Assembly (NCBI GenBank): GCA_951406725.2 | Contig: OX597817.1 | Location: 170,872,001 to 170,936,000 of the forward strand | Direction of reading: 5' to 3' | Length of the DNA stretch: 64,000 nucleotides | From: Octopus vulgaris | Taxonomy: Eukaryota | Shown here: in pieces, positions 1 to 64,000 of the stretch | How the letters are laid out: every line of letters starts with the position of its first letter | Position numbering within the stretch: the stretch's first letter is position 1 | Notes under the pieces: generated by a model | The model's input: only the letters and a program-made list of their open reading frames with translations | The model's database searches: none | What the model was told of the DNA's origin: nothing | Translations under genes and position numbers: made by a program

Positions 1-280
1 TCTCTTTTGCCGAACCGATAAGTAACGGGGACATAAACACACCAGCATCGGTTGTCAAGCAATGCTAGGGGACAAACACAGACACACACACACACGCATA
101 TATATATATATATATACATATATACGATGGGCTTCTTTCAGTTTCCGTCTACCAAATCTACTCACAAGGCTTTGGTCGGCCCGAGGCTATGGTAGAAGAC
201 ACTTGCCCAGGGTGCCATGCAGTGGGACTGAACCTGGAACTATGTGGTTGGTAGACAAGCTACTTACCACACAGCCACTC
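1..280 (-). mobile_element. tRNA-derived SINE, family A (truncated by window edge)
   Basis: Reverse complement of GAGTGGCTGTGTGGTAAG...GGTTCAGTCCC head (A/B boxes), internal (TA)/(TG) tract; matches copies at 7257, 12703, 21586. Confidence 0.85.
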
Positions 281-359
281 ATGCTAACAATTCTGCTAGA
301 AGTTTTAGGGAGGCGGGGTAGATACATCAATCCCAGTGTTCAAGTGGTATTTAATTCAT

Positions 360-505
360 CCGAGGTCGACTTTGCCTTTCATCCTTTCGGGGTCGGTAAA
401 TTAAGTACCAGTTACTCACTGGGGTCGATGTAATCGACTTAATACCTATGTCTGTCCTTGTTTGTCCCCTCTATGTTTAGCCCCTTGTGGGTAATAAAGA
501 AATAG
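360..505 (+). mobile_element. SINE family B fragment (Deu/Nin-like core)
   Basis: GAGGTCGACTTTGCCTTTCATCCTTTCGGGGTCG..AAATTAAGTACC core repeated many times in window. Confidence 0.8.
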
Positions 506-1764
506 GTATTTAATTCATTGAATCTGAAAGGATGAAAGGCAAAGTTAACTTTGAGCATTTGAACTCAGAATGTAAAACCAGAAGAAATGCCATTCAGCAC
601 TTTGTCCAGCATGCTAATGGTTCTTCCAGCTCACTACTATTAACAACAACCACAACAACAATACTAAGTTCAAACTTTGGCACAAAGCCAGCAATTGGGG
701 GAAGGGAATAGGTCGATTACATTGGCCTCAATATTAAACTGGTACTTATTTTATCGACCCTGAAAGAATGAAAGTCAAAGTCAACCTCGGTGGAATTTGA
801 ACTCAGAATGTAAAGACAGACAAAATCCTGCTAAGCGTGTTACCTAGTGTGCTAACGATTCTGACTGCTCACAATCTTACTAATGATTCTGCTAACTCGC
901 CGTTTTGCTAATGATTCTGTGTTTCTTTATTGGCCACAAGGGCTCAGATAGATACAAAAAATATGGAACATTCACTGGGGGTGGTTACAAAAAAGGAAAG
1001 GATTAGGTAATGTATGAAAAACTAGGCTTACAAATTATGAAAGGAGCAGGTAAGAGATACTATACAGTATGAACAAGGAAGTATTTAAAATTCTAAAGGT
1101 ACACTCATACATACATACATACATACATACATACACATACACTCATGCACATACATATGTAATTTGAGACTTATACATACATCTTTACACATACACACAC
1201 ATATGAATATATATGCACATATATATTTATACATAGAAATAAATAATAAAAAAAAGCACAAGAAAACACGCAATGATTAAAGTAAGATAAGGCATGAAAG
1301 ATTTTCTGAATAGATTGATTTGAATAGCAATCATAATACAAAAAGATTCTCATTAAATCACTGTGAATTTGTTGATATGAAAGTGCCAACAATTCTTTCA
1401 ACAAAACAAATATTTCAATTTCTCTGCCCGAAATGATTTTATCAAGATGTAGATAAAAATAAAGCAGAAATGAATACAATAGCAACAGCAAAAGAAGTGG
1501 AGGACTTCTAGGAAGGTGTGTGAACAGCGAAAGAATCACCACAAAAGATATTGTTCAAATCTACAAAACAACATATGAACAATCATGACAGATCATAATC
1601 CAAGTAACCCAGACAAAGCAAACAACCGGAAGGAACCAGAACTTTCGACAAGTTGTGGTGCACCTGAGCACTGTATACAATAATTTCATTATATACTATT
1701 ATAATGAAGTCTCAAACTTCTCACTTAAAGATTTTTCAGGGATACATAAAATGTTAGTCTCTTC

Positions 1765-2060
1765 TTAATCCTTTTTGCCCATTGTGGAGCATAGGGCCAG
1801 TTTCCCGGTTTCCTTGATGTATAGGTTCCCCACCTGGATGGGGCGCCCGTCCATCACAGGTGAGCTGCAAGATGCAGGAGGAAAGAGTGAGAGAAAGTTG
1901 TGGTGAAAGAGTCAGCAGAGGTTCGCCATTACCTTCTGCCGGAGCCGCATGGAGCTTAGGTGTTTCGCTCATAAACACATACATCGCCCGGTCTGAGATT
2001 CAACCCACGATCCCTCGACCGCGAGTCCGCTGCTCTAACCACTAGACCATGTGCTTCCAC
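1765..2060 (-). mobile_element. tRNA-derived SINE, family C
   Basis: Minus-strand tRNA-like head (TGGTCTAGTGGTTAGAGCAGCGGACTCGCGGTCG...); similar to copies at 6245, 19692, 35530, 56328. Confidence 0.85.
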
Positions 2061-2064
2061 AAAA

Positions 2065-2290
2065 TGTTAGTAGAGATGTTTAATAAGATGCTGACAGAAC
2101 CAGAGATAACTGGCTTACTGAGAAACTGGCTTACCGAGAGGAAATTTATTTTAATCCCCATGATTAGAAAAACAATAAACCCTGAAAACTACAAATACTT
2201 AAAGAAAAACAACTTGTTTCCAGATGAGCAAAATACTGCACATATGCAAGACCCACAAACTGCAAAGTAAAAATAAGACTGAATAATAAT
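2065..2290 (+). mobile_element. Decayed non-LTR reverse-transcriptase fragment (R4/Dong-like)
   Basis: Translation WLTERKFILIP..INPENY..LKKNNLFPDEQ resembles the N-terminal RT region; followed by short (AAT)n. Confidence 0.45.
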
Positions 2291-2694
2291 AATAAACATC
2301 CAATGATCAAAGCTTATAAATGTGAAGAAAGAGACCCTGTGAGACCTCTGGTAACAGACTACTGTCCGTTCTCACAGAATCAACCAGAGCAAACAAGACT
2401 GAGCACTCTGAGAAGTAAAACAACAATAACAATCTTTTTTACTATAGGCACAAGGCCTCAAATTTGGGGGAGGGGTGTAGTCGATTACATTGACCCCAGT
2501 GTTTCACTGGTACTTAATTTATCAACCCCAAAAGGATGAAAGGCAAAGTCAACCTCAGCGAAATTTGGACCCAGAATGTAAAAACATTAAATAACCGCTA
2601 AGCATACAATGGTTTCAAAATTTGGCACCAGGCCAATTTGGAGGAGCTAATTGACTACATCGACCCCAGTGCTCAAGTGGTATTTATTTTATTA

Positions 2695-3112
2695 GGCAGC
2701 GAGCTGGCAGAAATGTTAGCACGCCGGGCGAAATGACTAGCGGTTTTTCGTCTGCTGTTACGTTCTGAGTTCAAATTCCGCTGAGGTCGACTTTGCCTTT
2801 CATCCTTTCGGGGTCGATAAATTAAGTACCAGTTACGCACTGGGGTCGATGTAATTGACTTAATACCTATGTCTGTCCTTGTTTGTCCCCTCTGTGTTTA
2901 GCCCCTTGTGGGTAATAAAGAAATAGGTATTTCGTCTGCTGTTACGTTCTGAGTTCAAATTCTGCCGAGGTCGACTTTGCCTTTCATCCTTTCGGGGTCG
3001 ATGAATTAAGTACCAGTTATGCACTGAGGTCGGTGTAATCGACTTAATACCTATGTCTGTCCTTGTTTGTCCCCTCTATGTTTAGCCCCTTATGGGTAAT
3101 AAAGAAATAGGT
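2695..3112 (+). mobile_element. SINE family B, partial tandem dimer
   Basis: Head GGCAGCGAGCTGGCAGAAATGTTAGC, B-box GAGTTCAAATTC; ~185-bp body repeated twice. Confidence 0.85.
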
Positions 3113-3379
3113 ATTTATTTTATTAGCCCCAAACAGTTGAAAGGCAACGTTGACCCTGGCAGCATTTGAACTCAGGAAGTAAAAACAGATGAAATACTAC
3201 CAAGCATTTTGCTCAGTATGCTGACAATTTTGTCAGCTCACCACCTTAATAAGCCCACGAATACTAATTTCAAAGACATTGGGATACTGCCTGCTAAGTT
3301 TAATCCTAGTGACATTATTCAGGATATCCTTGTACAACAAGGATTGAAGACTGTGCAAAATATTGACTGTGAATTCAAA

Positions 3380-5703
3380 GTAGTTGTACGTCCAGGACAA
3401 ATAACAAAACTGAAAGGGGAGACTAGAAGACTGTCAAGAAACTGGTTTTTTCGAACTTTATAAAATGGAAAAAAAATCTGGAGAACTTGAATGATTTGCT
3501 CTCCATTGAAAGAAGCCATGATTTGCTTTTGTTGTAAGCTATTTTCAAGTGAAAACTCAAATTTTGCTCAGTTGATGGTTTCAAATCTTGGTGGAAGTTG
3601 AATCCTAAGATACAAGAACATGAATCCAGCCCTGCACATGAGAATGCGTTCACTCAGTGGAAAGAGCTAGAAATTCCCCTTTCCAAAAGCAAGGTAAAAG
3701 ACAAAGAACAACAAACTCTTGTTGAAAATGAAACAAAAAACTGGAAGCAAATCTTGACTAGATTCTTGGACATAATAATGTTTCTTGCTAAACAAAACCT
3801 GGCTTTACGAGGCCATGGAGAAGACATTCGAGTTGAGAAGGAACATAAAAATAAAGGGAATTTTCTGGAGCTTGTCCAACTGATTGGAAAATCTGACCCA
3901 GTGCTATGTGGACATTTGGTGAAAGTAAAATTGATAAGTTTACAACTTCCTATCTCTCACCAAAAATTCAGAATGAATTTGTGAACGTCCTGAGAGATCA
4001 AGTGAGAAAGAAAGTTATCAATGAAATAAAACAAAGTAAATACTATTGCATTATTTTCCATTGTACTCCAGACATTTCTCATATTGACCAAATTTCTCAG
4101 GTGCTACGTTATGTTAAAATAGATGAAAAGGAAGTAAAAATAGAAGAAACCTTTCTTTGTTTTATTGAGATGAAAGGCAAAAATGCTGAGCAAATTACAT
4201 CAACGATTCTGAAACAATTAGAAATGGATGACAATAAGCATTTGATAACACGGCAGTAATGGCAGGTTATCGATCCAGTGTTCAAGTGTACATCACAGAA
4301 GTTAACCCAAAGATTATATTTGTGCTATGCACCAATCATTCTCTGAATTTAGCAGCCGTGCATGCAGCTTCAGTGGATGCAGATTCAATTACATGTTTTG
4401 GTACATTGGACCATTTATTTTCATTCTTCTCAGCTTCCACTCGTCGATGGGATATTTTGATTGAGATAAATGGTGCAACAATCAAACAGGCTGGAGAAAC
4501 AAGATGTAGTCAAGCAGAAGGAGTGGAAGATGTACAAACAAAATTCATGGAAATCATCGCTGCGCTAGAACGGTTGAGGGAAAATGCAGAAAATGCAACT
4601 ACGAGATCTGATGCAGGTTTAATTCTTCAGGCAATGCTGTCATTTTCTTTCTTGTAATTTCTTGACTATTGGAGAGATATACTTCCTGAAATTAATGACA
4701 CTGAAAAGTACTTCCAAACGAAAGGTCTGGAGTTGCAATAATGTGCCATTAAACTATCAGCCTTGAAAACTTCTCTATTTGTAAACAAAGACAAAACATT
4801 GGGCGACGTATTGGCCTATTCAACTGAAATTTGCTCTGATATGGGAATCAGCACAGAGCATCGAATGCACAAAAGGAAAAGAATGAGCTACAAAGAAAGT
4901 ATCGATGCTGTTCTCAGCTACGATGCTGAGCTAAGAAGAGAAATGTTGTCAGTGCTAGACTGGTTGAAGAAATAACCTCTAGACTCGAAAGACTTCACGA
5001 TATTGCAAAGAAATACACCTTTCTCACACAGTCTAATTTGTCAGATAAAGAGTGTAATTGTGATGTAGATGCTTTTGATGAGAATATTAAGAGAGAAAAC
5101 ATTCTGGTTGAAAGGGCAAAACTGCAGAATTATTTGGCGGCTGCTGATGCTGAAGATATAGCAAAACCTTTGCAAGTTCTTCAGTTTATTCAGAAATATA
5201 ATCTTATTGATTCATTGCCAAACATTGTAATACTTTTAAGAGTCTTCCTAATTTGTACCACATTAGTGTTGCTAGCTGTGAACATTCCTTTTCTAAACTA
5301 AAGCTCATCAAGAACCGCTTCAGGTCAACAATAAGTCAAACAAGGTTGACTGATTTGGCAATACTATCCATAGAGCGTGACCTTGCAGATAAAATTAATT
5401 CTGATGAGGTCATTCAAGATTTCACGAAGAGGAAGGCATGTAAAATCAATTTGTAAATTGTTTATTTTTGTAATTCACTCATCTGCTCTTTAACATATTT
5501 TTCCTTTTTTTTTTTCGTGTGTATAAATATAATTAAAGTAAATTTGAGGGAAATAATTGGTTGCTGCAGTTTGTCTTCTTATTTTGCATACACATACACC
5601 TGTATAATTCCATTTTTGGCGTTTTGAAGTGTTATTAGAACTTTTAAGGGGTGGCCAAAATAACATCCACCCCAGGTGGTACTCGTGCTAAGTATGCCAC
5701 TGC
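3380..5703 (+). pseudogene. Decayed hAT-superfamily transposon (ZMYM1/DUF4371-like transposase)
   Basis: Consecutive frameshifted ORFs: FLAKQNLALRGH, GNFLELV, YLSPKIQNE, CTPDISH.DQ, C.NHSLNL, SVASCEHSFSKLKLIK..RST..Q.RL..LAILSIE (hAT dimerisation domain); 3' end ...GCCACTG typical of a hAT TIR. Confidence 0.9.
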
Positions 5704-5933
5704 TTATATAATATGCCCATGGATAGAAAACATTAAATATGTAAATTAATTTATGTGGTTTACTGTAGTTCCTAATATCAGTGGGTTTATAATTCTGCTG
5801 AGGTCGACTTTGCCTTTCATCCTTTTGGGGTCAATAAATTAAGTGCCAGTCGCATACTGAGGTCAATCTAATTGACTGGACCCTCCCCCAAAATTTCAGG
5901 TCTTGTGCCTAGAGTAGAAAAGAATATTAGTGG

Positions 5934-6052
5934 TTTTACGGCCATATCACATTGAAAGCACCGGTTCTCGTCTGATCACCGAAGTTAAGCAACGTCGAGC
6001 CGAGTCAGAACTTAGATGGGTGACCGCTTGGGAAACCTGGGTGTAGTAAGCA
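5934..6052 (+). rRNA. 5S rRNA-derived sequence (pseudogene or SINE head)
   Basis: TTACGGCCATATCACATTGAAAGCACCGGTTCTCGTCTGATCACCGAAGTTAAGCAACGTCG...GATGGGTGACCGCTTGGGAA; ~119 nt; no oligo-T terminator, followed by SINE-A tail. Confidence 0.9.
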
Positions 6053-6244
6053 TAGCACATTGTTAAAGGCGGTGCTCCAGCATGGCCGCAGTCAAATGAC
6101 TGAAACAAGTAAAAGAGTAAAAGAGTAAAGAGAGTGTTTGTGGACTGTTAAAGAGAGTATACAGTTGCTGTCAAGTATTCCAACAGAAGTCAGATTCCAC
6201 AATCTACTGTTCCCTCTTTTTCTGTCCATGAATATGCCATCTTT

Positions 6245-6544
6245 GTTCCTTCTCGAGCCATCCCTGGCTCATAGGGCCGGTTTCCCGGTTTCCTTGGCAT
6301 ATAGGTTCCCCACCTGGTCGGGACGCCGGTCCATTGCAGGTGAGCTGCAAGATACAGGAGGAAAGGGTGAGAGAAAGTTGTGGCGAAAGAGTCAGCAGAA
6401 GTTCATCATCATCATCTTCTGCTGGAGCCGTGGGGAGCTTAGGTGTTTCACTCATAAACAGCCACATTGCCCGGTCTGAGATTCGAACCCATGATTCCTT
6501 GACCGTGAGTCTGCTACTCTAACCACTAGGCCATGTGCCTCCAC
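6245..6544 (-). mobile_element. tRNA-derived SINE, family C
   Basis: Similar along its length to 1765-2060. Confidence 0.85.
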
Positions 6545-7148
6545 AATATGTCATGTAGGACGCAATTATTTACATTTTTTGTAACACACAATGTTAGCTA
6601 ATAAATCTGTATATTTTTTCTAGAGTACATTCTAACACTGAAATGAAATACAATTAACACACAAGTAAGGATATATGTATCTGTAACACTTCAGTGTTGG
6701 TTAACCTGATTGAAATAGTTGCAAAATCTCCTTCATATTGCTCCCTACTTCCTTAAAGAAATGGATACATATGATAGTAAACATGGTCTTACAATATTTG
6801 TACAGAGGGATAAGGCTGTCGTTGTTGAGATACCTTTGGTCATAGATTTGGTTAGTCTGATCTATTCCTCACATCACAACCATCACTACAATCAGCATAA
6901 GCCCCACAATTAGCATCACCATCATCAGCATCATAACTGTCAATACCAGTATAACTACCAAAATCACCATCAGCAGCAGCATATCTACCATCATCATAAT
7001 GCCTTCACCAGTACAACAACCACAATCACCAGCATAACTGATATCATCATCACTGCCATCATCAATATAAGTACCTTCACTTGTGTACAAGGAGAGTACC
7101 AAAAGTCAAAATATCAACAGTTAAAGTGTTGACAGACAAAATGTAGCT

Positions 7149-7768
7149 CAGTGGTTCTCAACAAGGGTCCATATAGCCTTTAAGGGTCCAATATAAGATT
7201 TTGTTGTTAAAATTTATGTGCAATAAATTGCCCATACTTCTACAATACACAATATATGAGTGGCTGTGTGGTAAGTAGCTTGCTTACCAACCACATGGTT
7301 CTGGGTTCAGTCCCACTGCATGGCATCTTGGGCAAGTGTCTTCTACTAGAGCCTCAGGCCAACCAAAGCCTTGTGAGTGGATTTGGTAGGCAGAAACTGA
7401 AAAAAGCCCGCCATATATATGTATACGTATATATATATGTGTGTGTGTTTGTGTGTCGGTGTTTGTCCCCCCAACATTGCTTGACAATCAATTATGTCCC
7501 CGTAACTTAGTGATTCGGCAAAAGAGACTGATAAAATAAGTACTAGGCTTGCAAAGAATAAGTCCTGGGGTTGATTTGCACGACTAAAGGCAGTGCTCCA
7601 GCATGGCCACAGTCAAATGACTGAAACAAGTAAAAGAGTAGTTTCTAAAATTATTCAATTATAAAAATAGAAGTTTTATTGCACATAAACATTGAATGGC
7701 TATGAGGGTCCACAGGAGTAAAATAGGAATTAAGGGGTCCGGATATGAAAAATGGTTGAGAACCATTG
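7149..7768. mobile_element. hAT (Charlie-like) MITE interrupted by a SINE
   Basis: TIRs CAGTGGTTCTCAAC / GTTGAGAACCATTG; related copy at 31164-31412. Confidence 0.6.
7257..7640 (+). mobile_element. tRNA-derived SINE, family A (full length)
   Basis: tRNA head, microsatellite, tail GGCAGTGCTCCAGCATGGCC..AGTCAAATGACTGAAACAAGTAAAAGAG. Confidence 0.9.
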
Positions 7769-7775
7769 ATGCCAA

Positions 7776-8261
7776 TGACATGCATAAGATCTGGTCATCA
7801 AATCTAAGTAGAGACTTCAAACTTGAAATCTTCAAAGCCACAGTCGAACCAATTCTACTATATGGCTCAGAAACCTGGACGTTATCAAAGAAGCTTGAGA
7901 GGCGGTTGGATGGAACCTACTCTCGCCTCCTTATGAGAGCTCAAAATCTCTCGTGGAAGCGTCATCCAACCAAAATGCAAATATATGGGAAACTACCACC
8001 TGTGTCATCTCTTGTGAAAGGTAGGAGAGTCCAGTTTGCTGGACATTGTTGTAGAGCTGAAAAAGAAGTAATTTCTACACTTCTCCTCTGGAAGCCATCT
8101 ACTCGCAATACCAGAGGGCGCACACTCTCCTACCCTGATGTAATCTCCAGGGATACAGGCATCCAGCAACAGGACCTCCGTAATGCCATGATGGACCGTG
8201 AAGTCTGGCGTAGCATGGTAAATTCCATTGTCTCGACCATGGTCGAATAATGATGATGATT
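7776..8261 (+). mobile_element. 5'-truncated RTE-clade LINE (3' end of ORF)
   Basis: ILLYGSETW, FAGHC.R, DREVW motifs; open frame to stop at 8250; (TGA)n tail; 11-bp TSD ATTGATGCCAA at 7765-7775 and 8262-8272. Confidence 0.9.
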
Positions 8262-8982
8262 ATTGATGCCAACTTTCAAATGATGTAGACTTTCAAATGT
8301 CAGAAAATACCAAGAAAAAACAAAACACAAACAGTTTTTCTTTATCTAAGATCATAAAAAGAGTAATTCAATTTTAAACTGAAGCAATTTATTGATTAGA
8401 CTATTGCCAAAATTTGTATTTAATTAAAAAAAACGAAAAAATATAATTGTTTTTAAAGTTGAAGTAATATATTAAAAAAGAAAAAGATTGCCAAAAAATG
8501 ATTTGTTTTATAATTAAAGTGATTTAGTTAAAATGAAGCTATAAAATGCGAGCTCTTGACCTTAAGAAGATTTGGAGCTGGTCAAATTATACATTGTAAG
8601 TACTGAGATCATTAATCTTGGTTTAATTTTATTTATTCATGCTGTGTTTCCCCATCTCCCACAGAGATATTTATTTGGGAATTAATTCAGTATTAGCGTC
8701 TTGCTCTAACTGTAATTTCTTGATGAGCATACACATTGTTAGACAGGTTATTGAAACCTTTCAATTGAAATCTTGTCACTTCTCCAGAGGATTAGCTGCT
8801 CCGAATAGATAGAATTCAATTCAGATATAATCAAATTTCAAAGGCTGGGCATTTTCAGCAACCATACTTAATAGTGCCAAGCCATGCTGTTTCAAAATAT
8901 TCCCAAATCTTTCATATCATTGTATTTGTATCATCATCTTGGGAGTTCACAAATTCAGTATATATACAGACATACATATATA

Positions 8983-9180
8983 CACAGGGTGTGGTGAATA
9001 AATTGTCATCTAAATTACGCATAATGAAAATAACACTGACATCTCATTTTAACAGATATATCTACCAAAATTACATAAAGATATCTAGAAATTCTAAAGA
9101 GTAAATATATTCGTTAAAATCGCCATTGGTTTCAACCACGGCCTCCAGGTGACTTTGGAACCTCCTGCAACTTGTGAATT
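8983..9180. mobile_element. Tc1/mariner terminal fragment
   Basis: TA + CAGGGTGTGG..AATAAATTGTC end; minus strand shows transposase C-terminus-like FQSHLEAVVETNGDF. Confidence 0.5.
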
Positions 9181-9501
9181 TTTGTTGCTTTTGCAACCTT
9201 GCCTGTTATCAGAGCTGCAATAACTGACAGAGTCAGCATCCATTCACAAGGTTGTGAAAGCAAGGAAAATTTTGGAAAGGCAAAATATAAATGATAGATG
9301 AGTGGAAATTGAACAGGTGAGTGTGTTAGATATTAAGGCAGCATAATTCTCCCCAGGCACAACAGAATTTGTTTCAGCACACAAATTCACATTTTGTGAC
9401 ATCCCGTACCCATATATGCATACCTATATACATACATGTGTATGTATGTACATATATGTGTGTATATATGCATATATATATATATATTATATTATATTAT
9501 A

Positions 9502-9803
9502 CTAGAAGTATCGCCCGGCGTTGCTCGGGTTTGTAAGGGAAATAACTATATAAGCATTTTTAGAGAGTTACTTCCCTTATATAATAGCAAAAAAATGCAT
9601 TAAAAATGGGAAAAAATTATGGTAATTTTTTTTAAAAGTCGTAGACTCATCGTAGACACGCGCTAATACCCAGAAGGGTTCGATATGAATCACGACTATA
9701 AGATACCCGGTTTTGGTTAAACTGCACCGCAAAATGTGGGAGTAGTTAAGAATCTAAATCGTAGGAGACAGACAGCACACAACTTCACTTTTATATATAA
9801 AGA
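9502..9803 (-). mobile_element. Non-autonomous Helitron
   Basis: Minus strand starts TC(TTTATATATAAAAG), ends with hairpin CCCGAGCAACGCCGGG then CTAG; inserted between A and T, no TSD. Confidence 0.85.
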
Positions 9804-10019
9804 TATATATATATATATATTGTGTGTTTGTGTGTGTGTGTGTGTATATGTGTTACTTTGTGTTAAACAAATGAGAGAGGAGTGCTCCATACATGTAAAG
9901 GATATGTTATGTTATTGATTGAAACTGAAACTAAGGGTTTATCTCTTGAGTTGAGTTTCACACAACTGTCATTTTCAGGCAGTCGTCTGTCACAACTCTG
10001 TACTATATATATATGTGTG

Positions 10020-10090
<71 letters not shown>

Positions 10091-10098
<8 letters not shown>

Positions 10099-10441
10099 AT
10101 ATTTCGGAATGGTCATATTGCCAGTTTAGCCAATAAAAACACACGCACTATATATTTGGTGTTATTTATTTTTTACATTAATCTTAATCTTATTTTGGCC
10201 AGAGTTCTTTCGTCACACTCCTGTGACCGCATCAGTGGTCCTTTGTTTTCTTCTTACTTATTTGTGTCTCTCCTTACTAACCATCAGCCATTTTGTATAA
10301 ATACTGAAGCAAAATAACACCAAATATATAGTGCGTGTGTTTTTATTGGCTAAACTGGCAATATGACCATTCCGAAATATAACAATATCTGTTTCAACAC
10401 ACGACTTCACATAAAAAATCTTGCACAACAAATATTTAAAC
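10091..10441. mobile_element. Fold-back element with hammerhead-like motif (Penelope pLTR-like)
   Basis: Inverted arms 10091-10167 / 10312-10388; HHR-like motif on minus strand 10197-10241; flanked by (TA)n on both sides. Confidence 0.6.
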
Positions 10442-10478
<37 letters not shown>

Positions 10479-10679
10479 TACATATAGTACTGAATTATGA
10501 CAAAAGTATAGAGTAATGTTTCAGATTAATGTAAAATATAGTTTTTATTATAAGTAATATATAATATATGTACATACAAGTGTGTGATTGTGTGTGTGTG
10601 TGTGTGTGTGTGTGTATTTACTTATAATAAAAACTATATTTTACATTAATCTGAAAGATTACTCTATAAATATGTGCAT

Positions 10680-10723
<44 letters not shown>

Positions 10724-10904
10724 ATAATAAATATTAGGGAATAAATCCAAAATTACAGGGAAAAAAATCAGATTTAAGATTAAATCCAATTTTATAGTAA
10801 AATATTATATAATATTAATTCGAGACAAAACCACTATTTTGCAAATCAAACAAGGAAAGACTTAATCAATACATAAAAATTTTTAATATAAAGTAAATAA
10901 ATCG

Positions 10905-10948
10905 CCACTACAATTGTTTCATGTCTTCAAATGACATTCGTCAGGTGG
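10905..10948 (-). ncRNA. Minimal type-I hammerhead ribozyme (mirror copy)
   Basis: Reverse complement of 11003-11046. Confidence 0.85.
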
Positions 10949-11002
10949 ATTTCCGATCTTCTAGTCAGTTTTAAAATTAAAACTGACTAGAAGATCGGAA
11001 AT

Positions 11003-11046
11003 CCACCTGACGAATGTCATTTGAAGACATGAAACAATTGTAGTGG
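11003..11046 (+). ncRNA. Minimal type-I hammerhead ribozyme
   Basis: CCAC-CUGACGA-AUGUC(auuugaa)GACAU-GAAA-CAAUUG-UA-GUGG: all core bases present, stems I and II paired, palindromic stem III. Confidence 0.85.
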
Positions 11047-11145
11047 CGATTTATTTACTTTATATTAAAAAATTTTTATGTATTGATTAAGTCTTTCCTT
11101 GTTTGATTTGCAAAATAGTGGTTTTGTCTCGAATTAATATTATCT

Positions 11146-11620
11146 TATCATCATCATCATCGTTTAGCGTCCGTTTTCCATGCTAGCATGGGTTGGACGG
11201 TTCTACTGGGGTCTGTGAAGCCAGAAGGCTTCATCAGGCCCAGTCAAATCTGGCAGTGTTTCTACGGCTGGATGCCCTTCCTAGCGCCAACCACTCCGTG
11301 AGTGTAGTGGGTGCTTTTTACGTGCCACCCGCACTGGTGCCAGACAGAGCTGGCAAACAGCCACGAACGGATGGTGCTTTTTATGTGCCACCGGCACGAG
11401 GGCCAGGCGAGGCTGGCAACGGACACGAAACGGGGCGGTGCTGGCAACGGTCGCGAAACGGAAAGTTCTCTTACATGCCACCGGCACTGGTAACACATCT
11501 GCAATTTCCATTGATCGATTTCGATTCTGATCCTCACTTGCCTCAACGGGTCTTCACAAGTAGAGTTTCAACATGCCACCGGCACTGGTAACACATCCGC
11601 AATTTCCATTGATCGATTTT
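11146..11620 (-). mobile_element. Repeat family D ((TGA)n-tailed, RTE-type 3' end, internal tandem units)
   Basis: Tail CCATGCTAGCATGGAAAACGGACG.TAAACGATGATG; similar to 17890, 20595, 57230. Confidence 0.8.
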
Positions 11621-11849
11621 AATTATATATATATATATATATATATGCACATATTTTTGTGTATATATGTACATACAAGTGTGTGTTTGTGTTTGTTTGT
11701 GTGTGGTGGGGGTGAGTATGTATTTACTTATAATAAAAACTATATTTTACATTAATCTGAAAGGTTACTCTATACTTTTGTGGAATACCAACTAAATTAT
11801 TCTTAAACATGAATATTGTTGACAGGGACTTCAAAGTTTTGCCCAGTTA

Positions 11850-11993
11850 AGCCTTCATTGGACCATGATGCATTAGAGCTAATCATGGCTTTATACAGTC
11901 TCTGTTGGGTTAGAGTCTTCCAAGCCTTCATTGGACCATGATGCATTAGAGCTAATCATGGTTTTATACAGTCTCTGTTGGGTTAGAGTCTTC
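11850..11993. repeat. 72-bp tandem duplication
   Basis: AAGCCTTCATTGGACCATGATGCATTAGAGC...TTAGAGTCTTCC occurs twice. Confidence 0.9.
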
Positions 11994-12157
11994 CTTAGGT
12001 ATGTGAATTTGCATATCGCTCACTATATGCCAGGATTATTCATAAAGAAATTCATAAGCACAACCAACACCACAGCACAAACATTTTTATATTTTGTCCC
12101 TTCACCACTAGCAAAGTAATTACCCCTCTCAGATTTAGGTAATAGAATGCCAACTAA

Positions 12158-12471
12158 CCACACACACACATACACACTTGTGCACATGCACATACATGCA
12201 TGCACACACACACACACACTCATGTGCACAAGCATGCATACACTTGTGCACAAGCATGCATACACTTGTGCACGTATACATGCATGCACAGTTACACACT
12301 CATGTATACATACAGACACATGCACATGCTCACATGCAGATGCACACATACACACACATGCATGCATCCACACACATATGTGCATGCACACATGCACACA
12401 CATACATTCACACATTCATGCATGCATACACACACACACACACATACATACACACGCGCACACGCACACAC
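12158..12471. repeat. Degenerate (CA)n/(CATG) microsatellite
   Basis: Direct inspection. Confidence 0.9.
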
Positions 12472-12702
12472 TTTTTCTTGAATGTCAATAAAAAAAATTC
12501 TAAAGAACTACTAATTACCATACTTAGTCATTCCTCCAAGAAATTCAATAATAAACAATTGTCTTACAAAACAATCCTGCAAACCACTCAGCTTTTAAAA
12601 GCCTCATTCATTAGTGATTTAGTTAATTGATGAACCCTTAATTACTTTTTCAAAAAAAGTAGTCAAAAATATTCAATTAAAAGAAAACTTTGTAGTTAGG
12701 TG

Positions 12703-12863
12703 CTGGCATGGCTGTGTGGTAGGAAGCTTGCTTCCCAACCACATGGTTTCAGGTTCAGTTCCATTGTGTGGCACATTGGGCAAGTGTTTTCTGCTATAGC
12801 CTCGGGCTGACCAAAGCCATGTGAGTGGATTTGGTAGACAGAAACTAAAAGAAGACTGGTTAC

Positions 12864-12895
<32 letters not shown>

Positions 12896-13104
12896 TTGCG
12901 TCTGTGTTTGAACCCCAATCATCATTTGGTGTTGGTATGTTTATGTCACTGTAACTTAGTAGTTTGGCAAAAGAGACTGATAGAATAAGTACTAGGCTTA
13001 TAAAGAATAAGTCTTGGGGTAGATTTCTTCGAGTAAAATGCTTTAAGGTGGTGCTCCAGCATGGCCCCAATCAAATGACTGAAACAAGTAAAAGAATAAA
13101 AGAA
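12703..13104 (+). mobile_element. tRNA-derived SINE, family A
   Basis: Head, microsatellite and tail as in 7257-7640. Confidence 0.85.
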
Positions 13105-14034
13105 TATATCTATATATACTTTTGTTGAATTGGGGATATATTAGAAGGCTCTTGCCCAAGGTACCATGTGGTGGGATGGAACCTAAAACCACATGGTTGG
13201 AAAGCAAATTTCTTAACCACACAATGAAGAAAAGTGAGAGGAAAAGTTTTTGTTTCAGAAACTTTGGCATGAAGAGTTTAAAGTTGCATTTCAAGAGATG
13301 CACAGAAAATATTCCATTACTAAACCATTTCTTTTTCATTACTAAAACTTTTAAAATTTCATAGTACATCTGTTCTTCCAAATAAGAAAAGTTTATCACT
13401 TCTGGTCATTAGAATTAAACCATTTATTGAGAACCTTTTTGTTCTCAATACATTGCACAATAATGAGTTTTTATGTAGCAATGTTCTACATACATTTAAA
13501 TGTGGACAGTTGATACATTGTTAATAATATTTGATTGTGATGTGTGTTCCTTCAACTACTTTTAAAGCTCAAATACAGCTTAGATTTAACTGATGCAAAT
13601 AGTTATGAATGGTTATGAAGAATCTTTTAAATGACACTCATACAAGTTGCAGTCTTAGTTTCACATTCAAAGTATTTCTTACATCTGCAGTAAACATGGC
13701 TTCTTCATTTTGTGTTGACAATGTAAGTACATCCTTTAATCAAAAGTTTTGTACTGCTCTTGTTACCAGTTACAAATACCATTTAAAAAAACGGAAAAGT
13801 TTGGATAATATATTTAGCAGTACCAGAACTGTCTAAGTGAAAGTCTAAATTATATTTATACAATTGTAGAATAGCAAAACAGTGGAATATATCTTGAGTT
13901 GTGAAGAAGATGAGAGATCTAATGATTTGTCCTTCTTTGTGAAGTGGAGAAAAATACAACGATCAGTCACTTAGGATGTGAGAATCTGAAATGAGAAAAT
14001 GAAACTTAGGGGAATAACATTGAAGGGTAGATAT

Positions 14035-14640
14035 AAACTTAGACAAACTTAGATATGTTTCGACCAAAGATTGGTCCAGGCCATGTCTAACTTAATAGCA
14101 CCACCTGATAGGATTATTCGAATCCTGTTTAAGTCAAGTTTTGTTTAAGTCAAGTTTTGTTCAAGTAGTGAGTTCTTGTTGGGTGAGTTGTATCAAGTTT
14201 TGTTCAAGTAGTGAGTTCTTGTTGGGTGAGTTGTATCCAATTATGGGTGGCTTATCTGGTATTCTTTGAAGGAATCTATCCAGACTCCGTTTAAAGTTGA
14301 TGGGATCCTTTTCCTCTTTGATCTCCCTCGGGACAATGTTAAATAGGGCAGGGCCTGTTGGGGAAAAGAAATTATGTTGCAGTGTACATGTATGCTGTGA
14401 TCTTGAATTGGGCAGGGGACGTATGGCCCATGGTCCCAGTCTTGGATGAACTTTGAAGCTAATGTTCAGGTCGTTTGGGCAAAGTTGGCGGTATATTCTC
14501 CACATCGTACAAATAATGTACCACTCATGGCGACGCTGGAGGGAGTAAAGTTTTAAGGCTTTAAGGTGATCCCAATAATCAAGAGCAGCCATGCCTTCAA
14601 TTCGTTTAGTGAGTGCCCTCTGGGGTGACTCAATTCTGGA
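14035..14640 (-). mobile_element. CR1/L2-group LINE 3' fragment
   Basis: Q R.LTK.I.GM..L.YW..LK.LKLYSLQRR, GP.LFN..P, FK..LD.FL..IPD.P motifs; short repeated tail. Confidence 0.85.
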
Positions 14641-14763
14641 GTGAAGAATATTGTAAAAGGTTGTTATTTCCACTCTAGCTAGTTTTTATGGCGATTCGTA
14701 TTGGTTTCAAATCATGGCACAGGGCCATCAAGTTCAAATGAAGGAATAAGTTGATAACAATGA

Positions 14764-14995
14764 GCGGGGCTGTGAGCTGGCAGAAACGTTAGCACACTGG
14801 GCGAAATGCTTAGCGGTATTTCCTCTGCTGCTATGTTCTGAGTTCAAATTCCGCTGAGGTTGACTTTGCCTTTCATCCTTTTGGGGTCAATAAATTAAGT
14901 ACCAGTTACGCACTGGGGTCGATGTACTCGACTTAATCCCTTTGTCTGTCCTTGTTTGTCCCCTCTATGTTTAGCCTCTTGTGGGTAATAAATAA
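14764..14995 (+). mobile_element. SINE family B
   Basis: Similar to 2695-2925. Confidence 0.85.
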
Positions 14996-15009
14996 ATACA
15001 GAACAATGA

Positions 15010-15178
15010 CCGAGGCTGGCCTTAGGGCTGCTGGCACCCCAGGCAAGTTGAATTTTGGCATGTACAAGCTGACAGTCATGGAAATTTCGTTGTCTTTGTC
15101 ACATCCTCCTTGGTACCCCCTAGTACATGGCACCCCAGGCAAACTGCCCAAGTTGCCGGTACCTTGAGCCTGCCCTGA
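15010..15178. mobile_element. Short hAT-like MITE
   Basis: Imperfect TIRs GAGGCTGGCCTTAGG / CCTTGAGCCTGCCCTG; GC-rich subterminal GGCACCCCAGGCAA repeats. Confidence 0.45.
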
Positions 15179-15463
15179 CAATAACCCCAGTGATCAATTG
15201 GTATTTATTTTATTCACCTTGAAAAGATGAAAGGTAAAGTTGACCAGTGGAATTTCAACTCAAAACATAAAGATGGGCAAAGTACCACTAAGCATTTTAC
15301 CCTGTGTGGTAATAATTCTGCCACATCACTGCCTTACTGCAGCATTTCATATTAACAGGCTGGTTGTTCAATCCACAAAATACAAACTTTATCATGCACT
15401 TATGAGCTTTATTGTTTGCTCTCCTGCAAGATATATACACTGTATATAACAAACACAACTGCT

Positions 15464-15527
15464 TACAGTGGTAGAATGCTCGTCTGCCATGTGGGCAGCC
15501 CGGGTTCGACTCCCAGCTGATGCACCA
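15464..15527 (+). tRNA. 5'-truncated tRNA-Gly(GCC) pseudogene ending in CCA
   Basis: CAGTGGTAGAATGCTCGTCT-GCC-ATGTGGGCAGCCCGGGTTCGACTCCCAGCTGATGCA-CCA; 5' acceptor strand missing. Confidence 0.8.
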
Positions 15528-15537
15528 TACCTTTTTA

Positions 15538-15770
15538 AGGTGGTAAGCTAGCAGAAACGTTAGCACCCCGATCAGAATGCTTAGCAGTATTTCGTCTGCC
15601 GTTACATTCTGAGTTCAAATTCCGCTGAGGTTGACTTTGCCTTTCATCCTTTCGGGGTCAATTAAATAAGTACCAGTTACATACTGGGGTCGATGTAATC
15701 GACTTAATCCCTTAGTCTGTCCTTGTTTGTCCTCTCTTTGTTTAGCCCTCTATGGGCAATAAAGAAATGA
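15538..15770 (+). mobile_element. SINE family B
   Basis: Similar to other B copies; begins ~10 bp after the tRNA-Gly CCA. Confidence 0.85.
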
Positions 15771-16139
15771 AAAAATTCCTACATCAAACTCACTAATTCT
15801 CCTCACCATAACTTTTTATCAACCCACACCCTACAAACACACTCTTTCTCCCCATCCTCTTCTCCCTCCATTCTATATAATTATTCATGCAGGCTATCTA
15901 TACCACATATAATTATCATTTCCCACAGCTCCACTCCCACCCCCACCATATAACTTGCCAAACATTATATAAAGCCATAACGAAAAGAAACTTCAAATAA
16001 AACACAATCTGACATATGTAAGCAAATGAAAATTTTGAAGTCACTGTCAACATTTTGTGACAATATGATTAATATGTACTCTACGAAAAGTATTCAGTAA
16101 TCATTCGATTTAAAGTTAAATTACTTTTATACATAACTT

Positions 16140-16570
16140 GGTATGTGTGTGTGTATGTGTGTGTATCTATATGTATAAATGTTTATACAACCTATACATA
16201 TATACGTACATATATATACATACATATATATATATATATACACACACACATATACATATGCATACGTATATATATTATGTGTGTGTGTGTGTCTATATGC
16301 ATAAATGTATATACATATACATATATACATATATATATACATTTATATATTTATATATATATATATACACACACACATATATATATATATATATACACAC
16401 ACATGCATACATACATATACATATATACTTAAATATATATACATATACACAGACACACACACATGCATGCATATATACACGCATATATACATATGTAAAA
16501 TCTATATATAATATGTATATATATAAGGACACACACACACACACACACGCATACAGACAGACACACATTA
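16140..16570. repeat. (TA)/(CA)/(TG) compound microsatellite
   Basis: Direct inspection. Confidence 0.9.
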
Positions 16571-16910
16571 CAGACACATGCAAGTTTATTATTGGAGGGT
16601 TGCCAAACACTAATATAGCTGGTCTTGTAAAGATGAAAAAAATTATATTAATATTATTTGACATTTTGACTTCTGGTATTTTGTCATGTCAGCATTTTGT
16701 CTCGTCAGCATTATGACTGTCAGCATTTTGACATTTGGCATTTTATCCAAGTACAACCACTATCAGCACCACTATCATCATTATGCAGGAGCAATTATAG
16801 GTTGCTAGTCTGCTAAAAATAGCAGTCAAAATTATTCAGACCACATTGTACAGTCTTAAAAAGGAAAAAAAAACACAAAAACAAGAAGGACAAATGTAGT
16901 TCTCAATATA

Positions 16911-17476
16911 TTGGGTTGTCCGGAAAGTTCGTGCCGATTTATAGTAGCTTACCTTTCGACTTATTTTAGAACATGGTTGAGTCCATAAAATAGGATTTGA
17001 CAACACCTCCATTTAGAGCACAGTTTAAGCTATCTTTTCGTGGAAGAAGGTTTATGTTCCTATAACATGTGTTAATTCCGTAACCCTTTAAAATGGAAGA
17101 TAAGAAAGTTCATTTCCGGCATTTGATGCTTTGGAAACCAGACAAAAATTGCTCCAGCTCGGCTGGGATGTGCTACCCCACCCTCCATATTCACTAGATA
17201 TTGCTCCTTTGGATTTCCACTTGTTCAGGTCTCTGCAGAAGAGTCTTAATGGTAAAAATTTCAAATCCTTGGATGACGTAAAAAGATACCTTGATGAATT
17301 CTTTGCCATGAAACCACCTCAATTCTGGGAAGAGGGTATTTTCAAGTTAAAGGAAAGATGAAGACGCATTGTGCAACAAAATGGTTCATATTTGGTTGAT
17401 TAAAAATGTAATGGCAAGTATTTATTGACCTTTTTCTTTCCTTTAAAAATCGGCACAAACTTTCCGGACACCCCAA
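16911..17476 (+). mobile_element. Internally deleted mariner transposon
   Basis: ~30-bp TIRs TTGGGTTGTCCGGAAAGTTCGTGCCGATTT / AAATCGGCACAAACTTTCCGGACACCCCAA, TA TSD; LPHPPYSLDIAPLDFHLFRSLQ C-terminus fused almost directly to the ATG. Confidence 0.92.
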
Positions 17477-17546
17477 TACAATGGACGGCATGGTCAAGGT
17501 TGGAATGTTTTGGTCATAGATTTGCTTGAAGAGGGTTGATTTGAGG

Positions 17547-17773
17547 TTAACCCTTTAGCATTTAAACCAGCCATATCCAGCTCAGATATTCAACCTGTTT
17601 TATGTTCAAACTGGCCAGATCCAGCCTCTCACACCTACCCTATAATGTCATTGTAAAAATAAACAATCACGTCATCAAAATTTCAAAGCTATGAAATATA
17701 TTTGATTAATTCAAGACAATGTGAATAAATAAGCATTAACTTTGACAGAGAAATCTGAATATCAAAAGGTTTA
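17547..17773. mobile_element. TTAA-flanked (piggyBac-like) MITE, second family
   Basis: TTAA-CCCTTTAGCATT ... AATATCAAAAGG-TTTA. Confidence 0.55.
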
Positions 17774-17889
17774 CCATCAGTACTACCACCACCCGCATTG
17801 CTGCCCACTACAAAAACTATCATCACTACTACAATCACTTCACCACCACTACTGCACCAGATATATATATTTATATATATATATTTATC

Positions 17890-18318
17890 AAAATCAAAAT
17901 CGAAATCGATCAACATCAATGGAAATTGTAGCTGTGATACCAGTGCCAGTGGCACATAAGATAACCATCTGAATGTGGCCGTTGCCAGCGCCACCCCGAC
18001 TGGCCTTCGTGCCGGTGGCACGTAAAAAGCACCATCCGACCGTGGCCATTGCCAGCTTCGCCTGGCCTCCGTGCCGGTGGCACGTAAAAAGCACCATCCA
18101 ATCATGGCTGTTTGCCAGCCTTGTCTGGCACCTGTGCCAGTGGCACGTAAAAAGCACCCACTACACTCATGGAGTGGTTGGTGTTAGGAAGGGCATCCAG
18201 CCGTAGAAACATTGCCAGATCAAACTGGGCCTGGTGCAGCCTTCTGGCTTCCCAGACCCCAGTTGAACCATCCAACCCATGCAAGCATGAAAAGCGGACG
18301 CTAAACGATGATGATGAT
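17890..18318 (+). mobile_element. Repeat family D
   Basis: Internal tandem GTGCCGGTGGCACGTAAAAAGCACC units, (GAT)n tail. Confidence 0.8.
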
Positions 18319-18859
18319 ATATATATATATATGCATGTATGTATATCAGTATATATATATGTTAATGTATGTATGTATATATAGATATTCAAAGTTTATG
18401 ATTACTTCTGTCACTACTCAGAGTTTCACACTATATAACAACGAGGGAGATTATTGATTTATTATTTTCAAGCCTGAAGGATCAACATAACCAGAAAAAT
18501 CTGCTGAGTAGCGAACGACTCAGTGAATTATCACCTTCAAATAGATAAGCTCTGTTTAATGATTTCAGTACTTTTTTCTCTTATTAACTTACTGAAGCAC
18601 ATATAGATGTGTGTGCAACCTTGTGCACATATGTGTGTGTTTGTAAGTGCAATCTTGCGAATGTGTGTATGGGTATAAATATGAATACAGATAAACATCT
18701 AGATATACTGGAAGTAACATTATCTCTATGTGCAGATATCCGAATAAATATCCATCTGGGTATTTTAATTAGTTCTGACTCAAGATATAGAGTGCTATCA
18801 CATTAACTTTCATATTCCAATGAGATATAACCATGTATGTATTGCGTAACTTAATAATG

Positions 18860-18869
18860 TATAAATATA

Positions 18870-18926
<57 letters not shown>

Positions 18927-19052
18927 GTTATGTGTGTGTATATATGTGTGTGTGTGTGTCTATATATATATATATATATACACATACACACACACATGTA
19001 TAAATATACATACATACATATATATGTATATATCCATACACGCACACATGTA

Positions 19053-19101
<49 letters not shown>

Positions 19102-19300
19102 TATATATTATATATATGAGTGAGTACACATACTCAAATATATATATATAAATATACACACACACATATATGTACTTATATATACACACACATATACATG
19201 TGTGTATACATATATACATGTATGATATATAAGCATTATGTATGTATAAGCATACATATATTATGTATGGCTATTTATATTTACATTTTTATACATATGT
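18860..19300. repeat. (TA)-rich compound microsatellite
   Basis: Direct inspection. Confidence 0.9.
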
Positions 19301-19691
19301 GTACACTCATCTATTTGCCAATATAGTGGCCAGCACTCCAACTCCCCAACTGATAATTCCCACTATGTACCGTTGCCATGGTTACACAACTATTGGTAGA
19401 AAAAAAAATGGAAAAAATATAAGATATGAGAATTGATTTCGCTAAAAGTTATAACATCAAATATTTCAGATGAAAGCTGAATTACTGTTTTAGTGCAATT
19501 GTATGAATGCTATAAATTTGGTGCTGCTGCTTTGATAGGTGCAATTAAAGTGCATTTGTGTGATAAATGTAACTTTAGTGCTTCTATGATAGGTGCAACT
19601 ATGATGCATCTGTGCAATAAATTTAACTCTAGTATTGTTAGATTTGGTGCATTTTTTGATAAATTTAATTTTAGTGCTGCTGTGATAGATG

Positions 19692-19997
19692 CATGGAGGC
19701 ACAATGGCCCAGTGGTTAGGGCAACAGACTCGCGGTCGGAGGATTGTGGTTTCAATTCCCAGACCAGGCGTTGTGTGTGTTTATTGAGCGAAAACACCTA
19801 AAAAGCTCCATGAGGCTCCAGCAGGGGGTGGTGGCGACCCCTGTTGTACTCTTTTGCCACAACTTCCTCTCACTCTCTCTTCCTGTTTCTTGAGTAATGC
19901 TGCGATGGACTGGCATCCCGTCCAGCTGGGGGGAACACATACGCCACAGAAACAGGGAAACTGGGCCCATGATCCTGGCTAGGCTTGAAAAGGGCAA
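19692..19997 (+). mobile_element. tRNA-derived SINE related to family C
   Basis: TGGCCCAGTGGTTAGGGCAACAGACTCGCGGTCG...GTTTCAATTCCC head. Confidence 0.8.
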
Positions 19998-20214
19998 CGT
20001 TTATTGTTTTAAAATAGATGCAATTGTAGTGCATCTTTGCAATAAATTCAATTTTTAGTACTGCTAGGATAGGAGTAACTATGGTACATTGGTGTGAGAA
20101 ATTTAACTTTGGTACTGTGTAGCAAGCATGTTCACTCTTTACCTTTAGGTACCCATATTTTGGCTCATCATATGATGGTCGAGTCCATCTAGTTTTACAC
20201 GGGCTGTCCACCCC

Positions 20215-20555
20215 TTAGCGACGGACTTGGTAAACACCCACAAAGTTATCAACCACCTCACCAACAACAACACTGAACACCTTTTTGATCTCCATGTGTC
20301 TAACACACGTGGACATGCCTACAAAGTCAGAAAACAACACAGCTCCCATGACTTTCGGAAACATTTTTTCACGCTCAGAGTTGCTGAAGCATGGAATAAA
20401 CTGCCTGCGTCAGTTGTTGACTGCCATGACACTGCATCCTTTAAGGCCCTCATGCTTTCCGAAATCCGCCGAAACTACACCTGATTATATATACACTTTA
20501 GATGAGTTGTAGTGCACCTGAGCACTGTACACAATTATTATTATTATTATTATTA

Positions 20556-20594
<39 letters not shown>

Positions 20595-20595
20595 G
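20215..20595 (+). mobile_element. CR1-group LINE 3' end
   Basis: TRGHAYK, RKHFFTLRVAEAWNKLP motifs; 3' UTR GTTGTAGTGCACCTGAGCACTGTA then (ATT)n; same tail at ~1650-1690. Confidence 0.88.
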
Positions 20596-21163
20596 CTGTG
20601 CATACCTTCCTTCTTGTGACACTTATGAAGACCTGTTGAGGCAAGTGAAAATCAAATCAAATCAAAACAAATCAAAATAGATGAACATCAGTGGAATTGT
20701 ATTCTTTGTGGTACCAGTGCCGGTGGCACACAAGAAAACCACCCAAACGTGGCCGTAGCCAGTACCGCATAGACTGGCCTCCGTGCTTTGGGGACGTAAC
20801 AAACACCATCCGATCGTGGCCGTCCGCCAGCCTCATCTGGCACCTGTGTCGGTGGCACATAAAAACACCATCCGAGCGTGGCCGTCTGCCAGCCTCGTCT
20901 GGCACCTGTGTCGGTGGCACATAAAAACACCATCCGAGCGTGGCCGTTCGCCAGCCTCGTCTGGCACCTGTGTCGGTGGCACATAAAATCACCCACTACA
21001 CTCTCGGAGTGGTTGGCGTTAGGAAGGGCATCCAGCTGTAGAAACACTGCCAGATCTGACTGGCCTGGTGCAGCCTTCGGGCTCCCCAGACCCCAGTTGA
21101 ACCGTCCAACCCATGCTAGCATGGAAAACGGACGCTAAATGATGATGATGATGATGATGATGA
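20595..21163 (+). mobile_element. Repeat family D, near full length
   Basis: Three 61-bp internal tandem units and (TGA)n tail. Confidence 0.8.
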
Positions 21164-21397
21164 TTAGTCAAGCGCACCAACATCACTATTTAGGAGAAGC
21201 ACTTCGCACTAATTCCTGAGTGTGGTGGACTATCACGAGCAAGTTTGGACAGTCAGCATGGGAGCAGTTTTATTCAGTTTTACATCTTCAGTTAGGAGAG
21301 AATTGTCAGGAGATTTTCTGGTCATCATGCTTTGTGTTTTTACCATGCACCTCAACATGAACAAGAAGTACAGTGAATCTGTGTATTTTAACAAACA

Positions 21398-21985
21398 GAA
21401 GTGGCTGTGTGGTAAGTAGCTTGCTAACCAACCACATGGTTCCAGGTTCAGTCCCACTGCGTGGCATTTTGGGCAAGTGTCTTCTGCTATAGCCCCGGGC
21501 CGACCAATGCCTTGTGAGTGGATTTAGTAGATAGAAACTGAAAGAAGCCTGTCGTATATATGTATATATATATATATATATATAGGCGTAGGAGTGGCTG
21601 TGTGGTAAGTAGCTTGCTAACCAACCACATGGTTCCAGGTTCAGTCCCACTGCGTGGCATTTTGGGCAAGTGTCTTCTGCTATAGCCCCGGGCCGACCAA
21701 TGCCTTGTGAGTGGATTTAGTAGATAGAAACTGAAAGAAGCCTGTCGTATATATGTATATATATATATATATGTGTATGTGTGTGTGTTTGTGTGCCTGT
21801 GTTTGTCCCCCCAACATCGCTTGACAACCGATGCTGGTGTGTTTATGTCCCCGTCACTTAGCGGTTCGGCAAAAGAAGTACTGGGCTTACAAAGAATAAG
21901 TCCCGGGGTCGATTTGCTTGACCAAAGGCGGTGCTCCAGCATGGCCGCAGTCAAATGACTGAAACAAGTAAAAGAGTAAAGAGCA
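21398..21985 (+). mobile_element. SINE family A with tandem-duplicated head
   Basis: 21400-21565 apparently identical to 21593-21758. Confidence 0.85.
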
Positions 21986-22121
21986 AAAGAGAAGTATCCA
22001 TGTGTACCAGTTGCAGTATTTTCTTTTAGCAGCGAAATAAATGTGGCAGTCAACTTTAACTTGTCTTTGTATTTCTTGCAGTTCTTTATCCTGCTGTCTC
22101 TTATTAAACCCAAAGATATAT

Positions 22122-22352
22122 ATTTCTTTACTACCCACAAGGGGCTAAACACAGAGGGAACAAACAAGGACAGACAAATGGATTAAGTCGATTATATCGA
22201 CCCCAGTGCGTAACTGGTACTTAATTTATTGACCCCCGAAAGGATGAAAGGTAAAGTCGACCTCAGCGGAATTTGAACTCAGAACGTAACGGCAGACGAA
22301 ATACGACTACGCATTTCACCCGGCGTGCTAACGTTTCTGCCAGCTCGCTACC
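22122..22352 (-). mobile_element. SINE family B
   Basis: Reverse complement of the B consensus. Confidence 0.85.
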
Positions 22353-22879
22353 TTTTTAAACCGAAAGACATAATATTACCAAAGTCTTGGCTACATGCAC
22401 TCTTTGTCACTGCACTAAAACTGCTTTGATAGGTGCATCTGTGCAGTAAATGTAATCATAGCGATATTATGAGCAGTGCAGATGTGTGATAAATGTATCT
22501 TCGATGCTATGGTCTGGTAAACACAAATTACTGTATATGAAAGATAGATGGAAATTTAATGTGGATGTGTGAGAAATACAACTTAAGTTGTGATCAACTT
22601 CTTAGATAAAAATAACACAAGTATTGGACAATTTAACTGTGGACCATGAGTTTGTATAACACTATAGATATTTCATAGGTGTTTAGCCCCAAGTCAACCC
22701 TGATCCAGCAGACTTATTATAAAAATTGTTCCAAACAGTAACATTCTGCCCTTTATTATACTTAATAAACTGACCCCTGTCAGTTATAACAACAAGGGTT
22801 CCGGCGCATCAAATCAACACAACAGCCTGCTCCCTTTGAAAGCTTAAAAGTTATTTTATAGTTTATTATTGTTTATCTC

Positions 22880-23085
22880 TTTCTCTTTTACTTGTTTCAG
22901 TCATTTGACCGCGGCCATACTGGAGCACCACCTTTAGTCGAGCAAATCGACCCCAGGACTTATTCTTTGGAAGCCTAGTACTTATTCTATCAGTCTCTTT
23001 TGCCGAATCGCTAAGTTACGCGGATGTAAACACACCAGCATCGGTTGTTAAGCGATGCTGGGGGGATACAGACACACAAACATAT

Positions 23086-23118
<33 letters not shown>

Positions 23119-23294
23119 CATACATATATACGACAGGCTTCTTTCAGTTTCCGTCTACCAAATCCACTCATAAGGCTTTGGTCAGCCCAAGGCTGTAGTA
23201 GAAGACTCTTGCCCAAGGTGCCACGCAGTGGAACTGAACCCATAACCATGTGGCTGGTAAGCAAGCTACTTACCACACAGTCACTCGTGTGCCT
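22880..23294 (-). mobile_element. SINE family A
   Basis: Reverse complement of the A consensus. Confidence 0.88.
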
Positions 23295-23479
23295 ATAGTT
23301 TGAATTACATACATAAGGGGCCACCAAAATCTTTTAAGTGCTTTGATAGGGCCTCTATGGGTCTTAATCCTGTAAGTGCTTAGATAGGGCCTCTATGGGT
23401 CTTGATCCAGCTCTGACCTTACCTATCCAGTGAAGGTGACAGATGATGATGCCATGAAAGCATAAAATTTACTGGACCA

Positions 23480-23948
23480 ATTCCCAAGTGGACAGACACG
23501 AATCCTCATAGATAAGTTTGTTCAATCAATTCTCTTTGAACTGAACAGGTTGGCTAGAATGCAGAGATTCTATGGGGTCAATTTTCCCCTCCTTGAAATG
23601 TAGAAAACCAATTCTGTACAGTTTTTTTGTTTTTTTTCAGTAATAGTACCTTCTCTGTACGCATATCTTGAGCAGTTTCGGCAGCTTTGGAACCTTGACT
23701 GAAAGCAAAGAGAAGCAGGTGTTGAAAATGCTGTTTTTCTTCTTTTTTTTCTACTTGGCACTCCATCACTGTATGTCTGAAAAGAGTTAAAGTTTATTCA
23801 AATTTCAGAGAAAAGTAAACAAAGGTTGTAGAGAAAGAATAGAGTTACAAAAAACAAAGCCATAAAAAACACAATATTGTAAAGATATTTTTCACATTAA
23901 TTTAAAATACGTGGGAAAGAAACAAATGAATTCATCTGACAACCTAAT
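23480..23948 (-). mobile_element. Mariner 5' fragment
   Basis: MECQVEK..HFQHLLLFAF.QGSKAAETA.D HTH-like N-terminus; TIR TTAGGTTGTCAGATGAA next to TA. Confidence 0.75.
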
Positions 23949-23966
23949 ATGTATGCATGTGATTAT

Positions 23967-25940
23967 ACCTACCTACCTACCTACCTACATACATACATGC
24001 ATGCATACATACATACATACATACATACATACATACATACATACATACATACATACATACATACATACATACATACATACATACACACATACATGCATGC
24101 ATACATACATGCATACATACATACATACATACATACATACACACATACATGCATGCATACATACATACATACATACATACATACATGCATACATACATAC
24201 ATACATACATACATACATACATACATACATACATACATGCATGCATACATACATACATACATACATACATACACACACACATACATACATACATACATAC
24301 ATACATACATACATACATACATACATACATACATACATACATGCATACATACACACATACATGCATGCATACATACATACATGCATACATACATACATAC
24401 ATACACACATACATGCATGCATACATACATACATGCATACATACATACATACATACATACATACACACATACATACATACATACATACATACATACATAC
24501 ATACATACATACATACATACATACATACATACATACATACATACATACATACATACATACATACATACATACATACATACACACATACATACATACATAC
24601 ATACATACATACATACATACATACATACATACATACATACATACATACATACATACACATACATGCATGCATACATACATACATACATACACACACACAT
24701 ACATACATACATACATACATACATACATACATACATACATACATACATACATACATACATACATACATACATACATACATACATACATACACACACATGC
24801 ATGCATACATACATACATGCATACATACATACATACATACACACATACATGCATGCATACATACATACATGCATACATACATACATACATACATACATAC
24901 ATACATACACACATACATACATACATACATACATACATACATGCATACATACATACATACATACATACATACATACATACATACATACATACATACATAC
25001 ATACATACATACATACATACATACATACATACATACATACACACATACATACATACATACATACATACATACATACATACACACATACATACATACATAC
25101 ATACATACATACATGCATACATACATACATACACACATACATGCATACATACATACATACATACATACATACATACATACATACATACATACATACATAC
25201 ATACACACATACATACATACATACATACATACATACATACATACATACATACATACATACATACATACATACATACATACATACATACATACATACATAC
25301 ATACATACATACATACATACATACATACATACATACATACATACATACATGCATACATACATACATACATACATACATACATACATACATACATACATAC
25401 ATACATACATGCATACATACATACACACATACATACATACATACATACATACATACATACATACATACATACATACATACATACATACATACATACATAC
25501 ATACATACATGCATACATGCATACATACATACATACATACATACATACATACATACAAGCATGCATACATAAATACATACATAGATACATACATACATAC
25601 ATACATACATACATACACACACACATACATACACACATACACACATACACATACATACATACATACATACATAAATACATACATAGATACATGCATACAT
25701 ACATACATACATGCATACATACATACATACATACATAAATACATACATACATACATACATACATACATACACACACACATACATACACACATACACACAT
25801 ACACATACATACATACATACATACATAAATACATACATAGATACATACATACATACATACATACATACATACATGCATACATACATACATACATACATAC
25901 ATACATACATACATACATGCATATATACATACACACATAT
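23967..25940. repeat. ~2-kb (CATA)n tetranucleotide array
   Basis: Direct inspection; explains the 529-757 aa ORFs in the track. Confidence 0.98.
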
Positions 25941-25972
25941 ACATATATATATATATATATCATCATCATCAT

Positions 25973-26030
<58 letters not shown>

Positions 26031-26067
26031 CATCATTATTTAATGTCTGCCTTCCATGCCAGCAAGG

Positions 26068-26104
<37 letters not shown>

Positions 26105-26163
26105 TCATCATCATCATATATATATATATGATATATATATATATATATATATCTCATCATCAT

Positions 26164-26207
<44 letters not shown>

Positions 26208-26281
26208 TATATATATATATGATGATGATGATGATATATATATATATATATATATCATCATCATCATCATATATATATATA

Positions 26282-26319
<38 letters not shown>

Positions 26320-26342
26320 TCATCATCATATATATATATATT
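25941..26342. repeat. (TA)n/(CAT)n compound microsatellite
   Basis: Direct inspection. Confidence 0.9.
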
Positions 26343-26400
26343 ATGAATGTGTGTGTTGGCTGAGATAAAATGTATCTTTGATGCAGTTGAACAGATAATA

Positions 26401-27295
26401 TTGGGATCATCCCATAAATAATGCGTTTTTTTATACTTCCATTATTCTTAAAAATTAAGATAAAGTTCTTTTTTAATCTAAACTATGCTGTCCTTCATTT
26501 TCTACAACGCTCTTCCATCAGTCTGGTAGACTTTCAAGGCCCCTCTTCCAAAATTCACTTGTCCATGCGGAAAAAAATTCTCCAATACTGTTCTGACCTC
26601 ATCTGCAGAATTCCTATTTTTTCTGTCCAAATGATTTTGAAGACTGCTTAATAAATGATAATCAGATGGGGCAATGTCCAGCGAATATAGTGGATGGGGC
26701 ACTGTTCCCCATTCAAACTGCTTCAGCTTTTGGAATGTCATCCTCGCTGTATGTGGCTAAGCATTATCTTGATGGAAGAACACCTTTTGTTTTGATACCA
26801 AAGATGGTCATTTTTCTTCTAGCACTGACTTAAGCCACTCAAGCTGCTCACAGTAGATATCCTTTGTTATCGTTTGGTTTGGGTTTAAAATGTCAAAGTG
26901 GACTAAACCTTTCATATCCCACCAAACAGATAACAACACTTTAAATGGGTGAAGACCTTCTTTAGCCTGGGGTGCCGGTGTTCCTCCTTTCCCTACTCAC
27001 TGTCTTTGGTGCTTGACATTTTCATAGAGAACCCATTTCTTGTCACCAGTCACTGTTTGGTCAAAAAAAGGTTCATTCAAAGAAGAGTGCACATTTACTC
27101 TCAGCATGTGATTAGACTCGGAAAGTTTGAGGAACACGTTGACCCAATTGGCTGATTTTTTCTGATGACATGCAGGTGTCGATGAATGGCTGGATAACCA
27201 AATCCAAGTTTCTCTGCTAGTTTCTCAACAGTTATGATAGGAATTTGTTCCATCAGGGTTTGCAGGGATTCCTCATTGAACTCAAGAGATCTCAA
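26401..27295 (-). pseudogene. Decayed mariner transposase with 3' TIR
   Basis: VPHPLYSLDIAPSDYHL, TVEKLAEKLG..IHRHL; TIR after TA at 26399-26400. Confidence 0.85.
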
Positions 27296-27418
27296 CAGCA
27301 ATGGCATCATAAGAAAAATGGACAGCAAGATGACAGAGAATGACAATTTGTTGCTTTTTCTTTTCTCTGTTACATTCCTATTTCAGTAAGTGGCTGATGG
27401 CCATCATCAAGCCATGGT

Positions 27419-27898
27419 TTAGCCCTTTTGTTACCAACCCGGTGGAAACCAGCTCTGGCTCTGTAGTACAAATGTCTTGTTTTCAAAAGTTTTGAATTAA
27501 AATCTTCCACCAAACCTTAGTCACAATTTATGTTCCTAACACTAGCTGAATGATAACTAAGTTGTTTTACTCAATTCTTTGTTATATTTAAAGTAATTGA
27601 AAGAAACACAGAGTATCTCAAAAAAATATGGTAACAAAAGGGTTAAAATATATAATAGAGAAACAATTCTTAACCCTTTCATTACCAACCCGGCCAAAAC
27701 TGGCTCTAGCTCTGTAGTACAAATGTCTTGGTTTCATAAGTTTTGAATTAAAATCTTCCACCAAACCTTAGTCACAATTTATGTTCCTAACGCTAGCTTA
27801 AAGATAACTAAGTTGTTTTACTCAATTCTTAGTTATATTTAAATTAATTGAAAGAAACACAGAGCATCTCAAAATAAATACAGTAACAAAAGGGTTAA
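27419..27898 (+). mobile_element. Two tandem TTAA-flanked piggyBac-like MITEs (27419-27646, 27670-27898)
   Basis: TTAA-CCCTTT.GTTACC...GTAACAAAAGGG-TTAA, ~228 bp each. Confidence 0.85.
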
Positions 27899-28584
27899 AG
27901 CAGTGGTCTGGCAGCACAAGACACAGAGGAGCAGAGGCACACAATATGTGAATAAGCCTGGGAAACCTCACATTCCATACCAGTTTCACTTCTTGTCCTC
28001 TGATCTTGCTTTTATTTGTATCCTTTACTTAATCATCTGAAATATTAATTGAACAAGACTAAAACAGCCCAAATCACTTCATTCTTTGCACATACTCTAA
28101 AAATATGCAAATTTCAATGCTCAAGATCATAAGGAAATAGAAATTATTAATCAATTTATCAAATATTAGTAAGAATGAAAACATCCCAACTATGCCCATC
28201 CCATCTGTTTTATAGAATTAGAGAATTTTTTCACGTTAGTAAGAATGAAAACATTCAATCATCTTGTCTTTTTAATGGAATCAGAATTTTCCAACAATAA
28301 TCATCCTATTTTTTATGGATTCAGAGATTTTTCAATTTAATAAGAATAAAAGTGTTTGAGCTGTGCCCATCCTGTCTTTTTCCTTTCAGTTCAAATTTCA
28401 ACTCAAACTGAGACAATACACATGAAGATTAATAAATGATCAATAGAAATCAAAAATAATAAAATTTGATAGAATTTAGGATAGAAAAATTTAATAAATA
28501 TTATTGCAATATTATAATAAACACAATTTATGAAAAATCTCAATAGTTATTTTTGCAATCATGTGTAATAATGATTTCAAAATT

Positions 28585-29143
28585 TTTGCCACAAGGGGAG
28601 GGGATTAAGTCAGTTATATCGACCCCAGTGTTCCACCGGTACTTAATTTATTGGCCCTGAACAGATGAAAGGCAAAATCATCCTCAGCGGAATTTGAACT
28701 TAGAATGTAGCAATGGGAAAAATACCTATTTCTTTACTACCCACGAGGGGCTAAACACAGAGAGAACAAACAAGGACAGACACACCGATTAAGTCGATTA
28801 TATCGATGCCAGTACGTAACAGGTACTTAATTTATCGACCCCCGAAAGGATGAAAGGCAAAATCGACCTCGGAGGAATTTGAACTCAGAATGCAGAGGCA
28901 GACGAAATACCTATTTCTTTATTACCCACAAGGGGCTAAACACAGAGGGGACAAACAAGGACAGACATAGGTATTAAGTCGATTACATCGACCCCAGTGC
29001 GTAACTGGCACTTAATTTATCGACCCCGAAAGGATGAAAGGCAAAGTTGACCTCGGCGGAATTTGAACTCTGAACGTAACGGCAGACGAAATACCGCAAA
29101 GCATTTTGCCTGGTGTGCCAACGTTTCTGCCAGCTCGCCGCCT
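28585..29143 (-). mobile_element. SINE family B, tandem trimer of body
   Basis: Three successive Deu-like cores on the minus strand. Confidence 0.85.
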
Positions 29144-29399
29144 TGCAATCATGTGTAACAATGCACACAACAATATACAATAATCCCTTCCCATATCGCC
29201 GTTCACCTATCACGGCTTATTATTTAAGCTTATGTTAATTCTTCTGTGGTGTGTTTTGCATTTATAATAAAATAGATTTATACAAATTAAGAAAATAATA
29301 AAAAAAAGTATACAGTACAGTACTGTTTCTACTTCATGGATTTTCACCTATTGTGGGGGGTTTTGGAACATAAAACCCATGATAGTCAAGGGATTACTG

Positions 29400-29790
29400 C
29401 TGTTGGCATCCTTTTGTCTCGGGACACAATGGAGTTGCACATAAACTAATCCAGTCTGGTTTTTACATTTCATGTTCTCTCCAGTTTCCTCTCCAGTTTT
29501 GCGCAGGCCTGGGCTAGATGTAAGAAAATCCTGGGTACCCCAGTCGTCAGGATTCCTCTCTCGACCTTGCTGACGTAGTCCAAAGAAGTGCAGAGCATTA
29601 CGTTTGGCACCAGCTTGGTTGCAGGAGCTGCCAGAAGAGTGTCGAGTCGAATACTAAACCGCCTACAAGGCTCCACTTCGGATTCCTTTGAAGGTTGTCT
29701 CCTTTCCGTAACCCTGGATAGGGGCCCATACCAGGTACTGTCAGCCGGAGCCAGCTGAGCCTGGAACTTGTGTCAGGCAGGGTCATCACT
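29400..29790. mobile_element. GC-rich repeat fragment resembling an RTE-element 5' UTR
   Basis: TACGTTTGGCACCAGCTTGGTTGCAGGAGCTGCC motif recalled from RTE/BovB-related 5' regions; no database check possible. Confidence 0.35.
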
Positions 29791-30029
29791 CCCTGAAGTA
29801 GTGAAGAAAATTGCTGCCCACTACCTAAAGAGATTACTGTATTTCAAAATAAATAGCAGTGTGTGATATTCAGAAATATTTCATTGTACCTATTTTTGTG
29901 AAAAAGTGATGAAAGCCATTCAGTTGGTATCGAATGTATAGACCTCCTAAGGCCAAGTAGACCGCTAGGAGATGATTTTTCAAAAATAGTGCTCCAGCCA
30001 TGCCCATCCCAACTTTCATTCAAAAGTAA

Positions 30030-30732
30030 AAGTGGTGGTGTTTTAAAGGTGGGGGTAATGTAGTGGCCTTAGTAGTGGTGTTTGCGGTGGTAGTGATGTA
30101 GAGATAGTTGTTTTGTTCTTGGAGCTGTAATGGTAGTTGTCATGGAAATACTGCGGTAGTTGTAGTGAGGTGGTGACAAGAAATGTAGTTGTGGGGGGGT
30201 GATGGTGGTGATGATAGCGGTGGTGATGATGGAACGATAGTGGTAGTGGTGGTTTGGGGGTGGAGTGGGGAGTCGGGTGATGGTGGTGGTGGTGGTGGTA
30301 GTGGCGGTGGTAGTAGTGATAGTTGTGGTGGTGATGATGGTATTGATGGTGGTGGTGATAGTGGTAGTGTTGGTGGTGGTGGTGGTGGTGATTAGTGGTG
30401 GTATTGGTTGTGGTGATGTTGTTAATGGTGGTGATGGTAGTGATGAAAGTAACAGCGGATGTGATGACAGTGGTAGCGATGGTGCTTGCAACAGTGGTGG
30501 TAGTGGTGGTAAAACTGCTGCAGTTGTGGTCGTGATGGTAGTAGTGGTTGTGATGAAGGTGGTTGTGGTGATGGCGGGGATAGTGGTGATGATGATGGTG
30601 ATAATGGTAGTGATGCTGCTGTAGTTGTCATGGTGGTGAGGGGTGGCAGTGGTGGTGGTGGTGGCGGTGGTGGTGGTGGTGGCAGTGGTGGTGGTGGCGG
30701 TGGTGGTGGTGGTGGTGGTGTTGGCGGTAGTT
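30030..30732. repeat. Degenerate (GGT)n low-complexity tract
   Basis: Direct inspection. Confidence 0.9.
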
Positions 30733-31449
30733 TGTAATATTGAAATAATTATGTATTTTGATGACTGGAATCAGAAATATTTACTTAATTGCTTTGTCTG
30801 ATTTTCTGAGAGGAAATGTTAACATACAAAATCGTTGGATATCAAAGAAGTGTGAATTTCATAGTGATTAATTGTTTAAATAATTGGTTTAACTAATTTG
30901 TTATCACTGCTACCACTACTACTACTACTGCTGCATCTGTTGGTGTTGTTGTTGCTCTTATTGTTGCTGATATTGTTGTTTAACTCCTTCATCAAATTTG
31001 ATCATATTTCTGCTCCATCAGAGCAGAACTATGATCAAAAACCTTCCAGCCATGGCCTTCCCAATTATTGTTTTTTGTTTGTTTTTTTTTAACTTATTTT
31101 CACTCTAGTACACTTACCTAGCCCGCATACCTTTTTCTTTTTTTTTTTTTTGCTCCTCTAGCTCAGTGGTTCTCAGTGCACATACACCCTTTGATTATAT
31201 TTCACCCCATTGCCATTCAATGTATATAAAAGAAAAATCTTACTGTAGTTTTATAATTAAATATTATTAGGAATTGTATTAAAAAATTAATTAAAATGTT
31301 TTATGTATTATAGAAGTATGAGCAATTTATTGCACATAAATTTAAACATCAAAATGGACCCCTAAGGGCCATACGGACACCCAAGGGCCTTATGGGCTCT
31401 GGTTGAGAAACACTTCTCTCATATTCACTGTGTACCTTAACTTCACATC

Positions 31450-31765
31450 ACTCTTTCTCACTCTCCCTCTCTCTCTCCCTTTCTCTCTTTCTCTCTCATT
31501 CTCCCTTTCTCTCTCTCTCCTACTCTCCTTTTCTTCCTTTATCTCTCCCTTTTTTGTCTCTTTCTCTTTCTCTCCCTCTCTCTCTCTCTTTCTTCCTTTC
31601 TCCCTCTTTCTCCTTTTCTCTCTTTCTCTCTCACTTTCCCTTTCTCTCTCTCCTACTCTGCCTTTCTCCCTTTTTTGTCTCTCTTTCTCTTTCTCTCTCC
31701 CCCTCTCTCTCTTTCTCACTTTTTCTCTCTCTTCCTCCCCTCCACTCTCTTCCTCTCCCTCACCC
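31450..31765. repeat. (CT)-rich polypyrimidine tract
   Basis: Direct inspection. Confidence 0.9.
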
Positions 31766-32094
31766 CAGATGGAAAGGCCATGTAATCGTCTCATCAACAA
31801 GACACTTGTTCTCGTCCCCTCTATCATACTTTCATATCCCTCAATACTATACCCTGCTCACTTGAGGGGTCTTGTCTTGCAGGTACTTGGTGACCTCACC
31901 AGTGCCAATGACATGGAAAGAGCACCCAGTACACTCTGTAAAGTGGTTGGCAATAGGAAGAGCATCCAGCTGTAGAAACTATACTAAAGTAGACCCTGGA
32001 GCTCAGACAGCTCCCTAGCTCATCAGTTCGTGTTGAACCATCGAAGCCATGCCAGCATGGAAAAAGGATGCTGATGATAATGCTGTTGTTGCTT

Positions 32095-32139
<45 letters not shown>

Positions 32140-32210
32140 ACGACGATGAGTAGTGGTGGTGGTGGTGGTGGTGGTTTTGGTTGTAGTAGTAGTAGTAGTA
32201 GTAGTAGTAA

Positions 32211-32242
<32 letters not shown>

Positions 32243-32620
32243 ATAGTAGTAGTAGTAGTAGTAGTAGTAGACACTTTATTTCCTGTTGCTCCAGTTCACT
32301 CAGCTGACAAAAATGAGTAGTATTTGTACTTCGAAGGGCCAGCCTTGTCACATTCTATGTCACACTGAATCTCCCTAAGAACTACGTTAAGGGTATATAC
32401 ATGTTTGTGGCGTACCCAGCCATTTGCACGTTAATTTCAAGAGCATGTTGTTCCATTGATCAGATGATCAGATCAACCAGAACACTTGCTGTCATAACCA
32501 ATTGAATGGTTATGACAAGTGGTGAGGGGTGGGGGGAACAAACACGGACACAAAGACACACACTCACAGATATTTATACGATGGGCTTCTTTCAGTTTCC
32601 ATCCACCAATCCATTCACAA

Positions 32621-33046
32621 CAGGACCAGATTAAGACCTATTGAGGCCCTAAGCACTTAAAAGATTTTCGTGCCCCCATGAAAGATTATATAATTCAAAA
32701 TATAAACATTAACAAACCATAAAATAAATTTTTATTTTCCAAAACGAAACAAAACAGTAAAATGGAAAATAATGTTTATATTTTGTATACTTCCACTTTA
32801 TTCATATTTGAGAAGTTTCCTCCTACTTTTTTAATTGGAAAGTCTTTGATCAAATCCTCAAAATTAATCTTAGGTAACACATCTGCATCTATTCTTAGTA
32901 GAGATAAAGGCTTCCCAAATATTATTTTAGCAAGTTTAAAGTGATTTCTTTTGTGCCATAAACCATTTACTATTTTTGTGGTGCCCCCTCCTTCCATTGA
33001 TGACCTAAGCACGTGCTCATTTTGCTTAATGGTTAATCCAGCACTG
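32621..33046. mobile_element. hAT MITE inserted in a family-A SINE
   Basis: TIRs CAGGACCAGATTAA / TTAATCCAGCACTG; 8-bp TSD ATTCACAA/ATTTACAA; related fragment at ~23295-23415. Confidence 0.8.
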
Positions 33047-33493
33047 ATTTACAAGGCTTTGGTCAGCCCAAGGCTACAATAAAAGACACTTACCGAAGGT
33101 GCCATGCAGTGGGACTGAACCTGGAGTCATGTGGTTGGGAAGCAAGCTCCTGGCCATGCAGCTGCACCTGCACCCTTGATTCCTATTTCACTCAGATGGA
33201 CCCTCATAACCATTTGGTTTTTAAAAAATCCCTGGGGTGGTGGGGTGGGCAAAGCCCAAGGGCTACCACAGCTGGTACACACTAGCTATATAACTTCAAT
33301 AGTTACCTACATGATATTGTTATCAAAGCAGTGTTGCACAGCTCTTCCTGCTTCAGTCTTCCTGGTTGACAATAGGTTCCACTACACTACTTCAGATGAC
33401 TGCTTAGTAATAAGAATGACGCCATAATAATAATGATGATGATGATGATGGTGATGGTTGTGGTGGTGGTGGTGGTGGTGGTGATGGTGATGG

Positions 33494-33540
<47 letters not shown>

Positions 33541-34049
33541 GCTACAAATGAAAACCAAAAATTTCAACCATATTAGAACAGAAAATAAATTGACTTAAAG
33601 CAGTACAAAAAGAAAATGTAGATGAAGAACTACCATCAGATAAGTAGATTGTTCATCAATGATTTGTTTTAGAATTGGAAGACATTTGCAAATATTGGTA
33701 AAATCATTTCCATTATGTTATACGGTTCTTTGTAGTTCTACTGGCAACATTTTGTCAAGTAAAATACAATATATTCATATATTGGTTAACCTGACATTTA
33801 TTTCCAATACATATTGATCACAGCTTTGATATTTATTCCTTATTTAAAAAGATAGGATCATGAATTAGCAGAAAAAATATAGAGGATTGGTTTAACTACA
33901 TTACAAAATTTTTCGCAATCTCCAATCTAAAGAATCTAGTCCTTTTCTATTGACCAATGCTTGCTGTTGTTGTCGGACTTTCTTATGCATTTCATCCATT
34001 TGCTGATAGTAATTCTCTGCCATAATGGTTTTTTCATGGATCCAAAAAG

Positions 34050-35195
34050 GTGTGATAGATGAGATCGGCCGCAGACCACCAAACAGTCACCATGACCTTC
34101 TTATGGTACAACTTTGTCTTCGGGAAGTGCCATGGAGCTTCGTCAGCATCCAACCATTGAGCTGAGCATCACCAGTTGTTGTAAAGAATCCACTTTTCAT
34201 CACAAGTCACAATCCAGTCAAGAAACGGGTCATTCTTGTTGTGTAAAAGAAGAGAAGACGACACTACAAAACGGCATTTTTTTTTTTGGTTGTCGTTCAG
34301 TTCGTGCAGCACCCATTTCTCAAGTATTTTTGTTTTTCCAATCTCTTTGAAGTGGTTGGAAATTGTCATATACGTTATGTCCAATTCAGAAGCAAGCTCT
34401 CAAACAGTTGTGCATGGATTGGCTTCCACTAAGGCTCTTAGTTAATTGTTGTCAACATCTGATGGCCAACCACTATGCTTATCATCTTCAAGACTCTCAT
34501 CACCACTACAAAATTTCTTGAACCACCATTGTGCTGTACATTCATTAGTGGTTCCTGGGCCAAATGCATCGTTGATATCGCGAGCTGTTTCAGCAGCTTT
34601 TCGGCCTAGCTGGAACTGGAATAAGAAAATTGTGCGAATTTGCTTTTTGTCCATGTTGTATTCAACATTCCGGAAAAAATGGCCTAATTATTCAAAAAGA
34701 AAAAAAGTAACATGATTAGATAAAGCGAAAAATGAACTTTAAAATAATATATAAAGTCAAAGTAATTTGACGACAATCAATTTAAAAATACGGAGATGTA
34801 CTCACATAGCAAGTGATTTGATCTGAGATTGTGTGCTGGAACGAAAACAATTGCAGCGTGGAAGGTGTTTGTAAGCCATTTAAGAAACACACAAAAGCCG
34901 TTCGATTCACTTCAACATTTAAGTTTAATTTGTCAAAATATTTTCGTCGCTATAAGACCGCGACCTGTTCACTGACAAAAATCCGTGCAGCACGGATTTT
35001 TGTTAGTGAACAGGTCGCGGTCTTATAGCGACAAAAATATTTTGACAAATTAAACTTAAATGTTGAAGTGAATCGAACGGCTTTTGTGTGTTTCTTAAAT
35101 GGCTTACAAACACCTTCCATGCTGCAATAATTTAAAAATACATAATTTAAAACCAAAATTTAAAATTCTGCAAGAACTTTCTTGAAAACCTAATA
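34050..35195 (-). pseudogene. Decayed mariner transposon, 5' half
   Basis: MDKKQIRTIFLFQFQLGRKAAETARDIN..WFKKFCSGDESLED, WVLHEL, IVTCDEKWILY; TIR near 35168-35193. Confidence 0.9.
34792..35128. mobile_element. Fold-back element with variant hammerhead motif, inserted in the mariner
   Basis: 139-bp arms centred on 34989; 13-bp TSD AATTTAAAAATAC at 34779-34791 and 35129-35141; same family at 44905-45262. Confidence 0.8.
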
Positions 35196-35529
35196 ATAGA
35201 ATGGGGGACCATAATAAAGTAGTGAAATTCATATCAAATCTTCTATGACATCATGCCCAGTCATGGTGAAATATAACTTTGCTTGAAACCAGTGAGGGTT
35301 GGTGACAGGAGGGGCATTGATCATAGAAAATCTACCTCAACAAGTTTTATCTGACCCAACAAGCATGAAAGAGTGGACATTAAAAAATTCATGAAGATGG
35401 TGATGATGATGATGATGAAGAGGAGGAGGATAAGGATAACAACGATGACAACGATGATGAGGACAACAATGATGATGATGACACGTTCACAAATGTAATC
35501 TTAGACATACAAAAAGATGGGTTTTTTTT

Positions 35530-35831
35530 GTTTGTTCCTTCTTGAGCCATGCCTGGCTCATAAGGGCCAGTTTCTCGGTTTCTTGGCGTATAGGTTACCC
35601 ACCTGGATGGGAAGCCAGTCCGTCGCAGGTGAGCTGCAAGATGCAGGAGGAAAGAGTGAGAGAAAGTTGTGGCGAAGGAGTCAGCAGAAGTTTCGCCATT
35701 TGCTTCTGCCGGAGCCGCGTGGAGCTAAGGTGTTTCGCTCGTAAACACACACAATGTCCAGTCTGAGATTCGAACCTGTGATGCCTCGACCGTGGGTCCG
35801 CTGCTCTAACCACTAGGCCATGTGCTTCTAC
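35530..35831 (-). mobile_element. SINE family C
   Basis: Similar to 1765-2060. Confidence 0.85.
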
Positions 35832-36117
35832 AATACAAAAAGACGGGATGGTCATGGTTAGAATGATTTCAATCATAGGTCTGTTTAATCAGTGTAGGCT
35901 TCAGGTTTAGCATCAACGGTAACAACAACCCAATATGCTCAATCATAAGAAATCGATACCATGACAGTAATTGTATTTTTGTTACTTTCCAGTCTAAGAA
36001 TTCATTATGAGAAAGCAATTAAATATCTCTACAAATGTATGTATGTATGTATGTATGTATGTATGTATATATGTATGTATGAATGTATGTATGTGTGTAT
36101 GTATGTATGTATGTATG

Positions 36118-36163
<46 letters not shown>

Positions 36164-36578
36164 TACATATATATATGTGTGCGTATATATATGTATAAAT
36201 ATATATTTGTCGGTGCAGCTTGATACATATGGTGCCAAAATTCAGAGATAATATTTTCCTAGGAGATTGATACAGTTGTCGGACATTTCCAATATTAATT
36301 TCAGGTTTATGAGATACATATCAAAGATAGAATTCTTTATATTGATACTTTGTTCCAAATAGCAGCACAAAGTAGAGAAAAGTGAATTCTATGAAACTGT
36401 CCCTTTTAATTTCCAAAGATACTCGTTGATATTGGTTGTTTCTGTAAAAGACTTTCTGTCAACACCTTATATGTATGAACATATGCACTTAAAGATATAT
36501 TCTCTCTTTCCGTCTCTCTCTCTCTCTCTTTCTTTCTTTCTCTCTTTCTCTCTCTTTCTCTCTCTCTCTTTCTTTCTT

Positions 36579-36612
<34 letters not shown>

Positions 36613-36654
36613 CCTCTATATACATATGTGTGTGTATATATATATATATCTGTT

Positions 36655-37056
36655 CTTTTATTCTTTTACATGTTTCAGTCATTTGACTGCGGCTATGCTG
36701 GAGCACCACCTTTAGTCAAACAAACTGACCCCAGGACTTATTTTTTGTAAGCCTAATACTTATTCTATCAGTCTGTTTTGCCAAACTGCTAAGTTACAGG
36801 GATGTCAACACACCAGCATTGATTGTCAAGAGATGGTGAAGAGACAAACACAGTCACACAAATACATACATACATACATGTATATATATTTATATATATA
36901 CGACAAGCTTCTTTCAGTTTCCATCTACCAAATCCACTCACAAAGCTTTGGTCAGCCCAAGGCTATAGCAGAAGACACTTGCCCAAGGTGCCGCGCAGTG
37001 GGACTTAACCCAGGACCATGTGGTTGGGAAGCAAACTTCTTACCACACAGCGACAC
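36655..37056 (-). mobile_element. SINE family A
   Basis: Reverse complement of the A consensus. Confidence 0.85.
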
Positions 37057-37196
37057 CTATATATATATAGAAAGAGAGAGAGCGGGAGAGAGAGAGAGAG
37101 AAAGATAGATAGATTGATAGATAGATAGATATATTATGTATGTGTATGTAACATTATACTATATGCATATACAGATATATATTTATAGCACACACA

Positions 37197-37235
<39 letters not shown>

Positions 37236-37903
37236 CTACAAAATTAGAGAATGGAGAAACATACTTAAATCAGTAAAACATCAACTATCCGATGATACTC
37301 AATCCATACTTTAATACACCATTACATATGAGTAAAGGCAATATATAAAATGAAATGAGATATACAGTAATAGTAAAAAGATAAAGAGATATAAGTAAAA
37401 AATTTCAAATATAATATGCAAATAAATCAAAAACTGACAGCTGTTTCGGCAGTGAGGGCAGTCATACCTCATTTAACCTATAAGCCATAAAGGCAGGTAT
37501 AAATGAGGCATTAACAAGGATGCCCCACGGCCTCTTCAGAGAATTAAATTAAATTTGTTATAATAGTGAAAAATATTATATAATCATATACATATAAATA
37601 TAAAAATATAAAAATGTAAAATATAAAAACTTATACATCATAATGCTACACTTATATAATATAATACACATTTGTACAAAAAAGGAAGGTAAACAGAACA
37701 AAATAAAACAAAATATATAACAGTGTATATATTAATATTAATAAGTACCGATATTATACATATTTGGCTAATAGTTTTTTTTATAAAAAAAAAAAAAAAA
37801 AAAAAAAAGGCTAACACATATGGAGATGAAAAATAATAATTAAAACCATGGTACAGTTCATAAAATTCTAAAGCTATAAAAGTTAATAAAAATTACTATT
37901 AAT

Positions 37904-37968
<65 letters not shown>

Positions 37969-39679
37969 TAATAAAAATAGATACAGTTAAGTTAGCACCA
38001 AGTCCATCCTTTCAAGATCGAAATGACTATGAGTTAAGAAATGCTGACCACTAGGTAAAGAAAATTTAGATTAATTCGATTGGCTATTGGTTTGAAATTT
38101 AAATCACAAAAGAAAATTATACGGTTGGTTAGTCAGGGAACGCCAATATTCACACACGCATCTACAGATCAATCGCACATACACACATAGTTATATGTAT
38201 ATACATACACTTATACACATACATAATCACAAGCAACAACTAGCACTTAGATAAACCAAAAAAGGGAAGCAACTATGCTACCATTTAGTCCTTCAAAATT
38301 ATAACTGTGCCTCAATAACAAAAAGAACCATCCATGCATTCCATAAAATATTCAATTTAGATATAAATATATTTTTAAATATCAGTATGTTACTAAGTCA
38401 GATAATTATTTCATGGGTAACTTAAAATTTATAACACCGGTTTGTTGCAGAGTAAACATACGGTTGTTAGATTTATCGTAAGTTTGTTATGATTTTAAGT
38501 ACGCTAAATTATAAAATATAAAATATAAAATATATATTAATTTAAATATTATAAATAAGTCACTTATTAACTTAATAAATATAGTGCCATAATATACCAG
38601 TTTAGGCATTAAAAAATAGAAGGGGAAGCACTAATGTAAACGCTTATGAGAACATCACAGAAATTTTAAATAAATTTTATATTATAAAGACTTAAGATGA
38701 AAAGTGATAAAATAAATAAGAAGGAATAAATACGAAGGAATAAATACGGTTATACACATAATTATAAGTACAAACCAGTATATATGTATTCATATATTAT
38801 TAAAATTAAATAAAAATAAATGATAGATATGTATGTATAAAACTACCCCAGTATAAGTAAATAAGTAAAAAAATAAATAGGTAACAAATTAGATGACTTG
38901 ATATGTATGTAAACATCCACACTTAAATAGGCAAATAAATAAATAAATAGAAGACTAGATGCAAAGATTGATAACATTACAATAAAATGGAAAATAAATA
39001 AAAAATAAATAAAGTGAATATATATGTTATATTGTTGAATGTAAATATGTATGGAAGGATAGTTTAAAGTACAGATCCAGAGGACTATAGATATAAACTA
39101 AATATATAAGGCTGGTAATAATTATAAAGCAAAATGCATGTAAATGAGAAAATGAAAAAAATGAAAAAGGTTTATCAGTGAATAGCATAAGATACAAATT
39201 AAGGTGAGTACAAAAAGACCAAATATACAATAAAAACCTTCCAAATAAACACATACAAAAAACCTATAATCTTAACCTAAACCCACCAAACTCACAAAAG
39301 GCTCTCATATATTACATATTATACAATATCATTACATTATCCAGAGCTAGGTATCTAACCAAGATATATATACATACTATGCAATATACTATGCAATATT
39401 AGAAAACTTCAAAAATCACACATTACAAGGCAAATACCAAAATGAATATGTTATTTTATGTCATATTGCATTTCTCTTAAAAAACAAACAAAAACCCACA
39501 TACAAAAAACAAGAAACCAATAATACTAGACACATCCATTAATTATTATACAAATGTAGCTATAAAAATTATAAAATTATAAAATTTATAAATTGTATAC
39601 TTTAGAATTATAGAAGACCACAGGTATATTTAGTTAAAGAAGGGAATTAAAAAATTAATAATAGTGGAAGTGCTAAGTT

Positions 39680-40290
39680 CTATTTGAATCTAGAAAAGGT
39701 GAACGGTAGCCTATGAATACAAAGAAGTTTTTCATTAATGTTGTTAATAATTTGCCGACCCGCTTTAATAATGAAGAAAATTTCATTAATACATAGAGAG
39801 CATTTTTTATTTTTCCATTATACAGGTGCTGAAGTTAGTATTTTCCAGTTTAATCTAAAATCTAAGTTCTTACTTTTAAGTTCCCAAATGTATGCACTTA
39901 GCCCTGTAGAGTACATTCTATTTTTATTTCTAAAAGTATATCTGTGATAATTCCATCTTTGTTTTATGCTATTCATAGTTGCCCCGATATACACCCTACT
40001 ACTCAATTGTGTATCTACAGTGCATTGGTAAACTACCTCCTTCCTGAGGCATTGATTACCAAATACACATTTATTTTTATTTCTGCAATTACAAAGATTA
40101 ACAGAATAAGGAAATCTAAGATTGGACACCACCCCTATACTACTATTCACATTATAAGTGTTACAATTGTTATCATCATCCAAACCCAAAATCAACGAAT
40201 GAGTTAATTTCACATTATCGGCTATATTCCTATCACTAGTACTAGTAATGGTAGTAGTAGTATGATCTATTACATTTATATTATCTCTGA
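39680..40290 (-). pseudogene. Mirror copy of the GIY-YIG fragment
   Basis: ORF 39818-40213(-) matches the right-arm protein except FPYS/FPHS and a 2-bp deletion giving an early stop. Confidence 0.85.
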
Positions 40291-40349
40291 GCCACCATTA
40301 TCTTCTCTTTAATAACAAGAAACTGGATCACTTCTATAAGGATAGAAAA

Positions 40350-41081
40350 TTGAATTTAGACCAGGAAAACTTGCCCCTCTTCATTAATAATAGGAATAGA
40401 AACTTTCTTGGAACGAATGGGAACAACCTCCTTACTAATAATGAGTGCACCGTACCTGTCAGAGATAATATAAATGTAATAGATCATACTACTACTACCA
40501 TTACTAGTACTAGTGATAGGAATATAGCCGATAATGTGAAATTAACTCATTCGTTGATTTTGGGTTTGGATGATGATAACAATTGTAACACTTATAATGT
40601 GAATAGTAGTATAGGGGTGGTGTCCAATCTTAGATTTCCTCATTCTGTTAATCTTTGTAATTGCAGAAATAAAAATAAATGTGTATTTGGTAATCAATGC
40701 CTCAGGAAGGAGGTAGTTTACCAATGCACTGTAGATACACAATTGAGTAGTAGGGTGTATATCGGGGCAACTATGAATAGCATAAAACAAAGATGGAATT
40801 ATCACAGATATACTTTTAGAAATAAAAATAGAATGTACTCTACAGGGCTAAGTGCATACATTTGGGAACTTAAAAGTAAGAACTTAGATTTTAGATTAAA
40901 CTGGAAAATACTAACTTCAGCACCTGTGTATAATGGAAAAAATAAAAATGCTCTCTATGTATTAATGAAATTTTCTTCATTATTAAAGCGGGTCGGCAAA
41001 TTATTAACAACATTAATGAAAAAAACTTCTTTTGTATTCATAGGCTACCGTTCACCTTTTCTAGATTCAAATAGAACTTAG
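40350..41081 (+). CDS. Penelope-type GIY-YIG endonuclease domain (5'-truncated, frameshift near 40945)
   Basis: CNCR..C...N.CL..VVY..(13)..YIG.T...KQRW.YH..F....STGLS.YIW.LK; alternative frame continues CSLCINE. Confidence 0.85.
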   Translation: MNLDQENLPLFINNRNRNFLGTNGNNLLTNNECTVPVRDNINVIDHTTTTITSTSDRNIADNVKLTHSLILGLDDDNNCNTYNVNSSIGVVSNLRFPHSVNLCNCRNKNKCVFGNQCLRKEVVYQCTVDTQLSSRVYIGATMNSIKQRWNYHRYTFRNKNRMYSTGLSAYIWELKSKNLDFRLNWKILTSAPVYNGKNKNALYVLMKFSSLLKRVGKLLTTLMKKTSFVFIGYRSPFLDSNRT

Positions 41082-42787
41082 CACTTCCACTATTATTAAT
41101 TTTTTAATTCCCTTCTTTAACTAAATATACCTGTGGTCTTCTATAATTCTAAAGTATACAATTTATAAATTTTATAATTTTATAATTTTTATAGCTACAT
41201 TTGTATAATAATTAATGGATGTGTCTAGTATTATTGGTTTCTTGTTTTTTGTATGTGGGTTTTTGTTTGTTTTTTAAGAGAAATGCAATATGACATAAAA
41301 TAACATATTCATTTTGGTATTTGCCTTGTAATGTGTGATTTTTGAAGTTTTCTAATATTGCATAGTATATTGCATAGTATGTATATATATCTTGGTTAGA
41401 TACCTAGCTCTGGATAATGTAATGATATTGTATAATATGTAATATATGAGAGCCTTTTGTGAGTTTGGTGGGTTTAGGTTAAGATTATAGGTTTTTTGTA
41501 TGTGTTTATTTGGAAGGTTTTTATTGTATATTTGGTCTTTTTGTACTCACCTTAATTTGTATCTTATGCTATTCACTGATAAACCTTTTTCATTTTTTTC
41601 ATTTTCTCATTTACATGCATTTTGCTTTATAATTATTACCAGCCTTATATATTTAGTTTATATCTATAGTCCTCTGGATCTGTACTTTAAACTATCCTTC
41701 CATACATATTTACATTCAACAATATAACATATATATTCACTTTATTTATTTTTTATTTATTTTCCATTTTATTGTAATGTTATCAATCTTTGCATCTAGT
41801 CTTCTATTTATTTATTTATTTGCCTATTTAAGTGTGGATGTTTACATACATATCAAGTCATCTAATTTGTTACCTATTTATTTTTTTACTTATTTACTTA
41901 TACTGGGGTAGTTTTATACATACATATCTATCATTTATTTTTATTTAATTTTAATAATATATGAATACATATATACTGGTTTGTACTTATAATTATGTGT
42001 ATAACCGTATTTATTCCTTCGTATTTATTCCTTCTTATTTATTTTATCACTTTTCATCTTAAGTCTTTATAATATAAAATTTATTTAAAATTTCTGTGAT
42101 GTTCTCATAAGCGTTTACATTAGTGCTTCCCCTTCTATTTTTTAATGCCTAAACTGGTATATTATGGCACTATATTTATTAAGTTAATAAGTGACTTATT
42201 TATAATATTTAAATTAATATATATTTTATATTTTATATTTTATAATTTAGCGTACTTAAAATCATAACAAACTTACGATAAATCTAACAACCGTATGTTT
42301 ACTCTGCAACAAACCGGTGTTATAAATTTTAAGTTACCCATGAAATAATTATCTGACTTAGTAACATACTGATATTTAAAAATATATTTATATCTAAATT
42401 GAATATTTTATGGAATGCATGGATGGTTCTTTTTTTGTTATTGAGGCACAGTTATAATTTTGAAGGACTAAATGGTAGCATAGTTGCTTCCCTTTTTTGG
42501 TTTATCTAAGTGCTAGTTGTTGCTTGTGATTATGTATGTGTATAAGTGTATGTATATACATATAACTATGTGTGTATGTGCGATTGATCTGTAGATGCGT
42601 GTGTGAATATTGGCGTTCCCTGACTAACCAACCGTATAATTTTCTTTTGTGATTTAAATTTCAAACCAATAGCCAATCGAATTAATCTAAATTTTCTTTA
42701 CCTAGTGGTCAGCATTTCTTAACTCATAGTCATTTCGATCTTGAAAGGATGGACTTGGTGCTAACTTAACTGTATCTATTTTTATTA

Positions 42788-42851
<64 letters not shown>

Positions 42852-43202
42852 ATTAATAGTAATTTTTATTAACTTTTATAGCTTTAGAATTTTATGAACT
42901 GTACCATGGTTTTAATTATTATTTTTCATCTCCATATGTGTTAGCCTTTTTTTTTTTTTTTTTTTTTATAAAAACTATTAGCCAAATATGTATAATATCG
43001 GTACTTATTAATATTAATATATACACTGTTATATATTTTGTTTTATTTTGTTCTGTTTACCTTCCTTTTTTGTACAAATGTGTATTATATTATATAAGTG
43101 TAGCATTATGATGTATAAGTTTTTATATTTTACATTTTTATATTTTTATATTTATATGTATATGATTATATAATATTTTTCACTATTATAACAAATTTAA
43201 CT

Positions 43203-43320
43203 TAATTCTCTGAAGAGGCCGTGGGGCATCCTTGTTAATGCCTCATTTATACCTGCCTTTATGGCTTATAGGTTAAATGAGGTATGACTGCCCTCACTGC
43301 CGAAACAGCTGTCAGTTTTT
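43203..43320 (+). ncRNA. Hammerhead motif with long stem-II insert (Penelope pLTR); mirror copy ~37430-37545 (-)
   Basis: CUGAAGA-GGC.GUGGGGCA...UGCCCUCAC.GCC-GAAA-CAGCUG-UC; palindromic stem III; stem I weak. Confidence 0.65.
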
Positions 43321-43686
43321 GATTTATTTGCATATTATATTTGAAATTTTTTACTTATATCTCTTTATCTTTTTACTATTACTGTATATCTCATTTCATT
43401 TTATATATTGCCTTTACTCATATGTAATGGTGTATTAAAGTATGGATTGAGTATCATCGGATAGTTGATGTTTTACTGATTTAAGTATGTTTCTCCATTC
43501 TCTAATTTTGTAGTATTAATTTACGGTAATATTATTACCTTTACCCATATAATACAATAGATGAACTGATTGTTTGACAATTTTTAACATCTATGTATTA
43601 TTTTTGTTGGGTACCTATCTAGCAGTATATTGGATATATATTATCCCATGGTGGGTTGAATTTTCAACCCCTATCTCAATTTATAA

Positions 43687-43724
<38 letters not shown>

Positions 43725-43770
43725 CATACATACATATATATATATTTATATATATATGTATATATATATA

Positions 43771-44676
43771 ACAAAAGGGACATTAGCCATTTGAATGTGG
43801 TTAGGGACAGGGCAGGGCGGTGGGGGTGTTACCGATGCATTTAGCCCCAGGCGATCATCAACGTCACCAGATAGGCTTGACACCATCACGGTGTCCTCTA
43901 TCCTGCAAAGGGAGATCATTCCCCGAAGAAGCGGATGCCACACACGGACCCAGGTTTCAAGGTGTTTGCCTCTCGTCAACGTATGGTAGGCACCGCCCCT
44001 CGACGAACGACTCTCTGTGCAGGATATTTATATATAGATTTTCACGTAAATACATTTACTGATTTCGAAAATCTGTTCGACAGCAATAATAATTCTCTAA
44101 ACGAGATATAGACAGTAACTGCTCCATTACAAAAGGGACATTAGCCATTTGAATGTGGCTAGGGACAGGGCAGGGCGGTGGGGGTGTTACTGATGCATTT
44201 AGCCCCAGGCGATCATCAACGTCACCAGATAGGCTTGACACCATCACGGTGTCCTCTATCCTGCAAAGGGAGATCATTCCCCGAAGAAGTCTATATCTCG
44301 TTTACAGAATTATTATTGCTGTCGAACAGATTTTCGAAATCAGTAAATGTATTTACGTGAAAATCTATATATAAATATCCTGCACAGAGAGTCGTTCGTC
44401 GAGGGGCGGTGCCTACCATACGTTGACGAGAGGCAAACACCTTGAAACCTGGGTCCATGTGTGACATCCGCTTCTTCGGGGAATGATCTCCCTTTGCAGG
44501 ATAGAGGACACCGTGATAGTGTCAAGCCTATCTGGTGACGTTGATGATCGCCTGGGGCTAAATGCATCAGTAACACCCCCACTGCCCTGCCCTGTCCCTA
44601 GCCACATTCAAATGGCTAATGTCCCTTTTGTTATGGAGCAGTTACTGTCTATATCTCGTTTAGAGAATTATTATTG

Positions 44677-44680
<4 letters not shown>
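43771..44680. mobile_element. 358-bp tandem/inverted retrozyme-like repeat
   Basis: Unit 43771-44128, partial second unit 44129-44288, inverted unit 44289-44680; (TA)n on both sides; HHR motif in each full unit. Confidence 0.75.
43941..43985 (-). ncRNA. Type-I hammerhead motif, U3 variant (second copy 44417-44461, +)
   Basis: CAUACG-UUGACGA-GAGG(caaaca)CCUU-GAAA-CCUGGG-UC-CGUGUG. Confidence 0.7.
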
Positions 44681-44715
<35 letters not shown>

Positions 44716-44848
44716 TAGATAGATAGATAGGTAGATAGATAGGTAGATAGATAGATAGATAGATAGGTAGATAGATAGAAATATTATGTATATGTATGTA
44801 ACATTATACTATATGTTACATATAGATATATATTTATAGCACGCACAT

Positions 44849-44900
<52 letters not shown>

Positions 44901-44904
44901 ATTA

Positions 44905-45262
44905 TGGAGATGTACTTTAATAGCAAGTGACCTAATCTGAGATCATGTGCTGAAACGAAAACAATTGCAGCATGAAAGGTGTTTATAAGCCATTTAAAAA
45001 CGCACAAAAACCGTTAGATTTGCTTCAACATTTAAATTTGATTTGCCGAAATATTTTCATCGCTTTGACACTGCGACTTGTTCACTGAAAAATTCCATGC
45101 TGCATCTCAAAATTCCGTGAAGCACAGAATTTTGGCAGTGAACAGATCACAATCTCAAAGCGACGAAAATATTTTGGCAAATTAAATTTGAATGTTGAAG
45201 TGAATCTAACAGTTTTTGTATGTTTTTAAATTGCTTATAAACACCTTCCACATTGCAATTGT
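44905..45262. mobile_element. Older copy of the 34792-35128 fold-back family
   Basis: Shared head GGAGATGTACT..ATAGCAAGTGA and diverged inverted arms; retains GUGAACA..GCGAC-GAAA-AUAUUU at 45133-45179. Confidence 0.75.
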
Positions 45263-45267
45263 ATATA

Positions 45268-45630
45268 TCATCATCATCATCATCATCATTTAATGTCTAT
45301 TTCCCATGCTGGCATAGGTTGGATGGTTTGACTAAAAACTTGTAGGCTGGGGAGCTGCACTAGATTTCAATTTGATTTGGCATGGTTTCTGTGGCTGGAT
45401 TCCCTCCCTAATGCCAATCACTCCAAGAGTGTAGTGAGTGCTTTTTATGAGCCACCAGTATGGGTACCAGTTACATGACACTGGTATTGGCCATGACTAT
45501 GATCTCACTTGGTTTGATAGGTCTTCTCAAACACAGCATATCACCCAGCGTTGAAAGGGTGCCAGTGGCATGAGTACCAGTAACACAACATTGGCATCAG
45601 CCGTGGCTGCAATTTCACTTGGCTTCATTG
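45268..45630 (-). mobile_element. Repeat family D, diverged
   Basis: (CAT)n followed by family-D body. Confidence 0.65.
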
Positions 45631-45711
45631 ACAGGAAGGGCATCCAGCCGTAGAAAATCCACCAGGACAAATTTTGATCAAACCGATGCAAGTATGGAAA
45701 AGTGGATGTTA

Positions 45712-46118
45712 AAATGACAATGAGGACAACTACAATGATGACAATGACAACAGCAACGACAATGATGACAATGACGATGACGACGATGACAATGATGACG
45801 ATGACGATGATGACGCTGACGACGATGACGACAAGAATGATGACAACAATGACAACGACAACAATGATGACAATGATGATGATGATGATGACGACAAGAA
45901 TGACAATGACAATGGTGACGCTGACGACAAGAATGACAACAACAATGACAACAACGACAACAATGATGACAATGACGATGACAACAATGACAATGATGAT
46001 GACGATGACGATGATGATGATGATGTCAATGACAATTACGAGGATGACGACAAGAATGACGATGACGACAATAATGATGACGGCATTGACAACAACAACG
46101 ATGACGAAGACAATGATG
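45712..46118. repeat. Degenerate (GAT/GAC/AAC)n tract
   Basis: Direct inspection. Confidence 0.9.
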
Positions 46119-46857
46119 CCAGAAGAATATAAGGCAAAGTTGAACTCACTAGGTTTGAAACTTAGAACTTAAACTATTCAAACAAATACTGCAAGGTATT
46201 TTGTCTGAGGCTCTAACACTTTCACAAATTCTTACAGTGAAATAAAATTTGCCTGACAGAACCCAAGATCAGAGCAAAAGAAGTCAGGTATTGAACAAGC
46301 TAAAACTAACTTTAATTCATCATTATTCTATATCCTCTGTAAAGTTTATTTCTCCCCAGCTGTCATGATGCCAAGCAGAAACATCTCAGCCAAATAGAAA
46401 CGTCTTTCTTAACTCACATGAGAGCCAGCCAATTTCTCTAATAATGTTAGTTTGATAATTTAATAAATGTTTAGAAATTCCTAATAAAGCGATATTTCGT
46501 GAAAATTTATAAATTCAGAATACTAAAGTATGTTCATACATTTAAAACTTATAGTCTTATTATGGCATAAAACTCTTGGGATATACATTGTACATAAATA
46601 TTCAGTAGTACAATGGATACATTAACCAGACTGTACTTCCATCATCGTCATCGTCGTCATCATTTAACATGCTTGACATGAATCAGATGAAGTTTATTGA
46701 GGCAGATTTTCTACTACTGGATACCTTTCCTGTTGCCAACCCTTACCTCTTTTCAAGCAAGCTACTATTTCCCCCAAGGCCAAACATGTGTTTTTTTACA
46801 GGAGACAGGAAATGAACAACCTTGATAGTTATGATGATGATGCTCATTTACAAGGTT

Positions 46858-46859
<2 letters not shown>

Positions 46860-46897
<38 letters not shown>

Positions 46898-46953
46898 ATG
46901 CTCATATGCACATACATACATATCTCAATCTATCTTTCCATCCATCCATCTAT

Positions 46954-47049
<96 letters not shown>

Positions 47050-47055
47050 TATATA

Positions 47056-47100
<45 letters not shown>
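46860..47100. repeat. (CA)n, (TATC)n, (TG)n, (TA)n microsatellites
   Basis: Direct inspection. Confidence 0.9.
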
Positions 47101-47101
<1 letters not shown>

Positions 47102-48095
47102 CTTACATACAAGGCCAAAGAGGTACGGGCGCCGCTATATATATTATATGTAGAAAAATACAAACTGGGACAAGAACGTAAAACATTTAGAAGACGATAC
47201 AAAAAACACGGATGGGACATTCGAAGCCTTCAATCTTCAGTCAAGAATCGGATCATCCTCGCAATTTCTGCTAAAGATTAATCAGCCGAAATTGCAAGGA
47301 TGATCCGGTTCTTGACTGAAGATTGAAGGCTTCGAATGTCCCATCCCTATTTTTTGTAGTGTCTTCTAAATGTTTTACGTTCTTGTCCCAGTTTGTATTT
47401 TTCTACATATAATATATATAGCGGCACTCATACCCTCTTTGGCCTTGTATGTAAGTACATATTCATTTAAATTTGGTACGACTCTATAACACTGTCTCTC
47501 TCTCCTACATTTCTCTGCCTTTCACACTTTGCACTCTACTTTGATCTGTCCCCTTCTCTCTCTCTCTCTCTACTTCTCCTCCTCCTTTTCTCTTTTCTTG
47601 CCTCTGATTCTTTGGTCTACTCTTCCCCCACTCTTTCACATTTCTCTGTCTTTCTCACTTTGCACCTCACTGATTCTGTCGCCAAGCCAATCCTTGGCAC
47701 GCTCTCTTTCTTCTCCCCTCTTTAATTCCTTCTTTCTCTTTCTTTTCCCCCCTTTCATGCCTTCGTCCCTCTTTTTCTTCTTTCTTTGATTCTTCACCCC
47801 CTTGTTTTTCTCTCTCTTCTCCTTTCACGTGACCGCTGGTCAACCAGCCTTTTGGCTTCTAACCAGCGCCATGAGAACATCGTTGTCTTCATCTGCCGAT
47901 AAAGGCATTTTTTTTCCAAATATGCCAGCCAAACTAAGTTGTACTGTCTAAGATTAATCAGCCGAAATTGCGAGGATGATCCGGTTCTTGACTGAAGATT
48001 GAAGGCTTTGAATGTCACGTCCGTGTTTTTTGTATCGTCTTCTAAATGTTTTACGTTCTTGTCCCAGTTTGTATTTTTCTACATAAAATATGTAT
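47100..48095. mobile_element. Fold-back plus partial tandem element (Penelope pLTR-like architecture)
   Basis: Palindrome 47100-47457 and a third direct copy of the arm at ~47950-48090; (TA)n on both flanks. Confidence 0.6.
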
Positions 48096-48764
48096 ATATA
48101 TATATATATATATATCCATCTATTTATCTGTCTGTCTGTCCATCCATCTGTTTGTCAGTCTATCTACGTTTCTGTCTGCCTGTCTATCTATCCATCTATA
48201 TGTCTGTCTGTCTGTCCATCTATCTATCTAGCCATTTTTTAAAAAAAGTTTGGCTTCTTCTTTAGATAGGCCTCATACTTTGAGTGCCAGTCAGATGAGG
48301 TTGCAATAGAAGGTTCATTCTCATTGTACTGTTCCATTCTGTGGTCACTGACATGTGGACATGCCTGACAAGTTCATGAAATGCCGTTACCACCATCACC
48401 TAATCCGACCACATGTGAATAACCTCAGCACTGCTATCATAGTCACCCTCTGTCTTGGTGGCATCTGTGCTTCCTCACTCTTTAGTTTACTTATTCATTT
48501 TTAATGTTAATATTGTAAAGGTATTGGACTGGATTGGATTGCCCATGGTCAGTCCACTGCAAGATGAAGGCCTCAGTATGGTCTCCCCACTCAATCATAG
48601 TCTGATGTGGAGGCTGTGAATTTGATCTTGAGATCATACTGGTTTGATGAGCCTACACTGCCACACTGACTCAACATGGCTTTGGAGAGGGATGCAGTTT
48701 TTATACTCACGCCCAGGAGTAGTTAAGTCAAATACTTGACCCCACTGTTCAACTGGTATTTATT

Positions 48765-49110
48765 TTAATGCAGTTCTATATTTAAGAGATGAGGAATTAT
48801 ATACATTATTTACATTATTTACATTCGACGGATATTTGTCCTCATCTTGTTTGTTGTTAATACAACATTTCAGCTGATATATCCTCCAGCCTTCTTCAGG
48901 TGTCTTGGGGAAATTTCGAACTGGGTTCTCATTCCTAAGGTATTTTTCGATGTTATTATTATTATTATTATTGTTATTGTTATTGTTCAGGTCACTGCTT
49001 GGAATTGATCTCGGAATTTTGGGGTTAGTAGCCCACACTCTTAATCACTACGCCATATGCTCATGGGCATATGGCTTAGTGATCTAAACAATAACAACAA
49101 CAACACCAAC

Positions 49111-49156
<46 letters not shown>

Positions 49157-49305
49157 TCAAAAAATACCTCAGGAATGAGAACCCAGGTTTGAAATTTCCC
49201 CAAGACACCTGATGAAGGCTGGAGGGGATATCAGCTGAAACATTGTGTTAACAACAAACAAGATGAGGACAAATATCTATCGAATGTAAATAATGTAAAT
49301 AATGT
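48765..49305. mobile_element. Head-to-head pair of tRNA-headed, hammerhead-containing elements
   Basis: Minus copy: TGGCGTAGTGA A-box, GATCAATTCC B-box-like, (AAT)n, HHR; plus copy has a deleted head; arms ~48800-48990 / 49085-49305. Confidence 0.75.
49204..49249 (+). ncRNA. Minimal type-I hammerhead motif (mirror ~48858-48905, -)
   Basis: GACAC-CUGAUGA-A-GGCUG(..)CAGCU-GAAA-CA-UU-GUGUU. Confidence 0.7.
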
Positions 49306-50289
49306 GATATTTAGAAAAGGACAAAAGGCAAAGTCAACCTCAGAAGAATTTGAACACGGAACATATGGACAGATGAAATACTACTAAGCATTTCACCCAG
49401 CGTGCCAGTGATTTGACCAGCTTGCTGCCTGTATAGCTATATTCATCATAATGAAGCCTATTGTATGAGTTGTTCTGATCACATTGTACAATGTTAACAT
49501 AAATATACTACGGTTTACTAATTTGATTCTATGCTGTGTAGGTGTATTGATTGTAATTAAGCCTATCATATGAATTATTCTGATCAAACTGTAGAACTTT
49601 ACAGCAAAAACCCATAAATTTTCTTGGCTATTAAAACTGCTTACACATGTTGTTGCTGCTGTTGTTGTTGCGCAACAGATCAATCCTAATGAAGCAATGT
49701 AAAGGCTGCCATATTTGCTTGTATATCTAATTTATAATGCTATATAATGTTATATAATAAATCTGATTATTTATGTAATAAACATCATATATTAACAACT
49801 AAACAGTATATAATATACATACATACATGTGTTTGAGTGTGTATGTGCGTGCGCATGTGTGAGTGTGTAATTATATATATATATATGTATGTATTATGTT
49901 ATATATAAAAGATATTAACTGGATATACTATAAACTACATGTAAGATGTAACATATTACACATGGTATAAAGCATATCTAATTATTTCTTATATTATTTA
50001 GGCTCCAGGTCAACCATGATTCAGTGAAATCTATGATCAAAGATTTCTAATCATGATCGTTCTATGTTTCATTTATCTCATAGTCTACTTTATCAATATG
50101 TTCCTTTTTCTCTTTTTCATTTGTTTGATAGTGAATTGAAATGATTTGCAGGTGATTTTGTTGGTATTTTTAGCAGGTCAAGGTGACCATACAAAGGCTT
50201 TCTCTCTCATTGGCTCTCAAGCTCACACATTTTCCACCAAGATATATCTGTTTAGCTAGTTATAAATCCCCATATATATATATATATAT

Positions 50290-50825
50290 ATGAGAAAAAC
50301 ACCCCCTGTCCAATGGACAGTGCTCACTTGTCAAACATTTAAACCAAATTTTCTCAAAACAACTTGTCCGACCATCCCACACTGATTTAACCTAAATTTG
50401 AGACACCAGCAAAAGAAGAAATAAAGATAGACTTTTTTTTTATTCCAAAGAAAAACGATTTTATTCACACAAATATACAATTGAAGAGTTTAAAGTACCA
50501 GTAATGATAAGGCTGTTGACTGGGAGAACACAAACATGGTTTCAACAGTAAGCTTGGCAGGAAAGTAACATGCCTTAAAGCAGTACAGAAACAACAAAAA
50601 ATGGAAGGTGCAGTCATGTACAGGTTGACGGAAGAAAAGCAGGACAAAAACGGCTTTATCGATGGCATTCTCACCTGGAATCGGTTTTTGTAATTTTTTC
50701 AAGACTTATTCACGCCCTGATACTGTCGGTATCTACATATCAAATTTGAGGGCAATCGGATGGAAGGTGCCCAAGATCCTAGAAGACACACACACAGACA
50801 GACAGAATGGATTTTATATAATAGA
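50290..50825 (-). mobile_element. Helitron-like fragment (5' part)
   Basis: Minus strand starts A|TCTATTATATAAAATCC..CTGTCTGTCTGTGTGTG, like the 9502-9803 element; 3' end unclear. Confidence 0.55.
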
Positions 50826-50911
50826 TAGTGTTGATAATGAAGAGGAGAGTGGAGATTTTATTCTTATCTGAAAACTTCTTTATTTAAAAGTTTTCTACAA
50901 CATATATGTCT

Positions 50912-50996
50912 GACCTACATATGTTTCAACTGCAGTAAGTACACATTACTTTGTATGCAATTATACATTCTACTCATTGCAGTTTCATCAAGGGTA
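50912..50996 (-). ncRNA. Hammerhead motif with extended stem II
   Basis: ACCC-UUGAUGA-AACUGCA...UGCAGUU-GAAA-CAUAUG-UA-GGUC. Confidence 0.6.
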
Positions 50997-51329
50997 CATC
51001 ACTCACGACCTTTTCAAAGTGAACTGATTCAAACAAGCGTCCTGCATTGGTATTCACTTAAAGGTAATAGCATTATTGTTTATATTTGATAGAATGCTGG
51101 TCTTATAATCACCTCTGCTGGTATTACAGTTGAAGTATGTTTTTAAAGATGTTTATTCAATTTCGATTAATTGTAGCAATTTTTTTACATGTTGTTGTAT
51201 GGAGTACATTATTTATTCAGAGGTATTGGACTTATTTTGGGTTTATACCCTCAATTATTGTTATTATTATTATTATTCTTTCGTAACACTGTGTAGGTAA
51301 AAATCCAGTCTTTATTCATCTGTCAAGTC

Positions 51330-51450
51330 TTCTTAAGGCAACTGGAAATCCCATGCAAGATTGATGTCTTACAAAAAGTAGCCTTATTAGGCACAGCACA
51401 CATCTTAAGGAAAGTATTATCTGTCTGAGGTCCTTGTTGTGACTTGACAA
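51330..51450 (+). mobile_element. R4/Dong-like LINE 3' tip
   Basis: LQKVALLGTAHILRKVLSV* parallels the C-terminus at 60430-60488; lies just after an (ATT)n tract. Confidence 0.65.
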
Positions 51451-53619
51451 ATGTGAGTATTTTATTATATATTAATTAAGTTTTACTTAATTTTTTTAAA
51501 TGCTTTTTTTCAGGTCAATCCTGCTCTGAATGTAAATTTTCAATACAGATGACACTTATTCCTTGTTGAACAACAAAATATAGAATATTAAGATTATTTA
51601 AACATTTTTGTGGCTATATTACTTTGAAATACATTGCTTTTGTTTTAATTAATTTTGAAAAATTTGAAGAATTTACTAAAATAACTTTAACATTACTAAG
51701 CTGGTAGTTAGAACATAAATTAACCTGAAATTTTGCTGAGAGGCTTGAATAGTTTTCTGCATCAGATTTTCCTCCTCATCAGTAAATGCTTTTTTCTAGG
51801 TTCTTGATCTGTTTGTAAATGTTTATTAAAGGCAACGCATGTTCCTTGTTGAATAACCAACTATGGAATATTTAAATAATTTTAACACTTTTGTTACCAT
51901 ATTTCTGTTGAAATTTTGTTTCAATTTTGAAAATAATAAAGGATTTGATGAAATAACTTTAATATAAAACTGGTATTTGGAATATAAATCAATATAAAAT
52001 TTTGATGAAAGTTTTTAATTTAGATAATTCTAAAATATGAATTTTGTATCATAGAACAAGGATGGAAGCAGTTTAAGGTGGTTGGGTATCAAAAGGGTTA
52101 AACATACCAAAAAAATATGTTTCTGGTGGGAGTGGAAGCTATTTACCATGATGGTGCCAGTTCTTTACCATAATGGTGCCATGATGGTCCACATTCTGTA
52201 ATTATGTGCCAAGTGGTGGTGGTGGTAGTGGTGGTGGTAGCAGGAACAATATTGATGGTGGTGGTGGTGGTGGTGGCTAGCTGCAGGTCAACCCGCATTC
52301 GGAAGAACTATGATCAAAGGCATTCCAACCATGACTATCCTATCTTCTTCCTATGTGCCAAGGGAACCCATTCCCTGCCAAAGACCACATTAGCCAACAA
52401 GTTCCTTTTTAAGATATTAAGGTGTGATCTGAGTAAGATTTAGCTGCTATTTCAAGCAAGCCAAACAGCAACATAGAGGCTCCCTCACAAAGTTTATATA
52501 TTGGATATTGAGCATCAAAGTAATTGACCACACTCAATGGTTACAAAAGTACAAAGGGACTGACTCCTTAGATACAGCTAGCCATCACCACAAACTGAAG
52601 ATATTAATGACTCAAGAGCTCTCGTCTCAAATGAAATCCTATTTCATCTTTGTTGTTATTAGAAATGAAACATAAATTCCCTCTTTGTTCTTCACTTAGC
52701 ATTTTCTCTTGCCGACCCTTTCATAATAGGATCAAATTACTATTGACTACTATTACCATTAAAAAAATCATCTGAACAAATATTTGTGGCAATCACTAAA
52801 ATTCTGATGTCAGATATTTTTATAATTATCTTTAAAAGAGACAGAACTTGGTGGAAATTATTTTCTTTAGATTAGATTATCTTTACTCTCACTTCGTTTC
52901 ACTTCACTTGATGTTTAACAGGGTTGATGAACTGTTTCAGCTTGTTCAACATTGATTTCATACAACATTAGCTTTCTTTCAATTCTACTCACCCTAATCA
53001 GCTAACTTTATGGTTTTATAATTGCTTTCTAATTCCTTGGAACAACCAATTTCAAGAAAACTTATTGCTGTCCAGATGTGCTTCTTCAGATTGAAACACT
53101 CCAAGTATTGATGTGAATAACTGGTTCATCTAATTATATTGATATAATATAAGTGATTGCTAATTTAGGCACAAAACCACAAGTGTATGGGATTGGGTAT
53201 TGCTGATTAAATAATTTTCAGTACTTAACCAGTACTTAATTGATCAGCCCTAGAAGAATGAAAAGCAAAGCTGGCCTCAGAAAGATTCAAACGGCCAGTT
53301 TAGAAGCATTTCAGAATGCCATGCCAAGAATCTGTCCCTCATTAGCTTTGTTAGGTCATCAATTTCATGATATTTGTCTCTCCCAATAGCATCTGTGTAG
53401 GTGAGTTGTCTTTGTCCTCTATATGACAAAAGGAATTTCACAATGCAGCAGAATGTAAAAGGACACGAATGAATATTACAAGGAGATTTTCTCCAAACAC
53501 CTTAGTCAAATGTATCATCCACAGCCCTTATGTGATATGTATTGATAATGGAGTGACAAAAATGCCTGGCATTCTTGATTTCTAAGAGACAATCAAGTAA
53601 GCAATAAACTCTCCGGTAT

Positions 53620-53858
53620 CTTTTACTCTTTTACTTGTTTCAGTCATTTGACTGAGGCCATGCTGGAGCACCGCCTTTTAGTTGAGCAAATCGACCCCAG
53701 CACTTATTCTTTATAAGCCGAATACTTATTCTATTGGTCTCTTTTGCCGAAACACTAAGTTACGGGATCATAAACATGCCAGCATCGGTTGTCAGGCGAT
53801 GTTGGAGGGACAAACACAGACACACAAACATGTCACACACACATACATATATATATAT

Positions 53859-53896
<38 letters not shown>

Positions 53897-54489
53897 ATAA
53901 ATATTAGGGAATAAATCCAAATTTACAGGGAAAAAATCAGATTTAGGATTAAATCCAATTTTATAGTAAAATATTATATAATATTAATTCGAGACGAAAC
54001 CACTATTTTGCAAAACAAACAAGGAAAAACTTAATCAATACATAAAAATTTTTTAATATAAAGAAATAAACCGCCACTACAATCGTTTCATGTCTTCAAT
54101 GACATTCGTCAGGTGGATTTTCGATCTAAAATATCAATATATTAAAATATAAGTTTAAAATAATAAAATTATCAATGAAAAATATAAATATATATAATCT
54201 ATATATAATCTATATATAATCTATATATAATCAATATATAATCTAAAATAAACCCTATAAACAATTGAATATAAAGAAACCTATTATTAAAGTTCTCATA
54301 TTTAAAGATGTACAAAAAACAAAAAAAAAACAAAAAACAAAAAACAAAAAAACAAAAAAACAAAAAAACAAAAAATTCTATAGTTCAGAATTTGGTCCTT
54401 CACATCAAAACAATATGACCCCCTTCTTATAATTTAGTCTCTAAGACTAGAATGTTCGATTCTAACCCTTTATTTTATAGTTGAACAGG

Positions 54490-54520
<31 letters not shown>

Positions 54521-54684
54521 CGACGGGCTTCTTTCAGTTTCCGTCTACCAAATCTACTCTCAAGACTTTGGTCAGCCCAAGGCTATAGTAGAAAACACTT
54601 GCCCAAGGTGCCACGCAGTGGGACTGAACCTGGAACCATGTGGTTGGTAAACAAGCTACGTACCACACAGCCACTCCTACACCT
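53620..54684 (-). mobile_element. SINE family A split by an insertion into its (TA)n tract
   Basis: 3' half 53620-53840, 5' half 54520-54684. Confidence 0.85.
54074..54116 (-). ncRNA. Minimal type-I hammerhead (same family as 11003-11046) within element 53890-54375
   Basis: CCAC-CUGACGA-AUGUC(auugaa)GACAU-GAAA-CGAUUG-UA-GUGG. Confidence 0.8.
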
Positions 54685-54982
54685 AAAAGGATAATTATTT
54701 GTATTCCTTACCACAGTTGAATAATGAAATGCTGTCTGAGTCACCATTCATTCTATAGTTCAGAATTTGGTCCTTCACATCAAAACAATATGACCCTCTT
54801 CTTATAATTTAGTCTCTAAGACTAGAATGTTCAATTCTAACCCTTTATTTTATAGTTGAACAGGAAAAATATTTATGGTCTTCTAAAAATTAGTAAACAG
54901 AACTTTAAAAATCAACTGGGATCCTGATATTTGGTTGACTAAAGTGTTTTCTTTAAAAACAAAATAAACCAAGATTAAATAA

Positions 54983-55175
54983 TCATCATCATCATCATCG
55001 TTTAACGTCTGTTTTCCGTGCTAGCATGGGTTGGACGGTTTGACCGGGGTCTGGGAAGCCAGGAGGGTGCACCAGGCTCCAGTCTGATCTGGCAGTGTTT
55101 CTACAGCTGGATGCCCTTCCTAACGCCAACCACTCCGTGAGTGTAGTGGGTGCTTTTTACGTGCCACCGGCACAG
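54983..55175 (-). mobile_element. Repeat family D 3' fragment
   Basis: (CAT)n plus family-D tail. Confidence 0.8.
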
Positions 55176-56327
55176 CAGATGTTTATTAAAAAGGTAAACA
55201 AAATGAAAAGTTTAAAGAGCTGTTGATCACAGTATTTGAGTTTTAACTTCTGTTGTTGTTGTGATTTAACCACAGGCCAGCTTTAATCAAACAGACCTAT
55301 GATGGAAACATTCTAACTATAACAGTCCAATCTTGTTTCCATGCATTACATCTAGGCCTACTTTGTCTAATGTATCCTTCCTTTATTAAGATAGCAAAAT
55401 GTGGTTTAAAAGAAATTTTTGGTATTGTTTCTAGCAGGCTGAGTGAGCAGAAAAAGGTTCCCATTTTGGCTCATGGCTACTGATATTATGCGTAGATGTG
55501 AAATAGTTAAGTAGCATGCAGTATGACACTACCTGTGCATAAGTCTTCTATTTAAATACCTGGCAGGTATTTCACTATGATTCAGTGTCCTACTCTAGTA
55601 GAGATTTTATCTTTCATCTGCTTTACAGCATGAAGTTATTTGTTAAGTGTAACTGACTCTTGAAAGCCTCTTGAAATTCAGGAGACATTTGTGTTTCATC
55701 TAAAAGGGAAGAGTAAATTGAAAAGGCTTGGAATCCTCAAGTCTTATACAGGTAAGCTATTTGGGAAGGTCATAACTGAATAAAAACGGACACATCACCA
55801 CCACCACCACCACCATCATCATCATCTTTTAATGTCCTTTCTCCATGCTGGCATGGGTTGGACAGTTTGACAGGAGCTGGGGAGCTGCCCAGGTTCCATT
55901 TGTCTGTTTTGGCATGGTTTCTATGGCTGGATGCCCTTTCTAATGCCATACATTTAACAGAGTGTCCTGGGTGCTTTTATGACCCAAAAGGATCAAAAGC
56001 AAAGCTGACTTTGACATGATTTTAACTCAGAATACAGGGAGTCAGAACAAATACCACAAGGTATTCTATTCAATACTCTGAACTCAGTCTATTTGCTGTT
56101 TTAATAGGTATTGTGTAAAAGAAAATCTCACTGGTGTAACTGTAGGGGAGATATATGGCTACTCACATTTAGGGGAGAGAGTGAGAATGAATCAGTAGGA
56201 GCTGTGAAGAAAAAGATAGAAGTGATGAAGAGTCCAGGTGGCACCTCCAAATGTGAGGTGAGTAAAAGTAAGTGGAGGCAGAGAAGCTAGGAGTGTGTGT
56301 GTTGGTGAGGGTTTGCAAGAGTGTATG

Positions 56328-56623
56328 TTTGTTCCTTCTCGAGCCATGCCTGGCTCATAAGGAGTGGTTTCCCGGTTTCCATGGCGTATAGGTTCCCCAC
56401 CTGGACAGGACGCCGGTCCGTCGCAGGTGAGCTGATAGATGCAGGAGGAAAGAGTGAGAGAAAGTTGTGGCGAAAGAGTCAGCAGGAGTTCATCATTACC
56501 TTCTGCCGGAGCTGCATGGAGCTTAGGTGTTTAGCTCATAAACACACACATTGCCTGAGATTCGAACCCGTGATCCCGCGATCATGAGTCCACTGCTCTA
56601 ACTACTAGGCCATGTGCTTCCAC
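56328..56623 (-). mobile_element. SINE family C
   Basis: Similar to 1765-2060; GCAAGAGTGTATG / ACAAGAGTGTATG flanks look like a TSD. Confidence 0.88.
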
Positions 56624-57229
56624 AAGAGTGTATGAGGTGAGGGGAGTCAGTATTTCATGAAAACTTTGCTCAAGCCTGAATAAACCTGTGCAAACATTTG
56701 GTCCACTCCGATCTACAGAGACCCTAGATATGATACCTGTTAACAATTACAGCCTCTGAGAATCAAGTACTTTTACTACAGATACATTTAGGCGACAGTG
56801 ATAGTATTTGAACTATAAAGCTTTCAGCTTATAGACTGGTTTATCATCAACTCAGCCAGCTGTTACTCTTTGATCAGAAGACTGTCTAGTTATAAAAGTG
56901 TTACTCATTTAATTCAAATGTAAGTTATATGTGAATGTTATCCTACAGCTACCATCATGGAAAACTAGATGTAAAATCATGAAAGAGAAATATGATTACA
57001 TTCTTATAAGGTATCTTAGATATAAATGGAACCAAAATAGAAGAAGACAAAGTAACGTCTAATGGTGAGTGTTCTAAAATTCCATAGTAGTGAGGAATTC
57101 TCAGGTTGTGGTACTCACATAACATATCCATGCTATCGTGAACTGCCTCTATTGTAATTACTATTACTTGGACATCGCTTACCTCACTTGAATTTACCAT
57201 TCCCTACCATTACATGATCATACTGTTAT

Positions 57230-57610
57230 CTTCATCATCATCATCATCATCATCGTTTAATGTCCGTTTTCCATGCCAGCATGGGTTGGACGGTTTGACC
57301 GGGGTCTGGGAAACCAGGAGGCTGCGCCAGGCTCCAGTCTGATCTGGCAGTGTTTCTACAACTGGATGACCTTCATAACGCCAACCACTCTGTGAGTGTA
57401 GTTGGTGCTTTTTACTTGCCAACGGCACAGGGGCCAGAGGAGGCTAGCAAACAGCCATGATGGTTGGTGCTTTTTACACATCACCGACATGGATGCCAGT
57501 CAGGCAGCACTGGCATCAGCCACGTTCGGATGGTGCTTCTTACATCCCACCGGCATGGGTATCATAACTACAATTTCCATTTGATTTTGATTTTGATTTT
57601 GCTGTTGATG
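57230..57610 (-). mobile_element. Repeat family D
   Basis: Similar to 11146-11620. Confidence 0.8.
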
Positions 57611-57770
57611 TTGACATATTTGACTCAATAGGTCTCCTCAAGAACATCGGGTCACCCTACAATCCAATGTTAGCACGGCAGGCCATCCTGCGAGACATGA
57701 ACTCGCTTCATTTGCCAGGTCTTCGCTATCCACTGCCATCCCAGGCCCATACCATCAAACCTAACTCTAA

Positions 57771-58270
57771 TCTAGCTACTATCCACTACCATCACGCCCA
57801 TACCATCAGTACCTACCTCTAATTTAGATACCATCTACTATAATCTCATATCTATACCACCAGCCCCTACCTCTACTCTAGCTGCTACCTCCTACCTCTA
57901 CTCTCACTACCATCTTTTACCATCTTATACATCTATACCACCACCACGTATCTCTTCTGTAGCAACCATCCACTACCATCACATGAACACAGCACCATCA
58001 TCTAATTCTATTCTAGCTACTATCCACTACCATCACGCCCATACCATCAGTACCTACCTCTAATTTAGATACCATCTACTACAATCTCATATCTATACCA
58101 CCAGCCCCTACCTCTACTCTAGCTACTATCTCCTACCTCTACTCTCACTACCATCTTTTACCATCTTATACATCTATACCACCACCACGTATCTCTTCTG
58201 TAGCAACCATCCACTACCATCACATGAACACAGCACCATCATCTAATTCTATTCTAGCTACCATCCACTA
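57771..58270. repeat. 241-bp tandem duplication of CTAC/ACC-rich sequence
   Basis: TCTAGCTAC.ATCCACTAC recurs at 57771, 58012 and 58253. Confidence 0.9.
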
Positions 58271-58499
58271 CTATTACCTCACTGCATTATTATTTATCTC
58301 TGCTGTGACTACCATCCACTACAATTATGCCATCGTGAATTGCCTCTTCTGTGGCTACTATTCTGCCATAAACAAATGATGAGAAGCAAATAAATCTCAT
58401 TATTTGACTTTTATTACTAAACAATCATTGACTGAACTTTGCTCATAAGACTGATTATCCGAAAATGAAACAGAATAATAATATGTAAGCAAAAAATTT

Positions 58500-58571
58500 A
58501 TAATGATAATAATGATGATAATAATAATAATAATGATAATGATAATAATGATAATAATAATAATAATAATA

Positions 58572-58615
<44 letters not shown>

Positions 58616-58664
58616 AATAATAATGAGAATAATAATAATAATAATAATAGTAATAATAATGATG

Positions 58665-58701
<37 letters not shown>

Positions 58702-58736
58702 TGATAATAATAATAATAATAATAATAGTAATAATG

Positions 58737-58800
<64 letters not shown>

Positions 58801-58823
58801 TAATAATAATAATAATAATAATA

Positions 58824-58859
<36 letters not shown>

Positions 58860-58886
58860 GTAATAATAATGATGATGATAATAATG

Positions 58887-58944
<58 letters not shown>

Positions 58945-59040
58945 TGATGATGATGATTATGGTGATGATAATAATAATGAGAATAATAATAATAATAAAA
59001 ATAATAATGATGATGATGATGATTATGATGATAATAATGA

Positions 59041-59091
<51 letters not shown>

Positions 59092-59141
59092 TGATGATGA
59101 TGATAATAGTAATGATAATAGTAATAATAATAATGATGATA

Positions 59142-59173
<32 letters not shown>

Positions 59174-59217
59174 AATAATAATAATAATAATAATGATGAT
59201 GATGATGATAATAATGA

Positions 59218-59261
<44 letters not shown>

Positions 59262-59337
59262 TTAATAATAATAATAATAATAATGATAATATTAATAATA
59301 ATAATGATGATGATGATTATGATGATAATAATAATGA

Positions 59338-59379
<42 letters not shown>

Positions 59380-59400
59380 TGATGATGATGATAATAATGA

Positions 59401-59482
<82 letters not shown>

Positions 59483-59512
59483 TGATGATGATTATGATGA
59501 TAATAATAATGA

Positions 59513-59554
<42 letters not shown>

Positions 59555-59605
59555 TAATAATAATAATAATAATAATAGTAATAATAATGATGATGATAAT
59601 AATGA

Positions 59606-59668
<63 letters not shown>

Positions 59669-59735
59669 TGATGATGATGATTATGGTGATGATAATAATA
59701 ATGAGAATAATAATAATAATAAAAATAATAATAAT

Positions 59736-59770
<35 letters not shown>

Positions 59771-59791
59771 TGATGATGATGATAATAATGA

Positions 59792-59866
<75 letters not shown>

Positions 59867-59896
59867 TGATGATGATTATGATGATAATAATAATGA

Positions 59897-59947
<51 letters not shown>

Positions 59948-59984
59948 TAATAATAGTTAATAATAATGATGATGATAATAATGA

Positions 59985-60023
<39 letters not shown>

Positions 60024-60839
60024 TATATTCACTGGGTAATCTGTAAAAACCTGGATTTGCCCCATGAAAAAAAAAACTGGTGGGAACACAAACCACCCCC
60101 AGTGCTTGAAAATGACCACATCTCACTCCTCTGGAACTTCACCATTCAAACTGACAGGAAGATAGATGCAAATAGGCCAGACATCATATTGAAAAACTTC
60201 AAACAAAGAACATGCCTCCTCATTGATATGACTGTCCCAATCGATATAAACGTATCTGTCAAGACCTACCAAAAACTGAGCAAATATAAAGATCTTGAAA
60301 TAGAAATCAGCAAAATGTGGAAGCTGAAGACTAAAACAATACCTGTTGTCATAGGTGCCCTGGGAATGATAGCAAAAGGGGCTGATAGCTACCTAACTCA
60401 GATACCAGGAAACCCAAAAATGGCAGAAGTTCAAAAGATAGTGCTCATGGGAACTGCTCATATCCTACGCAAAATACTCTCTATGTAATCTCAAGGTTTA
60501 AAACAAACATAATTTTCGGTTTAAAAAAAAAAAAAAAAAAAAAAAATTTTTTTTTTTTTTAGACATTCATTAGTACAACATCCCCACCCCCAAATATATG
60601 GCACACTAGGCATAACAACAAGATGAACTTCCAACCCTGTTGTCTCTTGAGGTCTCTGGGTGAGACTTGGAGCCAACTTGTACAAATATAAAGCAAAAGT
60701 CAAACATAGAATAATAATAATAATAATAATAATGATGATGATGATGATTATGGTGATGATGACAATAATGAGAATAATAATAATAATAATAATAATAAAA
60801 ATAATAATGATGATGATGATGATTATGATGATAATAATG

Positions 60840-60906
<67 letters not shown>

Positions 60907-60971
60907 TGATGATGATGATAATAGTAATGATAATAGTAATAATAATAATGATGATAATGATGATGATGATG

Positions 60972-61009
<38 letters not shown>

Positions 61010-61030
61010 CAACAACAACAATAACAACAG
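58500..61030. repeat. (AAT)/(GAT) compound trinucleotide array interrupted by a LINE
   Basis: Direct inspection; recurring GATTATGATG, ATGAGAATA sub-motifs. Confidence 0.95.
60021..60710 (+). mobile_element. 5'-truncated R4/Dong-clade LINE (restriction-like endonuclease domain) in (TAA)n
   Basis: IHW.IC, WEHKP..VLEN..LLWNFTIQTDRKI.ANRPDI, IDM.VP, K..KY.DL, IPVVIGALG, LMGTAHILRK; flanked by (TAA)n. Confidence 0.9.
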
Positions 61031-61919
61031 TTCATTAAAATAGTTAGCAATAATTATATATAGAGAAAAAAAAAGTTAAAGATAGTTATCTAATAGTGTG
61101 CTCAATGATTAATGGGAATTATATGATAATCTCCTCTGGCTTAAGAAATCCTTACTCTCCATTTACTCTCCATTTACTCTCCGTTTACTCTCTTCATTAA
61201 GTCTTTTAAGCTGTCATACATAATGGTTAAAATGTTGGATTTCATAACTCTTGATTGTAAGGTCTCACATTGGTTAGTGCTGTCACTTAATTGGCCAGAC
61301 AGAATCTTTGTTGTCATGGATATTGGTAATATTCAATTGAACATATAGCAGGAATATTCGCAAGAGTTCCACACACCAACTCACTGCCTAGAAATTGAGC
61401 CACATCACTGTATTCACATGTATAAATAACAGTAACAGAAACAGGATGCTGTCAAGGATTACTGACGCTTCAAATTACTGACCACTCAAATCAATATACT
61501 CAGCAGATGTTTAATTCATTAAATGTTTTTCTTTGACAGACAGCAGCTATACACTAATATTTTTTTTTTTTCTGCTAACCTCTGCTAGAAATTATCAACA
61601 AATTTAGTATCAAAACTTTGATACTAAATATAGGTCTTTTTATCGTTAAATGTAAGAGAAGCTGTACCCATTAGTTTGCTATAGTACTATAGCAAAAGTA
61701 CGTCCATAAAAGTTCAATCTATATTCAGCAATTTTTTTGTCAATGACTGGCTAAAATCAAGGTTTTAACATTTGTAAAGCTCAAAACTGACATTTGTAAT
61801 GCCTACAAAACTGACAAAACTTATCCACATCTTCAAACACCATTATATGAACACTCATATGCAAAGCGTACCCTTAGTGAAATTCATCCTCTCTCTCTGA
61901 CATATATAACACAAATACG

Positions 61920-62280
61920 GATGTAGCAGATAACAACTAACCTTCAGCCGCTTAGGCCCAGTTGTATCCACAACTCTGATTGGTTGGTTTTGGTGCAGTT
62001 TGTCTCTTGCTTTATTTCGTGCCAATGTGTGACCCAACCAATTGCAGCCTTCTGATAAGGTCCCGTGACATAGTCTTCTAAATTCTCTTCTGGAGTCTCC
62101 TATTTGCTATATAAGCTTCAGCGATTCACCCTATCTCGTCTTTGACTCTCGACCTTCTAAGGTCTAGTCACTGACCACAGAGCGACACAGCCAGTTCCAA
62201 CGACAGCCAGTTCCAGCAACAGACAACACCACTGCAGTATTCAGGACCTCCAACACCATCGCCTTCATCCTGCTAATTTA
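61920..62280 (+). mobile_element. Possible solo LTR
   Basis: Starts TGT, has ATTGG/CCAAT boxes, TATATAAG at ~62108, higher GC than flanks; 3' end not defined. Confidence 0.3.
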
Positions 62281-62479
62281 GGGCATTGGACTATGTATCT
62301 GATAGTTCTTGACTTGTCTAATTGCCTTTTGATGCCATTTTTGGTTACATACCCATTCCAAACTGAATGACTTGGTTCAACAATTCCATTGTGGTGCAGT
62401 TGATTGAATTCTTTTATAAACTGTTTGCCTTGGATACCAAATCTTCAGTGTATAAGAACTAGCTTTATCAATGTCAGCT

Positions 62480-62981
62480 TTAACTCTTTCATTACTGTAT
62501 TTCTGTTGAGATGCTCTGTGTTTCTTTCAATTAATTTTAAATATAACAAAGAATTTAGTAAAATAACTTTGTTATCATTAAGCTATTGTTAGGAACATAA
62601 ATTATGACTAAGGTTTAGTGGAAGATTTTAATTCAAAACTTATGAAAACAAGACATTTGTACTTACAGAGCCAGAAGCAGTTTCAGCTAGGTTAGTATCG
62701 AAAGGGTTAAAAGACAACATTGACTACTGGCATGAGATTCCCATTAAACCCATTAACCCTTTCGTTACCAACCCGGCTGAAACCGGCTCTGGCTCTTTAG
62801 TATAAATGTCTTGTTTTCATAAGTTTTGAATTAAAATCTTCCACTAAACCTTAGTCACAATTTATGTTCCTAACACTAGCTGAATGATAACTAAGTTACT
62901 TTACTAAATTCTTTGTTATATTTAAAGTAACTGAAAGAAACACAGAGCATCTCGAAATAAATACATTAACAAAAGGGTTAA
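62480..62981. mobile_element. Two head-to-head TTAA MITEs (62480-62710 -, 62753-62981 +)
   Basis: Same family as 27419-27898. Confidence 0.85.
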
Positions 62982-63429
62982 AGTCAAAAAGCATTTTTTG
63001 ATGTTTTGATATAAAGTTTCTGTTGATGACATAACCGATTCTTCATCAACTCTGCAGTTTGATATTTTGTCCAAAATTCCATCGTAGATGAGCAGCATTT
63101 ATGTCTTTGTTCAGTTTTTGTATCAACATGTTTTTTAGTTTTTTTTTGTGATTTTTTTTTATCTAAAAAAGATATGAGCTTTTATTTATGATGCATTCTT
63201 CAATATAAGACTGGGTGGATCCATTATTGATCATAGCAATTAGTGTAGGTTCTCCAATAGTTATTTCTTTTATCATCCAATTAGATTCTCCATTAACGAA
63301 CAATATAAGTTTGGTAAATACTTTTCAGTCTTACTTGACTGTAAAATGGATGCCATATTTTTTTCGAACAGTTTCTCATGAAAAATAATTTTATTCATAC
63401 TAGATTTTTGTTAGAGCTATCCTCTTTTC

Positions 63430-63930
63430 TCTGATTCAGGAATGTCTTCAAAAATGTCCCTTTAAATGACAAACATCAACATTCAATTAATTGTTCAGGA
63501 CAGCTAATATACAGATGAGAGAAATTTCCACAGAGATAACACGTCTTTATTTGGTGAGGAAAATTTTAGGATTTTATTTTTGTGTTTTGCTTGAATGAAT
63601 ATTAAAGGTTTTCAATTAAATATTCATTTTTCAGAGAGATTATCATCAAACACAGTTTCAGGCAACAGAGTGTTTTTGAAACAACAGCCTCAAGATCAAT
63701 ATCTGTCAGTGCCAAAATAACAGCCTCAAGGTCAAGATCTGTCTTTGCCAATAATTTTTCATGAATTTCCTCATTAGCAATTCTGGAAACAGAATTATCT
63801 ACTGTTATATCATGCTGCAAAGCAGTGACATTTTGCACCAACAACTTTAAGCTTGATGTTTTAATACCTTTAGAAAACATTTCTATGTTTCTCCATTGCA
63901 TTGTTGAGCTGTAAGTATATAACACAGTTG
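63430..63930 (-). pseudogene. Possible decayed Gypsy gag remnant
   Basis: EEIHEKLLAKTDLDLE.. and downstream VCHLKGHF (zinc-knuckle-like); stops and frameshifts. Confidence 0.35.
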
Positions 63931-64000
63931 CTTGAAGGCAACATCTAAAATGTCAAGAACTTGTTGATAAGCTTGACAACTTTGAATACAGTGAAATTTA

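What the first reader, a model, noticed from the sequence alone, without database searches (positions are those of the whole stretch)
37235..43514. 6.3-kb palindrome (3056-bp arms, 168-bp spacer) made of a Penelope-like GIY-YIG element
Seen: two near-identical arms that differ by a few substitutions (e.g. FPYS vs FPHS) and homopolymer lengths. The right arm runs ~175 bp further to (TA)n. Two divergent GIY-YIG fragments face outward from the centre and no RT is present. The 3' non-coding region is ~2.5 kb and very AT-rich. Inference: a recent insertion with an unusually long inverted segment; read-through would give ~3 kb of dsRNA (substrate for ADAR or small-RNA pathways) and the DNA could extrude a cruciform.
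Basis: partly seen in the sequence, partly recalled or inferred. Interest (0 to 1): 0.7.

Follow-up and report, generated by a model that had tools for sequence, protein, structure and literature searches.

The report
Two-armed Penelope retroelement insertion palindrome
This 6.3-kb mirror-image stretch is a real, recent insertion of a Penelope-type jumping gene in a back-to-back layout already known for this class, but across the genome such pairs always combine one short and one long end, which suggests that both cut DNA strands likely start copying the same RNA and makes an open question about these elements testable.

Summary
The palindrome is real: 3,056-bp arms, 99.4% alike, 168-bp spacer, 174-bp tail on the right arm, (TA)n on both sides. 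It is a 5'-truncated, two-armed insertion of a young Hydra-clade Penelope-like element (5.6-kb unit; one copy has an intact RT plus GIY-YIG frame; hundreds of ends genome-wide). An inverted truncated copy with a one-sided tail is published for this class, so the layout is known. The arms are long for the family but not unique: palindromes of about 12 and 15 kb exist. The added value is a strict rule: 64 of 64 resolved two-armed insertions pair one 'short' end with one 'long' end 175 bases further on. In 24 of 59 neither arm can be a copy of the other, yet arms share private variants and often stop at the same inner base. Best reading: both nicked target strands prime reverse transcription at two fixed sites on one RNA, and the two cDNAs are joined head to head (inferred). 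Read-through dsRNA and cruciforms are untested. This scan noted the layout and a near-strict short/long rule earlier on other DNA of this genome.

The parts
37202..37234 (.). (TA)n target, left half
37235..40290 (-). Left arm: unit positions u2366-u5404, ends at the 'short' end, no tail
37436..37539 (-). Hammerhead ribozyme motif, left copy (intact core, long stem II, palindromic stem III, weak stem I); activity untested
38030..38030 (-). Candidate RNA 5' end (u4634), left copy, pointing outward; inferred from a pile-up of inner ends in other copies
39821..40290 (-). GIY-YIG endonuclease fragment, left arm, with CxCX5C at 40067-40093; frame broken by a 2-bp indel
40291..40458 (+). 168-bp spacer: element sequence u2197-u2365 that only the right arm carries; 1 base shared at the head-to-head junction
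40291..41081 (+). C-terminal part of the element's ORF: end of the Asn-rich linker plus GIY-YIG endonuclease (CxCX5C at 40656-40682, VYIG at 40755-40766); last residues shifted by a homopolymer difference against the intact copy
40459..43514 (+). Right arm, mirror of the left arm
42726..42726 (+). Candidate RNA 5' end (u4634), right copy, pointing outward
43210..43313 (+). Hammerhead ribozyme motif, right copy; predicted cut after 43313
43515..43688 (+). One-sided tail between the short end (u5403) and the long end (u5578)
43689..43770 (.). (TA)n-rich target, right half

Best explanation
This is one insertion of a young Hydra-clade Penelope-like retroelement into a (TA)n repeat, made of two 5'-truncated copies joined head to head, and it was likely built by two reverse-transcription events on one RNA, one primed from each cut strand of the target. 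Shown: element identity, target, two fixed outer ends 175 bases apart, one of each per insertion, variable inner ends, arms more alike than any sister copy in most insertions. Inferred: the endonuclease nicks both strands of (TA)n; one 3' end starts copying at the short site (u5403) and the other at the long site (u5578) of the same sense RNA; the second cDNA displaces the first (these RTs lack RNase H, recalled); both stop at variable points or at the RNA's 5' end; their 3' ends are joined through 0-6 shared bases and each is filled in against the other. Here the long cDNA ran 3.38 kb and the short one 3.04 kb; the 168-bp difference is the spacer. The copy has no RT and cannot move by itself.
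For: Family: intact 960-residue stop-to-stop frame in L023 with RWR, DKT, YRDD, CxCX5C, VYIG, CxxC, CxH, the Hydra motifs of PMC8557442 section 11; conserved in relatives (DK[TS] 52 of 53); language-model neighbours GIY-YIG 0.94 and RT 0.95-0.97; model's best fold matches are telomerase RTs, E 1.2e-9. End rule: among 107 short and 57 long ends listed on C1, C2 and the first 68.6 Mb of C3, all 25 outward-facing pairs within 13 kb are short+long, 0 of 200,000 label shuffles do that; 59 of 59 resolved junction loci among 97 loci (3 more unresolved) and 5 more of 12 further loci (2 unresolved), 64 of 64 in all; 18 of these were picked without regard to their ends. Two independent templated arms: the short arm reaches further 5' in 25 of 59, the long arm in 23, within 20 bases in 11; in 24 the short arm is longer and has no tail, and 11 long arms are tail-only and share nothing with the other arm. 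One template: window arms 2 differences in 2,022 sites against 5 for the nearest and 24.5 for the median sister, with 2 private shared bases; 26 census pairs 13 differences in 12,196 sites against 207; inner ends within 30 bases of each other in 13 of 41 pairs, 0 of 20,000 shuffles; 18 of 98 inner ends in u4625-4665, from both arm types, with a sharp edge at u4634. 117 of 121 outer ends are followed by TA-rich DNA. Short-read contigs of four studies show the short end joined to (TA)n. In vitro, an anole Penelope-like protein cuts and extends both strands and starts at two internal sites that bound the tail (PMC11167929).
Against: No step of the mechanism was observed; it is read from insertion anatomy. 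For this one insertion the long arm is the longer, so fold-back copying fits its geometry too. Arms were not closer than the nearest sister in 7 of 23 inverted piece pairs of the top-hit set (L053, L054 twice counted among gapped or nested loci, L057, and three cases of 1 against 0.5) and 2 of 26 census pairs. Arm likeness could also come from two RNAs of one source locus or from later gene conversion. PMC11167929 found no difference in start site between the two strands and describes no pairing rule. 25 of the 64 were found with exact end patterns, which favours precise ends. 32 of 97 loci are single-armed. Pfam gives no hit for this protein, and only 4 and 1 of 54 aligned members hit RVT_1 and GIY-YIG. 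No reads were laid on this insertion's own centre junction.
Confidence: 0.7

Rival explanations
1. Fold-back self-priming: one cDNA (or an antisense template) snaps back on itself and copies itself, and the intermediate is cut at the short site, as proposed for rotifer Penelope elements.
For: Proposed in PMC3846280 discussion. Arms are near-identical. Three insertions (L091, L095, L128) are spacer-less palindromes at u4634, beside an imperfect short palindrome. The window's own geometry fits.
Against: In 24 of 59 insertions the tail-less arm is the longer one, and 11 long arms share no sequence with their partner; neither can be a copy of the other. Spacers run from 0 to several kb.
Confidence: 0.1
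2. One cDNA with a template switch: synthesis starts at the long site on sense RNA, jumps to an antisense RNA whose 5' end is the short site, and ends there.
For: Explains the short+long rule and non-overlapping arms; antisense templates and bidirectional promoters were suggested in PMC3846280.
Against: Short ends outnumber long ends (543 against 367 exact matches) and occur alone with a ragged inner end. Short ends are precise, as starts are, and all 34 resolved right ends of the 38 top-hit loci lie at one of the two sites. Both arm types pile up at u4634. Arms share private variants.
Confidence: 0.08
3. Two priming events as in the best reading, but on two RNA molecules from one source locus, or arms made alike later by gene conversion.
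For: A few insertions have arms no closer than sister copies. An earlier scan note reports post-insertion homogenisation at another palindrome (e1-8666025, unchecked).
Against: Two RNAs would each offer both sites, so short+short and long+long should occur; none of 64 does. Inner ends of the two arms are coupled.
Confidence: 0.09
4. Assembly artefact from a fold-back chimeric read.
For: No read data were laid on this junction; many arm differences are homopolymer lengths.
Against: The mirror stops exactly at the element's short end, outer flanks are unrelated, each arm has its own substitution against 43 and 58 sister pieces, and the same end rule holds at 63 other loci. The short-end junction is in contigs of four studies.
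Confidence: 0.03

Closest known systems
Hydra clade of C-terminal endonuclease Penelope-like elements, including Hydra-1_Obim and Penelope-13_HM (Craig et al. 2021, PMC8557442; passages, section 11 and supplement tables seen)
   Same: Single ORF with RT then GIY-YIG; RW[K/R], DKT, CxCX5C, CxxC, CxH; hammerhead motif in the 3' part; (TA)n targets. Penelope-13_HM is listed with a 966-nt inverted 5'-truncated copy. Hydra-1_Obim shares motif strings by eye.
   Different: Unit 5,578 bp against generally under 3 kb; 2.6-kb 3' non-coding part; YRDD-to-CxC distance 433 residues against a median near 220 in 21 relatives, filled by Asn-rich sequence; stem II of the ribozyme about 85 bases; a different family from Hydra-1_Obim (2,507 bp, other ribozyme sequence; identity not computed).
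Canonical Penelope-like insertion unit: partial tandem, adjacent inverted 5'-truncated copy, one-sided tail (PMC8557442 Fig. 2 legend; PMC3846280 passages and discussion; PMC8969392 passages)
   Same: Head-to-head inverted copy, tail at one end, partial direct tandems (42 tail-to-start junctions genome-wide), Asn-rich linker as in rotifer Pen2a.
   Different: Tail 174-175 bp against 30-40 bp; arms up to full unit length; tail side counted here as strictly one of two ends; the self-priming explanation offered there fails for 24 of 59 insertions.
Anole Poseidon element PAc in vitro (Frangieh et al. 2024, PMC11167929; parts 1-2 of 4 read: abstract, main text, start of methods)
   Same: Both target strands cut and extended, AT-rich targets, two internal start sites that match the tail boundaries.
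   Different: Other clade; its tail lies inside the ORF start and is short; the paper reports no coupling of the two sites within one insertion and does not model the inverted arm.
L1 twin priming (recalled, no call)
   Same: Two target strands prime on one RNA and give an inversion joined by microhomology.
   Different: In L1 the two pieces cover non-overlapping parts of the RNA and the second start is variable; here both starts are fixed and the arms usually copy the same sequence twice.

Membership tests
Hydra-clade Penelope-like element | Single ORF, RT followed by C-terminal GIY-YIG endonuclease | tested here: met
   L023 frame; atlas and fold matches. The window copy keeps only the endonuclease end.
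Hydra-clade Penelope-like element | RWK motif and DKT in place of DKG | tested here: met
   RWR at 50 and DKT at 151; column 52 is R in 23 and K in 18 of 53 relatives.
Hydra-clade Penelope-like element | CxCX5C linker, CxxC and CxH near the C-terminus, no CCHH | tested here: met
   CxCX5C at 822, CxxC at 920, CxH at 948; absence of CCHH judged by eye.
Hydra-clade Penelope-like element | Insertion into (TA)n | tested here: met
   117 of 121 outer ends TA-rich.
Hydra-clade Penelope-like element | Canonical hammerhead ribozyme motif | tested here: inconclusive
   Core, stem II (fold z -4.7) and stem III present; stem I weak; Rfam gave no hammerhead match; cleavage untested.
Hydra-clade Penelope-like element | Generally short (under 3 kb; a tendency, not a diagnostic) | tested here: not met
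   5,578 bp.
Hydra-clade Penelope-like element | Placement inside the Hydra clade on an RT tree | not tested
   Named Hydra proteins were seen only as supplement text; no tree was built.
Canonical Penelope-like insertion unit | Inverted 5'-truncated copy adjacent at the 5' end | tested here: met
Canonical Penelope-like insertion unit | Tail at one end only | tested here: met
   64 of 64 resolved; length 174-175 bp instead of 30-40.
Canonical Penelope-like insertion unit | Target-site duplication | tested here: inconclusive
   Hidden in (TA)n on both sides.
MITE or foldback DNA transposon | Fixed terminal inverted repeats with equal ends and a fixed interior | tested here: not met
   Unequal outer ends, variable inner junctions, single-armed and tandem copies.

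The most novel reading that the evidence does not exclude
Penelope-like elements integrate by paired initiation: one RNA is read twice, from two fixed sites that bound the tail, each used once and each primed by a different target strand, so that a head-to-head palindrome is the normal product; this replaces self-priming as the source of inverted pseudo-LTRs and makes this family a steady maker of multi-kilobase palindromes.
Probability: 0.55. Interest if true: 0.65.

Novelty: new member of a known kind. Interest (0 to 1): 0.45.

Why it matters
How Penelope-like elements make their tandem and inverted insertions is named as unresolved in PMC8557442 and PMC11167929. This family is young, abundant and has an unusually long tail, so the two ends are easy to tell apart. 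That turns 'tail often at one end' into a counted rule, excludes fold-back copying for 24 of 59 insertions, and gives a sharp prediction for an existing in vitro system. It also means the genome carries many near-perfect inverted repeats up to 15 kb, which could seed rearrangements or dsRNA where they are transcribed (untested). The palindrome as a single object is ordinary.

Tried and rejected
Splice-site idea: the short end follows a polypyrimidine tract and AG, but contigs of four runs showed no GT-AG joint there; contigs show presence only and the runs are only guessed to be RNA, so this is no proof. One 105-base skip in one contig near the predicted ribozyme cut has non-splice ends and was set aside. 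Expression: no RNA holder on record was listed; no evidence either way. Read support for this insertion's centre junction was not obtained (one search gave no result), so it stays open. Ribozyme cutting in vivo: 10 of 98 inner ends lie in u5195-5240 (p 0.004 against flanks, window chosen after looking; 5 just upstream against 8 just downstream of the cut), a weak hint only; many tandems run through the cut site. Microhomology by exact extension was confounded by SNPs against the reference copy (only 26 of 62 usable); BLAST overlaps were 1-6 bases in 30 of 59, blunt in 12, short insertions or gaps in 11, 8-18 in 6, some over-extended. Dimer prediction of residues 14-510: no answer. Pfam, PDB sequences and Rfam gave no useful match; the word-index search gave one relative. 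L058 was first taken for a tail-only inverted arm; its tail piece is direct and was dropped. C4b looked like a short+short pair but is two separate insertions 3.85 kb apart, each in its own (TA)n. Not counted: L125 (short+long by eye, decayed), L107 (too divergent to align), L049 (single arm with internal rearrangement). Rough age 0.14 My (0.02-0.5) rests on 2 substitutions and a rate borrowed from a passage of PMC13282606; RT errors would lower it. Paper searches for the pairing rule; none listed a paper that counts it. [quoted passage not shown]
Full report
Observation. The palindrome is in the sequence as described: 37235-40290 mirrors 43514-40459 at 99.38%, with 3,056-bp arms and a 168-bp spacer. 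Two true substitutions and one 2-bp indel separate the arms outside homopolymer runs; each arm carries one private change against 43 and 58 sister pieces. The right arm continues 174 bp to 43688. (TA)n lies on both sides and the outer flanks are unrelated.

What it is. An 810-bp query from the centre gave 484 candidates, 40 scored, all 99% or more alike. I fetched 37 other insertions around those hits. One, L023, has an intact 960-residue stop-to-stop frame and defines a 5,578-bp unit (positions 'u'): start codon u139, hammerhead core u5101, predicted cut after u5204. Pfam gave nothing for it, so I tested the domains otherwise. Language-model neighbours were GIY-YIG (0.94; the family is on 32% and 11% of those clusters' members) and RT (0.95-0.97). 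A model built on 54 sequences (pLDDT 78.6) matched telomerase RTs best, E 1.2e-9, as expected for Penelope-like RTs. The motifs that PMC8557442 gives for the Hydra clade (section 11) are all present and conserved in relatives. The family is larger than described Hydra elements, with an Asn-rich linker (21% Asn in residues 516-815) and a 2.6-kb 3' region. The window holds u2366-5404 inverted and u2196-5578 forward: no RT, so it cannot move alone. An earlier scan note calls this genome an octopus; I did not test that.

The layout is the family's norm. Copies end at two fixed sites: short (u5403, a few bases of play) and long (u5578). Exact patterns found 543 short and 367 long ends joined to TA repeats, none for the reversed control patterns; 42 long ends run on into a further unit start. 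In the range where both lists were complete, 107 short and 57 long ends gave 25 outward-facing pairs within 13 kb, all short+long; one other close pair was two short ends in the same direction. I then fetched those 25, plus 14 unpaired long and 20 unpaired short ends on C1. Of 97 loci, 62 had a head-to-head junction: 59 short+long, 3 unresolved by gaps or a contig end; 32 were single-armed and 3 were left out. Twelve further loci added 5 short+long, among them palindromes of about 11.9 and 15.4 kb with two full units, and 2 unresolved. An apparent short+short case was two separate insertions. Total: 64 of 64. On C1, 21 of 28 long ends have an inverted partner. Shared arm length in the 41 census insertions had a median of 228 bp and none reached 3 kb; in the 18 top-hit insertions 5 did.

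How it likely works. Three facts constrain the mechanism. First, both outer ends are fixed and both inner ends vary, which marks the outer ends as starts of synthesis (inference from target-primed reverse transcription). Second, the arms are not copies of each other: the short arm reaches further in 25 of 59, in 24 of them without any tail, and 11 long arms are tail-only. Third, the arms seem to share a template: 2 differences in 2,022 sites here against 5 to the nearest sister, 13 in 12,196 sites over 26 census pairs against 207, private shared bases, and inner ends within 30 bases in 13 of 41 pairs. Eighteen of 98 inner ends fall in u4625-4665; five end exactly at u4634 by exact extension and two more by junction context, from both arm types, which fits an RNA 5' end there. 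The simplest account is paired priming on one RNA: each nicked strand of (TA)n starts at one of the two sites, the trailing cDNA displaces the leading one, and the two 3' ends are joined through a few shared bases. The anole element in vitro cuts and extends both strands and starts at the two tail boundaries (PMC11167929), which supplies the chemistry but not the coupling. Against: exceptions in arm likeness (7 of 23 piece pairs, 2 of 26), a window geometry that also fits fold-back, and no direct observation of any step.

Independent data. Contigs of four runs from four studies, laid on L023, show the short end joined to (TA)n in 4 of 4, the long end in 2 of 4, and the tail-to-start junction bridged in 4 of 4. 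This supports the two end types, not this particular insertion, and says nothing on expression.

Comparison and novelty. [quoted passage not shown] So this is a new member of a known kind. Seven paper searches listed no paper that counts the pairing rule or tests it against self-priming; older papers outside the library may. Earlier notes of this scan report the layout, a near-strict short/long rule and two-strand extension on other DNA; they are unchecked notes, read after my own counts, and one favours fold-back for other families.

Verdict. Real, recent, ordinary as an object; useful as part of a clean natural test of how Penelope-like elements make inverted insertions. The dsRNA and cruciform ideas remain untested. 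Interest 0.45.

Noticed in passing
window 43768-44678: A second, unrelated non-coding unit of about 360 bp in partial tandem plus an inverted copy, in the same TA-rich stretch right beside the right arm; same kind of layout.
   Followed up: partly
window 48799-49310: Older self-inverted element (80% alike) with hammerhead-like core halves at 48889 (-) and 49209 (+).
   Followed up: partly
G000:C12:45016069-45017660 (L145+L146): Internally deleted mini-form of the family: a unit of about 480 bp (u5306-5578 plus u1-209) in direct tandem and inverted, without the ribozyme, still with one short and one long end.
   Followed up: partly
G000:C7:51216431-51231836 and C7:119539240-119551186: Palindromes of about 15.4 and 11.9 kb, each arm a full unit plus an upstream partial unit.
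   Followed up: partly
L050, L058, L049, L044 direct tandems: Direct tandem pieces within one insertion are identical at all unmasked sites and can share private bases (7 in L058), and several start upstream of the candidate RNA 5' end; a circular or multimeric template would fit.
   Followed up: partly
L023 ORF residues about 516-815: Asn-rich, largely disordered linker between RT and endonuclease with a small folded domain at 647-725; resembles the N-rich inserts described in rotifer Penelope elements.
   Followed up: partly
window 3553-5298: Broken reading frames that look like a decayed hAT-type transposase (recalled likeness, by eye).
   Followed up: no
window 23965-26341 and 58500-60025: Very long microsatellites, about 519 copies of ATAC and 508 of ATA.
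   Followed up: no
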